The notes beneath the pieces were generated by a model. It made no database searches and had not been told where the DNA came from. It saw only the letters and a program-made list of their open reading frames with translations. The translations under genes were made by a program, and so were the position numbers. From a virus: a stretch of 64,000 nucleotides of DNA. Shown here piece by piece: positions 1 to 64,000 of the stretch (the first letter of the stretch is position 1; each line of letters begins with the position of its first letter). The stretch is from IMG/VR virus record IMGVR_UViG_3300030419_005367, positions 1 to 64,000 of that record. The stretch is one strand, 5' to 3'.

Positions 1-1
1 C

Positions 2-847
2 GCACTGGCTACACTATCTGGCCAACAAACGCCCCCTGACGCGAATTTCGTCGATGTTGTACGAAACATACTTACGGAAAAACCTATAGAGTATAGCAAC
101 GATGACCCTCCAGCATCTTATCAAATTTTTAGGCTCGACACCCCTCCGGCTTCTTATTTGGATTTCGCCAATGGTGATTACTTAGAAATTGAGGCCAATG
201 GGGTAACTTCGGTTTCGTTCCGTCCAGCAGAGATGGGAAAGGTAGTGCCAAATAAAAAATACTATTATACGTTTAGAGCCTTGGATATTCACGGCCAGAT
301 ATCAAACCCGACTCAAGTATATGAGGTACAAATAGTCGACGACTCCGGAGCGGTTTATTTAGATGTAAGGACTTATGACTTCCCGAAGGCTTCAAGACGC
401 TACAAAAAAAGGCTTAAGAGATTTTTGAGTGTTGCACCAGTTATGGAACAAACCGTCTGGACACCTAAGGCAAACTCGGATGGAGAGGTTGAGAGATACC
501 AGAGTAAAGATGTTAAGATTGGTAGAGAAGAGGGGTCACTGTTTGATAACGATAAAAGATACAAGGTAAGGGTCACGTCGAAGAAGACTGGTCGAAAGAT
601 AGATTTTAATTTAAAGTTTATAACGTCAAGCAAAATAACACCAGAAGAAATCGAGGCTTTTTGGAAACAACCCCTTTCAGGAGTTGAGGCTGCTAAACAA
701 GCTGTCGACGACGCAGCCCAGAGTGCACAGGATGCCATGGCCGGAATCCAGAATATAATATCAAACGCAGCCGCATCATTGGGTATCCCTCCGCTTGGTG
801 GAGGTTCTGGAAACGGCGGCGGTGGCTCTGCCGGCGGAAATTATTAA
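2..847 (+). CDS. 5'-truncated hypothetical virion protein with Gly-rich C-terminus
   Basis: The frame is open from base 2 (ALATLSGQQT...), so the true start lies upstream of the window. Ends GGGSGNGGGGSAGGNY and precedes structural genes. Confidence 0.6.
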   Translation, partial: ALATLSGQQTPPDANFVDVVRNILTEKPIEYSNDDPPASYQIFRLDTPPASYLDFANGDYLEIEANGVTSVSFRPAEMGKVVPNKKYYYTFRALDIHGQISNPTQVYEVQIVDDSGAVYLDVRTYDFPKASRRYKKRLKRFLSVAPVMEQTVWTPKANSDGEVERYQSKDVKIGREEGSLFDNDKRYKVRVTSKKTGRKIDFNLKFITSSKITPEEIEAFWKQPLSGVEAAKQAVDDAAQSAQDAMAGIQNIISNAAASLGIPPLGGGSGNGGGGSAGGNY

Positions 848-920
848 TATGAGTATGAATAAAAAGCATATTCCATTACAGCAAACTACTTATTTTGTGT
901 TAAAGTAAGGAAATTATAGC

Positions 921-928
921 ACTATTTA
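921..928 (+). promoter_or_regulatory. putative late promoter ACTATTTA (variant ACTACTTA at 885-892)
   Basis: Recurrent motif upstream of structural genes; here 20 nt before ATG 948, with SD GGAGA. Confidence 0.6.
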
Positions 929-947
929 GATTAACGGAGATTTAACT

Positions 948-1934
948 ATGGGATTTTTGGATAACAGCGGCGATATTATTTTAGATGCCGTGTTAACTGA
1001 CACAGGAAGAATGAGACTCGCCAGAGGCGACGGCTCTTTTAAAATTGTTAAGTTCGCTCTCAGCGACGATGAAATCAATTATGAACTTTATAGAAACAGC
1101 AATCACGCAAACGGTGCACACCCTAGTGGCTCTGCTTACTATGACTTAGATATCTTACAGACTCCTGTTTTAGAAGCGTTCACAAACAACACATCATTGA
1201 TGAAGTCTAAACTTGTTTCAATCCCAAGAACTAACCTTCTTTATCTCCCAATCTTGAAACTCAATGAGACTCGTGGAGATTTAGCTAGAAACACTACTGC
1301 TGCACAAGCAAACGGATTTTTCGTTATTGCGGTAGATTCAGATACCACTCGTGCGCACGACGCTAGCACAAACGCTGGTATTTTTGAAACGACCAATGGT
1401 ACTGTCAACGGAATTACCGGTGACGGAACAATCATTAGAGTTGATCAAGGTTTAGATACTGCAGATATCTCCCCTCGACGCGACCTAGACGCAGATCTAG
1501 TAGAGACACAATATATTGTAGAGATGGATAACAGACTAGGCTCTATTGTTCCCGCTTCAGCGACATCACGACGTGCAGCAGCACCTGCAACCCCTGCGTT
1601 TATTGATGATGATAACATCGCTGCTTACAACCTCTCTCTTAGAACTGACACTGCTTTCATAACCAGAAACACGAGTAAAGAAACAAAAGGCTCCGGAACA
1701 CCGGAAACAATTGAAGGCCCAAGAGGAACAACTTTCCAGTTTAAGATTAAGTCTTCGGTTCAGTTGCAAGATGGCAACAAGCTTTTTGAAAAGATCGGTG
1801 TTATGAATGCATCTTGGACACCAACAGGCGAGTCGGCTGTGACTGTTCACTATATTGACACAATCGTACGCGTTTCCGGCGGAACAACAGGATACAGAAT
1901 CGACATCCCAGTTAGATTTATTAAAAAGGCATAA
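948..1934 (+). CDS. virion structural protein (baseplate/tail-collar type)
   Basis: N-terminal DAVLTDTGRMRLA...IVKFALSDDE resembles the N-terminal half of tail-collar/fibre attachment (DUF3751-like) domains. Confidence 0.55.
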   Translation: MGFLDNSGDIILDAVLTDTGRMRLARGDGSFKIVKFALSDDEINYELYRNSNHANGAHPSGSAYYDLDILQTPVLEAFTNNTSLMKSKLVSIPRTNLLYLPILKLNETRGDLARNTTAAQANGFFVIAVDSDTTRAHDASTNAGIFETTNGTVNGITGDGTIIRVDQGLDTADISPRRDLDADLVETQYIVEMDNRLGSIVPASATSRRAAAPATPAFIDDDNIAAYNLSLRTDTAFITRNTSKETKGSGTPETIEGPRGTTFQFKIKSSVQLQDGNKLFEKIGVMNASWTPTGESAVTVHYIDTIVRVSGGTTGYRIDIPVRFIKKA

Positions 1935-1946
1935 TAGGTAAAAAAC

Positions 1947-3071
1947 ATGGCAACACAATTTAAAGCAATTGGAAATAATGATGTAACCAAAACGAAAACG
2001 CTCATTCATGAGGCGATTCCTGTTACGGGAACATTGGTTTCGGGAACTTATGGTAAAGCCCCATATGCTGGCTTGGGCAGCGAAAGAAACATTAAGAACT
2101 ATTCTCACGGAATGTTCCAATCTGTTTATGACTACCCGCACCTTAGTTCTTCTGCAAATCATCTTTTCGACGTAACATTTGGATATAATGCTAATTCACC
2201 AATGTCCGGAACTTCAAACAGAGTTCAACAAGAAAAGAAGATTAATATCTACAACCAGATGGCTCAGGTTTTGATGGGTCATGATATTACTGGTGGGATC
2301 AAGAACTTTACTTGGGGACCAAACGGTAAAGAAATGAACTCTTGTTTCTTTGTTAACTTTTCTCGCCTTTTGACAAAAGATGAAATCAAGAAAGGTTCTT
2401 TCGAGATGCTTATTGGTACCGGTTCTGCCGCTGAGCCATTTGGTGATACAACCACTGGTGCCGGCGGTTTAGGTTATACTGTCATCAAACGACCAGCCTC
2501 CGCAGCAGGCGTTGACAGCTTTTACACAGACTCTCCAGCCGGAGAATATACCTTATTGTCTTCATCGAAGAATCAAACTGCAGGATTACTTTTCTATCAA
2601 GCAGGGATCGCAGTTCTCACATCTTCTCTTTTGATTGCTCAATCGGGAAATGCAAACTTCACCCCAGCCGCAGCAGGAATCCTTCAGCTTACTGGTGCAG
2701 CTTGGAACACCACAGTTGGCGGTTCCGAAATGATTCAAGCAATTATGACCGGATCATCGATTACAGCTTCCTGTAATGAATTCCGCCACCGTCTCAAGAA
2801 CGTTAAGTTCAACAACACAACTGAACTGCATTCGACAATCTATTATATTCGCGCTCACCACAATGAGTTCAACTATAGTGGAAACCCAACATATCTTTCT
2901 GGTTCTAAAATCCGTGTGAAGACTTCAACGACAGAGGAACCAGTATCTTATATTACTACGGTCGGAATGTATTCTGCTGATAATGAACTTTTGGCTGTTG
3001 CAAAACTTTCTGAACCAATTAAGAAAACACCAAACACGGACCTAACGTTGCGTGTTAGACTGGACTATTAG
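1947..3071 (+). CDS. virion structural protein (baseplate/tail-collar type), paralog of 3098..4591
   Basis: C-terminal YITTVGMYSADNELLAVAKLSEPIKK...RLDY motif, shared with the next gene. Confidence 0.55.
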   Translation: MATQFKAIGNNDVTKTKTLIHEAIPVTGTLVSGTYGKAPYAGLGSERNIKNYSHGMFQSVYDYPHLSSSANHLFDVTFGYNANSPMSGTSNRVQQEKKINIYNQMAQVLMGHDITGGIKNFTWGPNGKEMNSCFFVNFSRLLTKDEIKKGSFEMLIGTGSAAEPFGDTTTGAGGLGYTVIKRPASAAGVDSFYTDSPAGEYTLLSSSKNQTAGLLFYQAGIAVLTSSLLIAQSGNANFTPAAAGILQLTGAAWNTTVGGSEMIQAIMTGSSITASCNEFRHRLKNVKFNNTTELHSTIYYIRAHHNEFNYSGNPTYLSGSKIRVKTSTTEEPVSYITTVGMYSADNELLAVAKLSEPIKKTPNTDLTLRVRLDY

Positions 3072-3097
3072 AGGCACACTCCTCTAAGGGAGAAGAG

Positions 3098-4591
3098 ATG
3101 CCTTATTACAGATTTAAAGAAACAGACATTTTCCACAACATAATTAAAGCGCATCCAAGAACTGTGTTTTCAATTTATGGCGGAAGAATCTTTTATAATA
3201 ACTCTTATGTCGAGTCAGGGTCCTTCACTGGATCTGTGGCAAGTCCGATTGGAACGATCAACCTGCATGAACAAAATGTTGATAGAACAAAAGTTAATAC
3301 TGCAGCACCAGACTTCCCGGGAACAGTCGGTTATCCTAGATTAAATGGCAACGGAGCCGGCCCAGACTATATCTACCCATTTGTTCCTAAGACAGGCGAG
3401 ATGACAACCTTTAAGACGATCAGTACAGGTTCTTTTAACGAAGCCTTGTATGGAGATCGACTGTACGGACCCGCTTCATTGTCAGCCAGTATTAGCAGAG
3501 AGTACTTCTCAAAAGACACAAGATGGGGTGCAGCAGCACTTTATTCCGAGATTAACCATTCAGAAGCCTCAGGTTCTGCACCAAACCGATTTACCATCGA
3601 CACCGTATCACCAGATAAATATCCAAAAATTAAAAACAAAACAGTGGATATCTCAGTATCCTCATCGCATTTGGATGCCCTAAGAAACACGTTTGATTAC
3701 TACACTTATCTTAGCCCACATTATGCCTACTCCGCATCTCACGCTGCGTGGAATTTTGGAACTTATGATAAGGGCCATCAAGAACTAAACTTGATCAGTA
3801 TTCCCTCCACCTTTTACGGTTCTTCTATAAAAAAAGGAAGTGTACACTTAAAGTGGTATGTTAGTGGAACGTTGATGGCCGAATGTCATGACCGCGAACA
3901 GAACGGGGAGCTTATACAAGTTAGTGGTTCGGGACGACCATCCAAAGCTGGCGATAGCTCTGCACAACAGACAGCGGGCGTTGCATATGATTCCGCCACT
4001 GGCTCTGTTGCGGGCGTTGTGTTATATAATGAGGGCTTTATAGCCCTAACAGGGGCTTGGTCCTTGAATGATGATTACACAGACAAGTTTAGGCATGCAG
4101 CCGGAACACCAAAATCAGCAGAGTCTCCCAAGTGGACTTATTTTGGCGTCGGAGCAAACGATGGTTCTGGCTCTGTTGTGACATCAACCTCTCACAATGT
4201 TTCTTCAAGTTTTGTTATTGAATTTGAGGGAACCCAGAGAATACCAGTAATGACTCTTATGGCCCATGCTCCAAAGCGTGATTTAAATCATTCGAACAAT
4301 CCAACTTTTATTAGTGGAAACTTGAATTCAAATAGAAAACTATCCAGAGGCTCCGCGCTTCCTTTCTTAACAAGTTCGATACAATATAAAGAAGACGATT
4401 TAACTCAAATTAGAAATGTTGTCAGTAGTTCTTTTAAAGATCATACCGGCAGCTTTGACAAGACAACGTACATTTCTCAGATAGGCATATATGATGAAAG
4501 TCAGAATCTTATTGGTGTAGCAAAATTAGCTAATCCGATAAAAAAGACGGAACAAAGAGAATATACATTTAAATTAAAACTCGATATTTGA
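3098..4591 (+). CDS. virion structural protein (baseplate/tail-collar type), paralog of 1947..3071
   Basis: Shares IKKGS, AGxxxYxxGxxxLT, SxNPT and YISQIGIYDESQNLIGVAKLANPIKKT blocks with the upstream gene. Confidence 0.55.
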   Translation: MPYYRFKETDIFHNIIKAHPRTVFSIYGGRIFYNNSYVESGSFTGSVASPIGTINLHEQNVDRTKVNTAAPDFPGTVGYPRLNGNGAGPDYIYPFVPKTGEMTTFKTISTGSFNEALYGDRLYGPASLSASISREYFSKDTRWGAAALYSEINHSEASGSAPNRFTIDTVSPDKYPKIKNKTVDISVSSSHLDALRNTFDYYTYLSPHYAYSASHAAWNFGTYDKGHQELNLISIPSTFYGSSIKKGSVHLKWYVSGTLMAECHDREQNGELIQVSGSGRPSKAGDSSAQQTAGVAYDSATGSVAGVVLYNEGFIALTGAWSLNDDYTDKFRHAAGTPKSAESPKWTYFGVGANDGSGSVVTSTSHNVSSSFVIEFEGTQRIPVMTLMAHAPKRDLNHSNNPTFISGNLNSNRKLSRGSALPFLTSSIQYKEDDLTQIRNVVSSSFKDHTGSFDKTTYISQIGIYDESQNLIGVAKLANPIKKTEQREYTFKLKLDI

Positions 4592-4604
4592 TATAATATT
4601 ATAA

Positions 4605-5135
4605 ATGATATTAGGATTAGATATTTCCACCTCCATTGTGGGTGCCACTGTTTTGACCGATTTTGGTGAAGTCATTTATTGTGAGTCGTGGGATTTGAGA
4701 AACAAGAACAAGTTTCCGACTTTATTCAGCAAAGCCCAAGAGGTCAAGCATATGCTAGCTGGATTGTATGATGTTAAGAGACTTGCGTTTGATAAAGTTT
4801 ATATTGAACAATCATTGCAAGCCTTTCGCCCCGGATTCTCATCTGCAAGAACAATCTTGACACTATCACAGTTTAATGGTATAGTATCTTATATTATTCA
4901 AAGAGACTTTGAAATAGTACCAGAATATATCGGAGCATCTACAGCAAGAAAGGCTTGCGGCATCAAGGTTCAGAAGGGCCAGAAGGCAAAAGAAGTTGTT
5001 TTGAATTTTTTACTTGACAACGAGGATTCTTTTAGTATAGAATATACAAAGCACGGTAATCCTGTACCGGGATCTTATGATCGTGCAGATTCTTATATTA
5101 TAGCGAAAGCTGGATGGAAAAACTTAAACTCATAA
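4605..5135 (+). CDS. RuvC-like Holliday junction resolvase
   Basis: ILGLDISTS strand-1 Asp, YIEQ Glu and DRADS C-terminal acidic pair of the RNase H/RuvC fold. Confidence 0.8.
   Translation: MILGLDISTSIVGATVLTDFGEVIYCESWDLRNKNKFPTLFSKAQEVKHMLAGLYDVKRLAFDKVYIEQSLQAFRPGFSSARTILTLSQFNGIVSYIIQRDFEIVPEYIGASTARKACGIKVQKGQKAKEVVLNFLLDNEDSFSIEYTKHGNPVPGSYDRADSYIIAKAGWKNLNS
5014..5043 (+). promoter_or_regulatory. sigma70-like promoter inside the RuvC gene, upstream of primase
   Basis: TTGACA (5014-5019), 18 nt spacer, TAGAAT (5038-5043). Confidence 0.45.
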
Positions 5136-6046
5136 AAGAAATATTAGGCAGAGGGTATATCTCGGGCGAGGAACATTTGTTCTTTTGCCCGTACTGTAAA
5201 CACCATAAAAAGAAACTGTCAGTCAACGTAGACAAAGACTTCTTTAAGTGCTGGGTTTGCGATATGAGTGGTAGAACTATACGTCGTTTGGTTCGTCGCT
5301 TTGGGTCTTTTCAACAGTTGCAAGAATGGGATAGGATAAGTGGCAAAACAGACATATCGACTTTTGATGAAATTCTAGACTTTCAACACACTCCAGAGCC
5401 CCTGCAGAGAATTGCAATTCCAGAGGAGTTCGTAACTTTGACTGGAAAAAGCCAGCCAGCCTCGGCAACCCATGCATTGAAATATCTTGAAAACAGAGGC
5501 ATTACACATCATGATGTATTGCGCTGGAAGATGGGTTACTGCGTTAGAGGAACATACGAGGGTCGTATTGTAATACCATCATTTGATGAAGAAGGATATA
5601 TAAACTACTTTGTAGCAAGAGCCTACGACGGCAACTGGAGAAAGTACTTAAATCCATCTCTTTCAAAAGATATTGTATTTAATCACTTGTATCTTGATTG
5701 GGACTCTGATATAATACTAGTTGAAGGTGTATTTGATGCAATCAAAGCAGGGCCAAACTCGATCCCCCTTTTGGGATCAACATTGAGAGAGAATTCAAAG
5801 CTTTTTCAAGAAATAGTTAGAAACGATTCATCAGTTTATCTAGCTTTGGACGCAGATGCAGAAAAGAAAACAATGAGAATGATAAAGATTTTGCTAAGCT
5901 ACGGTATAGAAACATATAAAATAGATGTATCTGGGTTTGATGACGTTGGAGAGATGTCAAAAGAAGAGTTTTCGGTCAGAAAGTCTCAGGCCACAGCGAT
6001 CAACCCAGAAATGTTCTCGATGGAACAGGCACTAAATAGATTATAG
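5114..6046 (+). CDS. DNA primase (zinc finger + TOPRIM)
   Basis: CPYC...CWVC zinc finger; LVEGVFDA and LDADA TOPRIM motifs. Confidence 0.88.
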   Translation: MEKLKLIKEILGRGYISGEEHLFFCPYCKHHKKKLSVNVDKDFFKCWVCDMSGRTIRRLVRRFGSFQQLQEWDRISGKTDISTFDEILDFQHTPEPLQRIAIPEEFVTLTGKSQPASATHALKYLENRGITHHDVLRWKMGYCVRGTYEGRIVIPSFDEEGYINYFVARAYDGNWRKYLNPSLSKDIVFNHLYLDWDSDIILVEGVFDAIKAGPNSIPLLGSTLRENSKLFQEIVRNDSSVYLALDADAEKKTMRMIKILLSYGIETYKIDVSGFDDVGEMSKEEFSVRKSQATAINPEMFSMEQALNRL

Positions 6047-6055
6047 AGGTTTAAT

Positions 6056-9000
6056 TTGAAGTTCGCACACATAGCGGATACGCATATCCGCAACTTAAAA
6101 TACCATTTCGAGTATAAAGCAGTATTCGAAAAAATGTATGAGGAATTACGTAAAGAGAACGTAGATTACATTGTACATTGCGGTGATCTTGCACATACAA
6201 AGACTCAGCTAAGTCCTGAGTATTTTGAAATGGCAACTAATTTTCTGAGGTCACTTGCCGACATTGCACCAACCTACATCATTCCCGGAAACCACGACGG
6301 GAATCTCAAGAACAGCAGTCGTCAAGATGCGATCACTCCAATTATCGACGCACTGGAACACCCAAATTTACACCTTCTTAAAGATTCTGGTGAAGTCTCG
6401 CTTAGCGATGATTTTGCTTTGAACGTGCTTTCTGTTTTCGATGAAGAAAACTGGGCACAACCAAGTGATTATAATAAGGTAAACATTGCCTTGTATCACG
6501 GCTCTATCAGTGGCTGTAAAACTGATCTTAACTGGACAATGGAGTATGGAGAAAATGACATTACAATTTTTGAGGGACATGATTTTGCCTTTCTTGGAGA
6601 CATTCATAAAACTGATCAAGTCCTTGATGATGACGGTCGGATTAGATATTGCGGATCGACTGTTCAACAAAATCATGGAGAAAGTAACGATAAAGGCTTT
6701 CTGGTCTGGGACATAGAAGACAAAGAAACCTTCTCAGTAAAGCACATCGTACTGGAAAACCCTAAACCCTTTATTACGATCAACCTAACCCCAAAAGGTA
6801 GGATACCAAAAAATACGGTTATTCCTGAGGGAGCCCGTCTTCGCATTGCGACAAGCAACAATATTCCGCTTGACGTCCTAAGGAAGGCTGTCGATGTTTC
6901 TAAAGTAAGGTTCAAACCAGAATCAATTACAACTTTGAACCGTGCCGCTGGTAGCCGAGGAAGTGTTGAAAGTTTAACTGAGACGCTGAAGAAAGAAGAC
7001 CTTCGAGACGTGGCCGTACAAGAAAGGTTTATTAAGGAATACTTGAAAGACTACGAGCCAGAAGAAGAGGTTTTAGATCGTGTTTTTGATTTTAACGGCA
7101 CATATAACACGTTAGCAGAAGAAGAGGAGGAGGTTGCCCGTAACATTGATTGGAAGCTTGAATCGATGGAGTGGGACAATCTCTTCAACTACGGCGAGGC
7201 TAATAAGATAGATTTCGGTAATTTAAATGGGATCGTTGGTATTTTTGGAAAGAACTATTCTGGTAAATCCAGCATCGTTGACTCGCTTTTATTTACCTTA
7301 TATAATTCTACTTCCAAGAGAAATAGAAAAAACTTGCACGTTATTAATCAGACTAAAGAGGAGTGTGCAGGTAAATTAAATATTCGAATTGGAAACAAGG
7401 TTTATACAATTCGACGCATTGCTGAAAAATATGAGAAACGCCTCCACGGTAAAACAACAATGGAAGCCAAAACAGATATTGAATTTAGTTTGGCCGACGA
7501 AGCAACCGGCGACGAGGTTAGTTTAAATGGGCTAACCAGAAGCGACACAGACAAGAATATTCGCAAGATTTTCGGAACAATGGATGATTTCCTACTGACG
7601 TCAATGTCTTCGCAGATCGATTCTCTTTCCTTTATTAAAGAGGGTTCAACAAAGAGAAAAGAGATACTTGCGAAGTTTCTTGACCTAGAAATCTTCGAAA
7701 AGAAATACAGAATGGCAAAAGACGCAGCAGCAGACCTTAGAGGGGCCTTAAAGCGCCTTGAGGAGCGCGATTTTGACACGGAAATAGCAGAGGCGCAAGA
7801 AGAGCTTTCGGTCAATACAAAGGCAACTAAGAAGCATAAGAGAACTTGCGAAGTTGTTAAGGGCGAGTTGTCAGAAATGAAGGATGACTTAGCTGAAATC
7901 CTCGCCGCTATTAACGCAACACCAGCGCAGATCATTAACATTGAAAAGGTCACAGAAGATCTAGAACAAAAAAAGAAAGAGTTTCTTGAATGTGGAGAAT
8001 CTATTCTTGATCACAAAGCTGCAATAAAACAAAAGCAGACAGTTCTTGGAAAAATATCAGAGTTTTTAGGTAATTTTGATATAGTCAGCTTGAAGAACAA
8101 GCGAGAGATTATTGTTTCAAAAAGAAAAGAACTTGAAACAATAATGAATGAGATCAACCTAGAACAAACAAAACTGGACAGCGGCAACAAGAAGCTCCAG
8201 CTTTTGGAAGAAGTTCCATGTGGATCTGAGTATTCTCATTGTAAGTTTATTCACGATGCTTACGTGGCTAGAGAAAAGGTTGATGTTATTGGAAATCTTA
8301 TCGAGAAACTTAAAGATAAAGACAAGGTAATTGAAAGTGAGATCGAAAAACTCAATCCAGAAAAAGTAGAAGAACATATCGAGAATTATAATCAAATACT
8401 CGAAAGACAAACTACGCTAAATGGACTTATTTCTAAACTCTCAATGTCAATAGAACAAAACAAAACTAAAAAGAAATTGCTTGAGCACGAAATCGAATCT
8501 CTCTCTGATCAGATTGTCGAGTACAATGAAAACAAAGAGATGATTGAAAATTTAGAAAATTTGATGACCTCTAAGGCTTGCCTTGAAGAAGAGCTTTCGC
8601 AAAAGAACGAGACTCTAGAAGAGTGTGAACGAAGCTTGCTGACTCTTTATAAGGCTAATGGCTCGCTAGAACAACAGCTAGCAAACTTACAAGAGTCTAA
8701 AGATGAGTTAGCGTCTCTCCGCGAGGGCTACGCCGCATACGATCTTTTTATGAAATGTATGCACCCAAACGGAATCCCATACGACATTATTAAAAGACGC
8801 CTACCTCTTATCAACGAAGAGGTTGCAAAGATCTTGACTAATGTTGTAGACTTCGAAGTATTCTTTGAAGCTGACGGCAACAAGCTTGAGATTTTCATTA
8901 AGCATCCTCGATACGATGCTCGGCCAATCGAACTTGGGTCTGGCGCAGAGAAAACAATCGCTGCTATGGCGATTCGTCTCGCACTTCTTGGAGTTTCCAG

Positions 9001-9208
9001 CTTGCCGAAGCCAGACTTGTTCGTTATGGACGAACCCGGAACAGCCCTTGATGAAGACAATATGGAGGGCTTTATAAAAATTCTAGATATGGTAAAATCT
9101 TCATTTAAGACCGTACTAATTATTTCACACCTAGACTCACTAAAAGATTGTGTCGATACAACAATCGATATAGAAAGCCAGAGTGGGTATGCATACGTAA
9201 ATCAGTAG
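6056..9208 (+). CDS. fused SbcD/Mre11 nuclease - SbcC/Rad50 ATPase (T4 gp47-gp46 equivalent)
   Basis: Phosphoesterase motifs ADTH, GDL, GNHD, YHG, GDIH; Walker A GKNYSGKSS; long coiled coil; signature LGSGAE; Walker B FVMDEP; H-loop ISH. TTG start with SD GAGG. Confidence 0.9.
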   Translation: MKFAHIADTHIRNLKYHFEYKAVFEKMYEELRKENVDYIVHCGDLAHTKTQLSPEYFEMATNFLRSLADIAPTYIIPGNHDGNLKNSSRQDAITPIIDALEHPNLHLLKDSGEVSLSDDFALNVLSVFDEENWAQPSDYNKVNIALYHGSISGCKTDLNWTMEYGENDITIFEGHDFAFLGDIHKTDQVLDDDGRIRYCGSTVQQNHGESNDKGFLVWDIEDKETFSVKHIVLENPKPFITINLTPKGRIPKNTVIPEGARLRIATSNNIPLDVLRKAVDVSKVRFKPESITTLNRAAGSRGSVESLTETLKKEDLRDVAVQERFIKEYLKDYEPEEEVLDRVFDFNGTYNTLAEEEEEVARNIDWKLESMEWDNLFNYGEANKIDFGNLNGIVGIFGKNYSGKSSIVDSLLFTLYNSTSKRNRKNLHVINQTKEECAGKLNIRIGNKVYTIRRIAEKYEKRLHGKTTMEAKTDIEFSLADEATGDEVSLNGLTRSDTDKNIRKIFGTMDDFLLTSMSSQIDSLSFIKEGSTKRKEILAKFLDLEIFEKKYRMAKDAAADLRGALKRLEERDFDTEIAEAQEELSVNTKATKKHKRTCEVVKGELSEMKDDLAEILAAINATPAQIINIEKVTEDLEQKKKEFLECGESILDHKAAIKQKQTVLGKISEFLGNFDIVSLKNKREIIVSKRKELETIMNEINLEQTKLDSGNKKLQLLEEVPCGSEYSHCKFIHDAYVAREKVDVIGNLIEKLKDKDKVIESEIEKLNPEKVEEHIENYNQILERQTTLNGLISKLSMSIEQNKTKKKLLEHEIESLSDQIVEYNENKEMIENLENLMTSKACLEEELSQKNETLEECERSLLTLYKANGSLEQQLANLQESKDELASLREGYAAYDLFMKCMHPNGIPYDIIKRRLPLINEEVAKILTNVVDFEVFFEADGNKLEIFIKHPRYDARPIELGSGAEKTIAAMAIRLALLGVSSLPKPDLFVMDEPGTALDEDNMEGFIKILDMVKSSFKTVLIISHLDSLKDCVDTTIDIESQSGYAYVNQ

Positions 9209-9217
9209 GAGGATATT

Positions 9218-9421
9218 ATGAGCGAAGCAGTGAAAGCGCATTTAGATAAATTTTTAGAGAGATGGACATCTCGCAAACTTATGGTTTGGGGTGCATCAAC
9301 AGTGTTTCTAGCATTCGATAAACTAGGTCCAGATGAATGGGTTGCAGTTTCTCTAGCATACATTGGAATCGAAGGGCTGGCCGATATCGCCACAAGGTGG
9401 AAGCATGGCGATAACCGATGA
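9218..9421 (+). CDS. putative holin (small two-TM protein)
   Basis: 67 aa; SRKL followed by two hydrophobic segments; strong SD AGGAGG; first of three membrane-protein genes. Confidence 0.5.
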   Translation: MSEAVKAHLDKFLERWTSRKLMVWGASTVFLAFDKLGPDEWVAVSLAYIGIEGLADIATRWKHGDNR

Positions 9422-9837
9422 GTTGGCTAGCATTAAAGCATGGGCTGCAAAAGGTTTGGCTGTGGTGCAAGCACAATTGGAAAGTTGTTGCTTTATTGGT
9501 GTACACTATTCTTCTTTACTTGCTGTTTAGCAAGAATGCGAGAAAGGCAAAATCTGTTTTAGAGGAATCTCGAAAAGCACATCAAGCGGAAATAGAGTCT
9601 CTTAAAAAGTCCCATGCAGCAGAAATACAAAAGAGAGATGAGAATCTTAAGAGATATCAAGAAGTTATGAAGCAGATTGAACAAGAGTACGCAGAAAGAA
9701 GAGAGGCTCTATCAGCGAGTAAGAAGAAGAAAATCAAAGAGATTGTTGATAATCATGGCGACGATCCTCAGAAATTAGCTGAACTAGTAAAAGATAGTTT
9801 TGGTTTTGAAATTCACGTAGGAGAGAACAATGAGTAA
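9418..9837 (+). CDS. membrane-anchored coiled-coil protein (i-spanin-like)
   Basis: N-terminal TM (VVALLVYTILLYLLF) followed by a charged coiled coil; ATGA overlap with the holin gene. Confidence 0.45.
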   Translation: MSWLALKHGLQKVWLWCKHNWKVVALLVYTILLYLLFSKNARKAKSVLEESRKAHQAEIESLKKSHAAEIQKRDENLKRYQEVMKQIEQEYAERREALSASKKKKIKEIVDNHGDDPQKLAELVKDSFGFEIHVGENNE

Positions 9838-10249
9838 ACTAGCAACTTTAATTTTAATTTTCTTTATTCCAACCATTGGATTTGCAGACCCGCAGATTGC
9901 CCCACTAAATAAAAATCAACGAGCACCTTTTTCAGGTGTTTTATATAATGCAGAAGCTGTTGCTGAAATGGTCGCTTGGAAGGAAACTTTAGTTCAACAA
10001 CACCAGATAGCTTTGGATGAGTTAAAGGAAGTTTTAGAAGCTCAGTGCAATCTACAGGTTTCAAACATCCAAGCAGAGGTGGATGCCTGCAATGATCGTT
10101 ATGATGAAATGCTCGGAATCAAAAATCGACAGATTATAAAGCTTGAGGAACTAGCTTTAGAGAGTGATTATTCAACTTGGTGGTTCGCTGGTGGAATTGT
10201 TCTGGGGATTGTCTCGACGGTTGCCATAACCTATGCAGTTAATAATTAA
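9830..10249 (+). CDS. signal peptide + coiled coil + C-terminal TM protein (spanin-like)
   Basis: N-terminal hydrophobic signal without a lipobox Cys; C-terminal WWFAGGIVLGIVSTVAITYAV. Confidence 0.4.
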   Translation: MSKLATLILIFFIPTIGFADPQIAPLNKNQRAPFSGVLYNAEAVAEMVAWKETLVQQHQIALDELKEVLEAQCNLQVSNIQAEVDACNDRYDEMLGIKNRQIIKLEELALESDYSTWWFAGGIVLGIVSTVAITYAVNN

Positions 10250-10649
10250 AATAAGCCTATGTCTTTTTTTCTTGTGGCCTAAGCCAGATTTAATTCAGGA
10301 AACATACAAAAGAGGAAATAACTTAGGCACCCTCGCGAAAGTTCATCACTACGGTGCTGATAGCTTTTGTTCTGTTCAGGCCCGACCTCTATATTCGGGA
10401 GAATTGTCGGGACTCCCTCTCTATAAAATATTTGACCGTGAGTTGGCTGATTTGGTTGGTTTTGAGTTTCGAAGACTATACTATACACAAACTCCGCATA
10501 GTGTCTCCGGTTGCACCCCACCCGGTGCTTTTGAATGCGAGGCCCCTTTGAGCTATGACTATGAGGGATACTCCATTGTTATTACTGAAGAAGAAAAATT
10601 CTTATTTGAAATCTCGAAATACAGACCTCAGCAAACTATTTATTACTGA
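10233..10649 (+). CDS. hypothetical protein with hydrophobic N-terminus
   Basis: 138 aa ORF filling the gap between the lysis genes and the fibre gene. Confidence 0.45.
   Translation: MQLIIKISLCLFFLWPKPDLIQETYKRGNNLGTLAKVHHYGADSFCSVQARPLYSGELSGLPLYKIFDRELADLVGFEFRRLYYTQTPHSVSGCTPPGAFECEAPLSYDYEGYSIVITEEEKFLFEISKYRPQQTIYY
10635..10643 (+). promoter_or_regulatory. putative late promoter ACTATTTAT
   Basis: Motif 28 nt upstream of the tail fibre ATG. Confidence 0.55.
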
Positions 10650-10670
10650 CAAAATAGGGATTAAAAATGC

Positions 10671-13600
10671 ATGGCGAAAAAAGGATTCAGACCGGGCGTT
10701 GGCAATATCGCCACTTATACCGAGGGAAAACTTAAAGAGAAAATCAACCAGTATGCCCCCGCCGGCGGAAGTACCGACGTATCCAACCTCACAACCAAGA
10801 TATCCAGTTCGTACGATAGTCACAACAATTTAGCTGGAGATCTGGTTATTGAAAAGACACTAAACGTGTCTGGTAACTTTTCGACTGCCGGCAACATCTC
10901 TGGTTCTGGCAAAGGCTACTTTGAAAAAGATGTAGAGATAGCCGACAATCTTTTGGTTTCTGGTTCTGGAACTTTTGTTGGTAACTTGTCAAGTTCCGGA
11001 AAAGCTTATTTTGAAAAAGATGTAGAGATCGCTGATAATCTTTCGATCTCAGGTTCGGTTACCATCGGCGCAGATGCTGATGGCACCGACCGTACAATTA
11101 CATTTGGACATTCGACTCTAAAAACCACAATTGGTATCGACGACAGTGGAGATGTTTTCGCTATTAATACCGATAATGCATTTGAAGCCGCAAACGATTT
11201 ACAAATAGATGCAAGCGGACATGTTACATTAGGCAATGGTAATCTTGTCATCGGTGCCGATGCGGACGGAACGGATAGAACGATCACATTTGGGCACTCT
11301 ACTTTAAAATCAACAATCGGTATTGATGACAGCGGTGACGTCTTTGCTATTAACACTGACAACGCTTTTGAGGCAGCTAACGATCTGCAGATTGATACTA
11401 ACGGAAATGTTAGTTTAGGCAATGGCGGAATTAGCGTTGCTGGAAACATCTCAGGCTCAGGCAAAGGTTATTTTGAAAAGGACGTTGAGATAGCCGACAG
11501 TCTTTTGGTATCCGGATCATCTACAATCGTGGGTACCGCGAACGTTGGTAGAATCTCCGGCTCCACTGCCCAAAGCAGTGTGCTCCTTGGTGACCTTGTT
11601 ATCGGAGCAAAGGACGGCACCAATGCCGGCATTTATGTTTCAGGTTCTGCCAACATAGACAAGTCAGTTTATGCTTTAAAGTTCTCAGGCTCCTCAGCGA
11701 ACACTAGTACGCTTTTGGGAGACCTGATCCTAGGTTCTAAAGATGGGACCGCCGCAAACCTTGTTGTCTCCGGCGCTGCAACTATTGGTGGGGATCTCAC
11801 AGTCAACGGGACAACAACAACCGTCAACTCTACAACAGTGACAGTGGACGACCCAATCTTCACTCTTGGTGGCGACACAGCCCCCGGTTCAGATGATAAT
11901 AAAGATCGAGGTATTGAATTTCGCTGGCACAATGGGTCTACAGCAAAAGCTGGGTTCTTTGGTTTCGATGATTCCACCGGATATTTCACCTTTATTCCCG
12001 ACGCTTCAAATTCATCAGAGGTATTCTCAGGAACAAAAGGCACCGTTGATGTTGGAGGGCTTATCGCTTCCGGTATTATTTCTGGTTCTGGCAAAGCATA
12101 TTTTGAAAAGGACGTAGAGATCGCTGACAACTTGTTAGTCACCGGCTCCGCAACCGTTGGGTCTCTCGTCGCCAATGGCATTATTTCTGGTTCCGGAAAA
12201 GCATATTTTGAAAAAGATCTTGAGATCGCGGATAATCTCTTAGTTACAGGTTCAGTTACATCAAAGGGTAATGTCACAATTGGTGCTGATGCTGATGGCA
12301 CAGACAGAATGATTACTTTTGGACACTCAACTCTTAAGTCTGTAATTGGTATTGATGATAGCGGCGACGTGTTTGCTATCAACACAGACAATGCCTTTGA
12401 AGCAGCCAACGATTTACAGATAGATGCCAATGGACACGTCACCCTAGGCAACGGCAACCTTATTGTTGGTGCAGACGCAGACGGAACAGATAGGACAATT
12501 ACTTTTGGCCACTCTACATTAAAGTCTGTTATCGGTATTGACGATAGCAGCGACGTCTTCGCAATCAACACAGATGATGCTTTTGAGAGCGGCAACGATT
12601 TTGAGATTGATACTGCCGGAAATACAACGATCAGTCACGGACGTCTGCAAGTTTTAGGAACTGAAGGTGTGATGAGCACTCGGATCTCTGGCTCAGGCAA
12701 AGGTTATTTTGAAAAGGACGTTGAGATGGCTGACAATCTAAAAGTCACAGGCTCTGCAACAGTCGGATCTCTTGTAGCTAACGGGGTCATCTCTGGTTCT
12801 GGTAAAGCGTACTTCGAGAAAGATGTTGAGATAGCTGACAATCTAAAAGTCACCGGATCTGCAACAATCGGATCCGCAGCCACCAATACGTTTACAATTA
12901 ATAGCGCAGGTCGTGTTTCTGGATCCGCCGGAGCTATTTTTGAAGGAGACATCGTTACAGCAGATAATCTTGCTGCCACGGGGTCTGTGACTGCGGCATC
13001 GGCTATTATTGCCGGCAACATATCTGGTTCAGGAAAGGGTTACTTTGAAAAAGATGTCGAGATAGCTGATAACCTCCTAGTTTCAGGTTCACTCACTGTT
13101 GGAGCAGATGCTGACGGCACCGACAGGACAATTACTTTCGGTCATTCTACCTTAAAAACCACAGTTGGAATTGATGATAGCGGTGACGTATTTGCTATTA
13201 ATACGGACGATGCTTTCGAGGCTGCAAATGACTTACAGATTGATGCTAACGGGCACGTAACGCTGGGCAATGGTAATCTTATTATTGGTGCCGACGCTGA
13301 CGGTGCAGATAGAACAATCACGTTTGGACACTCTACTTTAAAATCAACAATCGGTATTGACGACAGCGGAGATGTTTTCGCTATTAATACCGATAACGCA
13401 TTTGAAGCTGCAAATGACTTACAGATTGATGCAAATGGAAATGTGTCCCTAGGTAACGGCAACTTGTCTATTGGTGCAGACGCCGATGGAACTGACAGGA
13501 TGATTACATTTGGACATTCGACTCTCAAATCTGTTATTGGAATCGATGATAGTTCTGACGTCTTTGCTATTAATACGGACGATGCTTTTGAAAGCGGCAA

Positions 13601-15299
13601 CGATTTTGAGATTGATACTGCTGGGAATACAACAGTTAGTCACGGACGTCTGCAAGTTTTAGGAACTGAGGGCGTAATGAGTACTCGTATCTCTGGTTCT
13701 GGCAAAGGCTACTTTGAAAAAGATGTTGAAATAGCAGACAATCTCTATGTTACTGGTAATGTTGGTGTGGGTACAAACAATCCATCATCGCCGCTTCATG
13801 TCAAGTCGACATCACTAGGTGTGTCCGTTATTATTGATGCCGGTAACAACGGATCAGGAACAAACTATGATGCCGCCCTAGCCCTAGCATCGAACGGGAC
13901 AACATATTGGCAAGTAATGAATGATGCTCAAAATGGATCGGCCAACAGGTTTTTGATTAGAGATGCAGCCAGTCCAACTAGAATACCAGTTATTATAGAA
14001 CAAAATGCATCAGAAGAATCAATTGTGCTTAAATCAACTGGCCTTCTTTCAAGTTCTGTCGGTGCCGTCTTTGCAAACGACGTTATTGTCGGAAAGGCGG
14101 ATGGGGGAGACAATGCAAATTTAATTGTCTCCGGAAGCTTGAGCGTAGGCACAACCAGTACCTTATCTGCTTCAATCAATACTAATGGAAATATTAGAGA
14201 TGTTAAATATTCAAATGGCTCAGGCGCAAGATCTTCTTTAAGGTTGGCAAAAGCAAGAGGGTCTGAAGCTTCTCCTGCGGCTGTGACAAACGCGCATTCG
14301 GTTGGCCAAGTTGAGTTTTCAGCTTATGATGGCGCGAATTATGTTGAGTGTGCTAGCATTGTGGCTAAAATTTCTGGAACCCCCGGGTCCGATGATATGC
14401 CGGGAGCTTTGCATTTTGCAACAACAGCAGACGGAGCTAAAGAAGTTAGTGACAGAATGGTTATTACAGAGGCCGGGAATCTGTACGTAAGTGGAAATGT
14501 AAAAGTTCCGGACGACAAAAAACTTTATTTTGGAACAAATAACGATGCCTATATCGAATATGAAGAAGGCAATCAGGACTTTTTAGTTATTTCAGGTTCA
14601 GACGCAGGAATGGTTCTTTCTGGCTCAACAGTTCAGATCAGGGGAACGCTTGAAGGTGCGTCCCCTCTTAAGATTGCTGGTGGTATTGAGATCGTTCCAA
14701 AATCGAATGGTGAAAGCACATCGATGAAATTTGGTGATAACATAAGAACCACTTGGGGTGATGACGACGATGTGGGAATTCAGTTTAAAGACGGAACACT
14801 TAATTTTATGGAGATCTCGGGCTCATCAAAAGGAATTGTGATGTCGGGCTCTTTTGTCTCTATTGACGGTTATCTAGGAGTAGGCGTCCGCGCAGAGAAT
14901 GGCGCAATTACCCATGGGGTCACCTTACCAAACAATTCCGGCGTTGCCGGCAAGGTAAAGGCTAACTCATATACAACATATTCCTCAGCCCGCTATAAGG
15001 ACAATATTCAGCCTATTCAGAATGCCCTAGACACTCTTTCCAGCATAGAGGGCGTCACTTATCGTTGGAAGAACAATGACTTAGAGGATGTTGGGTTTGT
15101 TGCAGAGGACGTTGGAAAGGTTTTACCTCAAATTGTAGAATGGGAGTCCGATGGAGTTAACGCTCAGTCGATGGATTATACTCGAATCACTCCAGTTTTA
15201 GTCGAAGCTGTAAAAGAACAACAGGTTCAAATAAAAAAACAAAAAAAATTAATAGAGCAACTTTTTGAAAAGATTGAGAAACTCAAAAAAGACTCTTAA
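10671..15299 (+). CDS. long tail fibre/spike with C-terminal intramolecular chaperone (peptidase S74) domain
   Basis: Gly/Ser/Thr-rich beta repeats; GNVGVGT motif; C-terminal YSSARYKDNI...GFVAEDV...MDYTRITPVLVEAVKEQ. Confidence 0.85.
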   Translation: MAKKGFRPGVGNIATYTEGKLKEKINQYAPAGGSTDVSNLTTKISSSYDSHNNLAGDLVIEKTLNVSGNFSTAGNISGSGKGYFEKDVEIADNLLVSGSGTFVGNLSSSGKAYFEKDVEIADNLSISGSVTIGADADGTDRTITFGHSTLKTTIGIDDSGDVFAINTDNAFEAANDLQIDASGHVTLGNGNLVIGADADGTDRTITFGHSTLKSTIGIDDSGDVFAINTDNAFEAANDLQIDTNGNVSLGNGGISVAGNISGSGKGYFEKDVEIADSLLVSGSSTIVGTANVGRISGSTAQSSVLLGDLVIGAKDGTNAGIYVSGSANIDKSVYALKFSGSSANTSTLLGDLILGSKDGTAANLVVSGAATIGGDLTVNGTTTTVNSTTVTVDDPIFTLGGDTAPGSDDNKDRGIEFRWHNGSTAKAGFFGFDDSTGYFTFIPDASNSSEVFSGTKGTVDVGGLIASGIISGSGKAYFEKDVEIADNLLVTGSATVGSLVANGIISGSGKAYFEKDLEIADNLLVTGSVTSKGNVTIGADADGTDRMITFGHSTLKSVIGIDDSGDVFAINTDNAFEAANDLQIDANGHVTLGNGNLIVGADADGTDRTITFGHSTLKSVIGIDDSSDVFAINTDDAFESGNDFEIDTAGNTTISHGRLQVLGTEGVMSTRISGSGKGYFEKDVEMADNLKVTGSATVGSLVANGVISGSGKAYFEKDVEIADNLKVTGSATIGSAATNTFTINSAGRVSGSAGAIFEGDIVTADNLAATGSVTAASAIIAGNISGSGKGYFEKDVEIADNLLVSGSLTVGADADGTDRTITFGHSTLKTTVGIDDSGDVFAINTDDAFEAANDLQIDANGHVTLGNGNLIIGADADGADRTITFGHSTLKSTIGIDDSGDVFAINTDNAFEAANDLQIDANGNVSLGNGNLSIGADADGTDRMITFGHSTLKSVIGIDDSSDVFAINTDDAFESGNDFEIDTAGNTTVSHGRLQVLGTEGVMSTRISGSGKGYFEKDVEIADNLYVTGNVGVGTNNPSSPLHVKSTSLGVSVIIDAGNNGSGTNYDAALALASNGTTYWQVMNDAQNGSANRFLIRDAASPTRIPVIIEQNASEESIVLKSTGLLSSSVGAVFANDVIVGKADGGDNANLIVSGSLSVGTTSTLSASINTNGNIRDVKYSNGSGARSSLRLAKARGSEASPAAVTNAHSVGQVEFSAYDGANYVECASIVAKISGTPGSDDMPGALHFATTADGAKEVSDRMVITEAGNLYVSGNVKVPDDKKLYFGTNNDAYIEYEEGNQDFLVISGSDAGMVLSGSTVQIRGTLEGASPLKIAGGIEIVPKSNGESTSMKFGDNIRTTWGDDDDVGIQFKDGTLNFMEISGSSKGIVMSGSFVSIDGYLGVGVRAENGAITHGVTLPNNSGVAGKVKANSYTTYSSARYKDNIQPIQNALDTLSSIEGVTYRWKNNDLEDVGFVAEDVGKVLPQIVEWESDGVNAQSMDYTRITPVLVEAVKEQQVQIKKQKKLIEQLFEKIEKLKKDS
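10895..13760 (+). repeat. intragenic coding repeats of tail fibre 1
   Basis: Nine copies plus one degenerate copy of SGKxYFEKDxExADxLxxxG, and seven copies of the ~62 aa GADADGTDRTITFGHSTLK...NDLQID module. Confidence 0.9.
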
Positions 15300-15336
15300 G
15301 AGCCTCTTTTAGCCGTATAAAAATGCCGTCCTTTTT

Positions 15337-15345
15337 ACTATTTAT
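15337..15345 (+). promoter_or_regulatory. putative late promoter ACTATTTAT
   Basis: Intergenic motif preceding the structured leader and fibre 2. Confidence 0.6.
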
Positions 15346-15352
15346 CTTTAGT

Positions 15353-15416
15353 CGGGGGGCATTCAGTTTAATCCAAGAATAACATGTTTATTCCGGGTTA
15401 GATTGGTGCGCCTCCG
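15353..15416 (+). promoter_or_regulatory. long 5'-leader RNA hairpin
   Basis: About 27 bp imperfect stem with five G-U pairs, starting 7 nt after the late promoter motif. Confidence 0.65.
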
Positions 15417-15447
15417 CACATAATTAGACAAAAAGGAGAAATTAATT

Positions 15448-18400
15448 ATGGCAACAGGGGATCCTACCGTACATTCATCTTACGGTACTTATATTAACCT
15501 ACAAGACCTCTCATCTTCCGCTCAAGCAATTGGTGCTGGTTCAGGTGAGTTAGGTGTTATTTTCTTATCTGCGAGTGTTTTGCACTTAGGTCAGACTGGT
15601 TCCGCCGCAGGCGTAACCGTTGCTGCCCGCAACTTATCACTTCCAGATCACGATGGCTCAGCTATCGGACTTAAACTTGGTGGCACGCTCGTTACGGCGA
15701 CTGCTGCTGAGTTGAATAAACTTGATAACTGCACAGCTACTACAGCAGAACTCAACTACGTTGACGTTACTGCCGGTACAGCAGCAGCTAGCAAGGCAGT
15801 TGTTCTTGACGCAAGCAAGAACATTGCAACTATTGGTACAATTGGTTGTGGTGCTATCACATCCACTGGTAACTCGTCTTTCGCACAGGTTACCACTTCT
15901 GGCCGTGTTATCGTTGATGACTCAACAGAAGCTACCTCTACAACAGACGGCTCACTTCAAACCGATGGTGGTTTGAGTGTTGCAAAGAGCGCGGTTGTCG
16001 GTGACGACCTCGACCTCTTGTCTGACTCCTGCGTCGTTAACTTCGGTGCAGACAAAGACATCACCCTTACACATACAGCCGATACTGGTTTAACTATGGC
16101 TGGTGCCCATGCAAATGGTACTAACCTTAAACTTAACAATACTGCTGCTGACGGCGACTGCCGTGTTGAGCTACAACTTGATGGCACAACTGTTTGGTCC
16201 ATGGGTGTAGAAGATGGCGATAGCGACAAGTTCGTAATCGAAGACGGCGCTGGCGCGCTCGGTGCAGATCCTGCATTCGAGATTGCTGCTGACAAGTCGG
16301 CTAAATTCTTCGGCACATTGGAGGCTACAACCTCCTTCACAATCGGTAATGCCGCTCTTACAGAGGCTGAGCTTGAGATGCTTGATGGCATCACAGCCGG
16401 TACAGTTGCTGCTTCTAAAGCAGTTGTTGTTGACGCTAACAAAGACGCTGCTTCTTTCCGTAACCTCACTGCTACAGGCGCTGTTACTGCTGGTAGTTTC
16501 GTAATTGGCTCCGCTGACATCAGCGAAGCTGAGCTTGAGACTATTGACGGTGTTACTGCTGGTACAGTTGCTGCTTCTAAAGCAGTTGTTGTTGATAGCA
16601 ACAAAGACATTGCTTCTTTCCGCCACCTCACCGCTGCAGGTGCAATTACTGCTGGTACTTCGTTCATCATCGGTTCTGCCGATCTTAACGAGGCCGACAT
16701 GGAGAAGCTCGATGGTATCACTGACGGTACTGGTGCTGCAAACAAGGCTCTCGTCCTCGACGCTAGCCGCAACGTTGGCAACATCAACATGCTTACCGCT
16801 TCTTACGCTCGTATTGGCGAGCTTGACGTTGACTTGATCAACACAATTAACAAGACCGAGACTACTCTCGAAATCCTTGACAAACTTATTGTTGTTGCTT
16901 CCGGTTCCAACGCTGCTAACTCTGACGCTGCTGGACTTCAGTTCGGTTCTATTCAGGGAACAGACAACGTTGCTTCTATTCTTTATGATAACGGCAACTC
17001 CGCCATCGATTTCAACATCGGTGGTACAACAGAGGTTCGTCTTGCTGACGGTGTATTCCGTCCTGAGACTGACAACGACGTTGACCTTGGTGCTTCTGGC
17101 GCTGAGTTCAAGGATGGTTACTTTGATGGTACTGTTTACGTTGACTCGCTTCAGGCAGATCAACTTGGCGCTGCTCTTGACGCCAATAGTCAAGCAATCA
17201 CAAACATCAACGTAGACTCCGGTGCTATTGATAATGCTGTAATCGGTGCTAACACTGCTGCAGCAGGTACATTCACCGCACTTGTTGGTACAAGTCTTAG
17301 CGTTTCTGATGGTAGCATCACAAACGTAAATGACATTGCTCTCGACACTATCTCGGCTGACAATGGTACTAGCTTCTCCATGGGAAGCAACTGGACAAAT
17401 GCTAGCCGCACTGTAGCTGACTTGGGTACAGTAACAACTGTTGACATCAACGGTGGTACTATGGACGGTGTAGTTATTGGTGCAGCTTCTGCTGCTGCCG
17501 GTACGTTTGCCGCTCTCAACGCTTCCACTGGTACTTTCAGTGGTGTTCTCAAATCTGACGACACTACTGAGGCTACTTCTACAACAGACGGTTCACTTCA
17601 AACTGATGGTGGTTTGTCTGTAGCAAAGTCCGCTGTTATCGGTGATGATCTTGACCTCTTGTCCGACTCCGCAATTCTTAATTTCGGTGCAGACAAAGAT
17701 GTTACTTTGACTCACGTACACAACACTGGTCTCTTGATGAACAGTGACAACCAACTTCAGTTTGGTGATAGCGCTACTTACATCCAACAGTCTTCTGACG
17801 GCATCTTAAAGATGGCTGCTGACTCTTCGATGTTGTTGGACGCTCCAGATGTTCTCATCTCTAGCTCCACAAGCGACAAGCCACAACTTGAGCTTCGTTG
17901 CACAAACGCCGATGCAAATCCGGGTACACTTCTCTTCGCTCACAACTCCGCTAGCCCTGCTGCAGACGACGAGCTTGGTGAGATTGTATTCAACGGTGAC
18001 GACGATGGTGGTTCTTCCACTATGTTCGCTAAGATGGTAGTTTCCTCCACTGACGTTTCTAACGGTTCAGAGGACGGCGAAGTTGCTTTCAAGATCCGTT
18101 GCGCAGGCGCAATCAAAGAGATTTCCATGGGTGGTGGCGCTGGCCTCACACTTCCAAACGACAGCACCTACGGTGTTGTTAAGGCTCACTCTTTGGTAAC
18201 CTACTCGGACGAGACTCTTAAAACTAATATCCAACCTCTTGACTCTGCTCTTGACAAGGTAACTAAGTTGCAAGGTGTTTCTTACGACTGGAAGTCTGAC
18301 GGTTCCGCAGACGTTGGTTTTATCGCTCAAGACGTACAAAACGTTGTTCCACAGATTGTCTACGGCAATCAGGACGGCGAGTTCGCTCTTGACTACTCTA

Positions 18401-18480
18401 AGCTTACTTCGATTCTTGTCGAAGCTGTGAAAGAGCAACAAGCACAAATCAACGATCTTAAGGCCAAATTGGACAAGTAA
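15448..18480 (+). CDS. second fibre protein with C-terminal peptidase S74 chaperone domain
   Basis: AELExxDGxTAGTVAASKAVVVD repeats; C-terminal YSDETLKTNI...GFIAQDV...LDYSKLTSILVEAVKEQ; SD AGGAG. Confidence 0.85.
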   Translation: MATGDPTVHSSYGTYINLQDLSSSAQAIGAGSGELGVIFLSASVLHLGQTGSAAGVTVAARNLSLPDHDGSAIGLKLGGTLVTATAAELNKLDNCTATTAELNYVDVTAGTAAASKAVVLDASKNIATIGTIGCGAITSTGNSSFAQVTTSGRVIVDDSTEATSTTDGSLQTDGGLSVAKSAVVGDDLDLLSDSCVVNFGADKDITLTHTADTGLTMAGAHANGTNLKLNNTAADGDCRVELQLDGTTVWSMGVEDGDSDKFVIEDGAGALGADPAFEIAADKSAKFFGTLEATTSFTIGNAALTEAELEMLDGITAGTVAASKAVVVDANKDAASFRNLTATGAVTAGSFVIGSADISEAELETIDGVTAGTVAASKAVVVDSNKDIASFRHLTAAGAITAGTSFIIGSADLNEADMEKLDGITDGTGAANKALVLDASRNVGNINMLTASYARIGELDVDLINTINKTETTLEILDKLIVVASGSNAANSDAAGLQFGSIQGTDNVASILYDNGNSAIDFNIGGTTEVRLADGVFRPETDNDVDLGASGAEFKDGYFDGTVYVDSLQADQLGAALDANSQAITNINVDSGAIDNAVIGANTAAAGTFTALVGTSLSVSDGSITNVNDIALDTISADNGTSFSMGSNWTNASRTVADLGTVTTVDINGGTMDGVVIGAASAAAGTFAALNASTGTFSGVLKSDDTTEATSTTDGSLQTDGGLSVAKSAVIGDDLDLLSDSAILNFGADKDVTLTHVHNTGLLMNSDNQLQFGDSATYIQQSSDGILKMAADSSMLLDAPDVLISSSTSDKPQLELRCTNADANPGTLLFAHNSASPAADDELGEIVFNGDDDGGSSTMFAKMVVSSTDVSNGSEDGEVAFKIRCAGAIKEISMGGGAGLTLPNDSTYGVVKAHSLVTYSDETLKTNIQPLDSALDKVTKLQGVSYDWKSDGSADVGFIAQDVQNVVPQIVYGNQDGEFALDYSKLTSILVEAVKEQQAQINDLKAKLDK

Positions 18481-18522
18481 GATTGTTTTATAATAGTCGT
18501 TTAGTTTCGACTAATCGATAAG

Positions 18523-18567
18523 AGATGCCCCGTTCAGGTTTCGACTTGGGCGGGGCATCTTGCTTTT
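18523..18567 (+). terminator. Rho-independent terminator
   Basis: 17 bp stem AGATGCCCCGTTCAGGT / TTCG loop / ACTTGGGCGGGGCATCT, followed by TGCTTTT. Confidence 0.75.
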
Positions 18568-18602
18568 AACAAAATCGTGACTATACTATATAATAATATA
18601 CA

Positions 18603-19007
18603 ATGAAGAAACACGACGACCCAAACTATGTTGCAAAGGTTGAAAAAGCCATTGCACAAAAATACGGCAAGGAAGCGATTCAACATCCGCGCTCCGACTG
18701 GTCGGACGAAAAAGAGAAAGATTATTTAGAGCAACTCAAGAAGCTGGCCGAGAAGGAAGCAAAGAGCGCCGATAAAACTGAAAAGGTTGAGAAGTCCGGG
18801 TTTTTAATCAGTAAAAAACTACTTAATAAAAGAAGTGAGAGGGACTGTCCTGTTTGTGGAGTTTACTCTTTCAAAAGTAAAGATGATCTTTATATGAACA
18901 AGTACGAATGTTGTTGGGAATGCTACATTCAATATGTTGATGGTAGAGAAGAGAGATGGAAAACTGGCTGGAGACCAAATAATGAAAATCACAAAAGCGA
19001 GACTTAA
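18603..19007 (+). CDS. hypothetical protein with zinc-finger-like Cys cluster
   Basis: CPVC...CCWEC motifs. Confidence 0.65.
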   Translation: MKKHDDPNYVAKVEKAIAQKYGKEAIQHPRSDWSDEKEKDYLEQLKKLAEKEAKSADKTEKVEKSGFLISKKLLNKRSERDCPVCGVYSFKSKDDLYMNKYECCWECYIQYVDGREERWKTGWRPNNENHKSET

Positions 19008-19506
19008 AGAACTTATTACAGAAGAAGTTAGATCAATTCAAGGACAAGACCTTTCTAATGAGTCTGCCTATGCTGATATTTTGAACCATATTGTGCCGAT
19101 CATTCGTCAGGCCCTAGGGCCAGATGCTAATCTTTATAAGGTTTTGACTGGTATGGCCGAAATGTATGCCAGAGAAGAGTGGAGTCCTGATTCCCTTAAT
19201 GAAGATGGGCACGTTGATGTATCCTCTGCCCGCAGAAAACTAAAGACATCTATTGAGGATGCAATGCAGATTTTACAAGCTCTAGAGGCGATGCCAGAGG
19301 AGGGTGACCTACCTAGCTGGTGGATGAGTAAGCTTACGCTTTCAGCAGACTATCTAAATAAAACAAGAGATTATTTGCTGATCCAAGAGGGCAAGGAAAA
19401 TGAAAACAACCCATGGGCTATTTGCACAGCTTCAGTCGGAAGAGAAGACGAAGACAAGTATGAGAGTTGTGTGAAGAGTGTTAAGAAACAAAACAAGAAG
19501 AAATAA
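18982..19506 (+). CDS. putative head internal protein
   Basis: Start reassigned to ATG 18982 (SD GGAGA); N-terminus MKITKARLKELITEEV. Confidence 0.55.
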   Translation: MKITKARLKELITEEVRSIQGQDLSNESAYADILNHIVPIIRQALGPDANLYKVLTGMAEMYAREEWSPDSLNEDGHVDVSSARRKLKTSIEDAMQILQALEAMPEEGDLPSWWMSKLTLSADYLNKTRDYLLIQEGKENENNPWAICTASVGREDEDKYESCVKSVKKQNKKK

Positions 19507-19530
19507 ACTTAGTGTTTGCGAAAGCACAAA

Positions 19531-19539
19531 ACTATTTAT
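19531..19539 (+). promoter_or_regulatory. putative late promoter ACTATTTAT
   Basis: Intergenic, 26 nt before ATG 19566. Confidence 0.6.
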
Positions 19540-19565
19540 TAGGCAACATTTCTAGGAGAATTTAA

Positions 19566-20084
19566 ATGGCAACAGTAATGGACATTATTAAAGGTATTTC
19601 ACAGGCAGCCGCAAATGCTTACGACGGCGCTCATGATGCAAGAACCGCAGCCGATGGCGAAGCTCGCACAGCCGGCCTTAAAAGAGAGCAGGGCGACATG
19701 AATCTCGAAGCAAGAGTTTTGGATGGCTTCAACGTAAGGTTCCACGGTGATCGTCTTTCCATTCACTATCACGGTGGCTGCAAACTGAAAGAAACCCACA
19801 ATAGAAGTGAGTTTGAAAACGGAATTAATCAACACCTTGCCGACGTTGTTAAATATCTTAAAAAAGAATACAAAAAGATCACAGGAAACACTCTGACCCT
19901 TACACAGGAAGGTGACTCGGATATCTTGGTTCAGTACATCAGTCGCGTCCGTTGCGACGTTCAGGCTTCTTGTATGTACAAGATTGGCGGAATGAAGGGG
20001 GTCCTTGATGCAAAAGAGCCTTCTTCTGAAGAACGTCTAGATGATGCAATTAAAAATTGGTTGAAACTCGGCAAGGGTGGGTAA
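19566..20084 (+). CDS. hypothetical protein upstream of terminase
   Basis: 172 aa ORF with SD AGGAG. Confidence 0.7.
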   Translation: MATVMDIIKGISQAAANAYDGAHDARTAADGEARTAGLKREQGDMNLEARVLDGFNVRFHGDRLSIHYHGGCKLKETHNRSEFENGINQHLADVVKYLKKEYKKITGNTLTLTQEGDSDILVQYISRVRCDVQASCMYKIGGMKGVLDAKEPSSEERLDDAIKNWLKLGKGG

Positions 20085-20092
20085 GAAGGTGA

Positions 20093-21679
20093 ATGGGACA
20101 CCAACTCACAAAGAAAGAGATCACAAGAGAAATTCTCAAGTGTGGTAAAGACCCCGTTTATTTCATCAACAATTATGCAAAGATTTCCCACCCGATGCAC
20201 GGGCTGGTACCTTTTAAGCTTTATGATTATCAGGCTGATCTAGTCGAAGACTTTAACGATTACCGCTTTAACATTATCCTTAAGGCTCGACAACTTGGTA
20301 TTTCTACGGTAACTGCTGCATACATTGCTTGGCTGATGATGTTTCACCGCGACAAGAACATTCTTGTTATGGCAACAAAGTTTGGAACAGCAGGAAACTT
20401 AGTTAAGAAAGTAAAAGCTATTGTAAAAAATCTACCATCTTGGGTTAGGATTGCAAATGTTTCCATCGACAACAGAACTTCTTTTGAGCTTTCTAACGGA
20501 TCTCAGATTAAAGCATCTTCAACCTCTGGCGATGCTGGTCGTTCCGAAGCGCTGTCTCTTCTTGTAATTGACGAGGCTGCCCACGTTGATGGCCTTGAAG
20601 AGTTATGGACAGGTCTTTATCCTACATTGTCCACAGGTGGTCGCTGCATCGCCCTTTCAACCCCAAACGGTGTCGGAAACTGGTTTCACAAGAGCTACAC
20701 AGATTCAGAAAGCCAGCAAAATGATTTTCACCCAACTCTTTTAATGTGGGATGTACACCCAGATCGTGATCAAGAATGGTTTGAACATGAGACAAGAAAT
20801 ATGTCTCGTCGCCAGATTGCACAAGAGTTGGAATGCAACTTCAATACTTCTGGTGAAACAGTAATCCATCCGGAAGACATTAATCGCATGCTAGAGGATG
20901 TTTGCGAGCCAAAATATAGAACCGGCTTTGATAGAAATTTTTGGATTTGGGAAAGTTATCTTCCGGAATGCACTTATCTATTATCTGCCGACGTTGCGAG
21001 AGGTGATGGTAAAGATCATTCTGTTTTTCATATATTTAAATTAGATACAATGGAGATCGTGGCTGAGTACCAAGGAAAGGTAGCACCAGATGTTTTCTCT
21101 CAAATTATTGCAGACGCCGGAGGCGAATATGGAAATTGCTTAGCTGTTGTCGAAAACAACACAGTGGGCTTCGCAGTTTTAGATAAATTAAAAGAAAAAG
21201 ATTACCCAAACATTTATTATTCAATTAAATCAAGTCACCAGTATGTAGACCAACTCGAAGCTGAACATAACAGTTCTGCAGTGGCGGGATTTACAACATC
21301 TCTAAAAACACGCCCAATGATCGTGGCTAAAATGGAAGAGTTCGTAAGAAACAGACTAGTTAAGGTGTATTCTTCCAGACTTCTAAACGAATTTAAAACA
21401 TTTATTTGGAATAATGGACGCCCGCAGGCAATGCGTAGCTATCATGATGATTTAATTATGGCTTTTGCAATTGGTTGTTGGGTGAAGGATACTGCATTCG
21501 CCGAGGCGCAAAGAGACGTGCAATATCAAAAAGCAATCTTAAATTCTATGAAGAAAAGTGATAGTATAATGAATACAACTATTCCGGGCATGCAAGGGTA
21601 TAGACCCACGAATAGTTCGGAAAAAGCAAAAACAGAGACCGAAAAGAATAAAGACTTTATGTGGCTCTTTAAAGGATAA
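20093..21679 (+). CDS. terminase large subunit (T4 gp17-like)
   Basis: LYDYQ Q-motif, KARQLGIST Walker A, LLVIDEAA Walker B, STPNG coupling motif; nuclease DVARG, VENN and HDDLIMA. Confidence 0.95.
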   Translation: MGHQLTKKEITREILKCGKDPVYFINNYAKISHPMHGLVPFKLYDYQADLVEDFNDYRFNIILKARQLGISTVTAAYIAWLMMFHRDKNILVMATKFGTAGNLVKKVKAIVKNLPSWVRIANVSIDNRTSFELSNGSQIKASSTSGDAGRSEALSLLVIDEAAHVDGLEELWTGLYPTLSTGGRCIALSTPNGVGNWFHKSYTDSESQQNDFHPTLLMWDVHPDRDQEWFEHETRNMSRRQIAQELECNFNTSGETVIHPEDINRMLEDVCEPKYRTGFDRNFWIWESYLPECTYLLSADVARGDGKDHSVFHIFKLDTMEIVAEYQGKVAPDVFSQIIADAGGEYGNCLAVVENNTVGFAVLDKLKEKDYPNIYYSIKSSHQYVDQLEAEHNSSAVAGFTTSLKTRPMIVAKMEEFVRNRLVKVYSSRLLNEFKTFIWNNGRPQAMRSYHDDLIMAFAIGCWVKDTAFAEAQRDVQYQKAILNSMKKSDSIMNTTIPGMQGYRPTNSSEKAKTETEKNKDFMWLFKG

Positions 21680-21684
21680 AACAA

Positions 21685-23634
21685 ATGGCAGGCAAATACG
21701 GAAGAAAAGGAAGCAATCCTAGAAATCAAGATTCTAAACTGTTTAAACAGTTAACCAGATTATTTTCTGGACCAATTGTAAACTATAGAAAGCAGATCCC
21801 GAGAAAAAACAAAAGACGTCATTTAGATAAACATCAGTTTAAATCAGCGTCTGGAAAGCAATTTAAGAAAGTCGCATATGATCCGTTTGAGAATTTATCT
21901 TCAATGCTGCTTCAGAATCAGGGCCGTGTCGAAAGATATAGTGACTTTGATCAAATGGAGTATGAGCCAATCATCGCCTCAGCTTTGGATATTTATGCAG
22001 ATGAAATGACAACCTCTTCTGATTTACAACCATTGCTTTCAATTAAGTGTCCTAATGAGGAAATCAAAGCCATCTTGAATAGTTTGTACCACCAAGTTCT
22101 TAATATTGAATTTAATCTTTTTGGTTGGTGTCGCTCAATGTGTAAGTTTGGCGATCTTTTTCTTTATTTGGATATTGATGAAACACTGGGTATTCAAAAT
22201 TGTATTGGCTTACCATCTCACGAAGTCGAAAGACTTGAAGGCGAAGATAAAACAAATCCAAATTACGTACAATATCAATGGAACTCTGGCGGTTTAACAT
22301 TCGAGAACTGGCAGGTTGCCCATTTTCGCATTCTTGGAAACGACAAGTATGCCCCTTATGGAACATCTGTTTTAGAAGCATCACGGCGTATCTTTAGACA
22401 GCTTGTCTTACTCGAAGATGCAGTAATGGCTTATCGCATTGTTCGCTCACCAGAAAGGCGTGTATTTTATATCGATGTAGGTGGAGTTGCACCAGAGGAC
22501 GTGGAACAATATATGCAAAAGGTTATGACTCAGATGAAACGTAATCAGATTGTAGACTCTACGACCGGTCGAGTTGATCTTCGCTACAACCCGTTGAGTA
22601 TTGAGGAAGATTACTTTGTTCCAACAAGAGGAAACACATCTTCTAGAATTGAGAACCTCCCGGGAGGTGCATACTCTGGTGATATTGATGATGTTAAATA
22701 TTTGAAAGATAAGCTCTTTGCAGCACTTAAAGTCCCTCAAGCTTATTTGTTTAGAGGAGAAGGTGCAGAAGAAGACAAAACAACTCTTGCTCAAAAAGAT
22801 ATTCGTTTTGCTAGAACAATTCAAAGACTACAGAGATCAGTTGTTGCAGAGTTAGAAAAGATTGGAATTATCCATCTTTATACTTTAGGTTATAGGCACG
22901 AGGACCTTGTTTCATTTAAACTGTTCTTAAACAACCCATCTAAGATTGCGGAACTTCAAGAGCTTGAGCACTGGAGAACTAAGTTTGATACCGCCGGCGC
23001 GGCCACTGAAGGTTATTTCTCAAAGCGTTGGGTGGCTGAACACATCTTCAACCTTTCTGAAGAGGAGTTTGTCCGTAATCAAAGAGAAATGTTCTATGAT
23101 CGCAAGTTTGAAGCAATGCTTGAAGCTGAATCTGAAGCCGGCCTTGAAGCCGCCGCTGGAGATCTGGGCGATCTTGGTGCTGATGAAGACCTTGGTGGTG
23201 AAGATCTTGATGCCGGAGATCTCGAAGCAGATCTCGGAGATGAGCTTGGTGGCGAAGAATTGGGAGCGGAAGAAGAAGACGAAGGCGTACTTTTAGCCGA
23301 GCCCGGAAAACGAAATGAGTATACCAAGTCGGGATGGAAAGGTGCGACATATACAAAGGTTGAAGACACTCGCGGAGATCGCCGATCTCGCGGAGCTAGA
23401 TACCGAAGCAACATTTCCAAAGGTGGCGATTCTGTTGGCCGTAATACAAGAAGGAATACTTTTAAAGGATACTCTGAATTATCTAGTTTGGCAAACCTTA
23501 CTTATGAGCAGAAAGATACTACTTATAATGACGGTGAGGAAAGAAGACTTTTTGAAGTTAAGACCGCTGTAAAAAATCTAATTACTGAATTAGAGAAAAA
23601 GGATTTAAAAAAGGATGACAAAGTTGAAGCATAA
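21685..23634 (+). CDS. portal protein (T4 gp20-like) with acidic/basic C-terminal extension
   Basis: LLEDAVMAYRIVRSPERRVFYIDVG, EEDYFVP, ALKVP and DIRFARTIQRLQ motifs. Confidence 0.95.
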   Translation: MAGKYGRKGSNPRNQDSKLFKQLTRLFSGPIVNYRKQIPRKNKRRHLDKHQFKSASGKQFKKVAYDPFENLSSMLLQNQGRVERYSDFDQMEYEPIIASALDIYADEMTTSSDLQPLLSIKCPNEEIKAILNSLYHQVLNIEFNLFGWCRSMCKFGDLFLYLDIDETLGIQNCIGLPSHEVERLEGEDKTNPNYVQYQWNSGGLTFENWQVAHFRILGNDKYAPYGTSVLEASRRIFRQLVLLEDAVMAYRIVRSPERRVFYIDVGGVAPEDVEQYMQKVMTQMKRNQIVDSTTGRVDLRYNPLSIEEDYFVPTRGNTSSRIENLPGGAYSGDIDDVKYLKDKLFAALKVPQAYLFRGEGAEEDKTTLAQKDIRFARTIQRLQRSVVAELEKIGIIHLYTLGYRHEDLVSFKLFLNNPSKIAELQELEHWRTKFDTAGAATEGYFSKRWVAEHIFNLSEEEFVRNQREMFYDRKFEAMLEAESEAGLEAAAGDLGDLGADEDLGGEDLDAGDLEADLGDELGGEELGAEEEDEGVLLAEPGKRNEYTKSGWKGATYTKVEDTRGDRRSRGARYRSNISKGGDSVGRNTRRNTFKGYSELSSLANLTYEQKDTTYNDGEERRLFEVKTAVKNLITELEKKDLKKDDKVEA

Positions 23635-24448
23635 TAAGAAAAGAAATACCGCTTTTCTTTACGAGACCCTCGTTAGAGAACTTACTAAATCTATTGTAAA
23701 AAAGAACAATGAGCGTAAAGAAAAACTCATGGAAACAATTAAAGAATTTTTTAGCAAGGATAAGCTTCTTGCAAAAGAACTTGAGCTTTATAAATCGCTC
23801 TGCGAAACATATAGCATGGAGCCGCACGTTGCCGAGAAATTAATTTTTGAGATTAGAAAACAACACGGCAATTTGGACAAGAAAAAGATTTTTAATGAGC
23901 AAAGTTCTCTTATTAAGAAGATGAACCAGATCATTTCAAAAAATGCTTTTTCTAGTTTTGTTCCAAATTATAAAAGCCTTGCCACTGTCTATCAGATTTT
24001 TAACCAAGACACTCCAACAAAAGAAAGAGTTCTTTTAGAAAATAAAATGTTGAAGGCAATGACAACCAAGGCAAAAGAAATCATTCAGGAAATGAAGCCT
24101 ATTGATGACATTACTTTTAAAACATTTGCTGAAAAATTCAATACAGAATACTCAAGCCACCTTATTAGCGAGCAGAAAGATCTTTTAACAAAGTATATTT
24201 CTTCTTTTGTTGATAACGGCGTTGAGCTTAAAATCTTCTTAAACGAGGAACTGGGGAGACTGAAAAAGGTCGTTACCGAGTCTATGACAATGGAAGAGAT
24301 CAAGGCCGACGAAGAGATGAGCGATAAAACAAAAAAGGTTTTGGAGATTATCGACGATTTCAGAAACCATAAGATCGGAAAGGAACTTATTGAAAAAGTT
24401 CTTAAAATTCAAAATCTAGTAAGAGAGATCGAAACGGATGTCAATTGA
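23615..24448 (+). CDS. hypothetical helical protein of the head module
   Basis: 277 aa; starts KHNKKRNTAFLYE; directly follows portal. Confidence 0.7.
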   Translation: MTKLKHNKKRNTAFLYETLVRELTKSIVKKNNERKEKLMETIKEFFSKDKLLAKELELYKSLCETYSMEPHVAEKLIFEIRKQHGNLDKKKIFNEQSSLIKKMNQIISKNAFSSFVPNYKSLATVYQIFNQDTPTKERVLLENKMLKAMTTKAKEIIQEMKPIDDITFKTFAEKFNTEYSSHLISEQKDLLTKYISSFVDNGVELKIFLNEELGRLKKVVTESMTMEEIKADEEMSDKTKKVLEIIDDFRNHKIGKELIEKVLKIQNLVREIETDVN

Positions 24449-24992
24449 AATTAAAGTAGGTTCAGGTGAGGTAGCAGAAGAGGAAAAGCCAGTTCAGGCT
24501 TCTATGTCCTTGAACGCTCGCAAGTCTCTTGATGGCAACATTATGATATTTGATCACGAAGAGATCGACATCGTTGTAATGCCTAAAGAAAACAAAGTTA
24601 TTGCATTTCCGAAAGATCTTATGCAAGATACTGTTTATGCCGCACAAGATAGACTTTTCTACCACTTGACAAAGAAAGGTATCGTATTACCAGAATCCGT
24701 CCGCGGAGGAAACGTTTATGGTTCACTAGAGGCAACGATAGCCACGCCAATTCAAGAAGATGTTTCCGGAGTTCAGTCGGCAGTTTTCTCGATTGGTAAG
24801 TTTATTTTGGAAGAGAAGCCTTATTTTGAGACATATAAGCAATATGAGGAAGATGCTTCCGAAGAGCTTACAGATCCGGATGAAGACGCCTCAACAGAGC
24901 TTGGCGAGGTACCTCACGAAGAAGAGAAAGGTTCTTTACGAAAGGGTTGGATCCGCGGCCCCTATGGTATGACCTATACATATCGTTACTAA
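24438..24992 (+). CDS. hypothetical protein
   Basis: 184 aa ORF with an acidic C-terminal half, overlapping the previous stop. Confidence 0.65.
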   Translation: MSIEIKVGSGEVAEEEKPVQASMSLNARKSLDGNIMIFDHEEIDIVVMPKENKVIAFPKDLMQDTVYAAQDRLFYHLTKKGIVLPESVRGGNVYGSLEATIATPIQEDVSGVQSAVFSIGKFILEEKPYFETYKQYEEDASEELTDPDEDASTELGEVPHEEEKGSLRKGWIRGPYGMTYTYRY

Positions 24993-25000
24993 GAGGCTAT

Positions 25001-25309
25001 ATGGAATTACTTTATTTTATTCTATGTGCCTATGGTATAACTTCAATTATTGTCTATAGTCATATTGTTAAAGCTCCACGAGAATATCTTTCATCGAAAT
25101 CTGATTGGGTGTGTGAATTGCTTCATTGCTCAATGTGCACTGGCTTTTGGGTTGGAGTATTTCTATGTGGCGTAAACGGATTCACTGAACTATTTACATT
25201 TGACTATAATTTCATCAACTTTTTGCTTTTGGGATCGCTTAGTGCTGGCACTTCATACCTATTAAATGCTGTTGTTGATGATGATGGTATCAAAATTGGG
25301 AGTAAATAA
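25001..25309 (+). CDS. small membrane protein with CxxC (DUF1360-like)
   Basis: Start reassigned to MELLYF (SD GAGG); three hydrophobic segments; LLHCSMCTGFWVG motif. Confidence 0.6.
   Translation: MELLYFILCAYGITSIIVYSHIVKAPREYLSSKSDWVCELLHCSMCTGFWVGVFLCGVNGFTELFTFDYNFINFLLLGSLSAGTSYLLNAVVDDDGIKIGSK
25189..25196 (+). promoter_or_regulatory. putative intragenic late promoter ACTATTTA
   Basis: Exact motif about 190 nt upstream of the prohead protease start. Confidence 0.4.
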
Positions 25310-25310
25310 A

Positions 25311-25379
25311 ATGAACACTGACGCCTTCACACTAAAATGGATGTTGCAACCAGTTAGACGTTGCTGCAAAGGATCGTGA
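25311..25379 (+). CDS. 22 aa micropeptide MNTDAFTLKWMLQPVRRCCKGS
   Basis: Translated by hand; SD GGGAG 8 nt upstream; exactly fills the gap between two genes. Confidence 0.45.
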   Translation: MNTDAFTLKWMLQPVRRCCKGS

Positions 25380-25381
25380 CT

Positions 25382-25993
25382 ATGAGCAAGTATTTATTAA
25401 GAGAATTCTATGAGCTTTGCCCGAACGGCACTTGCGAAGATCTTCTTACAGAAGACGACAAGCGAATGATCCGTGAAAACGGAGCAATGTTCCTTACTGG
25501 TGTTATGCAAAGAGCAGATGCTCAAAATGGAAATGGGCGTGTTTACCCAAAGGGAATCTTGGAGAGAGAGATTGAGAATTATAAGAAGATCGTAAAGGAA
25601 CGCCGAGCACTTGGCGAGCTTGATCATCCAGACGATTCCGTCGTTAACCTTAAAAATGCCTCACATATGATCACAGATGTTTGGTGGGATGGCAATGACG
25701 TTATGGGAAAAGCACAAATTCTCAACACTCCTTCTGGCCAAGTCCTTAAAGAACTTGTGAATGCCGGCGTAAAGCTAGGCATTTCATCTCGCGGCCTAGG
25801 CTCAGTTAGCGAACAAATGGGCAAAACAATCGTTGAAGACGATTTTCAGCTTATTTGCTTTGATTTTGTATCTGAGCCCTCAACCTCTGGTGCATTTATG
25901 ATGACCGAGGGTAAAGACATTAACTTAGACAAGGTATTTACAAAAGCCGATAAGATTAATCGCGCTTTAAACGAAATTCTAAAAGGAAAATAA
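25382..25993 (+). CDS. prohead core protease (T4 gp21-like)
   Basis: NGNGRVYP, ALGELDHP, ILNTPSG, LGISSRGLGS and DFVSEPS motifs; start reassigned to MSKYLLRE. Confidence 0.95.
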   Translation: MSKYLLREFYELCPNGTCEDLLTEDDKRMIRENGAMFLTGVMQRADAQNGNGRVYPKGILEREIENYKKIVKERRALGELDHPDDSVVNLKNASHMITDVWWDGNDVMGKAQILNTPSGQVLKELVNAGVKLGISSRGLGSVSEQMGKTIVEDDFQLICFDFVSEPSTSGAFMMTEGKDINLDKVFTKADKINRALNEILKGK

Positions 25994-25995
25994 AA

Positions 25996-26097
25996 ATGAA
26001 AAACCTACTTCACAAACTTGTAAACTTACTTAACAGCAGTCATTGTTGTTGCTGCTGTGGATGTTGCACATGTGCCACTTGCGCAGGGAAGTGCTAA
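25996..26097 (+). CDS. 33 aa Cys-rich micropeptide MKNLLHKLVNLLNSSHCCCCCGCCTCATCAGKC
   Basis: Translated by hand; SD AAGGA; starts 2 nt after the protease stop, and its TAA abuts the next ATG. Confidence 0.65.
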   Translation: MKNLLHKLVNLLNSSHCCCCCGCCTCATCAGKC

Positions 26098-26529
26098 ATG
26101 AAAAAAGCGGATTTAAAAAAAGTTTTAAAACCACTTGTTAAAGAATGTATTCAAGAAGCCCTCCTCGAAGAGGGTTTATTGTCTAACGTTATTTCTGAAG
26201 TCGTAAAAGGTCTGAGCGTTCAACCTCTTGTTGAACAGGTCCAGCCAAAACAATCTCAAGCTGAAATTACAGAACAAAAGATTATCGACGAGGAAACACA
26301 AAAAAGAAAACAAAAGATTAATGAAACTAGAAAGCAAATGTTAGATGCAATCGGAAAGGATTCTTACAATGGGATCGATCTTTTCGAAGGCACAGATCCG
26401 ATGAGAGAGTCAAGCAACCCACACAGCCCACTCGCAAATACCGACCCCAGAGATTCTGGAGTCGACATTTCCAGTCTGATGGGCAATAAAAAAGTGTGGA
26501 AAGCCTTAGCAGGAAATTCAAATGAGTAA
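26098..26529 (+). CDS. hypothetical head-module protein
   Basis: 143 aa; starts MKKADLKKVLKPLVKECIQEALLEE. Confidence 0.65.
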   Translation: MKKADLKKVLKPLVKECIQEALLEEGLLSNVISEVVKGLSVQPLVEQVQPKQSQAEITEQKIIDEETQKRKQKINETRKQMLDAIGKDSYNGIDLFEGTDPMRESSNPHSPLANTDPRDSGVDISSLMGNKKVWKALAGNSNE

Positions 26530-26743
26530 TAAACACCCAATTAATGTAGAAACAAAGCCGAAACCAAATGAGTCTATTGAGCGTACTTTAAAGAGATTCT
26601 CAAGAAAGGTAAAAAAAGAGGGAATTTTGGATCAACTCCGCGAACGTTCTCGTTTTGAAAAACCCTCTGACAAGAAGAGACGCCTAGCTAAGAAAAGAAA
26701 GGCAGTATTAAGAAGACTAAAACAGAAAGAGCAAACTAGTTAA
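26522..26743 (+). CDS. rpsU: phage-encoded 30S ribosomal protein bS21
   Basis: NESIERTLKRFSRKVKKEGILDQLRERSRFEKPSDKKRR matches the bS21 pattern (E..E..L.RF.R.....G...E.R....EKP). Confidence 0.88.
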   Translation: MSNKHPINVETKPKPNESIERTLKRFSRKVKKEGILDQLRERSRFEKPSDKKRRLAKKRKAVLRRLKQKEQTS

Positions 26744-26771
26744 ATCATAAAGGATTCTGAGGAGATAGATA

Positions 26772-27245
26772 GTGTCAATACACAAGTACAGTAGCTGGGG
26801 AAGAACAAGAGGCCCGAAGAATATAACCGGCACAATCGGCGGCGCTGTGACGCTAGAAGCAAACACCAACAATATGCTCGGAAGTGCATCTGGTTATAAA
26901 CTAGTAGGGTATGCAACCCAAAATCAAAGATGGCTTCACGTTCTTGTTAACGCCGCAGACGATGATTCAACACCCGCTGCAATAACCGTGTTTGGATATT
27001 GTCACGCTTTTGAAAGGTGGTTTGAGATTGGAGCTTCCACGATGGACACTCCGATCACCGCAGATGATGCAAATATTGCACCAACAGCCGCATCGATACA
27101 AGCTGCCGATGTCGACACGAACGAAGAAGATCAAGTCCCTAGCCACAAAGAATACCGACGCTATGATATATTAGGAATAGATCGTGTTGCATTTGTTGGT
27201 AACGACGCTGAATCTAATGTATATGCCGCTTGTAGTACATTTTAA
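26772..27245 (+). CDS. hypothetical virion protein, tandem paralog 1
   Basis: GTG start with SD GAGGAG; near-colinear with the next gene. Confidence 0.7.
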   Translation: MSIHKYSSWGRTRGPKNITGTIGGAVTLEANTNNMLGSASGYKLVGYATQNQRWLHVLVNAADDDSTPAAITVFGYCHAFERWFEIGASTMDTPITADDANIAPTAASIQAADVDTNEEDQVPSHKEYRRYDILGIDRVAFVGNDAESNVYAACSTF

Positions 27246-27267
27246 TGGTTAAGATAGGAGTAGATTA

Positions 27268-27744
27268 ATGGCAACATTTAACAAATACAATAGCTGGGGA
27301 AGAACGAGAAGCCCAAAGAATTTAGCCGGTGACCCGGGCACTGCAATAACACTACACGGACACGTCAATGCACTCAAAGCCGACTCTGCCGGCTACAAAC
27401 TTAAAGGAAACCCAACAGAGAATCAGAGATATCTGCACGTTCTCGTATGCGATGCCAATGGTTCCGGCACACCCGGGGCAATAACCGTGTATGGGTATTG
27501 CCACGCTTTTGAGCACTGGTTTGAGATTGGAGCCTCCACATTGGACACTCCGATATCTGCAGCTTCTGCGAATACTGCACCAACGGCTGCGACAATAACT
27601 GCCGCAAATTCAGGAAGAGCAGACGATTCTCAAGTTCCTAGTGATAGAGAGTATCGACGCTATGATATATGTGGAATCGACCGCATTGCTTTTGTCGGCG
27701 ATGACGACGAATCTAACGTATATGCTGCTTGTAGCACATTCTAG
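27268..27744 (+). CDS. hypothetical virion protein, tandem paralog 2
   Basis: Shares SWGRTR.PKN, GYCHAFE.WFEIGAST.DTPI and ESNVYAACSTF with the previous gene. Confidence 0.7.
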   Translation: MATFNKYNSWGRTRSPKNLAGDPGTAITLHGHVNALKADSAGYKLKGNPTENQRYLHVLVCDANGSGTPGAITVYGYCHAFEHWFEIGASTLDTPISAASANTAPTAATITAANSGRADDSQVPSDREYRRYDICGIDRIAFVGDDDESNVYAACSTF

Positions 27745-27764
27745 GGCATTTAAGCATTCGACGC

Positions 27765-27773
27765 ACTATTTAT
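27765..27773 (+). promoter_or_regulatory. putative late promoter ACTATTTAT for scaffold and capsid
   Basis: Intergenic motif 29 nt before ATG 27803. Confidence 0.6.
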
Positions 27774-27802
27774 TTTGATAAATAATCCCCGGAGTATATC
27801 AC

Positions 27803-28825
27803 ATGTCTAAAATGTTAGAACAAGCAATTATCGATGCCGAGGCGCTCAAAGAGGCCGCGTTAAAAAATGCAGAAGCTGCTATCGTTGAGAAATATTCTCA
27901 CGAAGTGAGAGAGGTTGTAGATCAACTTCTTGAACAACCAGAGGACGAATTGGGTGGTGAACTAGATGCCGCCCCAGCCGCCGATGAATTTGGCGATATG
28001 CCACGCGCCGATATTGAAGGTGAAGATATGTGCCCTTGTCCAGATGAAGAAGAAGAGATTGAGATTGATTTTGATGCTCTTGCACAACAAATGGATGCCG
28101 AGGATGAAGAAGAGATGGTCGACCGTGAAGAAATGATTGACGACCTTATGGAAGAAAAAGAAGAAGAATTAACAGAAGACGAAGAGCAGATTGACGAGGA
28201 TCAAGATCTTGACGAGATCACAGAGGCTCTCGTTGCTGAACTCCTTGAAGAACTTAATGTAGACGTTAAGGCTGTACCAACCGGACAGGCTGGTGGTGCC
28301 TCTAATGCTGCACTGGATAGAGAGCAAGTTGAGATTGCACTTGCCCAATTGGCCCAAGAAGAGGCTAAGGGTGAGGCAATGAAGCATGAAGAGAATGCCC
28401 TTGAGGAAGAGAAAGAAGAACTCGAAGAGGCCCTTAATGCTGCAAAGTCGACAAACGACGAACTTGTAACTGAGAATAAAGAACTTAAGAGCTTGCTTGT
28501 AAAAGTAAAGGATCGACTTGAAGAAGTTAACCTTTCTAATGCAAGACTGCTCTACACGAATCGCATTTTGAGTAGTACCTCCCTGAATGAGCGACAAAAG
28601 AATAAAATTGTCGAGTCTATTTCAAAATCCGAGTCTGTTGAAGAAGCAAAGACAATCTTTGAAACTCTTCAAAGCGCAACGGGCGACAAGAAACGTCAGC
28701 CAAAATCGTTGAGCGAAGTAGTATCACGCCCTTCAACAACTTTACCTCGTCGTGAAAAACGAGGAAATATTTCAGACCCCGTATCTAATCGCTGGAAAGC
28801 GCTAGCGGGGATAGACAAAAAATAA
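27803..28825 (+). CDS. prohead scaffolding/core protein (T4 gp22 equivalent)
   Basis: Very acidic coiled-coil protein immediately before the MCP; ends RWKALAGI. Confidence 0.75.
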   Translation: MSKMLEQAIIDAEALKEAALKNAEAAIVEKYSHEVREVVDQLLEQPEDELGGELDAAPAADEFGDMPRADIEGEDMCPCPDEEEEIEIDFDALAQQMDAEDEEEMVDREEMIDDLMEEKEEELTEDEEQIDEDQDLDEITEALVAELLEELNVDVKAVPTGQAGGASNAALDREQVEIALAQLAQEEAKGEAMKHEENALEEEKEELEEALNAAKSTNDELVTENKELKSLLVKVKDRLEEVNLSNARLLYTNRILSSTSLNERQKNKIVESISKSESVEEAKTIFETLQSATGDKKRQPKSLSEVVSRPSTTLPRREKRGNISDPVSNRWKALAGIDKK

Positions 28826-28836
28826 GGAGAATTAAA

Positions 28837-30687
28837 ATGTCTGTACTTGATAAATTAACAGAAGGCATTGTTAATCGCGATCTCCAAAAGGAAGGTGCTG
28901 CTCTACTGAATAAGTGGGAGAAGACCGGTCTTTTGGAAGGAATTACCAGTGACTCACAAAAAAATGGAATGGCTGTCCTGCTTGAGAACCAAGCAAAAGA
29001 GCTACTTAGAGAGGCTTCCTCGATGGCAGCCGGTGATGTTGAAGGCTTCGCAGCCGTAGCATTCCCGCTTGTTCGTCGTGTATTCGGTGGTCTTGTTGCT
29101 AACGATCTTGTATCCGTTCAGCCAATGAGCCTTCCATCCGGTCTCATCTTCTTCCTCGACTTCACTTACGAAGGCCGCGAGGGTATTGTACAAGATCCGG
29201 GCGATTCCGTCTACGGCGGTAACGTGGTTGCATCCCAGTTGACTGGTGGTGTTACTAACATCACAGAAGAGGGTGGTGGTTTTTATAACCTCGCAAATGC
29301 TTATTCGCATGCTACCTCTTCGATCGCTCTCGACGAGTCGACCGCGACCGCAATCGGTTCAGCAGAAGAAAATCACGTTCACGATGAGCTTACCGACGCC
29401 GGCCCATTCACCACTGCTGGTGGTGTAACAATTAGCTCCCTTACGGCAGCACAAAAGAAGGTTCTTCGTTTTGATCCTGACATTCTTGCTGCTTCTGCTG
29501 GTACTGTTTCTCACCTTTTGGTAAGACTTTCCACTGCTAATATGAACACCATTAATCTCGATAATCTTAGCACTATCGATCTTAGTGACTCCGCTGGTAA
29601 TACACTTTACGGTATTTCCACTGCAAGAGTTGTTAGAAGACTAACACACCTTGGTTATTATGACACTAGTGGTAATAGTATCGTAGCTGGCTCCAAGACT
29701 AACTACATTAGTTTGTATGTTCAGTCCGACGCCGACAGTGCTACTCATGAGCTTGCAGGTTCTGACGGCACAGATGCACTTGAACTTCACGTTCCTATTA
29801 AGGACGCTATGGCTTCTTCGGACAATGTTGGTTCTGTGGTTGGTGAAGCTTCTTGGGCTCTTGAAGAGCCACAAGACGGAACTGGCAACGCTGGTAATGC
29901 AACTGGCAAAAACGAGATTCCTGAGATCGACATCAAGGTTGACTCTGTTTCCGTTACTGCAATGACAAAGAAGCTCAAGGCCAAATGGACCCCAGAGCTT
30001 GGTCAAGACCTTAATGCTTACCACAACCTCGACGCTGAGGTTGAGCTTACTGGTATTCTCTCTGAGCAGATCGCTCTTGAGATCGACCGTGAGATCCTCA
30101 ATGACCTCATCACTGGTGCAACTGCTGGTACTCGTTACTGGTCTCGCGCCCCGGGCCTTTTCGTAGACTCAACTGGTACTGAGCTTGGTGCTGCTTCGGC
30201 TGCTCCAGACTTTACTGGTACAGTATCCGAGTGGTACGAGACTCTCGTTGAGACAATCAACGATGTTTCTGCTCAGATTCACCGCAAAACTCTTCGCGGT
30301 GGTGCCAACTTCATCGTCGTTGGGCCTGAAGTTGCCAACATTCTTGAGTTCACAAACGGTTTCCGTGCAGACGTAACTGGTGATGTTGACCGTGGTACGG
30401 TTGGCGCAGTTAAGTCTGGTGCACTTAGCAAGAAGTGGGATGTATACGTAGATCCTTACTTCCCTCGCAACGTAGTACTCGTTGGTCGTAAAGGTGGTTC
30501 GTTCCTTGAGAGCGGATTTGTTTACGCTCCATACGTACCGCTGCAGGTCACACCTACTATCTTCGGTACCGAAGACTTCGTTCCTCGCAAGGGAGTGATG
30601 ACTCGTTATGCCAAGAAGATGGTACGTCCTGATATGTACGGTCTAGTAGTCGTTCGCGGCTTGCTTGGTGAGGAAGGCGCTAGCTAA
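28837..30687 (+). CDS. major capsid protein (T4 gp23-like)
   Basis: LLENQ, PLVRR, VSVQPMSLPSGLIF, KLKAKWTPELGQDL, EIDREI, YAPYVP and GVMTRY motifs. Confidence 0.97.
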   Translation: MSVLDKLTEGIVNRDLQKEGAALLNKWEKTGLLEGITSDSQKNGMAVLLENQAKELLREASSMAAGDVEGFAAVAFPLVRRVFGGLVANDLVSVQPMSLPSGLIFFLDFTYEGREGIVQDPGDSVYGGNVVASQLTGGVTNITEEGGGFYNLANAYSHATSSIALDESTATAIGSAEENHVHDELTDAGPFTTAGGVTISSLTAAQKKVLRFDPDILAASAGTVSHLLVRLSTANMNTINLDNLSTIDLSDSAGNTLYGISTARVVRRLTHLGYYDTSGNSIVAGSKTNYISLYVQSDADSATHELAGSDGTDALELHVPIKDAMASSDNVGSVVGEASWALEEPQDGTGNAGNATGKNEIPEIDIKVDSVSVTAMTKKLKAKWTPELGQDLNAYHNLDAEVELTGILSEQIALEIDREILNDLITGATAGTRYWSRAPGLFVDSTGTELGAASAAPDFTGTVSEWYETLVETINDVSAQIHRKTLRGGANFIVVGPEVANILEFTNGFRADVTGDVDRGTVGAVKSGALSKKWDVYVDPYFPRNVVLVGRKGGSFLESGFVYAPYVPLQVTPTIFGTEDFVPRKGVMTRYAKKMVRPDMYGLVVVRGLLGEEGAS

Positions 30688-30720
30688 TAGCTAACGACTT
30701 ATAGCCAATAGTCAATTTAC

Positions 30721-30754
30721 GCCCCGCCTTGGGAAACTAAGGCGGGGCTTTTTT
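30721..30754 (+). terminator. Rho-independent terminator after the capsid gene
   Basis: GCCCCGCCTTGG / GAAA / CTAAGGCGGGGC followed by TTTTTT. Confidence 0.9.
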
Positions 30755-30785
30755 GTTTTATGTGACTCTTTTGTTGATGATGGAA

Positions 30786-30794
30786 ACTATTTAT
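30786..30794 (+). promoter_or_regulatory. putative late promoter ACTATTTAT
   Basis: Motif between the capsid terminator and the structured RNA. Confidence 0.6.
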
Positions 30795-30800
30795 AGGGAC

Positions 30801-30892
30801 AACTTGAGTCAAATCTCCTTGGACGGGGCCGCTGTCCTTTGAAGAAGTTTTGACCGAAGCGGCTGGTCATTATTTCGTGATTGAATCAAGTT
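30801..30892 (+). ncRNA. candidate structured RNA: three-way junction with complementary (kissing) loops
   Basis: P1 30801-30812/30881-30892; P2 30821-30824/30834-30837; P3 30844-30856/30864-30876; loops GCCGCT and AGCGGC are exact complements. Confidence 0.6.
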
Positions 30893-30923
30893 ATTGCAAT
30901 AACCATATAAGGAGAAATAAATT

Positions 30924-31745
30924 ATGGGAAAAAGAATAGGACGCAGAAGATTGGACAGTCTTTTGGAAAGAAATTATGACTCAACTGATGAGTGGGGGTT
31001 TGTCCGACCTCCAATGGTACCCGGACTACAACGCAATTTAAAAATTGTTGCTCTGGGCCAAATGCACGGTTGGGCACTTGAGGATTTGACGGATCTACCT
31101 CAAGAAGACGCAACGACGTCTATTTGGAGCGCTGACAAAGACTCAGGTACCGTCGTTTGTCTTGCTGGTGACGCTGACTTTACTGATGGCGCTATTACGA
31201 TGACTACTGGTGGTTCCTCGGGTAATCAGGTTGGTGTTATGTGCAGAGGTACACAATTTAACTGCTCTAGCACTAAAAAATGGTGGATTGAAACTGTGAT
31301 TAAGTGCGCAGATCATGATGCTAGTGAATTTTTCTTTGGTCTTCACGAGAGAGACGTTGATACAGACAGCTTTCATGTCGAAGCGGCAGCAGCCGGCAAA
31401 GATAGAATTGGCTTTGTAAAAGCGACACACAATGCCGATGCGGTTACTTATGCGTGCTCATCTAATGGTGATGGCACAATTTCAACAGCTTTAGATACGG
31501 CCATATCATATGACGCCGATAACGATGTTCTTGCAATGGGTATCCATTGGGACGGGGCTCAGTTGAAGTTTTATTCCGCGATTTCTGCGACCGGAACCGA
31601 TCCGGGTGCAATGAAGCTTAACACTACCGTCACAGCAAACATTCCTACCGACTCTAATCTGAGTCTTATGTTAATGTTTGAGAACGGCGGTGGTGCTGAT
31701 GAATCATTCGGCGTAAACTTTATTCGCGGCGCGTATGAGGTTTAA
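30924..31745 (+). CDS. hypothetical virion protein (beta-sandwich/lectin-like, possible head decoration)
   Basis: Basic N-terminus MGKRIGRRRL; beta-rich body; follows the MCP; SD AAGGAG. Confidence 0.5.
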   Translation: MGKRIGRRRLDSLLERNYDSTDEWGFVRPPMVPGLQRNLKIVALGQMHGWALEDLTDLPQEDATTSIWSADKDSGTVVCLAGDADFTDGAITMTTGGSSGNQVGVMCRGTQFNCSSTKKWWIETVIKCADHDASEFFFGLHERDVDTDSFHVEAAAAGKDRIGFVKATHNADAVTYACSSNGDGTISTALDTAISYDADNDVLAMGIHWDGAQLKFYSAISATGTDPGAMKLNTTVTANIPTDSNLSLMLMFENGGGADESFGVNFIRGAYEV

Positions 31746-31787
31746 TATTTGAAGTAATTCAAATATAATACAATTAATTAAATTAAC

Positions 31788-31827
31788 AAACCCCCATTTG
31801 ATTTATTTCAGGTGGGGGTTTTGTTTT
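31788..31827 (+). terminator. Rho-independent terminator
   Basis: AAACCCCCATTTGA / loop / TCAGGTGGGGGTTT followed by TGTTTT. Confidence 0.8.
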
Positions 31828-31834
31828 ATCCAAA

Positions 31835-31842
31835 ACTATTTA
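31835..31842 (+). promoter_or_regulatory. putative late promoter ACTATTTA
   Basis: Immediately after the terminator and before the neck gene. Confidence 0.6.
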
Positions 31843-31866
31843 CTTTGCTATAGGAGATCCTCGTGA

Positions 31867-33177
31867 ATGGCCACTCGACCGCCCCTCAACCCCAAGAGCA
31901 CACAAAGTGCAACAATTCTGCCAGCTTCCGGAAGCACGACCAATGTAGCGGCTGCGTGCCCTATCGGCGTGTACACGGGTTCAGCAGGATTCCTTCAGGG
32001 TGCTCGCGACCAAGTTAGCTACGTTTATAAGAAACTTGGTGGAGATGTTTTAGATATTGAAATAACCGAGGGCAATGTTTATGCAGCTTATGAAGAATCA
32101 GTTCTAGAATATTCTTATATTGTTAACATTCATCAATCCAAGAACGTACTCTCAGACGCTCTAGGCGATGCAACTGGTAGTTTTAACAGTGACGGCGAAC
32201 TAATCTCTTCAGGTTCTTTCAACCAGCATTCAGGGCTCTCAGCGTCTCTTGAGGGAGACAGGGTGGAACTTAAATATCCTAATTTCCAATTTTCCTATGC
32301 AAGAAGGGTTGGGCAGGCTCTTTCAAATGAAGTTAATGTTGGTGGTTTTGATACTGTATATTCAGCTTCAATTGATATCACGTCTTCAGTGCAAGATTAT
32401 GATCTTCAAGCAATTGTGTATTCTGCATCTGTGGACTCTGAAAATACATATAAATTTTCTAACAAAGTTGGCAAGAATAAAATATTAATTAGAAAGGTTT
32501 ATTACAAGACACCTGCGGCTTCTTGGAGGTTTTATGGATATTATGGTGGTTTAAACACCGTTGGCAACTTGCAGTCTTATGGGCAATATGCCGACGATTC
32601 ACAATTCCAAATCATCCCAGTTTGGCAAAACAAGATGCAGGCCATGGCATATGAAGACGCAATTTATACTAGAAACTCGCACTATTCATATGAAATTAAG
32701 AATAATCAATTAAGAATATTTCCCTCACCAACAAGAAACTTTTCAAATCCTAACAAATATTGGATTGAATTTGTTATTCCAAATGAGCACAACTCTTGGG
32801 ATCAAAACAATCAAAGAAGAAATAATACGAGCGGCATTAATAATATGAACACCTTGCCGTTTGCAAACATTCCATACGATAAAATCAATTCGATTGGTAA
32901 GCAGTGGATTCGAAGATTCGGATTGGCTTTGTCAAAAGAAATACTAGGTCATGTAAGATCTAAATTCGCAACAATCCCAATTCCGGGAGAGTCAGTGACT
33001 TTAAATGGCGATGCTTTAGTATCACAAGCAAAAGAAGAGCAGACCGCTCTTCGAGAGGAGCTTAAGACAGTTCTTGACGAGATGACTTACGACAAGCTGG
33101 TCGAAAAAGACGCCAGTATCGTTGCAAACGTCGGAACAATGCAAGAAAAACTGCCCATGGGCATATTCACAGGATAG
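31867..33177 (+). CDS. neck / head-tail adaptor protein (T4 gp13-like)
   Basis: KLGGDVLDIEI N-terminal motif and QWIRRFGLALSKEILG..RSKF..IP....LNG C-terminal motif; position after the head genes. Confidence 0.75.
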   Translation: MATRPPLNPKSTQSATILPASGSTTNVAAACPIGVYTGSAGFLQGARDQVSYVYKKLGGDVLDIEITEGNVYAAYEESVLEYSYIVNIHQSKNVLSDALGDATGSFNSDGELISSGSFNQHSGLSASLEGDRVELKYPNFQFSYARRVGQALSNEVNVGGFDTVYSASIDITSSVQDYDLQAIVYSASVDSENTYKFSNKVGKNKILIRKVYYKTPAASWRFYGYYGGLNTVGNLQSYGQYADDSQFQIIPVWQNKMQAMAYEDAIYTRNSHYSYEIKNNQLRIFPSPTRNFSNPNKYWIEFVIPNEHNSWDQNNQRRNNTSGINNMNTLPFANIPYDKINSIGKQWIRRFGLALSKEILGHVRSKFATIPIPGESVTLNGDALVSQAKEEQTALREELKTVLDEMTYDKLVEKDASIVANVGTMQEKLPMGIFTG

Positions 33178-33187
33178 GGGGTAGAAA

Positions 33188-33676
33188 ATGGCAAAGAAAT
33201 GGTCACAACCGGCTTCGCCACCGCCTCCTCTTTTTACAGGCAAGAAAGAAAGAGACTTGGTTAAGCAAGTTAATGATGAATTAATTGAAAGAGTCATTGG
33301 CCAGCAGGTTCTTTACTTTCCAATAAGCGTCAATAACAGCAACTTTCACCCTTTATACGGGGAAGCTATTGAAAAAAACTATTTGCCTCCAATTCGAGTG
33401 CACGCACTTGTAGAATATGACGGCGACGAGACTGAGTGGATGGATAACGTTGGGATTGATGTGAAATCTTCTATCATTGTCCACTTTCACAAGAGAAGAC
33501 TAACCGAAGATCAAGATCTTTTTGTGCGCAACGGCGATTTTGTATTATATGGCGATATTTATTATGAGATTGTAAGTTTGAATGAGCCACAGCAGATCTT
33601 TGGTCAGGTAAGCCACCAAATGGAAATCTCAGCAAAGTGTATCCGAGCACGCGAGGGTTTATTCGATGGCAATTGA
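33188..33676 (+). CDS. neck / head closure protein (T4 gp14-like)
   Basis: ELIE..IGQQVLY, LYGEA, GDFV..YEI motifs; synteny. Confidence 0.65.
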   Translation: MAKKWSQPASPPPPLFTGKKERDLVKQVNDELIERVIGQQVLYFPISVNNSNFHPLYGEAIEKNYLPPIRVHALVEYDGDETEWMDNVGIDVKSSIIVHFHKRRLTEDQDLFVRNGDFVLYGDIYYEIVSLNEPQQIFGQVSHQMEISAKCIRAREGLFDGN

Positions 33677-34565
33677 TAAAGATAAATATACAATTGATAA
33701 AGATGGAAACATTGTTTCTGAAACAATCATTGCGCCATCGACTTTAGAAAACATTGACCAAGCTATGTTTGAGTGGATTGATAAAAAAGTGGACATATCC
33801 TGCACAACAAACAAAGGGTGGAAGAAGTCTCCCGTTATTTGGATGTCAGCCGAACGTTCTCATCAAATTAAGAATAGAAAAGAACTTCGAGACGACAATG
33901 GTTCACTTATTTTACCTATTATCACCCTCTCTAGAGTCGGCGTTGTTAAAGACCCTAGCAATAAGGGTATTTTTCAAGCTCATATACCTCCGAACATTGA
34001 TGAGCGCGGAGGATCTATTATCATCAATAGAAGAATTAACCAAGATAAGACTGCTAATTTTGCTAATGCTGACGCCAAGCGTAAGGGAAAATATGCATCT
34101 ACAAATACTGGTGCAAGAGACCAAGTTAACTTTGCAAAGAAAAATGAAAAAATTGTTTATCAAACAATGTCTATTCCAATGCCGGTTTACGTCGACGTAT
34201 CATATGAAATAACACTTAGAACAGAGTATCAGCAGCAAATGAACGAGATGGTTACACCGTTTATTACAAAGACAGGAGGGATTAATTATTTCCTTTTGGA
34301 AAACGATGGCCATCGCTATGAAAGCTTTATTGATCAAGACTTCGCACAGAACAATAACGTCTCCACTTTACAGGTCGACGAGAGAATGTACCAGACTACA
34401 GTGAAGATCAAAGTTCTTGGTTATTTAATAGGTGAAGGCAAAAATCAGGCTCAGCCAAAAGTTGTTATTCGCGAGAACGCTGTGGAGGTTAAACTTCCAC
34501 GAGAAAGAGTAATCTATGGCGACATCCCAGAACACACTGATAAGAGCGGATTTTATCGCGATTAG
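33666..34565 (+). CDS. tail terminator / sheath stabiliser (T4 gp15-like)
   Basis: ILPIITL and PMPVYVDVSYEI motifs; located between neck and sheath. Confidence 0.6.
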   Translation: MAIDKDKYTIDKDGNIVSETIIAPSTLENIDQAMFEWIDKKVDISCTTNKGWKKSPVIWMSAERSHQIKNRKELRDDNGSLILPIITLSRVGVVKDPSNKGIFQAHIPPNIDERGGSIIINRRINQDKTANFANADAKRKGKYASTNTGARDQVNFAKKNEKIVYQTMSIPMPVYVDVSYEITLRTEYQQQMNEMVTPFITKTGGINYFLLENDGHRYESFIDQDFAQNNNVSTLQVDERMYQTTVKIKVLGYLIGEGKNQAQPKVVIRENAVEVKLPRERVIYGDIPEHTDKSGFYRD

Positions 34566-34589
34566 TTTTGGACTTTGGAAAATTAAACA

Positions 34590-34597
34590 ACTATTTA
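34590..34597 (+). promoter_or_regulatory. putative late promoter ACTATTTA
   Basis: Intergenic, upstream of the sheath gene. Confidence 0.6.
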
Positions 34598-34636
34598 CTA
34601 GAGCAATTATTGTAGTCATAAAGGAGACGTCACAGC

Positions 34637-37600
34637 ATGGCTGAAAAAAAGTTTAAGTTTGTTTCACCGGGGATCTTCCTCAGCGAAGTTGATAATTCAC
34701 AAAACCCTAGCGCGGGAGATGCCCCCGGACCAGTGCTCATCGGTAGATTTGAGCGCGGCCCCGGCATGCGCCCAACAATAGTAAATTCCTTCTCCGAGTT
34801 TGTAGAGATCTTCGGAAATCCAATCTCAGGTAAAGGAACAACAGACGGCGACGTCTGGAGAAATGGTAACTACCTTGCTCCTACATACGCCGCATACGCC
34901 GCTCAGGCTTGGTTAAGAAACAACCCTTCTTGTACCGTTATTCGTCTTCTCGGAACAGAAGATCCCAACGCATCCGCGGGTGGCACAGACGGCCCTGCCG
35001 GAACCGGCGGAAAGGCTGGTTGGGATATGGGCGAGGTTGGTTCTAGTGCACCAGATGGTGCATACGGACTTTTCGTATTCCCAAAATTCGACACCCTTTC
35101 CACAACAGCCGCCACTCCACACACTGGAACATTGGCAGCTATCTTTTATGTCAACCATGCCTCTACGACATTGGCGCTCACGGGTACAGCAAGAGTCACA
35201 TCAGGAAAGGTGCCTGCAATGTTCCCAACAGCTTCGCACGGTGCACTTCTTGTTACTTCTAGTGCAAATGCAAGTGGACAGTTTACGATGGTTGTTGGAA
35301 CTCAGGCTGAGATCGCAACTGCAAACAGCGTTGGCGCAAAGAAGATCGAGTTCAACTTTAACGAGAATTCAGAGAAGTTCATTAGAAAGGTGTTTAATAC
35401 AAACCCTGCAAAGGTTAACTCTAATGCCTACTCAACCACAGAAGCTTATTTCTTAGGCGAAACCTTTGAAAGACAACTTCTCGACCAACAGCGCGGTGGC
35501 GCAGGCCAACACGGTGGTGCTGGAGCAGCAGTTAATGGTTATGGCGTAGGTGAGGCCGGAACAGGCTTGTCAACACTTAATAACATTGGTGCAGCAACAA
35601 TGCTTCCTTTGAAATCTGTTGGCGGCGGCTATGACTGGGCAAACCACAAACGCCCGATGCAGGCAGGCCGCACAGGCTGGTTTGTAGCTCAGCACCAAGG
35701 TGCAGCGGGAACGTTCAACGCACATCAGCTTCAAAAGTTATTTAGATTACACTCATTGGAGCCGGGAGAGTGGACACAAAGAAATCTTAAGGTATCCATT
35801 CAAGATATTACACCTCCAAAGTCAGCAGCACTGGGAGTACCCCAGTTCTCAACATTTACAGTTGTGATCAGAAAGATCGACGACAGCGATGCTTCTCCTC
35901 AACTTGTTGAGCGCTTCAGCGGATGTGATCTTAATCCAAATTCTGCAAACTATATTTGTAGAAAGATTGGTGATAAGTATGTCGAGTGGGATAATACAAA
36001 AAGATCTTACAGAGAGTACGGAACTTATAATAATATGTCAAAGTTCATTTCTGTTGAGGTCAATGAGGTTGTTTCCAACGGAGACGCAGCAAATCTTATG
36101 CCTATGGGTATGTATGGTCCTCCACGTCCTAAAAAGGTCGCTATCGGAACAGGAAGAAACATTGGTTCTGAGTCATGGGTTTTACACAGTACGGGCTCTT
36201 TCTTGCCAACGCACTTCGAGGGCACCATGAGCCCTGCTGCAATTGCAACCGGTGGTGGACTGTTCCAACTTGGTCTTACGGGTGCCTTGATTTGGCCACA
36301 GCCAATTCTCCGTCACTCGAACACAGAGGACAACCTTCCAAAGAAAAATTCAGCATATTTCGGTATGTCGACTTCTAAATCTGGTTCTGGAGTGTTCGCT
36401 CCGAGCACAGTGGATGTTTTGAGAGCGCTTCCTTCTGGTATTGGTACCTTTAACAGCGACTCTTCAAGAATTGTAACTGAGGGCGCAACATACGTTGAGC
36501 CATCTTTCATTTTCACGCTTGATAATCTGTCTGCTTCCGCAGATGGTTCCGGAGATGTTAAATACGTTTCTGGCTCTCGCTTGGCTGGTACTTCGTTGAC
36601 AGCTTTGAGTGGAACAAATGCCGTGCTTACCGGTAGTAGCTTTGGCCACAATCGATTCACGACTCTTTTCCACGGCGGATTTGACGGTCTGGATGTTACA
36701 GAGAAAGATCCATTCAGAAATACAAGATTGGACGACTCTTCTGATGCTAAACTCAATTACACCCTCTTCTCAACTCTTAGAGCTATCGATACAGCAAGAG
36801 ATCCAGAGTTTGTTGAGTGTAACTTGATGGCAATGCCCGGTATTACAAATACTAGCGTTACAGATCATATGATTGATGTTTGCGAAGAAAGAGCAGATGC
36901 TCTCGCAATTATCGACTTGGAAGATGACTACATTCCAGCACACGAAAGTACAGCTACAGAGGCCAACCGTAAACCGGATGTCGATACAGCAGTACAAAAA
37001 CTCAAGAATCGTCAAATTAACTCAAGTTATGGTGCAGCGTATTATCCGTTTGTACAGATTAGAGATTCGTTGGCTAACCAATTACTGTTCGTACCACCTT
37101 CAGTAGTAGGCTTGGGTACTCTCTCATACAGCGAATCAGTTCGCGACGTATGGTTTGCACCTGCCGGCTTTACTCGCGGTGGTCTTAGCGACGGCAAGAT
37201 CGGTTTCCCAGTTGTTGGTGTAAAACATCAATTAACCTCCGAAGAGAGAGATAAGCTTTATGAAGTAAACGTTAATCCAATCGCTTCTTTCCCTGCAGAG
37301 GGTATCGTGGTCTTCGGCCAAAAGACGCTTCAGGTAACGGAGTCCGCTCTTAATCGAATTAATGTCCGCAGACTTTTGATCTTCCTTAAGAGAGAGATCT
37401 CTAGAGTTGCAGCAACCACATTGTTCGAGCAGAATGTAAGAGCAACATGGAACGGCTTCTCCGCTCGCGTTGAGAGCATTTTGAATGACGTTAAGTCTCG
37501 CTTGGGCTTGGCCGACTTTAAGGTTGTGTTGGATGAATCAACCACCACACCAGATCTGGTAGACAGAAACATTATGTACGCAAAAGTGTTCTTGAAACCA

Positions 37601-37669
37601 GTGCAAGCAATTGAATTTATCGCACTTGATTTTGTAATCACAGATTCCGGGGCTTCATTCGCAGATTAA
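34637..37669 (+). CDS. contractile tail sheath protein (T4 gp18-like)
   Basis: VSPGIFLSEVD, WFAPAGFTRG, VNPI, GQKTLQ, RINVRRL and PVQAIEFI motifs. Confidence 0.96.
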   Translation: MAEKKFKFVSPGIFLSEVDNSQNPSAGDAPGPVLIGRFERGPGMRPTIVNSFSEFVEIFGNPISGKGTTDGDVWRNGNYLAPTYAAYAAQAWLRNNPSCTVIRLLGTEDPNASAGGTDGPAGTGGKAGWDMGEVGSSAPDGAYGLFVFPKFDTLSTTAATPHTGTLAAIFYVNHASTTLALTGTARVTSGKVPAMFPTASHGALLVTSSANASGQFTMVVGTQAEIATANSVGAKKIEFNFNENSEKFIRKVFNTNPAKVNSNAYSTTEAYFLGETFERQLLDQQRGGAGQHGGAGAAVNGYGVGEAGTGLSTLNNIGAATMLPLKSVGGGYDWANHKRPMQAGRTGWFVAQHQGAAGTFNAHQLQKLFRLHSLEPGEWTQRNLKVSIQDITPPKSAALGVPQFSTFTVVIRKIDDSDASPQLVERFSGCDLNPNSANYICRKIGDKYVEWDNTKRSYREYGTYNNMSKFISVEVNEVVSNGDAANLMPMGMYGPPRPKKVAIGTGRNIGSESWVLHSTGSFLPTHFEGTMSPAAIATGGGLFQLGLTGALIWPQPILRHSNTEDNLPKKNSAYFGMSTSKSGSGVFAPSTVDVLRALPSGIGTFNSDSSRIVTEGATYVEPSFIFTLDNLSASADGSGDVKYVSGSRLAGTSLTALSGTNAVLTGSSFGHNRFTTLFHGGFDGLDVTEKDPFRNTRLDDSSDAKLNYTLFSTLRAIDTARDPEFVECNLMAMPGITNTSVTDHMIDVCEERADALAIIDLEDDYIPAHESTATEANRKPDVDTAVQKLKNRQINSSYGAAYYPFVQIRDSLANQLLFVPPSVVGLGTLSYSESVRDVWFAPAGFTRGGLSDGKIGFPVVGVKHQLTSEERDKLYEVNVNPIASFPAEGIVVFGQKTLQVTESALNRINVRRLLIFLKREISRVAATTLFEQNVRATWNGFSARVESILNDVKSRLGLADFKVVLDESTTTPDLVDRNIMYAKVFLKPVQAIEFIALDFVITDSGASFAD

Positions 37670-37692
37670 TAAAGATAATTTATAGCATAACT

Positions 37693-37700
37693 ACTATTTA
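37693..37700 (+). promoter_or_regulatory. putative late promoter ACTATTTA
   Basis: Intergenic, upstream of the tail tube gene. Confidence 0.6.
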
Positions 37701-37723
37701 GTACAACAGGAGAAAATAAAAAA

Positions 37724-38275
37724 ATGGGCAGTGATCAATTCTGGAATTCAACAAGCATCGAGCCAAAGCGTCAGCATAAGTGGCTTGTGTACTTGCATAA
37801 TTCAAACATTCCATCTTATGTTGCAAGAAAGGTAGATAAGCCAAGCTTTTCCATCAACGAGCAACAGCATAAATATTTTGGACATACTTTTAAGTATCCC
37901 GGACAAGTAACATGGGATGATATCACTATGACCCTTGTTGATCCAATCGACCCAAATGTAAGCGACAAGCTTCAGGAGGTTTTGATTAACTCTGGATATC
38001 GCACTCCAGATAACCGCACGAACAACGCTCTCTATACTGTCTCTAAAGACTCTTCTGTAAAGGCTCTAGGCCCTATTGTACGAATTGAGCAGTATGGCAC
38101 GCAACCCGGTCTTGGCGCAGCTTCCGGCGAGCCTTATCTTATTGAGGCGTGGCAAGTCTTCAATCCTTGGATTAAAGACGTAAAGTTTGGTGAGTTAACC
38201 TATGAAGATGACGGAATTGTCACTGTAGACTTAACAATTGCTTTCGATTGGGCTAAACTAGTAGACGTCAAATAA
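37724..38275 (+). CDS. tail tube protein (T4 gp19-like)
   Basis: EPKRQHKW, KYPGQVTWDDITMTLVDP and FGELTY...LTIAFDWA motifs; follows sheath. Confidence 0.85.
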   Translation: MGSDQFWNSTSIEPKRQHKWLVYLHNSNIPSYVARKVDKPSFSINEQQHKYFGHTFKYPGQVTWDDITMTLVDPIDPNVSDKLQEVLINSGYRTPDNRTNNALYTVSKDSSVKALGPIVRIEQYGTQPGLGAASGEPYLIEAWQVFNPWIKDVKFGELTYEDDGIVTVDLTIAFDWAKLVDVK

Positions 38276-38290
38276 AAACTGAGGTGAAAA

Positions 38291-39133
38291 ATGGCTAGAA
38301 ATAACGAGGACCGCTTGGGTACACCCGCCCCGGCTCCGTCAAGCGTTATGGAAACTTCGAACAACACTGCAGGAGATCAAATGTTTTCTTTTGTTACTCC
38401 CACTGAGTTTGTCGAACTTCCTTCAAAGGGTAAGTTTTATCCGGAGGGACATGCTCTGCGTAATGTAGAGACAATCGAAATCCGATATATGACAGCTAAG
38501 GATGAAGATACTTTAACTTCTCCCGCTCTGTTAAAAAAAGGAATCGCAATTGAAAGACTTTTAAAGAATGTTATTGTCGATAAAAGTATTAATACTGATG
38601 ATCTTTTAGTGGGAGATAAGAATGCAATCTTGGTTGCAACTAGAATCTCTGGTTATGGGCCGGCTTACACAGCAAAGATTTCGTGTCCAACTTGTGCTGC
38701 TACATCTGATTATACTTTCGATTTAAGCGATGTCGATCAGAGCATTCCAGATGAACTAGAAATAGATGAAAATGGGCTCTTTTATATTAAGTTGCCCAAA
38801 ATGGATGTTATGGTTGGCCTGAGTCTTATGACAGGTGCTGATGAAAAGCGTCTAACAAAGTTGTCAGAGAACAGAAAGAAAAAGAACCTTCCAGAGGCGA
38901 CACTAACCGATCAATTTAGAATGATCATTCGGTCAGTTAACGGCAGTCAAAACAATGAGCATATTAATGCTTTAATTGACAATATGCCAGCAACAGATTC
39001 CCGATATCTGCGAACTGCATACGCAGAATTATCTCCAAATGTGAACTTAGCTCAGGACTTTGAGTGTCCAGAGTGCAGTGTGCAGGAGGAGGTCACAATT
39101 CCGTTTACGACGGAGTTTTTTTGGCCTAAATGA
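38291..39133 (+). CDS. baseplate hub / tail assembly chaperone (T4 gp26-like)
   Basis: VELPSKGKFY, MTAKDED, GDKNAIL..RISGYG, CPTC and CPEC; ends EFFWPK. Confidence 0.8.
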   Translation: MARNNEDRLGTPAPAPSSVMETSNNTAGDQMFSFVTPTEFVELPSKGKFYPEGHALRNVETIEIRYMTAKDEDTLTSPALLKKGIAIERLLKNVIVDKSINTDDLLVGDKNAILVATRISGYGPAYTAKISCPTCAATSDYTFDLSDVDQSIPDELEIDENGLFYIKLPKMDVMVGLSLMTGADEKRLTKLSENRKKKNLPEATLTDQFRMIIRSVNGSQNNEHINALIDNMPATDSRYLRTAYAELSPNVNLAQDFECPECSVQEEVTIPFTTEFFWPK

Positions 39134-39305
39134 AGAATACGCTAAAAGCCTATACGAACAGTTTTTCTTCCTGAAATATCACGGTGGCTGGAGCTTTGCA
39201 GAAGCGTATAGTCTACCTGTTAGGTTGAGGAATTGGTTTGCCGAAAGACTTGTTACTCAGATCGAGAAAGAGAACGAAGCTATAAAGAATGTGAAACATA
39301 GATAA
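39123..39305 (+). CDS. T4 gp51-like chaperone segment, probably made as a +1 frameshift extension of the upstream gene
   Basis: FFLKYHGGWSFAEAYSLP..LR.WF motif; no in-frame ATG; begins right after the GGAG-T7 run. Confidence 0.65.
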   Translation, partial: GLNEEYAKSLYEQFFFLKYHGGWSFAEAYSLPVRLRNWFAERLVTQIEKENEAIKNVKHR

Positions 39306-39351
39306 AACACATTCTGTACACTAATTATAATGATTAGAGAGAGTTGCACAA

Positions 39352-39696
39352 ATGCAGAACATTAATGAAGAAGAATTAGATCAAATTATTGATTTGGGAA
39401 TTAACCGCAAAGGCGAACTCAACGAGAGCGCCTTAAGAATGTTGGGTGCTAGAATCAAGCTTGCTCTAGAGAGAATGTTTACGCCTATCACCGCCGGAGT
39501 TTCAAAGTTAAAAGTTAGAGGAAGCCGAAAAGAAATCAACTCCTTCTTCTCGGCATTAAAGTCCGAAAAGAAATTTATGGACGCTTATACAAAGTACGGG
39601 CTGGACGACCCTAGGACAGTAAAGAATGCTGCCTCTCTCCGCCGTGCGACATCTGGATTTGAACGTGCTACTGGGATCAAATGGCCTTTTAAATAA
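39352..39696 (+). CDS. hypothetical protein
   Basis: 114 aa ORF preceded by the promoter variant ACTAATTAT (39320-39328). Confidence 0.65.
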   Translation: MQNINEEELDQIIDLGINRKGELNESALRMLGARIKLALERMFTPITAGVSKLKVRGSRKEINSFFSALKSEKKFMDAYTKYGLDDPRTVKNAASLRRATSGFERATGIKWPFK

Positions 39697-39708
39697 GGAG
39701 GGCTTTAA

Positions 39709-41901
39709 GTGGCAAACGAAAAAGACATCCAAATTCAACAAAGACTAAACCAGCTTCTTAAAGAAAAGGCAGGCTTGGTACAGAAAGTTGCTGATGCGGA
39801 GGCAAAGCAAGCAGCCAAAGCCGGTGAGTATATAACCAAAACAGAAAAGTCTATGAAACTGGCTCAACAAAGAGCCGACCTCGCTGAAAAAATCTTTGAG
39901 TTTGAAGAAATGAGCGAAAAGGCTCAAAAAAAACACCTCAAAGCAGAAGCGAAAAGAGTTGCAGATTTAAAAGCAAGAAATCAGCTTAGTGAAGAAGAGG
40001 CTGCTCTTCTCGAAGAGATCAATGCAATTAAAACCGAGATTGCAGCGAACGAAGGTGAAATCACTGCAGAAATGCAGGCACAGCTTCAGGCTGCGATTGA
40101 TTTAAGAGACGCAAAACAAGAAAATCGAGAAGAAGTAGAAAAAGAAACTGAAGCCCTTCTTCAAAATCTTGATACTTTAGGAGGTATGGTTGGTCTAACC
40201 AGTACTCAAACTACTCTTTTTGGGAAAATGGGAAGCTCCGTTAAGAGTATTGCCGGCATGCTTTCAAATTCTGAAGGTGATCTGGAAAAAATGAAGGAAT
40301 CCGCTGCCAACTTAAGTCTTGATTTGGCTATAGGTACAGTTATCGCCAGATCAGAAGAACTCTTTACTCTTCAAGATGGTATAATTGCAAATTTCCGAGC
40401 AACAACCGGTGCATCAGCCCAAACAGCAACCGCAATTGCAGGCGCTACAAACGAATTGCGTCAGATGGGCTTAGATATGGCTTCTGCCGGCGAAGCAGGT
40501 ACAGCATTATATAATAGTGTGACGGCTTTTAGAACAGCCGCTCCGGAGGCGCAACAAGAAGCAGCAGCATTTACTGGATTGCTGGTTGAACTCAACATTG
40601 ATGCCAACACCGCGGCGGATGCAATGCAAACATTGACAATGGGAATGGGCCAAAGCTTATCTCAGGCGCAAGCAACCACTGAGGAGTTGTTGCATTTTGC
40701 GAATTCCATCGATGTTAATGTTAACGAAGCTTTAGAAAACTTTGCTAGACACTCTGACGAATTAGTTGCTCACGGTGGCGATGTGATGGCTGTATTTAAG
40801 CAATTACAAACTCAATCTCGCTTAACTGGACTTTCTATGGATTCTTTAATGTCCGTCGCTGGTCAGTTTGACACCTTTGAAGGTGCAGCTAGCGCAGTTG
40901 GTAGATTAAATGGTATTCTCGGTGGCCCTTATTTAAATTCTATTGATATGGTTTATATGACTGAGGCCGAGAGACTAGAAACAATGAAACAGTCTCTTGA
41001 AATGTCCGGACGTTCTTTTGATAGCTTAAGTAGGTATGAGATGAAGGCCCTTGCCGCAGCAGGAGGCTTCAGAGACGTCGGAGAAGCCCAGAGATTCTTT
41101 AACAGCCAGATGGATGATCCTGCAGCAATTGAAGCAAAACAGCGCCAAGAGAGCCTTGCCGAACAGGCTCGTAAAATGAAGCCTATAATGGAAAGACTTA
41201 GCTTGGCGATGAATAAATTTGCAATTAGTATGGAGCCTGTTATTAATTTCGTCAGCAGGCTTATAGAGGGCTTTGCGGAAATGGGAACCGCAGGAAAAAT
41301 CTTCTTTGGTTCGTTATTCATAGGGCTACCAATCGTCTTTAAGATGACAAAGGCTCTGAAGGAACTACAGCTTATGATGATGTTGACCAAAGGGGCTTCC
41401 GCCGCCGGCGGCATTGGGGGCGTTTTAGGTGGCATCGCAGGCTTCGGAGCCGGCCTGTTCAGCGCCTTGCTGCCAATTGGATTAATTGGTGGTGCCATTT
41501 ATGGAATCTCTCAGATGTTCGCTAATGGAACCGACTCAGCACCAATGACCGGCCCAGCCCTTATGGGAGAGAAAGGTCCGGAACTTTTGGTTGGTTCCTC
41601 TGGAGCTAGAATGGTTGGAACGTCTGGTCCCTCGATTAGTGGAATCAACAAAGGTGACAGAGTTATTACCAATGAGAACCTTAAGAAAGGTATTGGTGGA
41701 GGCGGCCCTTCCGTCGCAGCTATGAAGGCTGCTTTCAAGCAAGCAATGCAAGAAATCAACAGCGAACAGGCTGCTGGTCAAAAGAAAGTGGAAACTGGCA
41801 CTATGCCCGTTATCATGCAGGTAAATAACCGAGAATTAGGAAGAGTTGTTCTTAAGATTATCGAAGATTCAAATTCCATAAAACTTTCTCCATCGACCTA
41901 G
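39709..41901 (+). CDS. tape measure protein
   Basis: Long Ala/Glu/Gln-rich helical protein with hydrophobic Gly-rich segments and GEKGPEL motif; follows tube and chaperones; GTG start with SD AAGGAGG. Confidence 0.85.
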   Translation: MANEKDIQIQQRLNQLLKEKAGLVQKVADAEAKQAAKAGEYITKTEKSMKLAQQRADLAEKIFEFEEMSEKAQKKHLKAEAKRVADLKARNQLSEEEAALLEEINAIKTEIAANEGEITAEMQAQLQAAIDLRDAKQENREEVEKETEALLQNLDTLGGMVGLTSTQTTLFGKMGSSVKSIAGMLSNSEGDLEKMKESAANLSLDLAIGTVIARSEELFTLQDGIIANFRATTGASAQTATAIAGATNELRQMGLDMASAGEAGTALYNSVTAFRTAAPEAQQEAAAFTGLLVELNIDANTAADAMQTLTMGMGQSLSQAQATTEELLHFANSIDVNVNEALENFARHSDELVAHGGDVMAVFKQLQTQSRLTGLSMDSLMSVAGQFDTFEGAASAVGRLNGILGGPYLNSIDMVYMTEAERLETMKQSLEMSGRSFDSLSRYEMKALAAAGGFRDVGEAQRFFNSQMDDPAAIEAKQRQESLAEQARKMKPIMERLSLAMNKFAISMEPVINFVSRLIEGFAEMGTAGKIFFGSLFIGLPIVFKMTKALKELQLMMMLTKGASAAGGIGGVLGGIAGFGAGLFSALLPIGLIGGAIYGISQMFANGTDSAPMTGPALMGEKGPELLVGSSGARMVGTSGPSISGINKGDRVITNENLKKGIGGGGPSVAAMKAAFKQAMQEINSEQAAGQKKVETGTMPVIMQVNNRELGRVVLKIIEDSNSIKLSPST

Positions 41902-41923
41902 TTATATGTAACGGAAGAAGATT

Positions 41924-42844
41924 ATGGCACCAGATCGCAACGACAAAGATTCTTTATTGGGTAAATCGTACTTTAATTACGGTGGCGTTCCATCTAACTT
42001 GACCCCGGGAGGATCAGGTCCTTTATATGATGCCACAAACACCCTAGCTAATCACTTGGGACTGTATGTAGATATCCACGCTCGCCACTGCAATGTCAGA
42101 ACTGCCTTTAAAGCGTTTTTAACAAAATTTGAAGATAACGTAGATTTGAATTTTGAAGATGAGCCTCAAATGGGTGCTATCACAAAGCCAAAAAACTTCA
42201 AGGGAGTAGCTCGCCGATTAAATATTGGCTTGAAGTTACCAGCAGCAAATGTTGACGAAGCAAGAATGAATTTAAGAAACGTATCTTTGTTGGTCAAATC
42301 GTTGCACCCCGTTCAAGAACTTGAATTAGATCCTTCCACAGGTCGTATGATAAGAGCACAGGCACCAACGTCCGTTCCTTATTTCAGTATCCGATTTTTA
42401 AACCTATTGGTCGACGGACATATGGAAAAGCCAGATTTCTCTAGCGCAGCAATGAGCGGCTTGACCGGCTATATGGACGATGTGCAATATTCCTTGATTA
42501 TGGATGACGAAGGAGGCGGATTTCTTGCCGATAGAGGAAACAATGGAAAGAAAACATTTAATCAGCATGTATATCCCAAATTAATAACTTTAAATTTTGT
42601 GTTTTACCCTTACTTTACAGTCGACCCAGCTTGGTCTATGCAATCGGGCAAAGAAGGTCTTTCACCAGAAGACGGGACATACTACTTTAGCCCCAACAAC
42701 TACCCTTATCAATATGAGTCGGCCAGAAATACGCAAGGTCGCACAATAATTAATGCGTCCACAAATATTAATAGTAACGATACAATAAGTGAAGCAGACA
42801 AAGCAAGAATTCAAAGAGCTTTTCACTCAGGTCGTAGGAAATAA
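41924..42844 (+). CDS. baseplate / tube-initiator protein
   Basis: Position after the tape measure; FKAFLT..ED and YPKLITLNFVF pattern of tube-fold baseplate proteins. Confidence 0.5.
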   Translation: MAPDRNDKDSLLGKSYFNYGGVPSNLTPGGSGPLYDATNTLANHLGLYVDIHARHCNVRTAFKAFLTKFEDNVDLNFEDEPQMGAITKPKNFKGVARRLNIGLKLPAANVDEARMNLRNVSLLVKSLHPVQELELDPSTGRMIRAQAPTSVPYFSIRFLNLLVDGHMEKPDFSSAAMSGLTGYMDDVQYSLIMDDEGGGFLADRGNNGKKTFNQHVYPKLITLNFVFYPYFTVDPAWSMQSGKEGLSPEDGTYYFSPNNYPYQYESARNTQGRTIINASTNINSNDTISEADKARIQRAFHSGRRK

Positions 42845-42849
42845 TCAAG

Positions 42850-43215
42850 ATGTCATTTAGATATAACAATAGACCATTTTTTAAAAACATCGGCCTTCGA
42901 AGAGATACTTTCTTAGAGCCAGATCAGAGAAATCGCTCCAATGCAGCCGCCATGGACAATGTTGATATTGTGCAATATGTAACACCAATCATAGAGCATC
43001 CAACTGAAGAAGATTTTCTACACATCAACTCTCAAAGCTATGTTTGGCAATATGGAGATAAGTTTTGGAAAGTTGCAACTAAATTTTATGGCATGCCAAC
43101 AGTTTGGTGGATAATCCCGTGGTTTAATAAAAAGCCACTTGAAGCAGATTATAAACCGGGAGATGTTATTGAAATCCCCTTCCCACTTTCAGACTTATAT
43201 CAATATTTTCAATAA
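42850..43215 (+). CDS. LysM / gp53-like baseplate wedge protein
   Basis: YVWQYGDKFWKVATKFYG...WWII..FN...PGDVIEIP. Confidence 0.75.
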   Translation: MSFRYNNRPFFKNIGLRRDTFLEPDQRNRSNAAAMDNVDIVQYVTPIIEHPTEEDFLHINSQSYVWQYGDKFWKVATKFYGMPTVWWIIPWFNKKPLEADYKPGDVIEIPFPLSDLYQYFQ

Positions 43216-43226
43216 AGGGTTTATAG

Positions 43227-46200
43227 ATGGCCGAAGAAAAGATTCCAAATAACATTGATGAATGCTTTTTGTTAGACTTTATGTCTGACATCGCAACTTT
43301 CCGCGGCATTACCAATTTTGAAAAGCAATCAGAGCATGTTGTTATTTTAGATGATAAGCATTCTGGAGATTCTAAGCTTTTTCTAAATCAGCTTATTGAC
43401 CCAGAGTATCAATCTTTAATGGACGCCTGCCCTAAGAACTTATTTCAGTCATTGTCTCCAATGGTTAATCTGTATAAAGTTTTTTACGATCCAGCCGACA
43501 CCACTAAAGAAGAAATTAAATCAGTCAAGTTTCAATTTGGAAAATTTGACCCTTTGAAAGCAAAACAAGCTATTAGGGAACTGAGAACTTCATATGGAGA
43601 CGACGCCGCTTTATACGGAGGTTTCCGACCCGGACACTTAGCGCCTAGTATCACAGAAGCTAACATAGTTTTTGATGGACAGAATCCGGCTGAGGCCAGC
43701 GCCTTTGTTAAAGTAAATTTAAAACTATATTTCCCTTCTTCCGACGCTTTGTTTTTTAAAAAAAACATCGCAGGACAGGAAATGAGCTTTGCAAACCTGA
43801 TAGAAAGACCAACTGTTCCGAAAGCTCAAAACGCGCAACTTATGCTGGAAGACAACCACAGAGTTTATTCTCAAGACAACTTTAGAATTAAAATGGAACT
43901 TTTCTATCTGCCTAAAGATTCAACATTTCTTAATGATGATAAAGTTTGGGGCAAAGACTTTCCCTTAAATCGACGAAGAGCAATTATGGAATTAATAAGC
44001 AACAATCGATTGACTTTATTTTTAAATATTGTAAAACACGAATTTTCTTTCGATCACGACAATGTAAACTTGCCTTTCTACCTAGACGTTCAATATATTG
44101 GTGCCCTAGAGAGTGCAATGAATACAAAACACGCCGACATCTTAAAAGATCCAGAGTATGATAGGAAGATGGGCGAGATTATGAAAACAGAAGAGTATCG
44201 TAATTACCAATTAGCTAAATTAGCTTCTGATAGCCTTGGATTGCAGAACTTAACAAAGGCTGGCGTTAATATAGACACAGTATCACATCGTAATGTTAAA
44301 GCCAGAGGTTTACCAAATGAAGTATCTGAGTTTGTTATCACTCCTGAAATGGTTGAGCGGTATCAGATAACATTGCTCGCCGAACCCGGAAAAACCTATG
44401 GAGGCGAACCAGATTTTGACCGTCATCACCGCATCATGGATATTCCTGAGCTAGCGGCTGGCTATGAAGAACGTAAATTAAGTAAAGATGCTATGGATAA
44501 TCTCAAAGGCGCGATCAAATCAGAATCAAAAGCATGGGCTCAAGTGGGCGTAGAGTGGTCCGTCAGAAAATCTTTAGCACTTCAAAATTATGGCGAAACA
44601 AAAAGAGCATATGATAAATTATTGAAAGACAGGGGTATGCTTGAAGATCAACAGCGCAGCAGGTCTTACAGTAGAATCATCGAGCAGCTTTATGGCCGCG
44701 TTGGTAAGGGTGAGTCTGCAACTTTCGGATCGGCCTCGACATTATCAGAATCAGACCAAACGCGCCTCAAAAGAGCCGGCAATCCATACGTCTATACTGT
44801 TGAGGTACCAGCCGGAGACCTACGAGATTATGTAAATCGCAGGGGTTCCAGAGCTTTAGATAAAGAGACAGAAAAGAGTCTTAAAGAGTTGGAAAAAAAT
44901 GGCGACACCGCTGCAGCAGATGAACTCCGCCGCCAACGGGAATCTATCCAAAACGATACGAGGTCCTTTTATAAACATTTTTGGAAAAAGATTAACCCTC
45001 AGTTGCTAAAGGCACAAAGAGATATAACAATAGTTGAAGGTGCTGAGTTTGAGGGAATCTTTGGGGATGACGAAGGGTACACCAAGACAAGTCAGACGAC
45101 AGGTAGGGAATATACCGCTGAACAGGCAGTTTCGACAGCCGACATTTTGCGGCAAATAGCTAAAAAACAAATTGAAGGCGGGAAAACCGATGAGCTTCAT
45201 AATTTGTTGAAAAAAAGCACTGATCGAGCCATCGCCCCAGAAAAGCTCACAGGCACTTATGCAATAAATTATTTTTTCTTAGGTGATTTAATAGATATAG
45301 TTTTAAAAACCGTCCATCAGTCGAACAGCAAACATCATTTAAATTTGTATGCCGATTCGGAGAACAAGAACTCTACTCCGACCGGAAAAGATTTAGTAAA
45401 TAAGACACTTTTTGTTTTAGGAAATATAACTTGGAACGATTTCACCAGTAATGGTAAGAAAACAATTTCTTTAGACAGGGTTCCAATTTCAATGAAGCTT
45501 TTTATGGAATTTTGGATTGAAAAAGTTGTTAAAAGACAGAGAAAGAGTTATCCACTAAATCAATTTATAAAAGATGTCATGACAAACTTAGTGAAAGCTG
45601 TTTTTACAAACAAATGTAGAATTCACGGGGAGCCGCTCAATAACCTTACTTGTAATTTAGAGCATGTTTCAGTTAATCCAGACATCTCAGGAGATCCAAA
45701 GATTAACCTCATTCCTAGTATGGCAGAGGAGGACATACGCAAAGCGTATTTCGGCGCTCTTCTCCCAATAAGTTCCGCGGCTCGTATTTTGTTAACTCGC
45801 CCTACTAAAGCGCAGATCCTTAAAGCCGCCACAAGGGCAGAGTCAGATGCTCCTCCTATTCCAAATTTCGCAGAACTCGCCTCATCGAATTCATCAGTAA
45901 GAAAGAGAGCGCAGAGACAACAAAAGCGACGAGCCCGCCATGAAAAGAGACCTTTTCATCAATTAAACACAGTAGAGCTTATATATGTGTACGCCACAAA
46001 TGACAAGCCTGAACATCTGCAAGGCAACAGAAAGAAGGATGTCGACGCCGGCGTCGTTCATTTGGAGGTTGGAAATCCAAATTCGCCCTTAAAACAAGTT
46101 AGCTTTAATAAAAGCGACCAGCCTTTTTATCTAGAGGCAAAGGGCGAGACAAATGACCTGAAAGACAATTCTTTAGAATTGAGCGAACCTTACAATCTCG

Positions 46201-47057
46201 ATCTCAGCTTCTATGGACTGACTTACCCACGCCCGGGCCAACATTTTTATTTGAAATTAAAGAACTTTGGTGACCCTAGATCAAAACGCAGCCGCGGCAC
46301 AACCTTGCTAGCTGGCAATTATTCCGTCCAAGCTAGTCCTTCGCGAAGACTGGGCATCGGCGGATATTATATGATGAACAAGATTGAGCATAACTTCAGG
46401 GCTGAAGGTGGCAGAACCTATTGGGAAACGATGACTCAAGCTTTGTGGACCACCTTTGGAGATCGTAAAGCAGAGAATAATCGAACACTGAGCAACACAC
46501 CGGATCCATTTAGCAACCCTGCAGACTACGGCACCGGTGCAATGCTAATGGCTGGAAATGCGGAACATTCCACGGTGCTTAGAAACATCGACCGCAGACT
46601 TTCAGAGGCCGGCATCACTGCCCGAGGTTCACTTGCCCCCGGACGCGCAAGCGAGGTGTTACCAGAAGAAGACCAAAAATATACTGGCAACACCAACAAA
46701 CAAATACAATTAGCAGAACTTAGAGTCAAGGAGATCCGGAAACGCGCTGAGGGCGAAGAAGGCATCCTAGGAACAATGGATGTGGACCCCAGCAGAGAGT
46801 ACGAATTTAAATCTCTTGCCGAAGATTTAGCCGAGAAAAGAGAGGAGGCTAGAGAAAAACCCGTTCTTAGCACGAAAGATATTACTAGCGATATCGACTT
46901 TACCCCAGAAGAGCAATCAAAAATGCGAGCAGAATATAATGCGGCCAACGAAGCCCGCCTCCGCGAAAACTCTGGAAAAGTCATCTCTCGCCGTAAAGAT
47001 CCCCAAACTGGTGAAATCATCGAAACCACACTCCCAGAATATGAAGGTGGTGAATAA
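43227..47057 (+). CDS. large baseplate hub protein (gp27 / P2 gpD-like C-terminal part)
   Basis: LDLSFYG...RPGQHFY...LGIGGYYMMNKIEHNF...WET motif; follows the LysM gene. Confidence 0.55.
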   Translation: MAEEKIPNNIDECFLLDFMSDIATFRGITNFEKQSEHVVILDDKHSGDSKLFLNQLIDPEYQSLMDACPKNLFQSLSPMVNLYKVFYDPADTTKEEIKSVKFQFGKFDPLKAKQAIRELRTSYGDDAALYGGFRPGHLAPSITEANIVFDGQNPAEASAFVKVNLKLYFPSSDALFFKKNIAGQEMSFANLIERPTVPKAQNAQLMLEDNHRVYSQDNFRIKMELFYLPKDSTFLNDDKVWGKDFPLNRRRAIMELISNNRLTLFLNIVKHEFSFDHDNVNLPFYLDVQYIGALESAMNTKHADILKDPEYDRKMGEIMKTEEYRNYQLAKLASDSLGLQNLTKAGVNIDTVSHRNVKARGLPNEVSEFVITPEMVERYQITLLAEPGKTYGGEPDFDRHHRIMDIPELAAGYEERKLSKDAMDNLKGAIKSESKAWAQVGVEWSVRKSLALQNYGETKRAYDKLLKDRGMLEDQQRSRSYSRIIEQLYGRVGKGESATFGSASTLSESDQTRLKRAGNPYVYTVEVPAGDLRDYVNRRGSRALDKETEKSLKELEKNGDTAAADELRRQRESIQNDTRSFYKHFWKKINPQLLKAQRDITIVEGAEFEGIFGDDEGYTKTSQTTGREYTAEQAVSTADILRQIAKKQIEGGKTDELHNLLKKSTDRAIAPEKLTGTYAINYFFLGDLIDIVLKTVHQSNSKHHLNLYADSENKNSTPTGKDLVNKTLFVLGNITWNDFTSNGKKTISLDRVPISMKLFMEFWIEKVVKRQRKSYPLNQFIKDVMTNLVKAVFTNKCRIHGEPLNNLTCNLEHVSVNPDISGDPKINLIPSMAEEDIRKAYFGALLPISSAARILLTRPTKAQILKAATRAESDAPPIPNFAELASSNSSVRKRAQRQQKRRARHEKRPFHQLNTVELIYVYATNDKPEHLQGNRKKDVDAGVVHLEVGNPNSPLKQVSFNKSDQPFYLEAKGETNDLKDNSLELSEPYNLDLSFYGLTYPRPGQHFYLKLKNFGDPRSKRSRGTTLLAGNYSVQASPSRRLGIGGYYMMNKIEHNFRAEGGRTYWETMTQALWTTFGDRKAENNRTLSNTPDPFSNPADYGTGAMLMAGNAEHSTVLRNIDRRLSEAGITARGSLAPGRASEVLPEEDQKYTGNTNKQIQLAELRVKEIRKRAEGEEGILGTMDVDPSREYEFKSLAEDLAEKREEAREKPVLSTKDITSDIDFTPEEQSKMRAEYNAANEARLRENSGKVISRRKDPQTGEIIETTLPEYEGGE

Positions 47058-48403
47058 TGCCAGATTCAACAAGTACATACGCCCAGTTTTACTATAAACA
47101 ATCAAGACGAGATGCATTTCCTAAATTTGGACCAAAGCCGATGGATGTGCATTATGAGAAACTTCATTATGGTAAGGTTGATCAAAAACAGTATTCTGTT
47201 TATATGACAGACCCCTTGAACTTGTCTCAACTACAGCCCGGACAACCTCACGTTGCGCTAGATTTCGTTGCCGACGCCTTTGGGGATTTGCAGAGGTATT
47301 TCTCGAAAGCAGTATCTTTAGGCAGGTTACACAAAAGAGGTAAGTTTTATAAAGGCATCGAGGCCCGCGGAGGCTGGAGAGATGTAAACACTCTTTATTC
47401 CAACTGGCTCGTAGGGATATATGCTGGATTTGAAGCATATTTGTTAGCTGGAGATAAGCCTAAAAACCAAGAGATTAGGTCTTTTGGGGATTATGTAGAC
47501 AATTTTATCAATTATGTTTCTGCTATAGCTTCTGATTGGCCAATAACAAAAACAGGGTGGATTAAATCAAGGCACTGTCCCGCAAATATTAGTGGCTTGA
47601 TAGTCGATATTTCTAGAGATCCTTTTTCTGACGAAGAAGTTGCAAAAAGATGGCTTCAAGATCCAAATTTTGTTTTTTATAGGAATGCTGCCATAAAACA
47701 CGGATTTTTAGTTACGAAGAATGCCCCGTGGAGGCTGTATGCAAATGTTGCTTCTGTGGAAATGCAGAACTATTGGACAAGAACAATAGAACCAACACCA
47801 GAACAAGTTGAGATAGCGAGGAATGCTGGCTGGACAGATGCACAAATAATCCAATCTTACAGAAAGACGAGTTCTAAGAAAGGTTTGGTATATTCCCCCG
47901 GCAATGCATCAAATTTATTTAATCTTTACTACAATAGAAGTTATAAATATGATATACTAGAGCTAATGAACTCCTTGGGAAGATATTATAATCGATTTGT
48001 CCAGAGGTATCCAACCGTTACAATCCTTAAGCCTACATCACTGTCCTGCGCCACCCCCGGTTCGGTTGATAAAACGGTAATCTTTAGGTCACGAGTTGAC
48101 TTGGCCGAAGTCGAGAGAGTCTTTCTTCCCCTAGGGATACCTTTTTACATTTTCTTAAGAGCCAGTGAAGAATCGATCTTCGGCTACATGGATCCTAAGA
48201 GGTTTGACAGGATCGTAGAAAAATCAGCTTTTTTGTTAAAAAAGGTTGACTTAGATAAAGCAATGCTGTATATTAATAAGAGTATAAGTAGAATTGCCTC
48301 ACAGAAAGCAGCCGCGAACCCTGAGTTCTGTCAGAACTATCAAAGCTGTAATCTACAGGCGGGCAGTTTGGTTGATTATACATATGTGAAAGAACATTCA
48401 TGA
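47057..48403 (+). CDS. hypothetical protein
   Basis: 448 aa ORF coupled to the previous gene by TAATG. Confidence 0.7.
   Translation: MPDSTSTYAQFYYKQSRRDAFPKFGPKPMDVHYEKLHYGKVDQKQYSVYMTDPLNLSQLQPGQPHVALDFVADAFGDLQRYFSKAVSLGRLHKRGKFYKGIEARGGWRDVNTLYSNWLVGIYAGFEAYLLAGDKPKNQEIRSFGDYVDNFINYVSAIASDWPITKTGWIKSRHCPANISGLIVDISRDPFSDEEVAKRWLQDPNFVFYRNAAIKHGFLVTKNAPWRLYANVASVEMQNYWTRTIEPTPEQVEIARNAGWTDAQIIQSYRKTSSKKGLVYSPGNASNLFNLYYNRSYKYDILELMNSLGRYYNRFVQRYPTVTILKPTSLSCATPGSVDKTVIFRSRVDLAEVERVFLPLGIPFYIFLRASEESIFGYMDPKRFDRIVEKSAFLLKKVDLDKAMLYINKSISRIASQKAAANPEFCQNYQSCNLQAGSLVDYTYVKEHS
48246..48274 (+). promoter_or_regulatory. sigma70-like promoter opening the replication block
   Basis: TTGACT-N17-TATATT. 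Confidence 0.55.
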
Positions 48404-48410
48404 GGAAAAA

Positions 48411-49598
48411 TTGCTTTTTCAAACACTTGATGACAAACAAGAATGCATTGGAGTTTATATCGATGGTGAAATATATTACGGAGAACTTCCTGAAGGTCTT
48501 ACTGCAACTTGGGAGTATGCCCCTTATCTTGATGGACAAGATATTGACTACGCTGGGCTATACTGTGCTGGATTGTCTTGCAGCGGGGCTTGTCCCGAAT
48601 CGCTAAAAGACCAGTGGGAAGAAAAGACTGATAGACTGAAGGCTTTTTTGAGATCTTTTCAAGAATCAAAAGTCGACCTTCATGAGAACTGCTTTTTTGA
48701 GTTGGTTCCGTCTAGGTTTCTATTAGAATATTGTGAACTTAAGAACAAGATTACAAGACATGTTCTAGAAAACTATTCACGTCCTAAAAATTACGATTTT
48801 AACCTAGGTTTGACCAAGTTGACTAGTCAAATTAGGGGACAAAAAATCAATTTGGATCTGGAGTCCTTGAATGGGCAGATGTCTAGTTTTAGAACGAGGC
48901 AGTGGAAAAACAAATTGGCATCCTTGCCCCCTTATATACATTATAATATGTATGGGACAAAGACAGGCCGCTTCACAACAAAGAAAAATAGCTTCCCAAT
49001 CCTCACTCTCGCAAAAGAGCTTAGAAAGGTGATAAAGCCGCAGAATGATTGGTTTATTGAGCTTGATTTCAATGCAGCCGAACTTCGAACGCTATTGGCC
49101 CTTTCCGGGCAGGAACAGCCAGAGCAAGACATTCACACTTGGAACGCCAAACACGTCTATAACGACGAACTGACGCGTGATGAGGCTAAGAAACGAATCT
49201 TTGCTTGGCTATACAATCCAGTTTCGAAAGATAACCTCTCTTCTGGCGTTTATGACAGAGATTCGGTGCTTAAAAAGTATTGGGACGGTGAACAAGTATG
49301 TACCTTTTATGATAGAATAATACCTGCGGATAAGCACCATGCTTTGAACTATATTATTCAAAGTACGACGAGTGATACCTTTTTGAGGAGGGTCTTGGCC
49401 GTCAATAAGTTACTTCAAGACAAAAGGTCCAAAATCGCATTTTGTATTCACGATAGTTTGGTTCTGGATTTTGCGGACGAGGATAGGGAATCCTTATTGG
49501 AGATGATAAAGGAATTTTCTGAGACAGATTTGGGCGTATTCAAAGTTAATGTTCACGCCGGCAAAAATTTTGGTGAAATGAAGGAAATGAAACTGTGA
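48411..49598 (+). CDS. compact family A DNA polymerase (polymerase domain only)
   Basis: TKTGRF, motif A ELDFNAAELR, motif B RDEAKKRIFAWLY, ALNYIIQS, motif C IHDS; TTG start with SD GAGG. Confidence 0.85.
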   Translation: MLFQTLDDKQECIGVYIDGEIYYGELPEGLTATWEYAPYLDGQDIDYAGLYCAGLSCSGACPESLKDQWEEKTDRLKAFLRSFQESKVDLHENCFFELVPSRFLLEYCELKNKITRHVLENYSRPKNYDFNLGLTKLTSQIRGQKINLDLESLNGQMSSFRTRQWKNKLASLPPYIHYNMYGTKTGRFTTKKNSFPILTLAKELRKVIKPQNDWFIELDFNAAELRTLLALSGQEQPEQDIHTWNAKHVYNDELTRDEAKKRIFAWLYNPVSKDNLSSGVYDRDSVLKKYWDGEQVCTFYDRIIPADKHHALNYIIQSTTSDTFLRRVLAVNKLLQDKRSKIAFCIHDSLVLDFADEDRESLLEMIKEFSETDLGVFKVNVHAGKNFGEMKEMKL

Positions 49599-49906
49599 AA
49601 GTGTACAACAAATTGATAAGAGATAAGATACCTTTAATAATGACGAAAGAAGGAAAAGAGTTTTCCACTCACATTGCTTCAGATGAAGAATATAGGAAAA
49701 AACTAAAAGAGAAACTATTTGAAGAAGTAAATGAATTTTTGAAGGATCCCTGTCTTGAAGAATTGGCTGATATTGCTGAAGTATTCGGAGCACTAGTACC
49801 AGCTTTGGGATATACTATCGACCAGTTGGAGACAGAGGTACGTAAAAAGAAAAGAAGTAAAGGAGCTTTCCGAAAACGAATAATTTTGGAAACTGTGGGG
49901 GAATAA
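49595..49906 (+). CDS. MazG-like nucleoside triphosphate pyrophosphohydrolase
   Basis: YNKLIRDKIP, KLFEEVNEF and EELADIAEV motifs. Confidence 0.85.
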   Translation: MKVYNKLIRDKIPLIMTKEGKEFSTHIASDEEYRKKLKEKLFEEVNEFLKDPCLEELADIAEVFGALVPALGYTIDQLETEVRKKKRSKGAFRKRIILETVGE

Positions 49907-49907
49907 A

Positions 49908-50783
49908 ATGGAAACGATTATTGGCTTAGGTCAAGCTGGCTGCAATATCGCAGATGAATTTGCAAAATATCAAGAATATGAGGTTTACAAGATTGATGTC
50001 GGACTAGATGCTTACGAAGAAACTCCTTATGGAGACTTCCCAAAAGAAGGATTGTTCAATATGCCGGCACAAAGTAGCCCTGAAGACTACGAGTCTTTTT
50101 GCCCGAACATGAAAAACTTCTTTAAAGACATAAAGGGCGAGATTTTGTTTGTATTTGGAGGATCTGGAGATATATCAGGAGCCTGCTTAAGGGTTTTGGA
50201 GCATCTTAGAGGTAGGGACATAAACATACTTTATATACGCCCGGACACTGATCTTTTGCCTGAAAGAAGAAGACTACAAGAACGAGTTACTTTTAATGTC
50301 TTGCAAGAATATGCGAGATCTGCTGTTTTCAAAAGAATCTTTTTGATAGACAACCCTGCACTGGAAAGGCACATCGGCGACGTTCCTTTAATCGGTTATC
50401 ACAACAAACTAAATGAAATGATCGTGTCCACAATTCATATGATAAACGTATATAACCATATTGAATCTGTAACCGATACGTTTTCTGACCCCTATGAAAC
50501 TGCAAGGATTTCAACCATTGGATTGTTGGACGTGGAGAGCGGCGAAGACAAAAAGTTTTTTTCTCTTGACAATGAGCGAGAAGTACGTTATTATTATGCA
50601 ATAAACAGAGACAAACTGAGATCAGATGGCGCTTTGTTTAAAAAGATCAAACAACAGGTAAAAGAGAAAGCAAGTGAAAACACAAAAATTAGTTACGGAA
50701 TATTCGCAACGAAATATGAACAAGACTTTGCTTATACCTTGAGTTATAGTTCGTCAATTCAAACAGGAGAAGAAAATGACTAG
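49908..50783 (+). CDS. tubulin/FtsZ-superfamily protein (divergent)
   Basis: IIGLGQAGCNIA T1 loop, YKID, GGSGDISG at the signature-loop position, ILYIRP, LIDN, LNEMI. Confidence 0.75.
   Translation: METIIGLGQAGCNIADEFAKYQEYEVYKIDVGLDAYEETPYGDFPKEGLFNMPAQSSPEDYESFCPNMKNFFKDIKGEILFVFGGSGDISGACLRVLEHLRGRDINILYIRPDTDLLPERRRLQERVTFNVLQEYARSAVFKRIFLIDNPALERHIGDVPLIGYHNKLNEMIVSTIHMINVYNHIESVTDTFSDPYETARISTIGLLDVESGEDKKFFSLDNEREVRYYYAINRDKLRSDGALFKKIKQQVKEKASENTKISYGIFATKYEQDFAYTLSYSSSIQTGEEND
50566..50594 (+). promoter_or_regulatory. sigma70-like promoter (intragenic)
   Basis: TTGACA-N17-TATTAT. Confidence 0.55.
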
Positions 50784-51045
50784 TGTTAATGGTTTTAAAG
50801 GAACATTCATTAAACAGAATGGAGAAGAGCGTCAGATGACGTTCGTAAAACTGACAGAGCTTCCAGAAGAATTTCTTAATTCAAAAGTTAAGGGAACTGG
50901 TAAGCAAACAAAAATGACTGAGGGCCGAGAGTTGGTGTGGGAGGTTGACCACGGCTTCCGCGTATTCAACTGGAACTCAGTCGTTGGTCGAGTAGAAAGC
51001 GTCTCTGTTAAAAAAGATACTTTTACGCTTGACAAAAAAGTTTAA
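50776..51045 (+). CDS. SH3/Sm-like small protein (WYL_2 / DUF2693-like)
   Basis: FIKQNGEERQM...VWEVDHGFRVFNW pattern. Confidence 0.55.
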   Translation: MTSVNGFKGTFIKQNGEERQMTFVKLTELPEEFLNSKVKGTGKQTKMTEGRELVWEVDHGFRVFNWNSVVGRVESVSVKKDTFTLDKKV

Positions 51046-51057
51046 TTGTGGTAAATT
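51029..51057 (+). promoter_or_regulatory. sigma70-like promoter of the SSB gene
   Basis: TTGACA-N17-TAAATT with extended TGTG. Confidence 0.65.
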
Positions 51058-51117
51058 ATAAACAGCAGAATGAGAGATTTGTCATTCTGACTCTAGCTAA
51101 AAACAGGAGAAAATAAT

Positions 51118-51861
51118 ATGGCTATTGATTTAGAGAAAATGAAAGCAAAGCTTAACAAGCTTCAAAATAAGGGATCGCAGGATACTGTATTCTGGCGTCC
51201 GGAGGACGGTGAACAGACAATTCGTATTGTTCCAACTCCAGATGGAGATCCCTTCAAGGACTTCTGGTTCCATTATAATGTGGGCAAGAATCCCGGCTTT
51301 CTAAGCCCAAAGAAAAACTTTGGGGAATCTGATCCGCTGGACTCTTTCGTGCGTGAGTTGTTCGACGAAGGCACAGAGGACAGTATTAAGATGGCGAAGA
51401 ACCTTATGGCTCGCCAACGATTCTTCTCGCCCGTAATTGTACGAGGTGAAGAAGATAAGGGTGTCCGTATCTGGGGGTACGGAAAGATGGCTTACGAAAA
51501 GCTGTTGAGCCTAGTACTTAATCCAGAGTACGGTGATATCACCGATTCTGAGGAAGGTACAGACCTAGTGATTCATTATGGAAAGCCAGTAGGCGCTAGC
51601 TTTCCTCAAACAAAGATCACACCACGTCGCAAAAACTCGGCTTTATGTGACGACAACTCGCGCTGCAAAGAGTTACTTGAAAATATCCCCGACTTCAACA
51701 CTCTTTTCGAGCGCAAGACACCTGAAGACGTGGGGCAAATGTTAGATGAGTTCCTCGCAGGTGAAGAGAGTGCTGAAGAGCGCTCTAAAGAAACTACCAA
51801 GTATGGCGATGACACCACAAAGGATGTCGACGCAGCTTTTGAAGAGCTTCTTGGTAGTTAA
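51118..51861 (+). CDS. single-stranded DNA-binding protein (T4 gp32-like)
   Basis: FWRP..G..TIRIVP, VRIWGYG, YGDITD..EGTD motifs; acidic tail ending AFEELLGS. Confidence 0.8.
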   Translation: MAIDLEKMKAKLNKLQNKGSQDTVFWRPEDGEQTIRIVPTPDGDPFKDFWFHYNVGKNPGFLSPKKNFGESDPLDSFVRELFDEGTEDSIKMAKNLMARQRFFSPVIVRGEEDKGVRIWGYGKMAYEKLLSLVLNPEYGDITDSEEGTDLVIHYGKPVGASFPQTKITPRRKNSALCDDNSRCKELLENIPDFNTLFERKTPEDVGQMLDEFLAGEESAEERSKETTKYGDDTTKDVDAAFEELLGS

Positions 51862-51879
51862 TTAGACAGCAAGTCTAAC

Positions 51880-51901
51880 GGAGGGGGTTTCGGCCCCCTC
51901 C
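51880..51901 (+). terminator. GC-rich UUCG hairpin after SSB (terminator or mRNA stabiliser)
   Basis: GGAGGGGGT / TTCG / GCCCCCTCC; no clear U-tract. Confidence 0.5.
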
Positions 51902-51928
51902 CCTTAAATAAAAACAAACGAGGATAAA

Positions 51929-53059
51929 ATGGCAAGACCAAAAAATACAAAACCCGGAAAGATTTCCATGGGCGACATTCGCAGTATGATCAACAAGCGA
52001 GCCGGAATGAATGTTGCACATAACTTACAAGAAGCCAACCCTACAGAGGTGAAAGAGTGGATTCCAACAGGATCCCGTTGGCTTGATTCTATTATTTGTC
52101 GAGGACAACTTGCCGGTATTCCAGTAGGAAAGGTTGTGGAGATTGCAGGACTTGAAGCATCAGGTAAGTCTTATATGGCTGCACAGATTGCAGCGAACGC
52201 TCAGAAAATGGGTATTGACGTAGCTTATTTTGATTCCGAGTCTGCGATTGATCCCGACTTCTTAGAACGCGCAGGCTGCGATCTGGAAAGACTACTATAT
52301 GTACAGGCTCAGTCAGTTGAGTTTGTCCTAGAGACGATTGAGGAGCTTTTAAGCACTGGCAACAAGTTTCTTTTTATCTGGGACTCTCTTGCCTTAACAC
52401 CAGCGATTAGCGACTTGGAGGGGGACTTCAACCCGCTTTCTTCGATGGCTGTAAAGGCTCGAATCTTAGCGAAAGGTATGTCAAAATTGACAATTCCTAT
52501 CGCAGATACGCAATCGACCTTCTTGGTGCTTAACCAATTGAAAACAAACATCACTAGAAGCCCCTCTGAGGCTCTTGTGGAGCCCTATATGACCCCCGGA
52601 GGCAAGGCAATGATTTATGCCTACTCTTTGCGTGTTTGGCTCACAGGCCGCAAATCTAAGGCTTCTTTTATTACCGATGACCGCGGCTTCCGAGTAGGAT
52701 CAGAAGTCAAAGCTACTCTAAAGAAGAGTCGTTTTGGAACACAAGGTCGCCAGTGTACATTTAAGATTATGTGGGGCGATGAAATTGGAGTTCAGGATGA
52801 AGAGTCTTGGTTTGAAGCGGTTAAAGGCTCTAAGCACATGACTAGTTCTGGTTCTTGGTACACCCTTGATATGGGTGACGGAAACTCAGTTAAGTTCCAA
52901 CCATCAAAATGGAAAGAGAAGATTCAAGACGAAGCATTCCGTGCTCGCATTTTACAACTCATCGATGAAGAAGTAATCCTTAAGTTTGATAAACGAGAAG
53001 GCACTGCTGCTGATTACTATGACATTGAAGGCGAGACAACTGATGACTCCGACGAATAA
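51929..53059 (+). CDS. recA: RecA/UvsX recombinase
   Basis: IPTGS..LD, GLEASGKS Walker A, FDSE, IWDSL, LNQL and TPGGKA motifs. Confidence 0.93.
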   Translation: MARPKNTKPGKISMGDIRSMINKRAGMNVAHNLQEANPTEVKEWIPTGSRWLDSIICRGQLAGIPVGKVVEIAGLEASGKSYMAAQIAANAQKMGIDVAYFDSESAIDPDFLERAGCDLERLLYVQAQSVEFVLETIEELLSTGNKFLFIWDSLALTPAISDLEGDFNPLSSMAVKARILAKGMSKLTIPIADTQSTFLVLNQLKTNITRSPSEALVEPYMTPGGKAMIYAYSLRVWLTGRKSKASFITDDRGFRVGSEVKATLKKSRFGTQGRQCTFKIMWGDEIGVQDEESWFEAVKGSKHMTSSGSWYTLDMGDGNSVKFQPSKWKEKIQDEAFRARILQLIDEEVILKFDKREGTAADYYDIEGETTDDSDE

Positions 53060-54017
53060 AAACAGAGTACTGATCGTTGATGCATTAAATATGTATTTTC
53101 GGTCATATATCGTAGACCCTAGCCTCTCCACCAACGGACAGCCAATTGGTGGAGTTAAAGGCTTTCTCAAGATCCTTCAAAAGCTCCTTCGCGAAACAAG
53201 GCCAGATCAAGTGGTTATTGCTTGGGACGGACCCGGCGGATCTAGAAAGCGAAAGACAATAAACAAGAACTATAAAGAAGGCAGGAAGCCCCTGCGTTTA
53301 AATAGAGATATCAAGCACTTAACTGAAAATGAGGAGCTTGAAAACAAACTTTGGCAACAAGCGAGATTGTTTGAATACTTGAACGAGATGCCCGTGTCTC
53401 AGGTGATGCTCCCTGAAGTAGAAGCTGACGATGTTATTGCCTATGTTACACAAATGGAGTCTCTGAAAGGCTGGCAGAAAGTTGTTGTGAGTAGTGATAA
53501 AGATTTCTTTCAACTCTGCGATGAAGAAACAATTTTGTTCAGACCAGTACAAAAGGAAGTTTTAAACCAAGCTAGAATCTCTGAAAAGTTTGGGATTCAT
53601 CCGACGAACATGGCTCTCGCCAGAGCTATGGCAGGTGATAAGAGCGATAACCTCCCCGGCGTCCCCGGAGCAGGCTTAAAGTCTATCGCTAAACGATTTC
53701 CGTTTTTAGCAGAGGAAAAGACATGTGATTTAAAAACTCTTTTCGATTACTGTGAGAGTTTAGACAGCAATCTGAAAATATTCACAGGCGTGCTGGAAAA
53801 CAAAGAAGTAATCGAGGAGAACTATAAGATAATGCAACTATACTCTCCAAACATATCTATTCAAGGAAAGAATAAGATATGCTATGCGATAGAAGAGGCA
53901 GAACAACAGTTTAATAAGACCGAAGTTATGAAGATGATGAACGAAGATGGCTTCGGCGTTTTCAACTGGACAGACTTATTCGCGACAATGAAAAGAATTG
54001 TTGCAGATAACGCTTGA
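53043..54017 (+). CDS. 5'-3' exonuclease / flap endonuclease (T4 RNase H-like)
   Basis: LIVDALN, YKEGR, EADDVI, SSDKDFFQL and GDKSDNLPGVPGAG motifs; start reassigned to ATG 53043. Confidence 0.92.
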   Translation: MTPTNKNRVLIVDALNMYFRSYIVDPSLSTNGQPIGGVKGFLKILQKLLRETRPDQVVIAWDGPGGSRKRKTINKNYKEGRKPLRLNRDIKHLTENEELENKLWQQARLFEYLNEMPVSQVMLPEVEADDVIAYVTQMESLKGWQKVVVSSDKDFFQLCDEETILFRPVQKEVLNQARISEKFGIHPTNMALARAMAGDKSDNLPGVPGAGLKSIAKRFPFLAEEKTCDLKTLFDYCESLDSNLKIFTGVLENKEVIEENYKIMQLYSPNISIQGKNKICYAIEEAEQQFNKTEVMKMMNEDGFGVFNWTDLFATMKRIVADNA

Positions 54018-54042
54018 CAAAACCTCTAGAATTTAGTAGAGT
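54014..54042 (+). promoter_or_regulatory. sigma70-like promoter
   Basis: TTGACA-N17-TAGAGT, followed by SD AGGAG. Confidence 0.55.
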
Positions 54043-54059
54043 AATAGCAGGAGAAAGAG

Positions 54060-54338
54060 ATGAAAAGATTTATATTTTTAACGGGCTTGTTTTTGTCAAG
54101 TTGTTTGGTTGTAGATTCTAGAATTCCAGAACCAACAGGTCCGTATTTATTAGAGCCAGTTTGTGATAACGTTGAGCAATTATACTGGGACTTGGGAAAC
54201 CCAACATACTGCTACCCAGATCAGTGCTGTATTTGGGAATATTATGATTATGATGGATGGCTCTGCGAAGAGACGTGGTGCGAATACTGGGATTCTTATG
54301 GTTGCTGGTGGGAAAACATTGATGTTGTGTGCTGGTAA
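54060..54338 (+). CDS. Cys/Trp-rich acidic lipoprotein
   Basis: MKRFIFLTGLF-LSSC lipobox; eight further Cys and eight Trp in the mature part. Confidence 0.7.
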   Translation: MKRFIFLTGLFLSSCLVVDSRIPEPTGPYLLEPVCDNVEQLYWDLGNPTYCYPDQCCIWEYYDYDGWLCEETWCEYWDSYGCWWENIDVVCW

Positions 54339-55708
54339 TGAAAGATACTAAGGCTAGCTTTTCAAAATATGGCAGAAAGTTTCAGGAAAGTCTTTGTCAA
54401 CTTATGTTGCAGGATCGATCTTTCTGTGATCAGTTAGTAGAGGTCTTTGACATTGAGTTTTTAGAACTTAAGCACTTACGAGTATTCGTCAATCAGGTTG
54501 TGGAGTACAAACAAGAGTATGAAACACACCCATCGCGTGAAACGATGATGACTCTTTTGCGCGCAAACTTGGATGATGAAAGCGAAGCAATAAAGCTCCA
54601 AGTTAGGGACTACTTTGCTCGTATTCACAAGTCAGACATGGGTGTCGACGGCGAAGAGTACATTAAGAAAACAGCACTAGATTTTTGCAAGAAACAAAAG
54701 CTCAAAGAAGCTATGATCAAGTCAGTCGGCCTTTTGCAAAAATCTTCTTTTGATGAGATCGCAGAAGAAATTAACAATGCCTTAAAACTAGGTTCTGATA
54801 ATAATTTTGGCTATGATTACCTTAAAGACTTTGAAGAGAGGTTCGTGTTCAGACCTAGGAACCCAGTCACTAGCGGTTGGAAATATATTGATGAAATTTG
54901 CGAAGGTGGCTTGGGTCAAGGTGAGCTTGGAGTGGTCATCGCCCCAACCGGTGCAGGAAAGAGTATGGCTCTTGTACATTTAGGCGCTGAAGCTATAAAA
55001 TCAGGCAAAAATGTGATACACTATACACTAGAGCTAGGGTCGACAGTAATAGCATCGAGGTATGATAGTTGTATGACAAAAGTGCCGTTAAAAGAGTTGC
55101 CAGCATTTAAAGATATGATCTATGATAAGGTGAAAGATCTCGAAGGGCGCTTAATTGTTAAAGAATATCCAACAAAATCTGCCTCACCGGCCACAATCAA
55201 GAATCACCTTGAAAAACTTAAGCTTAGAGGCATTTCTATCGATATGATTATTATAGATTATGGTGATTTATTAAGACCTTCTGTCATTCGTAAAGAGAAA
55301 CGACACGAGTTGGAGACTATTTACGAAGACCTCAGGGCGATAGCTCAGGAATATGAATGTCCCGTTTGGACAGCATCTCAGACAAACAGGTCTGGATTGA
55401 ACGCAGAAGTCATTACGATGGAGTCAATCTCTGAGGCTTTTAATAAGTGTTTTGTTGCAGATTTTATTTGCACGATTTCACGTACAGTGGAGGACAAAAT
55501 AGATAACGAAGGAAGAATGTTTGTAGCAAAGAACAGAAATGGTCCTGATGGGTTGGTGTTCCCAATGAAAATAAATACATCAAACGTGCAGTTGGAGGTT
55601 TTAGAACCCGGAACTGACAATACAATCCAATCTGTGGTTGTAAAAACTGCGAGAGAGCAGAAAGATTTATTAGCTGACAAGTATAAAAAATTTAGGAGCA
55701 AACAATGA
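54338..55708 (+). CDS. replicative DNA helicase (DnaB / T4 gp41-like)
   Basis: APTGAGKS Walker A, TLE, IIIDYGD, TASQTNR and KNRNGP motifs; TAATG coupling. Confidence 0.93.
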   Translation: MKDTKASFSKYGRKFQESLCQLMLQDRSFCDQLVEVFDIEFLELKHLRVFVNQVVEYKQEYETHPSRETMMTLLRANLDDESEAIKLQVRDYFARIHKSDMGVDGEEYIKKTALDFCKKQKLKEAMIKSVGLLQKSSFDEIAEEINNALKLGSDNNFGYDYLKDFEERFVFRPRNPVTSGWKYIDEICEGGLGQGELGVVIAPTGAGKSMALVHLGAEAIKSGKNVIHYTLELGSTVIASRYDSCMTKVPLKELPAFKDMIYDKVKDLEGRLIVKEYPTKSASPATIKNHLEKLKLRGISIDMIIIDYGDLLRPSVIRKEKRHELETIYEDLRAIAQEYECPVWTASQTNRSGLNAEVITMESISEAFNKCFVADFICTISRTVEDKIDNEGRMFVAKNRNGPDGLVFPMKINTSNVQLEVLEPGTDNTIQSVVVKTAREQKDLLADKYKKFRSKQ

Positions 55709-58152
55709 CATACACAAAGCAAGAAGTAGAAGCGGCAACATTAGAATATTTTAAGGGCGATGAACTCGCTACAAACGTTTGGATATCCAAATATGCCCTT
55801 AAAAAGAAAAATGGGGATTTACTAGAAAAAACACCGGACGACATGCACAAAAGGTTGGCCAAAGAATTTGCAAGAATGGAAGAGAAGTTCGGTGGTGATC
55901 GCTCCCTTACAGAAGAGAAAATCTATGGCTACTTGAAGAACTTCGATTATGTCGTCCCTCAGGGATCTCCAATGATGGGGATTGGAAACAACAACGTTAA
56001 GGTTTCGCTCTCAAATTGTGTCGTTGTGGATTCTCCGCAGGATAATGTGTCTTCGATTATGGATTCTGGGAAGCAATTAGCCAACTTGTTCAAGCGACGT
56101 TGTGGCGTTGGTCTAGACATCTCAGATCTTCGTCCAGACGGAGCAGAGGTTAATAACTCAGCCGGTACCACCACCGGAGCTTGGTCATTCGCTGACTTTT
56201 ATTCCTATGTTTGTCGTATGATTGGGCAGAATGGCCGTCGTGGCGCACTTATGATCACAATGGACATTCGACACCCTGACGTTGAGCAGTTTGTTACAAT
56301 GAAACACGACCTGACCAAGGTCACTGGAGCAAATGTGTCCGTAAAGATCAACGACGACTTTATGAAAGCAGTAGAGAACAACGACGTCTTTACTTTGCAA
56401 TTCCCTGTGGACTCTGACAACCCAACTCACACAAAAGAGATAGACGCAGTTGAGCTTTGGGACAAGATTATTGAGTCTGCAACTAAGACAGCAGAACCGG
56501 GCCTGATGATGTGGGACAACATTGTAAACTATTTGCCAGCACACGAGTACGCTGATCAGGGCTTCAAAACAGTCACGACAAATCCGTGTGGCGAACTACC
56601 TCTCTCAGCAAACGACTCTTGTCGTCTCATCTCTATTAATCTTAAAAACTTTGTCAAGAATCGTTTTACCAGTAAGGCTACTTTTGATTATAAACAGTTC
56701 GCCAAGGTTGTGTCCGTGGGTCAACGTTTATCTGACGACCTTGTAGAACTTGAAGTTGAGAAGCTTGAAGATATTGTGAAGCATTGTGATACAAAAGATG
56801 AAAAGGCTATGTGGAAGAAGCTTTTACATGCTTGCAAGACCGGTCGCCGCACAGGTCTAGGCACACACGGCCTTGCAGATGCCCTCGCCAACCTTAATAT
56901 AGCTTACGATTCAGACGATGCGTTGAAGGTTATCGATAAGATTTATTCTACCCTGCGTAACGAAGCTTATTCAGAGTCAGTTGAATTGGCAAAGGAGAGG
57001 GGTCCGTTTTCCATCTTCGATTGGGACACAGAGAAGAGCAACTTGTTTATTTCAAATCTGCCAAAAATTTTGCAGGAAAAAATTTCCAGATTTGGAAGAC
57101 GTAATATTTCAATTCTGACAAATGCTCCAACTGGATCTGTTTCGATTATGTCTCAGACTAGTTCCGGCCTAGAGCCAGTGTTTCGTAACAGCTACACTAG
57201 ACGCAGGAAGTTGTCCCATGATGAGGCAGATGTTGAGGCGGACTTTGTTGATGACCTTGGTGACCGATGGCTTGAATATAAAGTCTTCCACCATAATGTT
57301 CAGGAGTGGTTGGATACCATAGGAGCAACGAGGACATCTGCAGAAGACGCCCTCCCAGAGTTCTTTACAACTAGTGATCAGATTGACTGGAAGAAAAGAG
57401 TGGAGATTCAGTCTGTCATTCAGAAGAGTATCGATCATTCTATTAGTTCGACGATTAATCTTCCGAAAGACACTGAACCCTCAACTGTTGCTGCATTATA
57501 TCTTTTGGGCTGGAAGCTGGGACTAAAAGGTATTACAGTATATGTTGACGGGTCGCGATCTGGCGTGCTTGTTACTAACGATGAAAAAACAGAGGAAAAG
57601 TTTTGTTCATCAACAGCGCCCAATCGCCCAGAGGTTCTAGACTGCGATATTCACCATACTACTATTAAAGGTGAGAAATGGACTATTCTAGTCGGCAAAC
57701 TCGATGGAAAGCCTTACGAGGTAATGGGGGGTCTCTCAAATTTGATCGAGATTCCATCATCCCTTGTAAAGGGAACGTTAACTAAGGTTAAGTTTAAAAC
57801 AAAAGATAATCGTTATGACTTAACGGTAGGTAAAAATGGTGATACTATGATTGTACGCGATGTCGTGAAAGTATTCGACAACCCAAACAACTCAGCATTC
57901 ACTCGAATGATATCTCTATCTCTTCGGCACGGAGCAAGGCCAAGTTTCTTGGTTGAGCAACTTCAGAAGGACAAAGACAGTGATATGTTCAGCTTTTCAC
58001 GCTGTGTTGCTAGGATTCTTAAGAATTATATTCAAGACGGCGAAAAAGCTCATTCTGATAAGGCATGCCCGGGCTGCAGTAACGAAAGCAGCTTGATTTA
58101 TCAGGATGGGTGCGTAACTTGTACGGCATGTGGCTATTCAAAATGCGGATAA
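55705..58152 (+). CDS. nrdJ: class II (adenosylcobalamin-dependent) ribonucleotide reductase
   Basis: SNC, TNPCGEL, APTGSVS, ISSTIN; KGITVYVDGSR lacks the class I YY pair; C-terminal CPGC...CVTCTAC zinc ribbon. Confidence 0.88.
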   Translation: MTYTKQEVEAATLEYFKGDELATNVWISKYALKKKNGDLLEKTPDDMHKRLAKEFARMEEKFGGDRSLTEEKIYGYLKNFDYVVPQGSPMMGIGNNNVKVSLSNCVVVDSPQDNVSSIMDSGKQLANLFKRRCGVGLDISDLRPDGAEVNNSAGTTTGAWSFADFYSYVCRMIGQNGRRGALMITMDIRHPDVEQFVTMKHDLTKVTGANVSVKINDDFMKAVENNDVFTLQFPVDSDNPTHTKEIDAVELWDKIIESATKTAEPGLMMWDNIVNYLPAHEYADQGFKTVTTNPCGELPLSANDSCRLISINLKNFVKNRFTSKATFDYKQFAKVVSVGQRLSDDLVELEVEKLEDIVKHCDTKDEKAMWKKLLHACKTGRRTGLGTHGLADALANLNIAYDSDDALKVIDKIYSTLRNEAYSESVELAKERGPFSIFDWDTEKSNLFISNLPKILQEKISRFGRRNISILTNAPTGSVSIMSQTSSGLEPVFRNSYTRRRKLSHDEADVEADFVDDLGDRWLEYKVFHHNVQEWLDTIGATRTSAEDALPEFFTTSDQIDWKKRVEIQSVIQKSIDHSISSTINLPKDTEPSTVAALYLLGWKLGLKGITVYVDGSRSGVLVTNDEKTEEKFCSSTAPNRPEVLDCDIHHTTIKGEKWTILVGKLDGKPYEVMGGLSNLIEIPSSLVKGTLTKVKFKTKDNRYDLTVGKNGDTMIVRDVVKVFDNPNNSAFTRMISLSLRHGARPSFLVEQLQKDKDSDMFSFSRCVARILKNYIQDGEKAHSDKACPGCSNESSLIYQDGCVTCTACGYSKCG

Positions 58153-58162
58153 AGGAGATAAA

Positions 58163-58450
58163 ATGAAATTAGAGCCAAGAAATAGACATCTTCTCATCGA
58201 ACCCATCGTGGAAGAAGAAAAAACAGAAGAAAACACTACGAACATCTTGCTACCAGATGATTACGCGACACCACCAAAACCTTATGCTACAGCTAGGGTC
58301 CTAAGTGTGTCTCCAAGTTGTAATGTTGGAGTTAGCAGAGGAGACAAAGTACTTGTCGAAAACTCAATGGTTCAAAAGATTGAGATTGATGACGATGAGT
58401 TCTATTTAGTGTTAGAAAATTATGTTTACGGAGTTGTGTCGGCTAGATGA
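58163..58450 (+). CDS. groES: GroES-like co-chaperonin
   Basis: LEPRNRHLLIEP, ILLPD mobile loop, ARVLSV, GDKVL, YLVLENYVYG; start reassigned to ATG 58163 (SD AAGGAG). Confidence 0.8.
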   Translation: MKLEPRNRHLLIEPIVEEEKTEENTTNILLPDDYATPPKPYATARVLSVSPSCNVGVSRGDKVLVENSMVQKIEIDDDEFYLVLENYVYGVVSAR

Positions 58451-59112
58451 AGATCACACTGAAAGAAATTAAAGAGCTTGTGGATAAAGAAGTAATTCTT
58501 GAAATCAGATTAAAGAGATGGTTAGAAAACCACTTTAATACGATTGGATTTGCTTCGATAACTTCAGACAGGGGCAATCTTTCCCCAGAAGAAAATAGCA
58601 AGAACTTTACTGAGCTTATGGCCCTTATTCGTGGCGCTGGTTTTGGGTTTGTAAAAACTGAAGGCGGCTGGGAAGAGGATCAAGGCGAAGAGAAACTAGT
58701 CAGTGTAACTGAAAGGAGCTTGATGGTCCCCGGAAAGTCCACAAAGATGGAAGATCCAAAAGAATCTCTTGAAGCCCTTTTTGAGCTTTGTAAAACAATC
58801 TGTGAGATGTACAATCAGGATGCTTTTCTTTTTGGATGGGGGCTTCATCACGAGCACCGTCCAGAAAGCACCGGTGCACCGTTCGCAGCAGTTTATGATC
58901 GAAATGGGAAAGTTCTTTACGGACCTTTCTCAGAAGCGGAAGAAGGGAGTGCTCTGCAAGTATGGTCCAGACTAGTAAAAGGTGAGGACAGAAGAGTTAA
59001 GTTTGCTTTTACTGAATGGACAGCAGCAGATCCACCTAATAATCAATTTGAGGCCATGGGCCGCGCCAGTCAAGGCGAAATCTTTTTAGCAAAACCAAAA
59101 ACAGAGGTATAA
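58447..59112 (+). CDS. hypothetical protein (DUF3293-like) with MKIT..KEL N-terminus
   Basis: ITSDR...EEN....L...I...GF......G.W.E...ERS..V...YNQDA pattern. Confidence 0.55.
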   Translation: MKITLKEIKELVDKEVILEIRLKRWLENHFNTIGFASITSDRGNLSPEENSKNFTELMALIRGAGFGFVKTEGGWEEDQGEEKLVSVTERSLMVPGKSTKMEDPKESLEALFELCKTICEMYNQDAFLFGWGLHHEHRPESTGAPFAAVYDRNGKVLYGPFSEAEEGSALQVWSRLVKGEDRRVKFAFTEWTAADPPNNQFEAMGRASQGEIFLAKPKTEV

Positions 59113-59113
59113 A

Positions 59114-59638
59114 ATGTCTTTAGCAGAATTGCTCTGCGCTGCATATGTCTCATTGGTATTACCCAATGCAGATGTGGCGTGTGAAAATATGGAAACAGTT
59201 GTGGACGTCGCTTTTGAGCACGACGTCGATCCGGCAGTGATGGTGTCTTTGATCTTTATCGAAAGTCGTTGGACCCCAACTGCTCGGAGCCGCTCTAACG
59301 CTTGTGGCTTGACGCAAATCTTGCCAAAATACTCTGGAGGGTATCGAAATCGCTTTGGCAAGAAGCTTACATGTCGACAATTACAGAACCCAAAGACAAG
59401 CATTGAAAGAGGGACAAAGATCTTAAGTTATTATTTGGATCGATATAGGGATTCTTATAAAAGAAGCCTTTGTTCTTATAATGCAGGCTGGTCTCGTTGC
59501 AAAGCCCGCCGCGGCACACATAAGGGATATCGATACGCAGAAAAAGTTATGAGACTTGCAAAACGCCTTGACAAAGAGTCGGAAAAGGTGCAGGCCGAAT
59601 ACTATGATCAAGAAGATATCCCCGGATGTTATGAATAA
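59114..59638 (+). CDS. lytic transglycosylase (SLT domain)
   Basis: IESRW catalytic Glu, ACGLTQI and SYNAG motifs. Confidence 0.88.
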   Translation: MSLAELLCAAYVSLVLPNADVACENMETVVDVAFEHDVDPAVMVSLIFIESRWTPTARSRSNACGLTQILPKYSGGYRNRFGKKLTCRQLQNPKTSIERGTKILSYYLDRYRDSYKRSLCSYNAGWSRCKARRGTHKGYRYAEKVMRLAKRLDKESEKVQAEYYDQEDIPGCYE

Positions 59639-60536
59639 ACATAAATATGAATTTGACGAGGTTGTGATCGGCAACTCTCTAGCTGCTCTAACATATAGTT
59701 ATTTTAATTCAGTACCCTTAATATATAATGAAGAATCTAAGCCTCAATTCTTTGAATTTTTCGATTCTGATTTTGAACTAGATAAGTTACACCTAGAGGC
59801 TGATAATTATGAACTCCGTGGTCTAGAATCTACGAAAGTTGTCGGACACCCCAAACTCAAGGTCTGGGAGCACCTAATGTTCGTTTTGTCCTTGTCTGGT
59901 CACATACCTCTTTCTAATAAAGTGTCGACAATTCGCATAGAAGACGATAATATGTTAAAAATAACAACAAAGAAGTTTAGAGTTATAAGAGTTAAGTTTA
60001 AAAAGTTAAGAATCTTCGACAGCAAAAGTATAGATGGACTACCCATACCAGAAAAGCAAATTTTTAATTTTAAGGTTATTGACTGGGTTGATGTTAAATC
60101 CGGTATGAAACACGACTATGATTATTTTGAAACAGACAATGATTTTGTGAAAGAAGTTTATTTTTACCCTTCGACTAGGTTTGCCGGCTCAAAAGATAGA
60201 AAAGACCTAGTTTCAGTTTCCTATTTAAAAAAGTATCAGCTTGAAAATTTTGAAAACTCAGACACATATGTAAAATTCAAGATTTTAAAATTGATGAAAG
60301 CGGCAGGTATCCGAGGTGCGAGGAACGGCAGGGACTTTAACAATCCAAATAAATATAAATATTATGCTGTAAAAATAGACCCAAAGAAGCGAGAAGTTGA
60401 AAAGATTGAGCGCGACTTTTACGAAAACACTGAATCAATGATTTTCGACTACAGGCCCGCAGAAGAAATTTATGTGGATTCTAAAAAAAAGAACGAATAT
60501 AGTATAAAATTAAATGAACTAATTGTAAAAAAATGA
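59631..60536 (+). CDS. hypothetical protein with degenerate FAD/NAD Rossmann N-terminus
   Basis: FDEVVIGNSLAAL resembles DVVIIGxGxxG; start reassigned to ATG 59631. Confidence 0.5.
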   Translation: MNKHKYEFDEVVIGNSLAALTYSYFNSVPLIYNEESKPQFFEFFDSDFELDKLHLEADNYELRGLESTKVVGHPKLKVWEHLMFVLSLSGHIPLSNKVSTIRIEDDNMLKITTKKFRVIRVKFKKLRIFDSKSIDGLPIPEKQIFNFKVIDWVDVKSGMKHDYDYFETDNDFVKEVYFYPSTRFAGSKDRKDLVSVSYLKKYQLENFENSDTYVKFKILKLMKAAGIRGARNGRDFNNPNKYKYYAVKIDPKKREVEKIERDFYENTESMIFDYRPAEEIYVDSKKKNEYSIKLNELIVKK

Positions 60537-61441
60537 ATGAAGGCGATTTAAAAAAACAGTTTCATCTGGCAGGAGTGGTCCCGATTGCAGGCCCACCACT
60601 GGATTTCGGCTTCCCGTGGCATGATTGCTGCGCTCCGATAGCACAGAATTATCTTGCGATTGAACGCGCTGTTGTTGAGTGTGCATATGCTGGATGTGAG
60701 ACAATATGGATTGTATGTAACGACGATGTACAACCTCTTATTCGTCATCGCTTAGGTGAGTATATAAATGACCCTGTTTGGGCGGTCAGGCCACAAGATC
60801 CAAATGAAATAAACAAAAGAAAACAAATACCAATTTTTTATGTGCCAGTGCACCCTAATGATAGAGATAAAAGAGATTGTTTAGCTTGGTCAGTCCTCTA
60901 TGGCGCTATGTCAGCTTACAGTATAAGCAAAAGAATAAGTAAATGGGTTACACCAGACCGTTTTTATACGGCTTTCCCATATGGCGTCTATCCCGTTGAG
61001 GGCTTAAGAGAAAAGAGGCGTGAGATATCAAGTCGTGAAGGCTTTGCCTTCTCTTATCTCGGCAAAACTATCAAAGATGGAGAATACCTTGGATTTACAT
61101 TTAATTCTGAGCAGTTTATTAAAATTCGTAAATCTTTTAGAAAAAACGCGACCGGAATGTTTAAAAATAGCACGGAGGGCATCCCAAAAGAAAAGCTGCC
61201 AATAGAAGAGAGATATTCAGCTAGATTTTTCTCCCTTCAGGACGTGTTTGGAAGTTTAGAATTTAGCAAAGAACAGATGTTTTGTCTTCCATGGTATTAC
61301 AAGATAGATAATTGGGAAGATTATCGTCAGTTTATGTCTTCTCCTGAATCTAAAGATATAAGCCGACCACCTAAGTATATTTTAGATTATCACGAGTGGA
61401 ATCCAATCGGTGAAGATAATTACATCGAGGAGAACAAATAA
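60533..61441 (+). CDS. nucleotidyltransferase-like (NTP_transferase fold) protein
   Basis: LAGVVPIAG...P..CAPI...AIERAV.ECAYAGCETIWIV resembles sugar-phosphate nucleotidyltransferase N-termini. Confidence 0.5.
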   Translation: MNEGDLKKQFHLAGVVPIAGPPLDFGFPWHDCCAPIAQNYLAIERAVVECAYAGCETIWIVCNDDVQPLIRHRLGEYINDPVWAVRPQDPNEINKRKQIPIFYVPVHPNDRDKRDCLAWSVLYGAMSAYSISKRISKWVTPDRFYTAFPYGVYPVEGLREKRREISSREGFAFSYLGKTIKDGEYLGFTFNSEQFIKIRKSFRKNATGMFKNSTEGIPKEKLPIEERYSARFFSLQDVFGSLEFSKEQMFCLPWYYKIDNWEDYRQFMSSPESKDISRPPKYILDYHEWNPIGEDNYIEENK

Positions 61442-62688
61442 TGGCTGGAACTATCTTAGGAAATAACACTTACATAACAGGATCTTTAGTAATTAGCGGA
61501 TCTTTGGTTGTCAATGAAGATGGGGACGGTACAGCAGGAACAGCGAACACTCAGGTCAAATCAGCCAATCGTGATTATGCTATTCACGTCGATGCGGCAA
61601 ACGATAGAGTTGGATTAGGTTGTTTTGTGGCACCTAACCACAATATAGAGATTCATCACGAAGGTGCGGATGGCGATGAAGGCATTATGCTAATTCGTTA
61701 TGACGGCGCAGTATATCCAGATAACATTTTAGGTGGAATTGGATTTGACTCCGCAGATGGTAATCGCCCGAGCCGAACTGCGGAAGCCTCAGCGTACATA
61801 GCAGGTTATGCTTCTGAACATCACGCAGCAACTGATAAAGGCGGTTATCTTGTTTTTGGAACAGCCCCTGACGACCAAGACGACGATACAACATCTTCTG
61901 AGCGAATGAGAATTACCTCTGCGGGTAATGTAGGTATCGGAACAAGCTCTCCGGGCGAGGCGCTACATATAGCCGGGAATCTTAAAGTTGCTGGAGACGA
62001 TGTTAGAATTAAAATCGACGGAGACACCGACAGCCACCCCGGCCTTGAGTTGTACGAGAGCGGCACGAGAAAATGGATCGTTTTTAACGATTATACTACC
62101 GACAATCTGACATTTAAAACCAACAGCACCACCAGAATGGTAATCGACCAGAACGGTAATGTGGGTATTGCTACAACGAGTCCGAAAGTGCCTCTAGATA
62201 TTTATGAAATGGGCGGCCTCATCCTAGGGACCTCAATCCTTAATAATGGCGGCGCGAGCAGCTATGCAGAGTACGACGTTACCACTAGCATGGTGGTACC
62301 AAATACGAATTGGAAAGTTACATTTACGGCACCTGCAAGTGGGAAAGTGGAGATTCAATTTCAAGGATACTGTCATTCAGACACTAACTCATCTTTTGAC
62401 TTCTTATATCTTGGCTTATCGGATGCGTCTAGTTGGAACTCTTTAGGCACTCGTTTTGTAAAGAAAGTGAGAGTGCCATCCAACGATAGCGCAAGTTCTT
62501 CTCACGAGATAATAACACATAGCTGGTATTTGACTGGCCTCACTGCCGGCACTTCCTACACTTATTATGTGGGAACCGGCGGCAGAACAGCTAGCCATAC
62601 TTGGAAATGGGGAGGGACAGATGAAGCTGAATACCCAGATCTTTTCATCCGCGCAATATCTCTTCCGAACACGATAGCCACAGATTAA
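61441..62688 (+). CDS. fibre/spike-like virion protein
   Basis: DRVGLG, ERMRITSAGNVGIGTSSP and RMVIDQNGNVGIATTSP repeats typical of phage fibres. Confidence 0.7.
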   Translation: MAGTILGNNTYITGSLVISGSLVVNEDGDGTAGTANTQVKSANRDYAIHVDAANDRVGLGCFVAPNHNIEIHHEGADGDEGIMLIRYDGAVYPDNILGGIGFDSADGNRPSRTAEASAYIAGYASEHHAATDKGGYLVFGTAPDDQDDDTTSSERMRITSAGNVGIGTSSPGEALHIAGNLKVAGDDVRIKIDGDTDSHPGLELYESGTRKWIVFNDYTTDNLTFKTNSTTRMVIDQNGNVGIATTSPKVPLDIYEMGGLILGTSILNNGGASSYAEYDVTTSMVVPNTNWKVTFTAPASGKVEIQFQGYCHSDTNSSFDFLYLGLSDASSWNSLGTRFVKKVRVPSNDSASSSHEIITHSWYLTGLTAGTSYTYYVGTGGRTASHTWKWGGTDEAEYPDLFIRAISLPNTIATD

Positions 62689-62692
62689 ATGC

Positions 62693-62721
62693 TTGACTTT
62701 AAATAACTTCTGTGTTAATCT
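62693..62721 (+). promoter_or_regulatory. sigma70-like promoter of dnaE
   Basis: TTGACT-N17-TAATCT with extended TGTG. Confidence 0.6.
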
Positions 62722-62750
62722 AATACTATAAAAATAATTGGAGAACTAAT

Positions 62751-64000
62751 TTGTCTAAAAAGATACCTTTCGTGGGGTTACACGCACACAGTGGCTTGAG
62801 TTTGAACGATGGTCTGGGTTATCCCCAAGATCATATGGATTTTGCTCTTCACAACGGCGGTGACGCTCTGGCTTTAACTGATCACGGCCATATGAACGGC
62901 CTTCCATATCAGGTACTACACGCAAAGAAGCTCAAAGCAGACGGCCATAACTTTAAGCCAGTTTTTGGTGTTGAAGCTTACTTTCTCCCTTCGCTAGATG
63001 TCTGGCGAGATCAATACGAGAAGGCAAAAAATGAAAAAAAGAAGGTAGAAAGAGATATCTCTCTAAGTATCGAGGATGAAAAGGCTTCTAAGCAAAAAGT
63101 TACTAATATTTTGCGAAAAAGAAACCATTTAATTCTCCTCGCACAGAACCAAACCGGTTTGAACAACATATTTAAGCTAGTTTCGGAGAGTTACAAAGAT
63201 GAGAACTTTTATAGATATCCTAGAATGGATTATGATCTGCTTTCTCGGCACAGCGATGGTGTTATTGCTGCCTCTGCTTGTCTTGGTGGAGTATATGCTG
63301 GTAACTATTGGGATAATAAAGATGACGGCGATGAAGCTGTTCTGGAGGCGATGAGAGACACCACTCGTCGAATGAAAGGAATTTTTGGAGACCAATGGTT
63401 TGGTGAAATACAATGGAATAATATTCCAGACCAACACAAACTCAACAAGTATATTATTCAGGTTTGTCATGAGTTTGATGTTGATCTCATTTCTACTGCT
63501 GATAGTCACTATCCTAACCCTGATGCATGGAAGGACCGCGAGTTATATAAACGAATCGGTTGGCTCGGAAAGGGAGGACTCCCAGAGTATATGTCCGCAG
63601 AACTCCCCGGAGGAGTAGAAGAGATTGGGTATGAACTTTATCCAAAGAACGGCGAACAGATGTGGGAGTCTTATCAGAAGTACTCTGAGATGTTGAATAC
63701 AAATTATGATGATGATCTGGTGCGTGACTCAATCGCTCGCACGGATTACATCGCACATGACTTGATCGAAGACTTTATGCCCGATAACGAGGTTCGACTC
63801 CCCAAGTTTGTCGTTCCAGCAGGAAAAACTGATATTCAAGCGTTGACTGAGAATTGTCTCAAGGGGCTTAAAGATAAGAACTTGCAAAGTAAGCAAGAGT
63901 ATGTTGATCGACTCAAAGAAGAGCTTAGAGTTATCAAAGACCGCGGGTTCGCAAAATACTTTTTGACGATGGACGCCATTGCCGATAAAGCCAGTTCAGT
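62751..64000 (+). CDS. dnaE: DNA polymerase III alpha subunit (family C), 3'-truncated by the window
   Basis: Hand translation from TTG 62751 (SD GGAGA): MSKKIPFVGLHAHSGLSLNDG...LALTDHGHMNG...FGVEAY...HLILLAQN...SACLGG...TADSHY, i.e. the PHP domain. Absent from the ORF track because no stop occurs in the window. Confidence 0.93.
   Translation, partial: MSKKIPFVGLHAHSGLSLNDGLGYPQDHMDFALHNGGDALALTDHGHMNGLPYQVLHAKKLKADGHNFKPVFGVEAYFLPSLDVWRDQYEKAKNEKKKVERDISLSIEDEKASKQKVTNILRKRNHLILLAQNQTGLNNIFKLVSESYKDENFYRYPRMDYDLLSRHSDGVIAASACLGGVYAGNYWDNKDDGDEAVLEAMRDTTRRMKGIFGDQWFGEIQWNNIPDQHKLNKYIIQVCHEFDVDLISTADSHYPNPDAWKDRELYKRIGWLGKGGLPEYMSAELPGGVEEIGYELYPKNGEQMWESYQKYSEMLNTNYDDDLVRDSIARTDYIAHDLIEDFMPDNEVRLPKFVVPAGKTDIQALTENCLKGLKDKNLQSKQEYVDRLKEELRVIKDRGFAKYFLTMDAIADKASS

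Follow-up and report, generated by a model that had tools for sequence, protein, structure and literature searches.

A covarying three-way-junction RNA with complementary loops follows the capsid gene in uncultured marine T4-like phages

Covariation among homologues shows that an RNA of ~105 nucleotides (nt), encoded just after the gene for the gp23-type major capsid protein (MCP), folds into a conserved three-way junction in which the two hairpin loops form a Watson–Crick helix of 6–7 base pairs (bp). Judged by the loci in which it occurs, the element belongs to a clade of uncultured marine T4-like phages. Our main reading, which we hold at a probability of about 0.5, is that it represents an undescribed family of 5'-leader RNAs, carried by the late mRNA of the gene downstream of gp23, and that it controls translation of this gene in cis. 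The element was studied in a 64,000-nt stretch of viral DNA (positions 1 to 64,000 of IMG/VR record IMGVR_UViG_3300030419_005367; hereafter, the window), whose source record is 73.7 kb long with an estimated completeness of 41%. It had been proposed in a preliminary description made from these letters alone, and all of the letters and coordinates given there proved correct on re-reading of the window.

Results

Organization of the locus

The gp23-type MCP gene occupies positions 28837–30687 (PF07068, E = 1.6e-74). It is followed by a terminator, a promoter-like box, the RNA element and a gene for a protein of 273 amino acids (aa), and the RNA itself consists of three helices (P1, P2 and P3), their joining segments (J) and two loops (L2 and L3), upstream of a Shine–Dalgarno (SD) sequence:

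30721–30758, plus strand: intrinsic terminator of the gp23 (MCP) gene, a 12-bp GC-rich stem (30721–30748) followed by a T run
30786–30793, plus strand: late-promoter-like box ACTATTTA, recognized by its enrichment, placement and conservation
30801–30812, plus strand: 5' strand of P1, made up of P1a AACUUGA (30801–07), a G/A mismatch (30808) and P1b UCAA (30809–12)
30813–30820, plus strand: J1/2, AUCUCCUU, in which UCUCCUU is the exact complement of the SD AAGGAGA (anti-SD)
30821–30837, plus strand: P2 hairpin, GGAC/GUCC (30821–24/30834–37), with the 9-nt loop L2 GGGGCCGCU (30825–33), bases 30827–30833 of which pair with L3
30838–30843, plus strand: J2/3, UUUGAA, conserved as YUUGAA or UAGAAA (alignments A4 and A7)
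30844–30876, plus strand: P3 hairpin (strands 30844–55/30865–76), with a loose lower part, an upper stem of 7–8 bp and the 9-nt loop L3 GAAGCGGCU, bases 30858–30864 of which pair with L2
30827–30864, plus strand: loop–loop (kissing or pseudoknot) helix between the complementary segments GCCGCT (30828–33) and AGCGGC (30858–63), with pairs G30827·U30864, G30828–C30863, C30829–G30862, C30830–G30861, G30831–C30860 and C30832–G30859, and probably also U30833–A30858
30877–30892, plus strand: J3/1 (GUGA) and the 3' strand of P1 (UUGA-A-UCAAGUU, 30881–30892), from the covariation alignment
30890–30903, plus strand: perfect 14-nt palindrome GTTATTGCAATAAC, the 5' half of which overlaps the 3' strand of P1
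30909–30926, plus strand: SD AAGGAGA (core AAGGAG, 30909–14), an 8-nt spacer and ATG (30924)
30924–31745, plus strand: downstream gene (273 aa), with the basic N-terminus MGKRIGRRRL and a ConA-like lectin beta-sandwich body

The MCP terminator was among the features claimed earlier and is borne out by the stem listed here; a GC hairpin with a T run is also found upstream of the RNA element in nearly all relatives. In Rfam, PyrG_leader gave 39 bits against a cut-off of 65 on the region 30677–30759. Because this weak match sits on the MCP terminator and falls below the cut-off, PyrG_leader was rejected for the element, and the resemblance is most likely plain terminator likeness. Two further candidates were rejected: the P3 hairpin with its T-rich tail is not conserved as a terminator among relatives, and a small open reading frame (ORF) within the element would have a stop-free frame in only 6–7 of 65 copies.

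The box ACTATTTA occurs 11 times in the window, always on the plus strand, versus 2.75 occurrences expected, and seven of the 11 sites lie 19–39 nt upstream of an ORF. With this enrichment and spacing it behaves as a promoter box, and the box or a one-base variant of it is present in relatives. These counts support the late-promoter context suggested earlier, and ACTATTTA is presumably a late promoter, from which transcription would start ~6 nt 3' of the box, at or just before P1. The leader of the gene at 30924 spans ~130 nt, compared with 19–39 nt for most other genes with this box. Elsewhere in the window, boxes at 15337–15447 and 25189–25381 are separated from the next ORF of at least 60 aa by gaps of 103 nt and 185 nt, respectively, which may hold further leaders or small ORFs. 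Metatranscriptome contigs from Logan reach the conserved 3' end of the MCP gene only.

The head module of the window also contains a gene for the ribosomal protein bS21 (26522–26743, plus strand; PF01165, E = 1.3e-15), which adjoins the prohead protease (25382–25993; PF03420). A link between bS21 and the element was rejected, as all five of the clade genomes examined carry bS21, whether or not they have the element.

Relatives and distribution

Relatives of the MCP are abundant in viral contigs. A blastn search with the intergenic region located the element in 8 of 80 MCP-relative loci, and the MCPs of these eight loci share 58–70% identity with that of the window. A covariance model (R1) was built from the copies found by blastn. 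Of three pattern scans, two used the loops as anchors and the third used the 3' strand of P1 together with the palindrome; the first loose loop patterns returned mostly chance matches, and the covariance model served as the filter. Among the matches listed, 65 distinct homologues scored 61–119 bits with R1, while everything else scored 21 bits or less.

Wherever enough upstream DNA exists, the element starts 73–148 nt downstream of the MCP stop codon. Each of five records searched over its whole length holds a single copy, including a complete 195-kb genome with terminal repeats. A strict pattern identified at least 120 further loci in marine metagenomes, Tara scaffolds among them, and yielded 0 matches in the 185,579 species genomes of GTDB. 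When 1 kb was compared by blastn with 50,697 phage records there was no match, and the element was found in none of the cultured phages in this set. The nearest isolates by MCP are Flavobacterium phage immuto (46%), Rhodothermus RM378 and Microcystis Mel-JY01.

Covariation of the helices and loops

Folded alone, this stretch of the window has a minimum free energy (MFE) of −32.5 kcal/mol (z = −1.57), and 17 of 200 shuffled sequences fold as well. This unremarkable stability could be due to chance alone, and the case for the structure therefore rests on comparison. In alignment A7 (65 sequences), 90.5% of cells are in standard pairs, versus 77.1% in shuffles and 31–46% when partners were slid, and none of 500 shuffles reached the observed pairing. 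The covariation score was 0.393 versus 0.164, and 19 pairs displayed changes on both sides. Such changes were seen at nine of the 11 pairs of P3 and at all four pairs of P1b; three of the five pairs of P2 carry compensatory changes, and P1a is 93% paired, varying mostly through G–U. RNAalifold recovered the same P1, P2 and P3 from an alignment made by MAFFT independently of the structure, so these helices are no artifact of model fitting.

The loop–loop helix is 100% paired in the 65 distinct sequences, with the qualification that the loop-anchored patterns fixed the other loop letters and left R and Y free. Two of its positions change on both sides without mismatch or wobble: one is A–U in 54 sequences and G–C in 11, and the other is C–G in 61 and G–C in 4, the latter variant having been found by the pattern that ignores the loops. 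On the MCP tree, the loop state changes at least nine times. Near-identical subtypes of the element occur on distant MCP branches, and some of these changes therefore represent exchange of the cassette; counted by element subtype, the G–C state is found in at least 4–5 separate lineages. Arm lengths are invariant across copies, and J1/2, J2/3 and J3/1 are conserved. Judging from one lineage (L200/L233), in which the letters are UCC:GGA, P1b may possibly be extended by pairing of UUC with GA(W) of J3/1. Across the post-MCP spacers collected from relatives, then, the element is conserved and its helices and loop–loop pairs covary, which bears out both the three-way junction and the complementary loops that the preliminary description had read from a single sequence.

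Pairing within or between molecules

The observed covariation appears to fit loop pairing within one molecule and between molecules equally well. Very unequal arms had previously been taken as a hint of intermolecular pairing; the arms do differ, but the argument is weaker than claimed because the lower part of P3 is poorly paired, which leaves effective arms of ~5 bp (P2) and ~7 bp (upper P3). In a self-assembling RNA, L2 would pair with L3 of another molecule and the palindrome would add a duplex, giving dimers or rings, and such assembly would make translation depend on the concentration of the mRNA or would serve assembly of the head. The 9 nt of each loop comprise two purines on the 5' side and then seven bases that pair, as in free-standing kissing complexes, of which the HIV-1 DIS is an example. 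With a J2/3 of 6 nt, a coaxial stack of P2, the kissing helix and P3 (~19 bp) would be hard to close, although a loose lower P3 could bend. The palindrome provides a second self-complementary element, kept true in all but one copy, and the whole lies in the head module. On the other side, 6-bp loop–loop helices do form in cis in the lysine riboswitch, T4-type packaging is not known to need RNA, and the strong SD and ORF directly 3' of the RNA, together with the anti-SD, fit an mRNA leader. A precedent exists in ROOL, where a covarying kissing loop, taken for a tertiary contact on the strength of covariation, turned out to be quaternary, with pairing between molecules (10.1101/2024.12.08.627333). 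Taking these points together, we consider self-assembly unlikely.

An anti-SD in the junction and a competing palindrome

One feature of J1/2 was absent from the earlier account. In 61 of 63 copies, J1/2 holds 6–9 contiguous nt complementary to the copy's own SD, and it is the best partner of the SD anywhere in the element. Deviant forms of J1/2 occur with a fitting SD (UCCUCCU with AGGAGGA, and UUCUUCGG with UUGAGGAG), and one copy (L038, with UUCGCCC) has a poor anti-SD. Pairing of J1/2 with its own SD averaged −9.48 kcal/mol versus −9.29 kcal/mol after permutation, a value reached in 59 of 5000 permutations with relatedness uncontrolled. As J1/2 and the SD hardly vary at all, they covary weakly with each other. 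The ribosome in any case constrains the SD, and the tertiary structure of the junction could by itself account for the conservation of UCUCC.

Constrained folding in nested models only gave mean energies of −32.4 kcal/mol with P1 closed versus −32.0 kcal/mol with the SD sequestered, and the two folds differ by 3 kcal/mol or less in 52 of 63 copies, again with nested folding. The unconstrained MFE structure is the SD-sequestered fold, with J1/2 paired to the SD, in the window and in several relatives. P1 and the SD–anti-SD helix are predicted to exclude each other in nested models, and could coexist in a pseudoknot.

The palindrome adds a second competition. Its 5' half (GUUAU) is the end of the 3' strand of P1, and the letters found at the 5' end of P1 (AUAAC) recur in its 3' half in many relatives. 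The palindrome hairpin thus competes with P1, an arrangement typical of expression platforms. Palindromes of relatives read TTATTGCAATAA, GTTATCGATAAC, GGTTACGTAACC or GGTTAACGTTAACC. Self-complementarity runs through the center in 62 of 63 copies and five sequence forms, with the centers UUGCAA, UCGA, ACGU and AACGUU. A self-complementary center is more than a plain hairpin needs, and would be compatible with binding of a dimeric protein to the DNA or with an RNA–RNA duplex.

Conservation might accordingly be sought at the level of DNA, with the palindrome as an operator for a dimeric protein and the block as a homology arm for swapping of the cassette. A palindrome that stays true in five forms would suit such an operator, and the scatter of element subtypes over the MCP tree, with swapped gene bodies, would suit a homology arm. 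DNA-level conservation does not, however, yield strand-specific compensatory changes with G–U in three helices and a pseudoknot, and we give it very little credence for the element as a whole; for the palindrome alone it could hold.

The downstream gene and its cassette slot

The AF2 model of the 273-aa protein has a pLDDT of 85.6, and its best Foldseek matches are legume lectins, ERGIC-53 and glucanases, at TM scores of about 0.45–0.5. The protein has no match to a Pfam or PHROG family, and the protein of one relative has a weak match to Laminin_G_3. Across relatives, the gene products keep their N-terminus (MGNRRLGRKRL-like) and otherwise have unrelated bodies of 166–373 aa. Used as a query in viral contigs, the downstream protein found no locus; nor did tblastn detect a match to it at the MCP-relative loci, the bodies of the genes there being unrelated.

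In relatives that lack the element, the slot is filled by other small genes with related N-termini (MSKLGR..., MGTKRVG...), and the leaders of these genes are shorter or different, with simple 5' hairpins at the same place. Further relatives pass straight from the MCP gene to the gene of ~430 aa (MAIPTLTP...) that follows in the window. By comparison of loci L002–L081, the interval between the MCP gene and the ~430-aa gene is a variable cassette slot in which unrelated bodies share a short basic N-terminus (MGNRRLG, MGTKRVG or MSKLGR), and the scatter of element subtypes over the MCP tree suggests exchange of the whole cassette. We infer that genes in the slot encode exchangeable accessory or decoration proteins of the virion for which the N-terminus serves as an anchor, and the 273-aa product is probably one of them.

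A second, unrelated long leader (~110–126 nt) was observed in the same post-MCP slot of four loci (L013, L002, L064 and L047). It lies between a ACTATTTA-type box and the ATG of MGTKRVG/MGSKRL genes, has several hairpins and in these loci shares a 3' block, GGGACAUGAUUAUAAAUGG...CCAAGGGAGGGUUU. This leader may be another structured family serving the same kind of gene.

The simple hairpins of relatives without the element bring up a passive role, in which the RNA, through its 5'-terminal P1 and compact fold, would be a 5' stabilizer that protects the late mRNA from 5'-end-dependent decay without any switching or, in a variant, a processing module that marks an RNase cleavage site separating this mRNA from read-through MCP transcripts. 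Such transcripts are likely, given the terminator upstream of the element, and P1 lies at the predicted 5' end. A hairpin would nevertheless suffice for this purpose: a covarying kissing helix, conserved junctions and an anti-SD of 7–9 nt exceed the need, and we regard a passive module as quite improbable.

Proposed mechanism

In our preferred reading, the RNA would act in cis on the initiation of translation by adopting one of two states. In the first, P1 and P1b would be formed, UCUCCUU would be held in the closed junction and the SD would be free. In the second, UCUCCUU would pair with the SD AAGGAGA ~90 nt downstream, and, because the anti-SD abuts P2, the resulting SD–anti-SD helix would be stacked on P2, with the ribosome-binding site concealed. 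The palindrome, by competing for the 3' strand of P1, would favor the SD-sequestered state. The balance between the two states would set the yield of the variable lectin-like virion protein relative to the capsid protein, and might be shifted by a candidate protein (the gene's own product or another phage factor), by a small ligand, or by the concentration of Mg2+ or of the RNA itself. Autogenous control, or control by a phage factor, is plausible by analogy with T4 operators. A cis-regulatory switch and a multimerizing RNA appear to be the two leading functional readings, and the former gains from the anti-SD and from the competition of the palindrome with P1.

A true riboswitch would be a special case of cis control with a ligand as the trigger: the loop-braced junction would bind a small molecule or ion that reports the state of the host, stabilizing P1 and thereby freeing or hiding the SD. 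The architecture is suggestive, comprising an aptamer-like three-way junction with braced arms, conserved J1/2, J2/3 and J3/1, invariant arm lengths and an SD/anti-SD expression platform. The genomic setting is less so, as the element is present in a single copy per genome and always before one kind of gene, which encodes a lectin-like virion protein and has neither a metabolic nor a transport function; moreover, no riboswitch in Rfam matches it. We accordingly view a ligand-triggered form of the switch as doubtful.

Comparison with known RNA families

A search of Rfam 15 with the window and two divergent copies found nothing on the element at E ≤ 10, as the preliminary description had predicted, and our literature search found no description of the motif. 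A 2023 bulk survey of IMG/VR gives 8,495 unnamed RNA candidates (PMC10690425), and the motif may already be in that catalog without a description.

Two families come closest in outline. With the purine riboswitch (RF00167), the element shares a three-way junction with an L2–L3 contact, the position of a 5' leader and a P1 coupled to an expression platform. Purine riboswitches, however, have two loop pairs within base quadruples and a specificity pyrimidine in J3/1, whereas the loops of the element form a Watson–Crick helix of 6–7 bp, its junctions (AUCUCCUU, UUUGAA and GUGA) lack the consensus letters of the purine pocket, and its gene encodes a virion protein. With the phi29 prohead RNA (pRNA; RF00044), it shares a link to head genes and the form of a phage RNA of ~100–120 nt in which the 5' and 3' ends make a helix and the two loops around a three-way junction are complementary to each other. 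The pRNA is a free-standing RNA of phi29-like podoviruses that is required by the packaging motor, and its loops pair between molecules over 4 bp; the phage studied here, in contrast, has a gp23-type MCP, and an SD and ORF follow directly after the RNA. Neither RF00167 (even at E ≤ 10) nor RF00044 gave a covariance model match, and the element resembles both families in outline only, consistent with the earlier remark that it matches neither.

The L2–L3 contact of the lysine riboswitch and the kissing loops of cobalamin riboswitches are loop–loop helices of similar length to that of the element (~6 bp), formed in cis inside a leader and needed for the regulatory fold of RNAs with known ligands. 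There is no homology to the element, which differs in junction order, size and sequence. ROOL and GOLLD are likewise phage-borne structured RNAs of unknown function, but they measure 500–800+ nt, form large cages and are not mRNA leaders, in contrast to an RNA of ~105 nt placed directly before an SD.

Self-cleaving ribozymes deserve mention because a small junction-plus-pseudoknot RNA in a phage is a common setting for them, and the conserved junction letters of the element would be in keeping with a new ribozyme that processes the MCP read-through transcript. Hammerhead, twister, twister-sister, pistol and hatchet models gave no match even at E ≤ 10, the CUGAUGA core is absent, and we saw no sign of a cleavage site. 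A ribozyme is a very improbable explanation.

The T4 operators (the gene 32 leader pseudoknot, RegA and gp43) share with the proposed role a cis control of translation in a T4-type phage through structure at or near the ribosome-binding site, and their autogenous repression by the encoded protein is a plausible analogue. They are small and overlap the ribosome-binding site, and none is a three-way junction with kissing loops. Leaders of gp32 are also discussed in the IMG/VR survey (PMC10690425). As with SD-sequestering leaders in general, the element contains an internal anti-SD to its own SD (6–9 nt in the 61 copies noted above). We class it as a new family among such structured leaders with an SD toggle, a general kind already known, and think it unlikely to be the rarer case of a small phage RNA that self-assembles.

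Discussion

We know of very few structured regulatory RNAs in the late structural operons of T4-type phages, and of none with this architecture. With at least 120 metagenome loci, Tara among them, the element is common in the ocean, and support for its secondary structure and for the kissing helix is exceptionally strong. Because it precedes, and may control, a hypervariable lectin-like gene that is apparently exchanged as a cassette, it offers a compact test case for how the dose of an accessory capsid protein is tuned.

The element also bears on a current question in RNA biology, namely whether covarying loop–loop contacts are tertiary or quaternary. Were self-assembly true, dimers or closed rings would form late in infection, and the element would be the smallest natural phage RNA known to multimerize apart from those of the phi29 group, and T4-like phages would have their first example; it would either make the translation of a capsid accessory protein depend on mRNA concentration or act in head assembly. 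If a ligand or protein partner were found, the element would represent a new class of riboswitch or operator.
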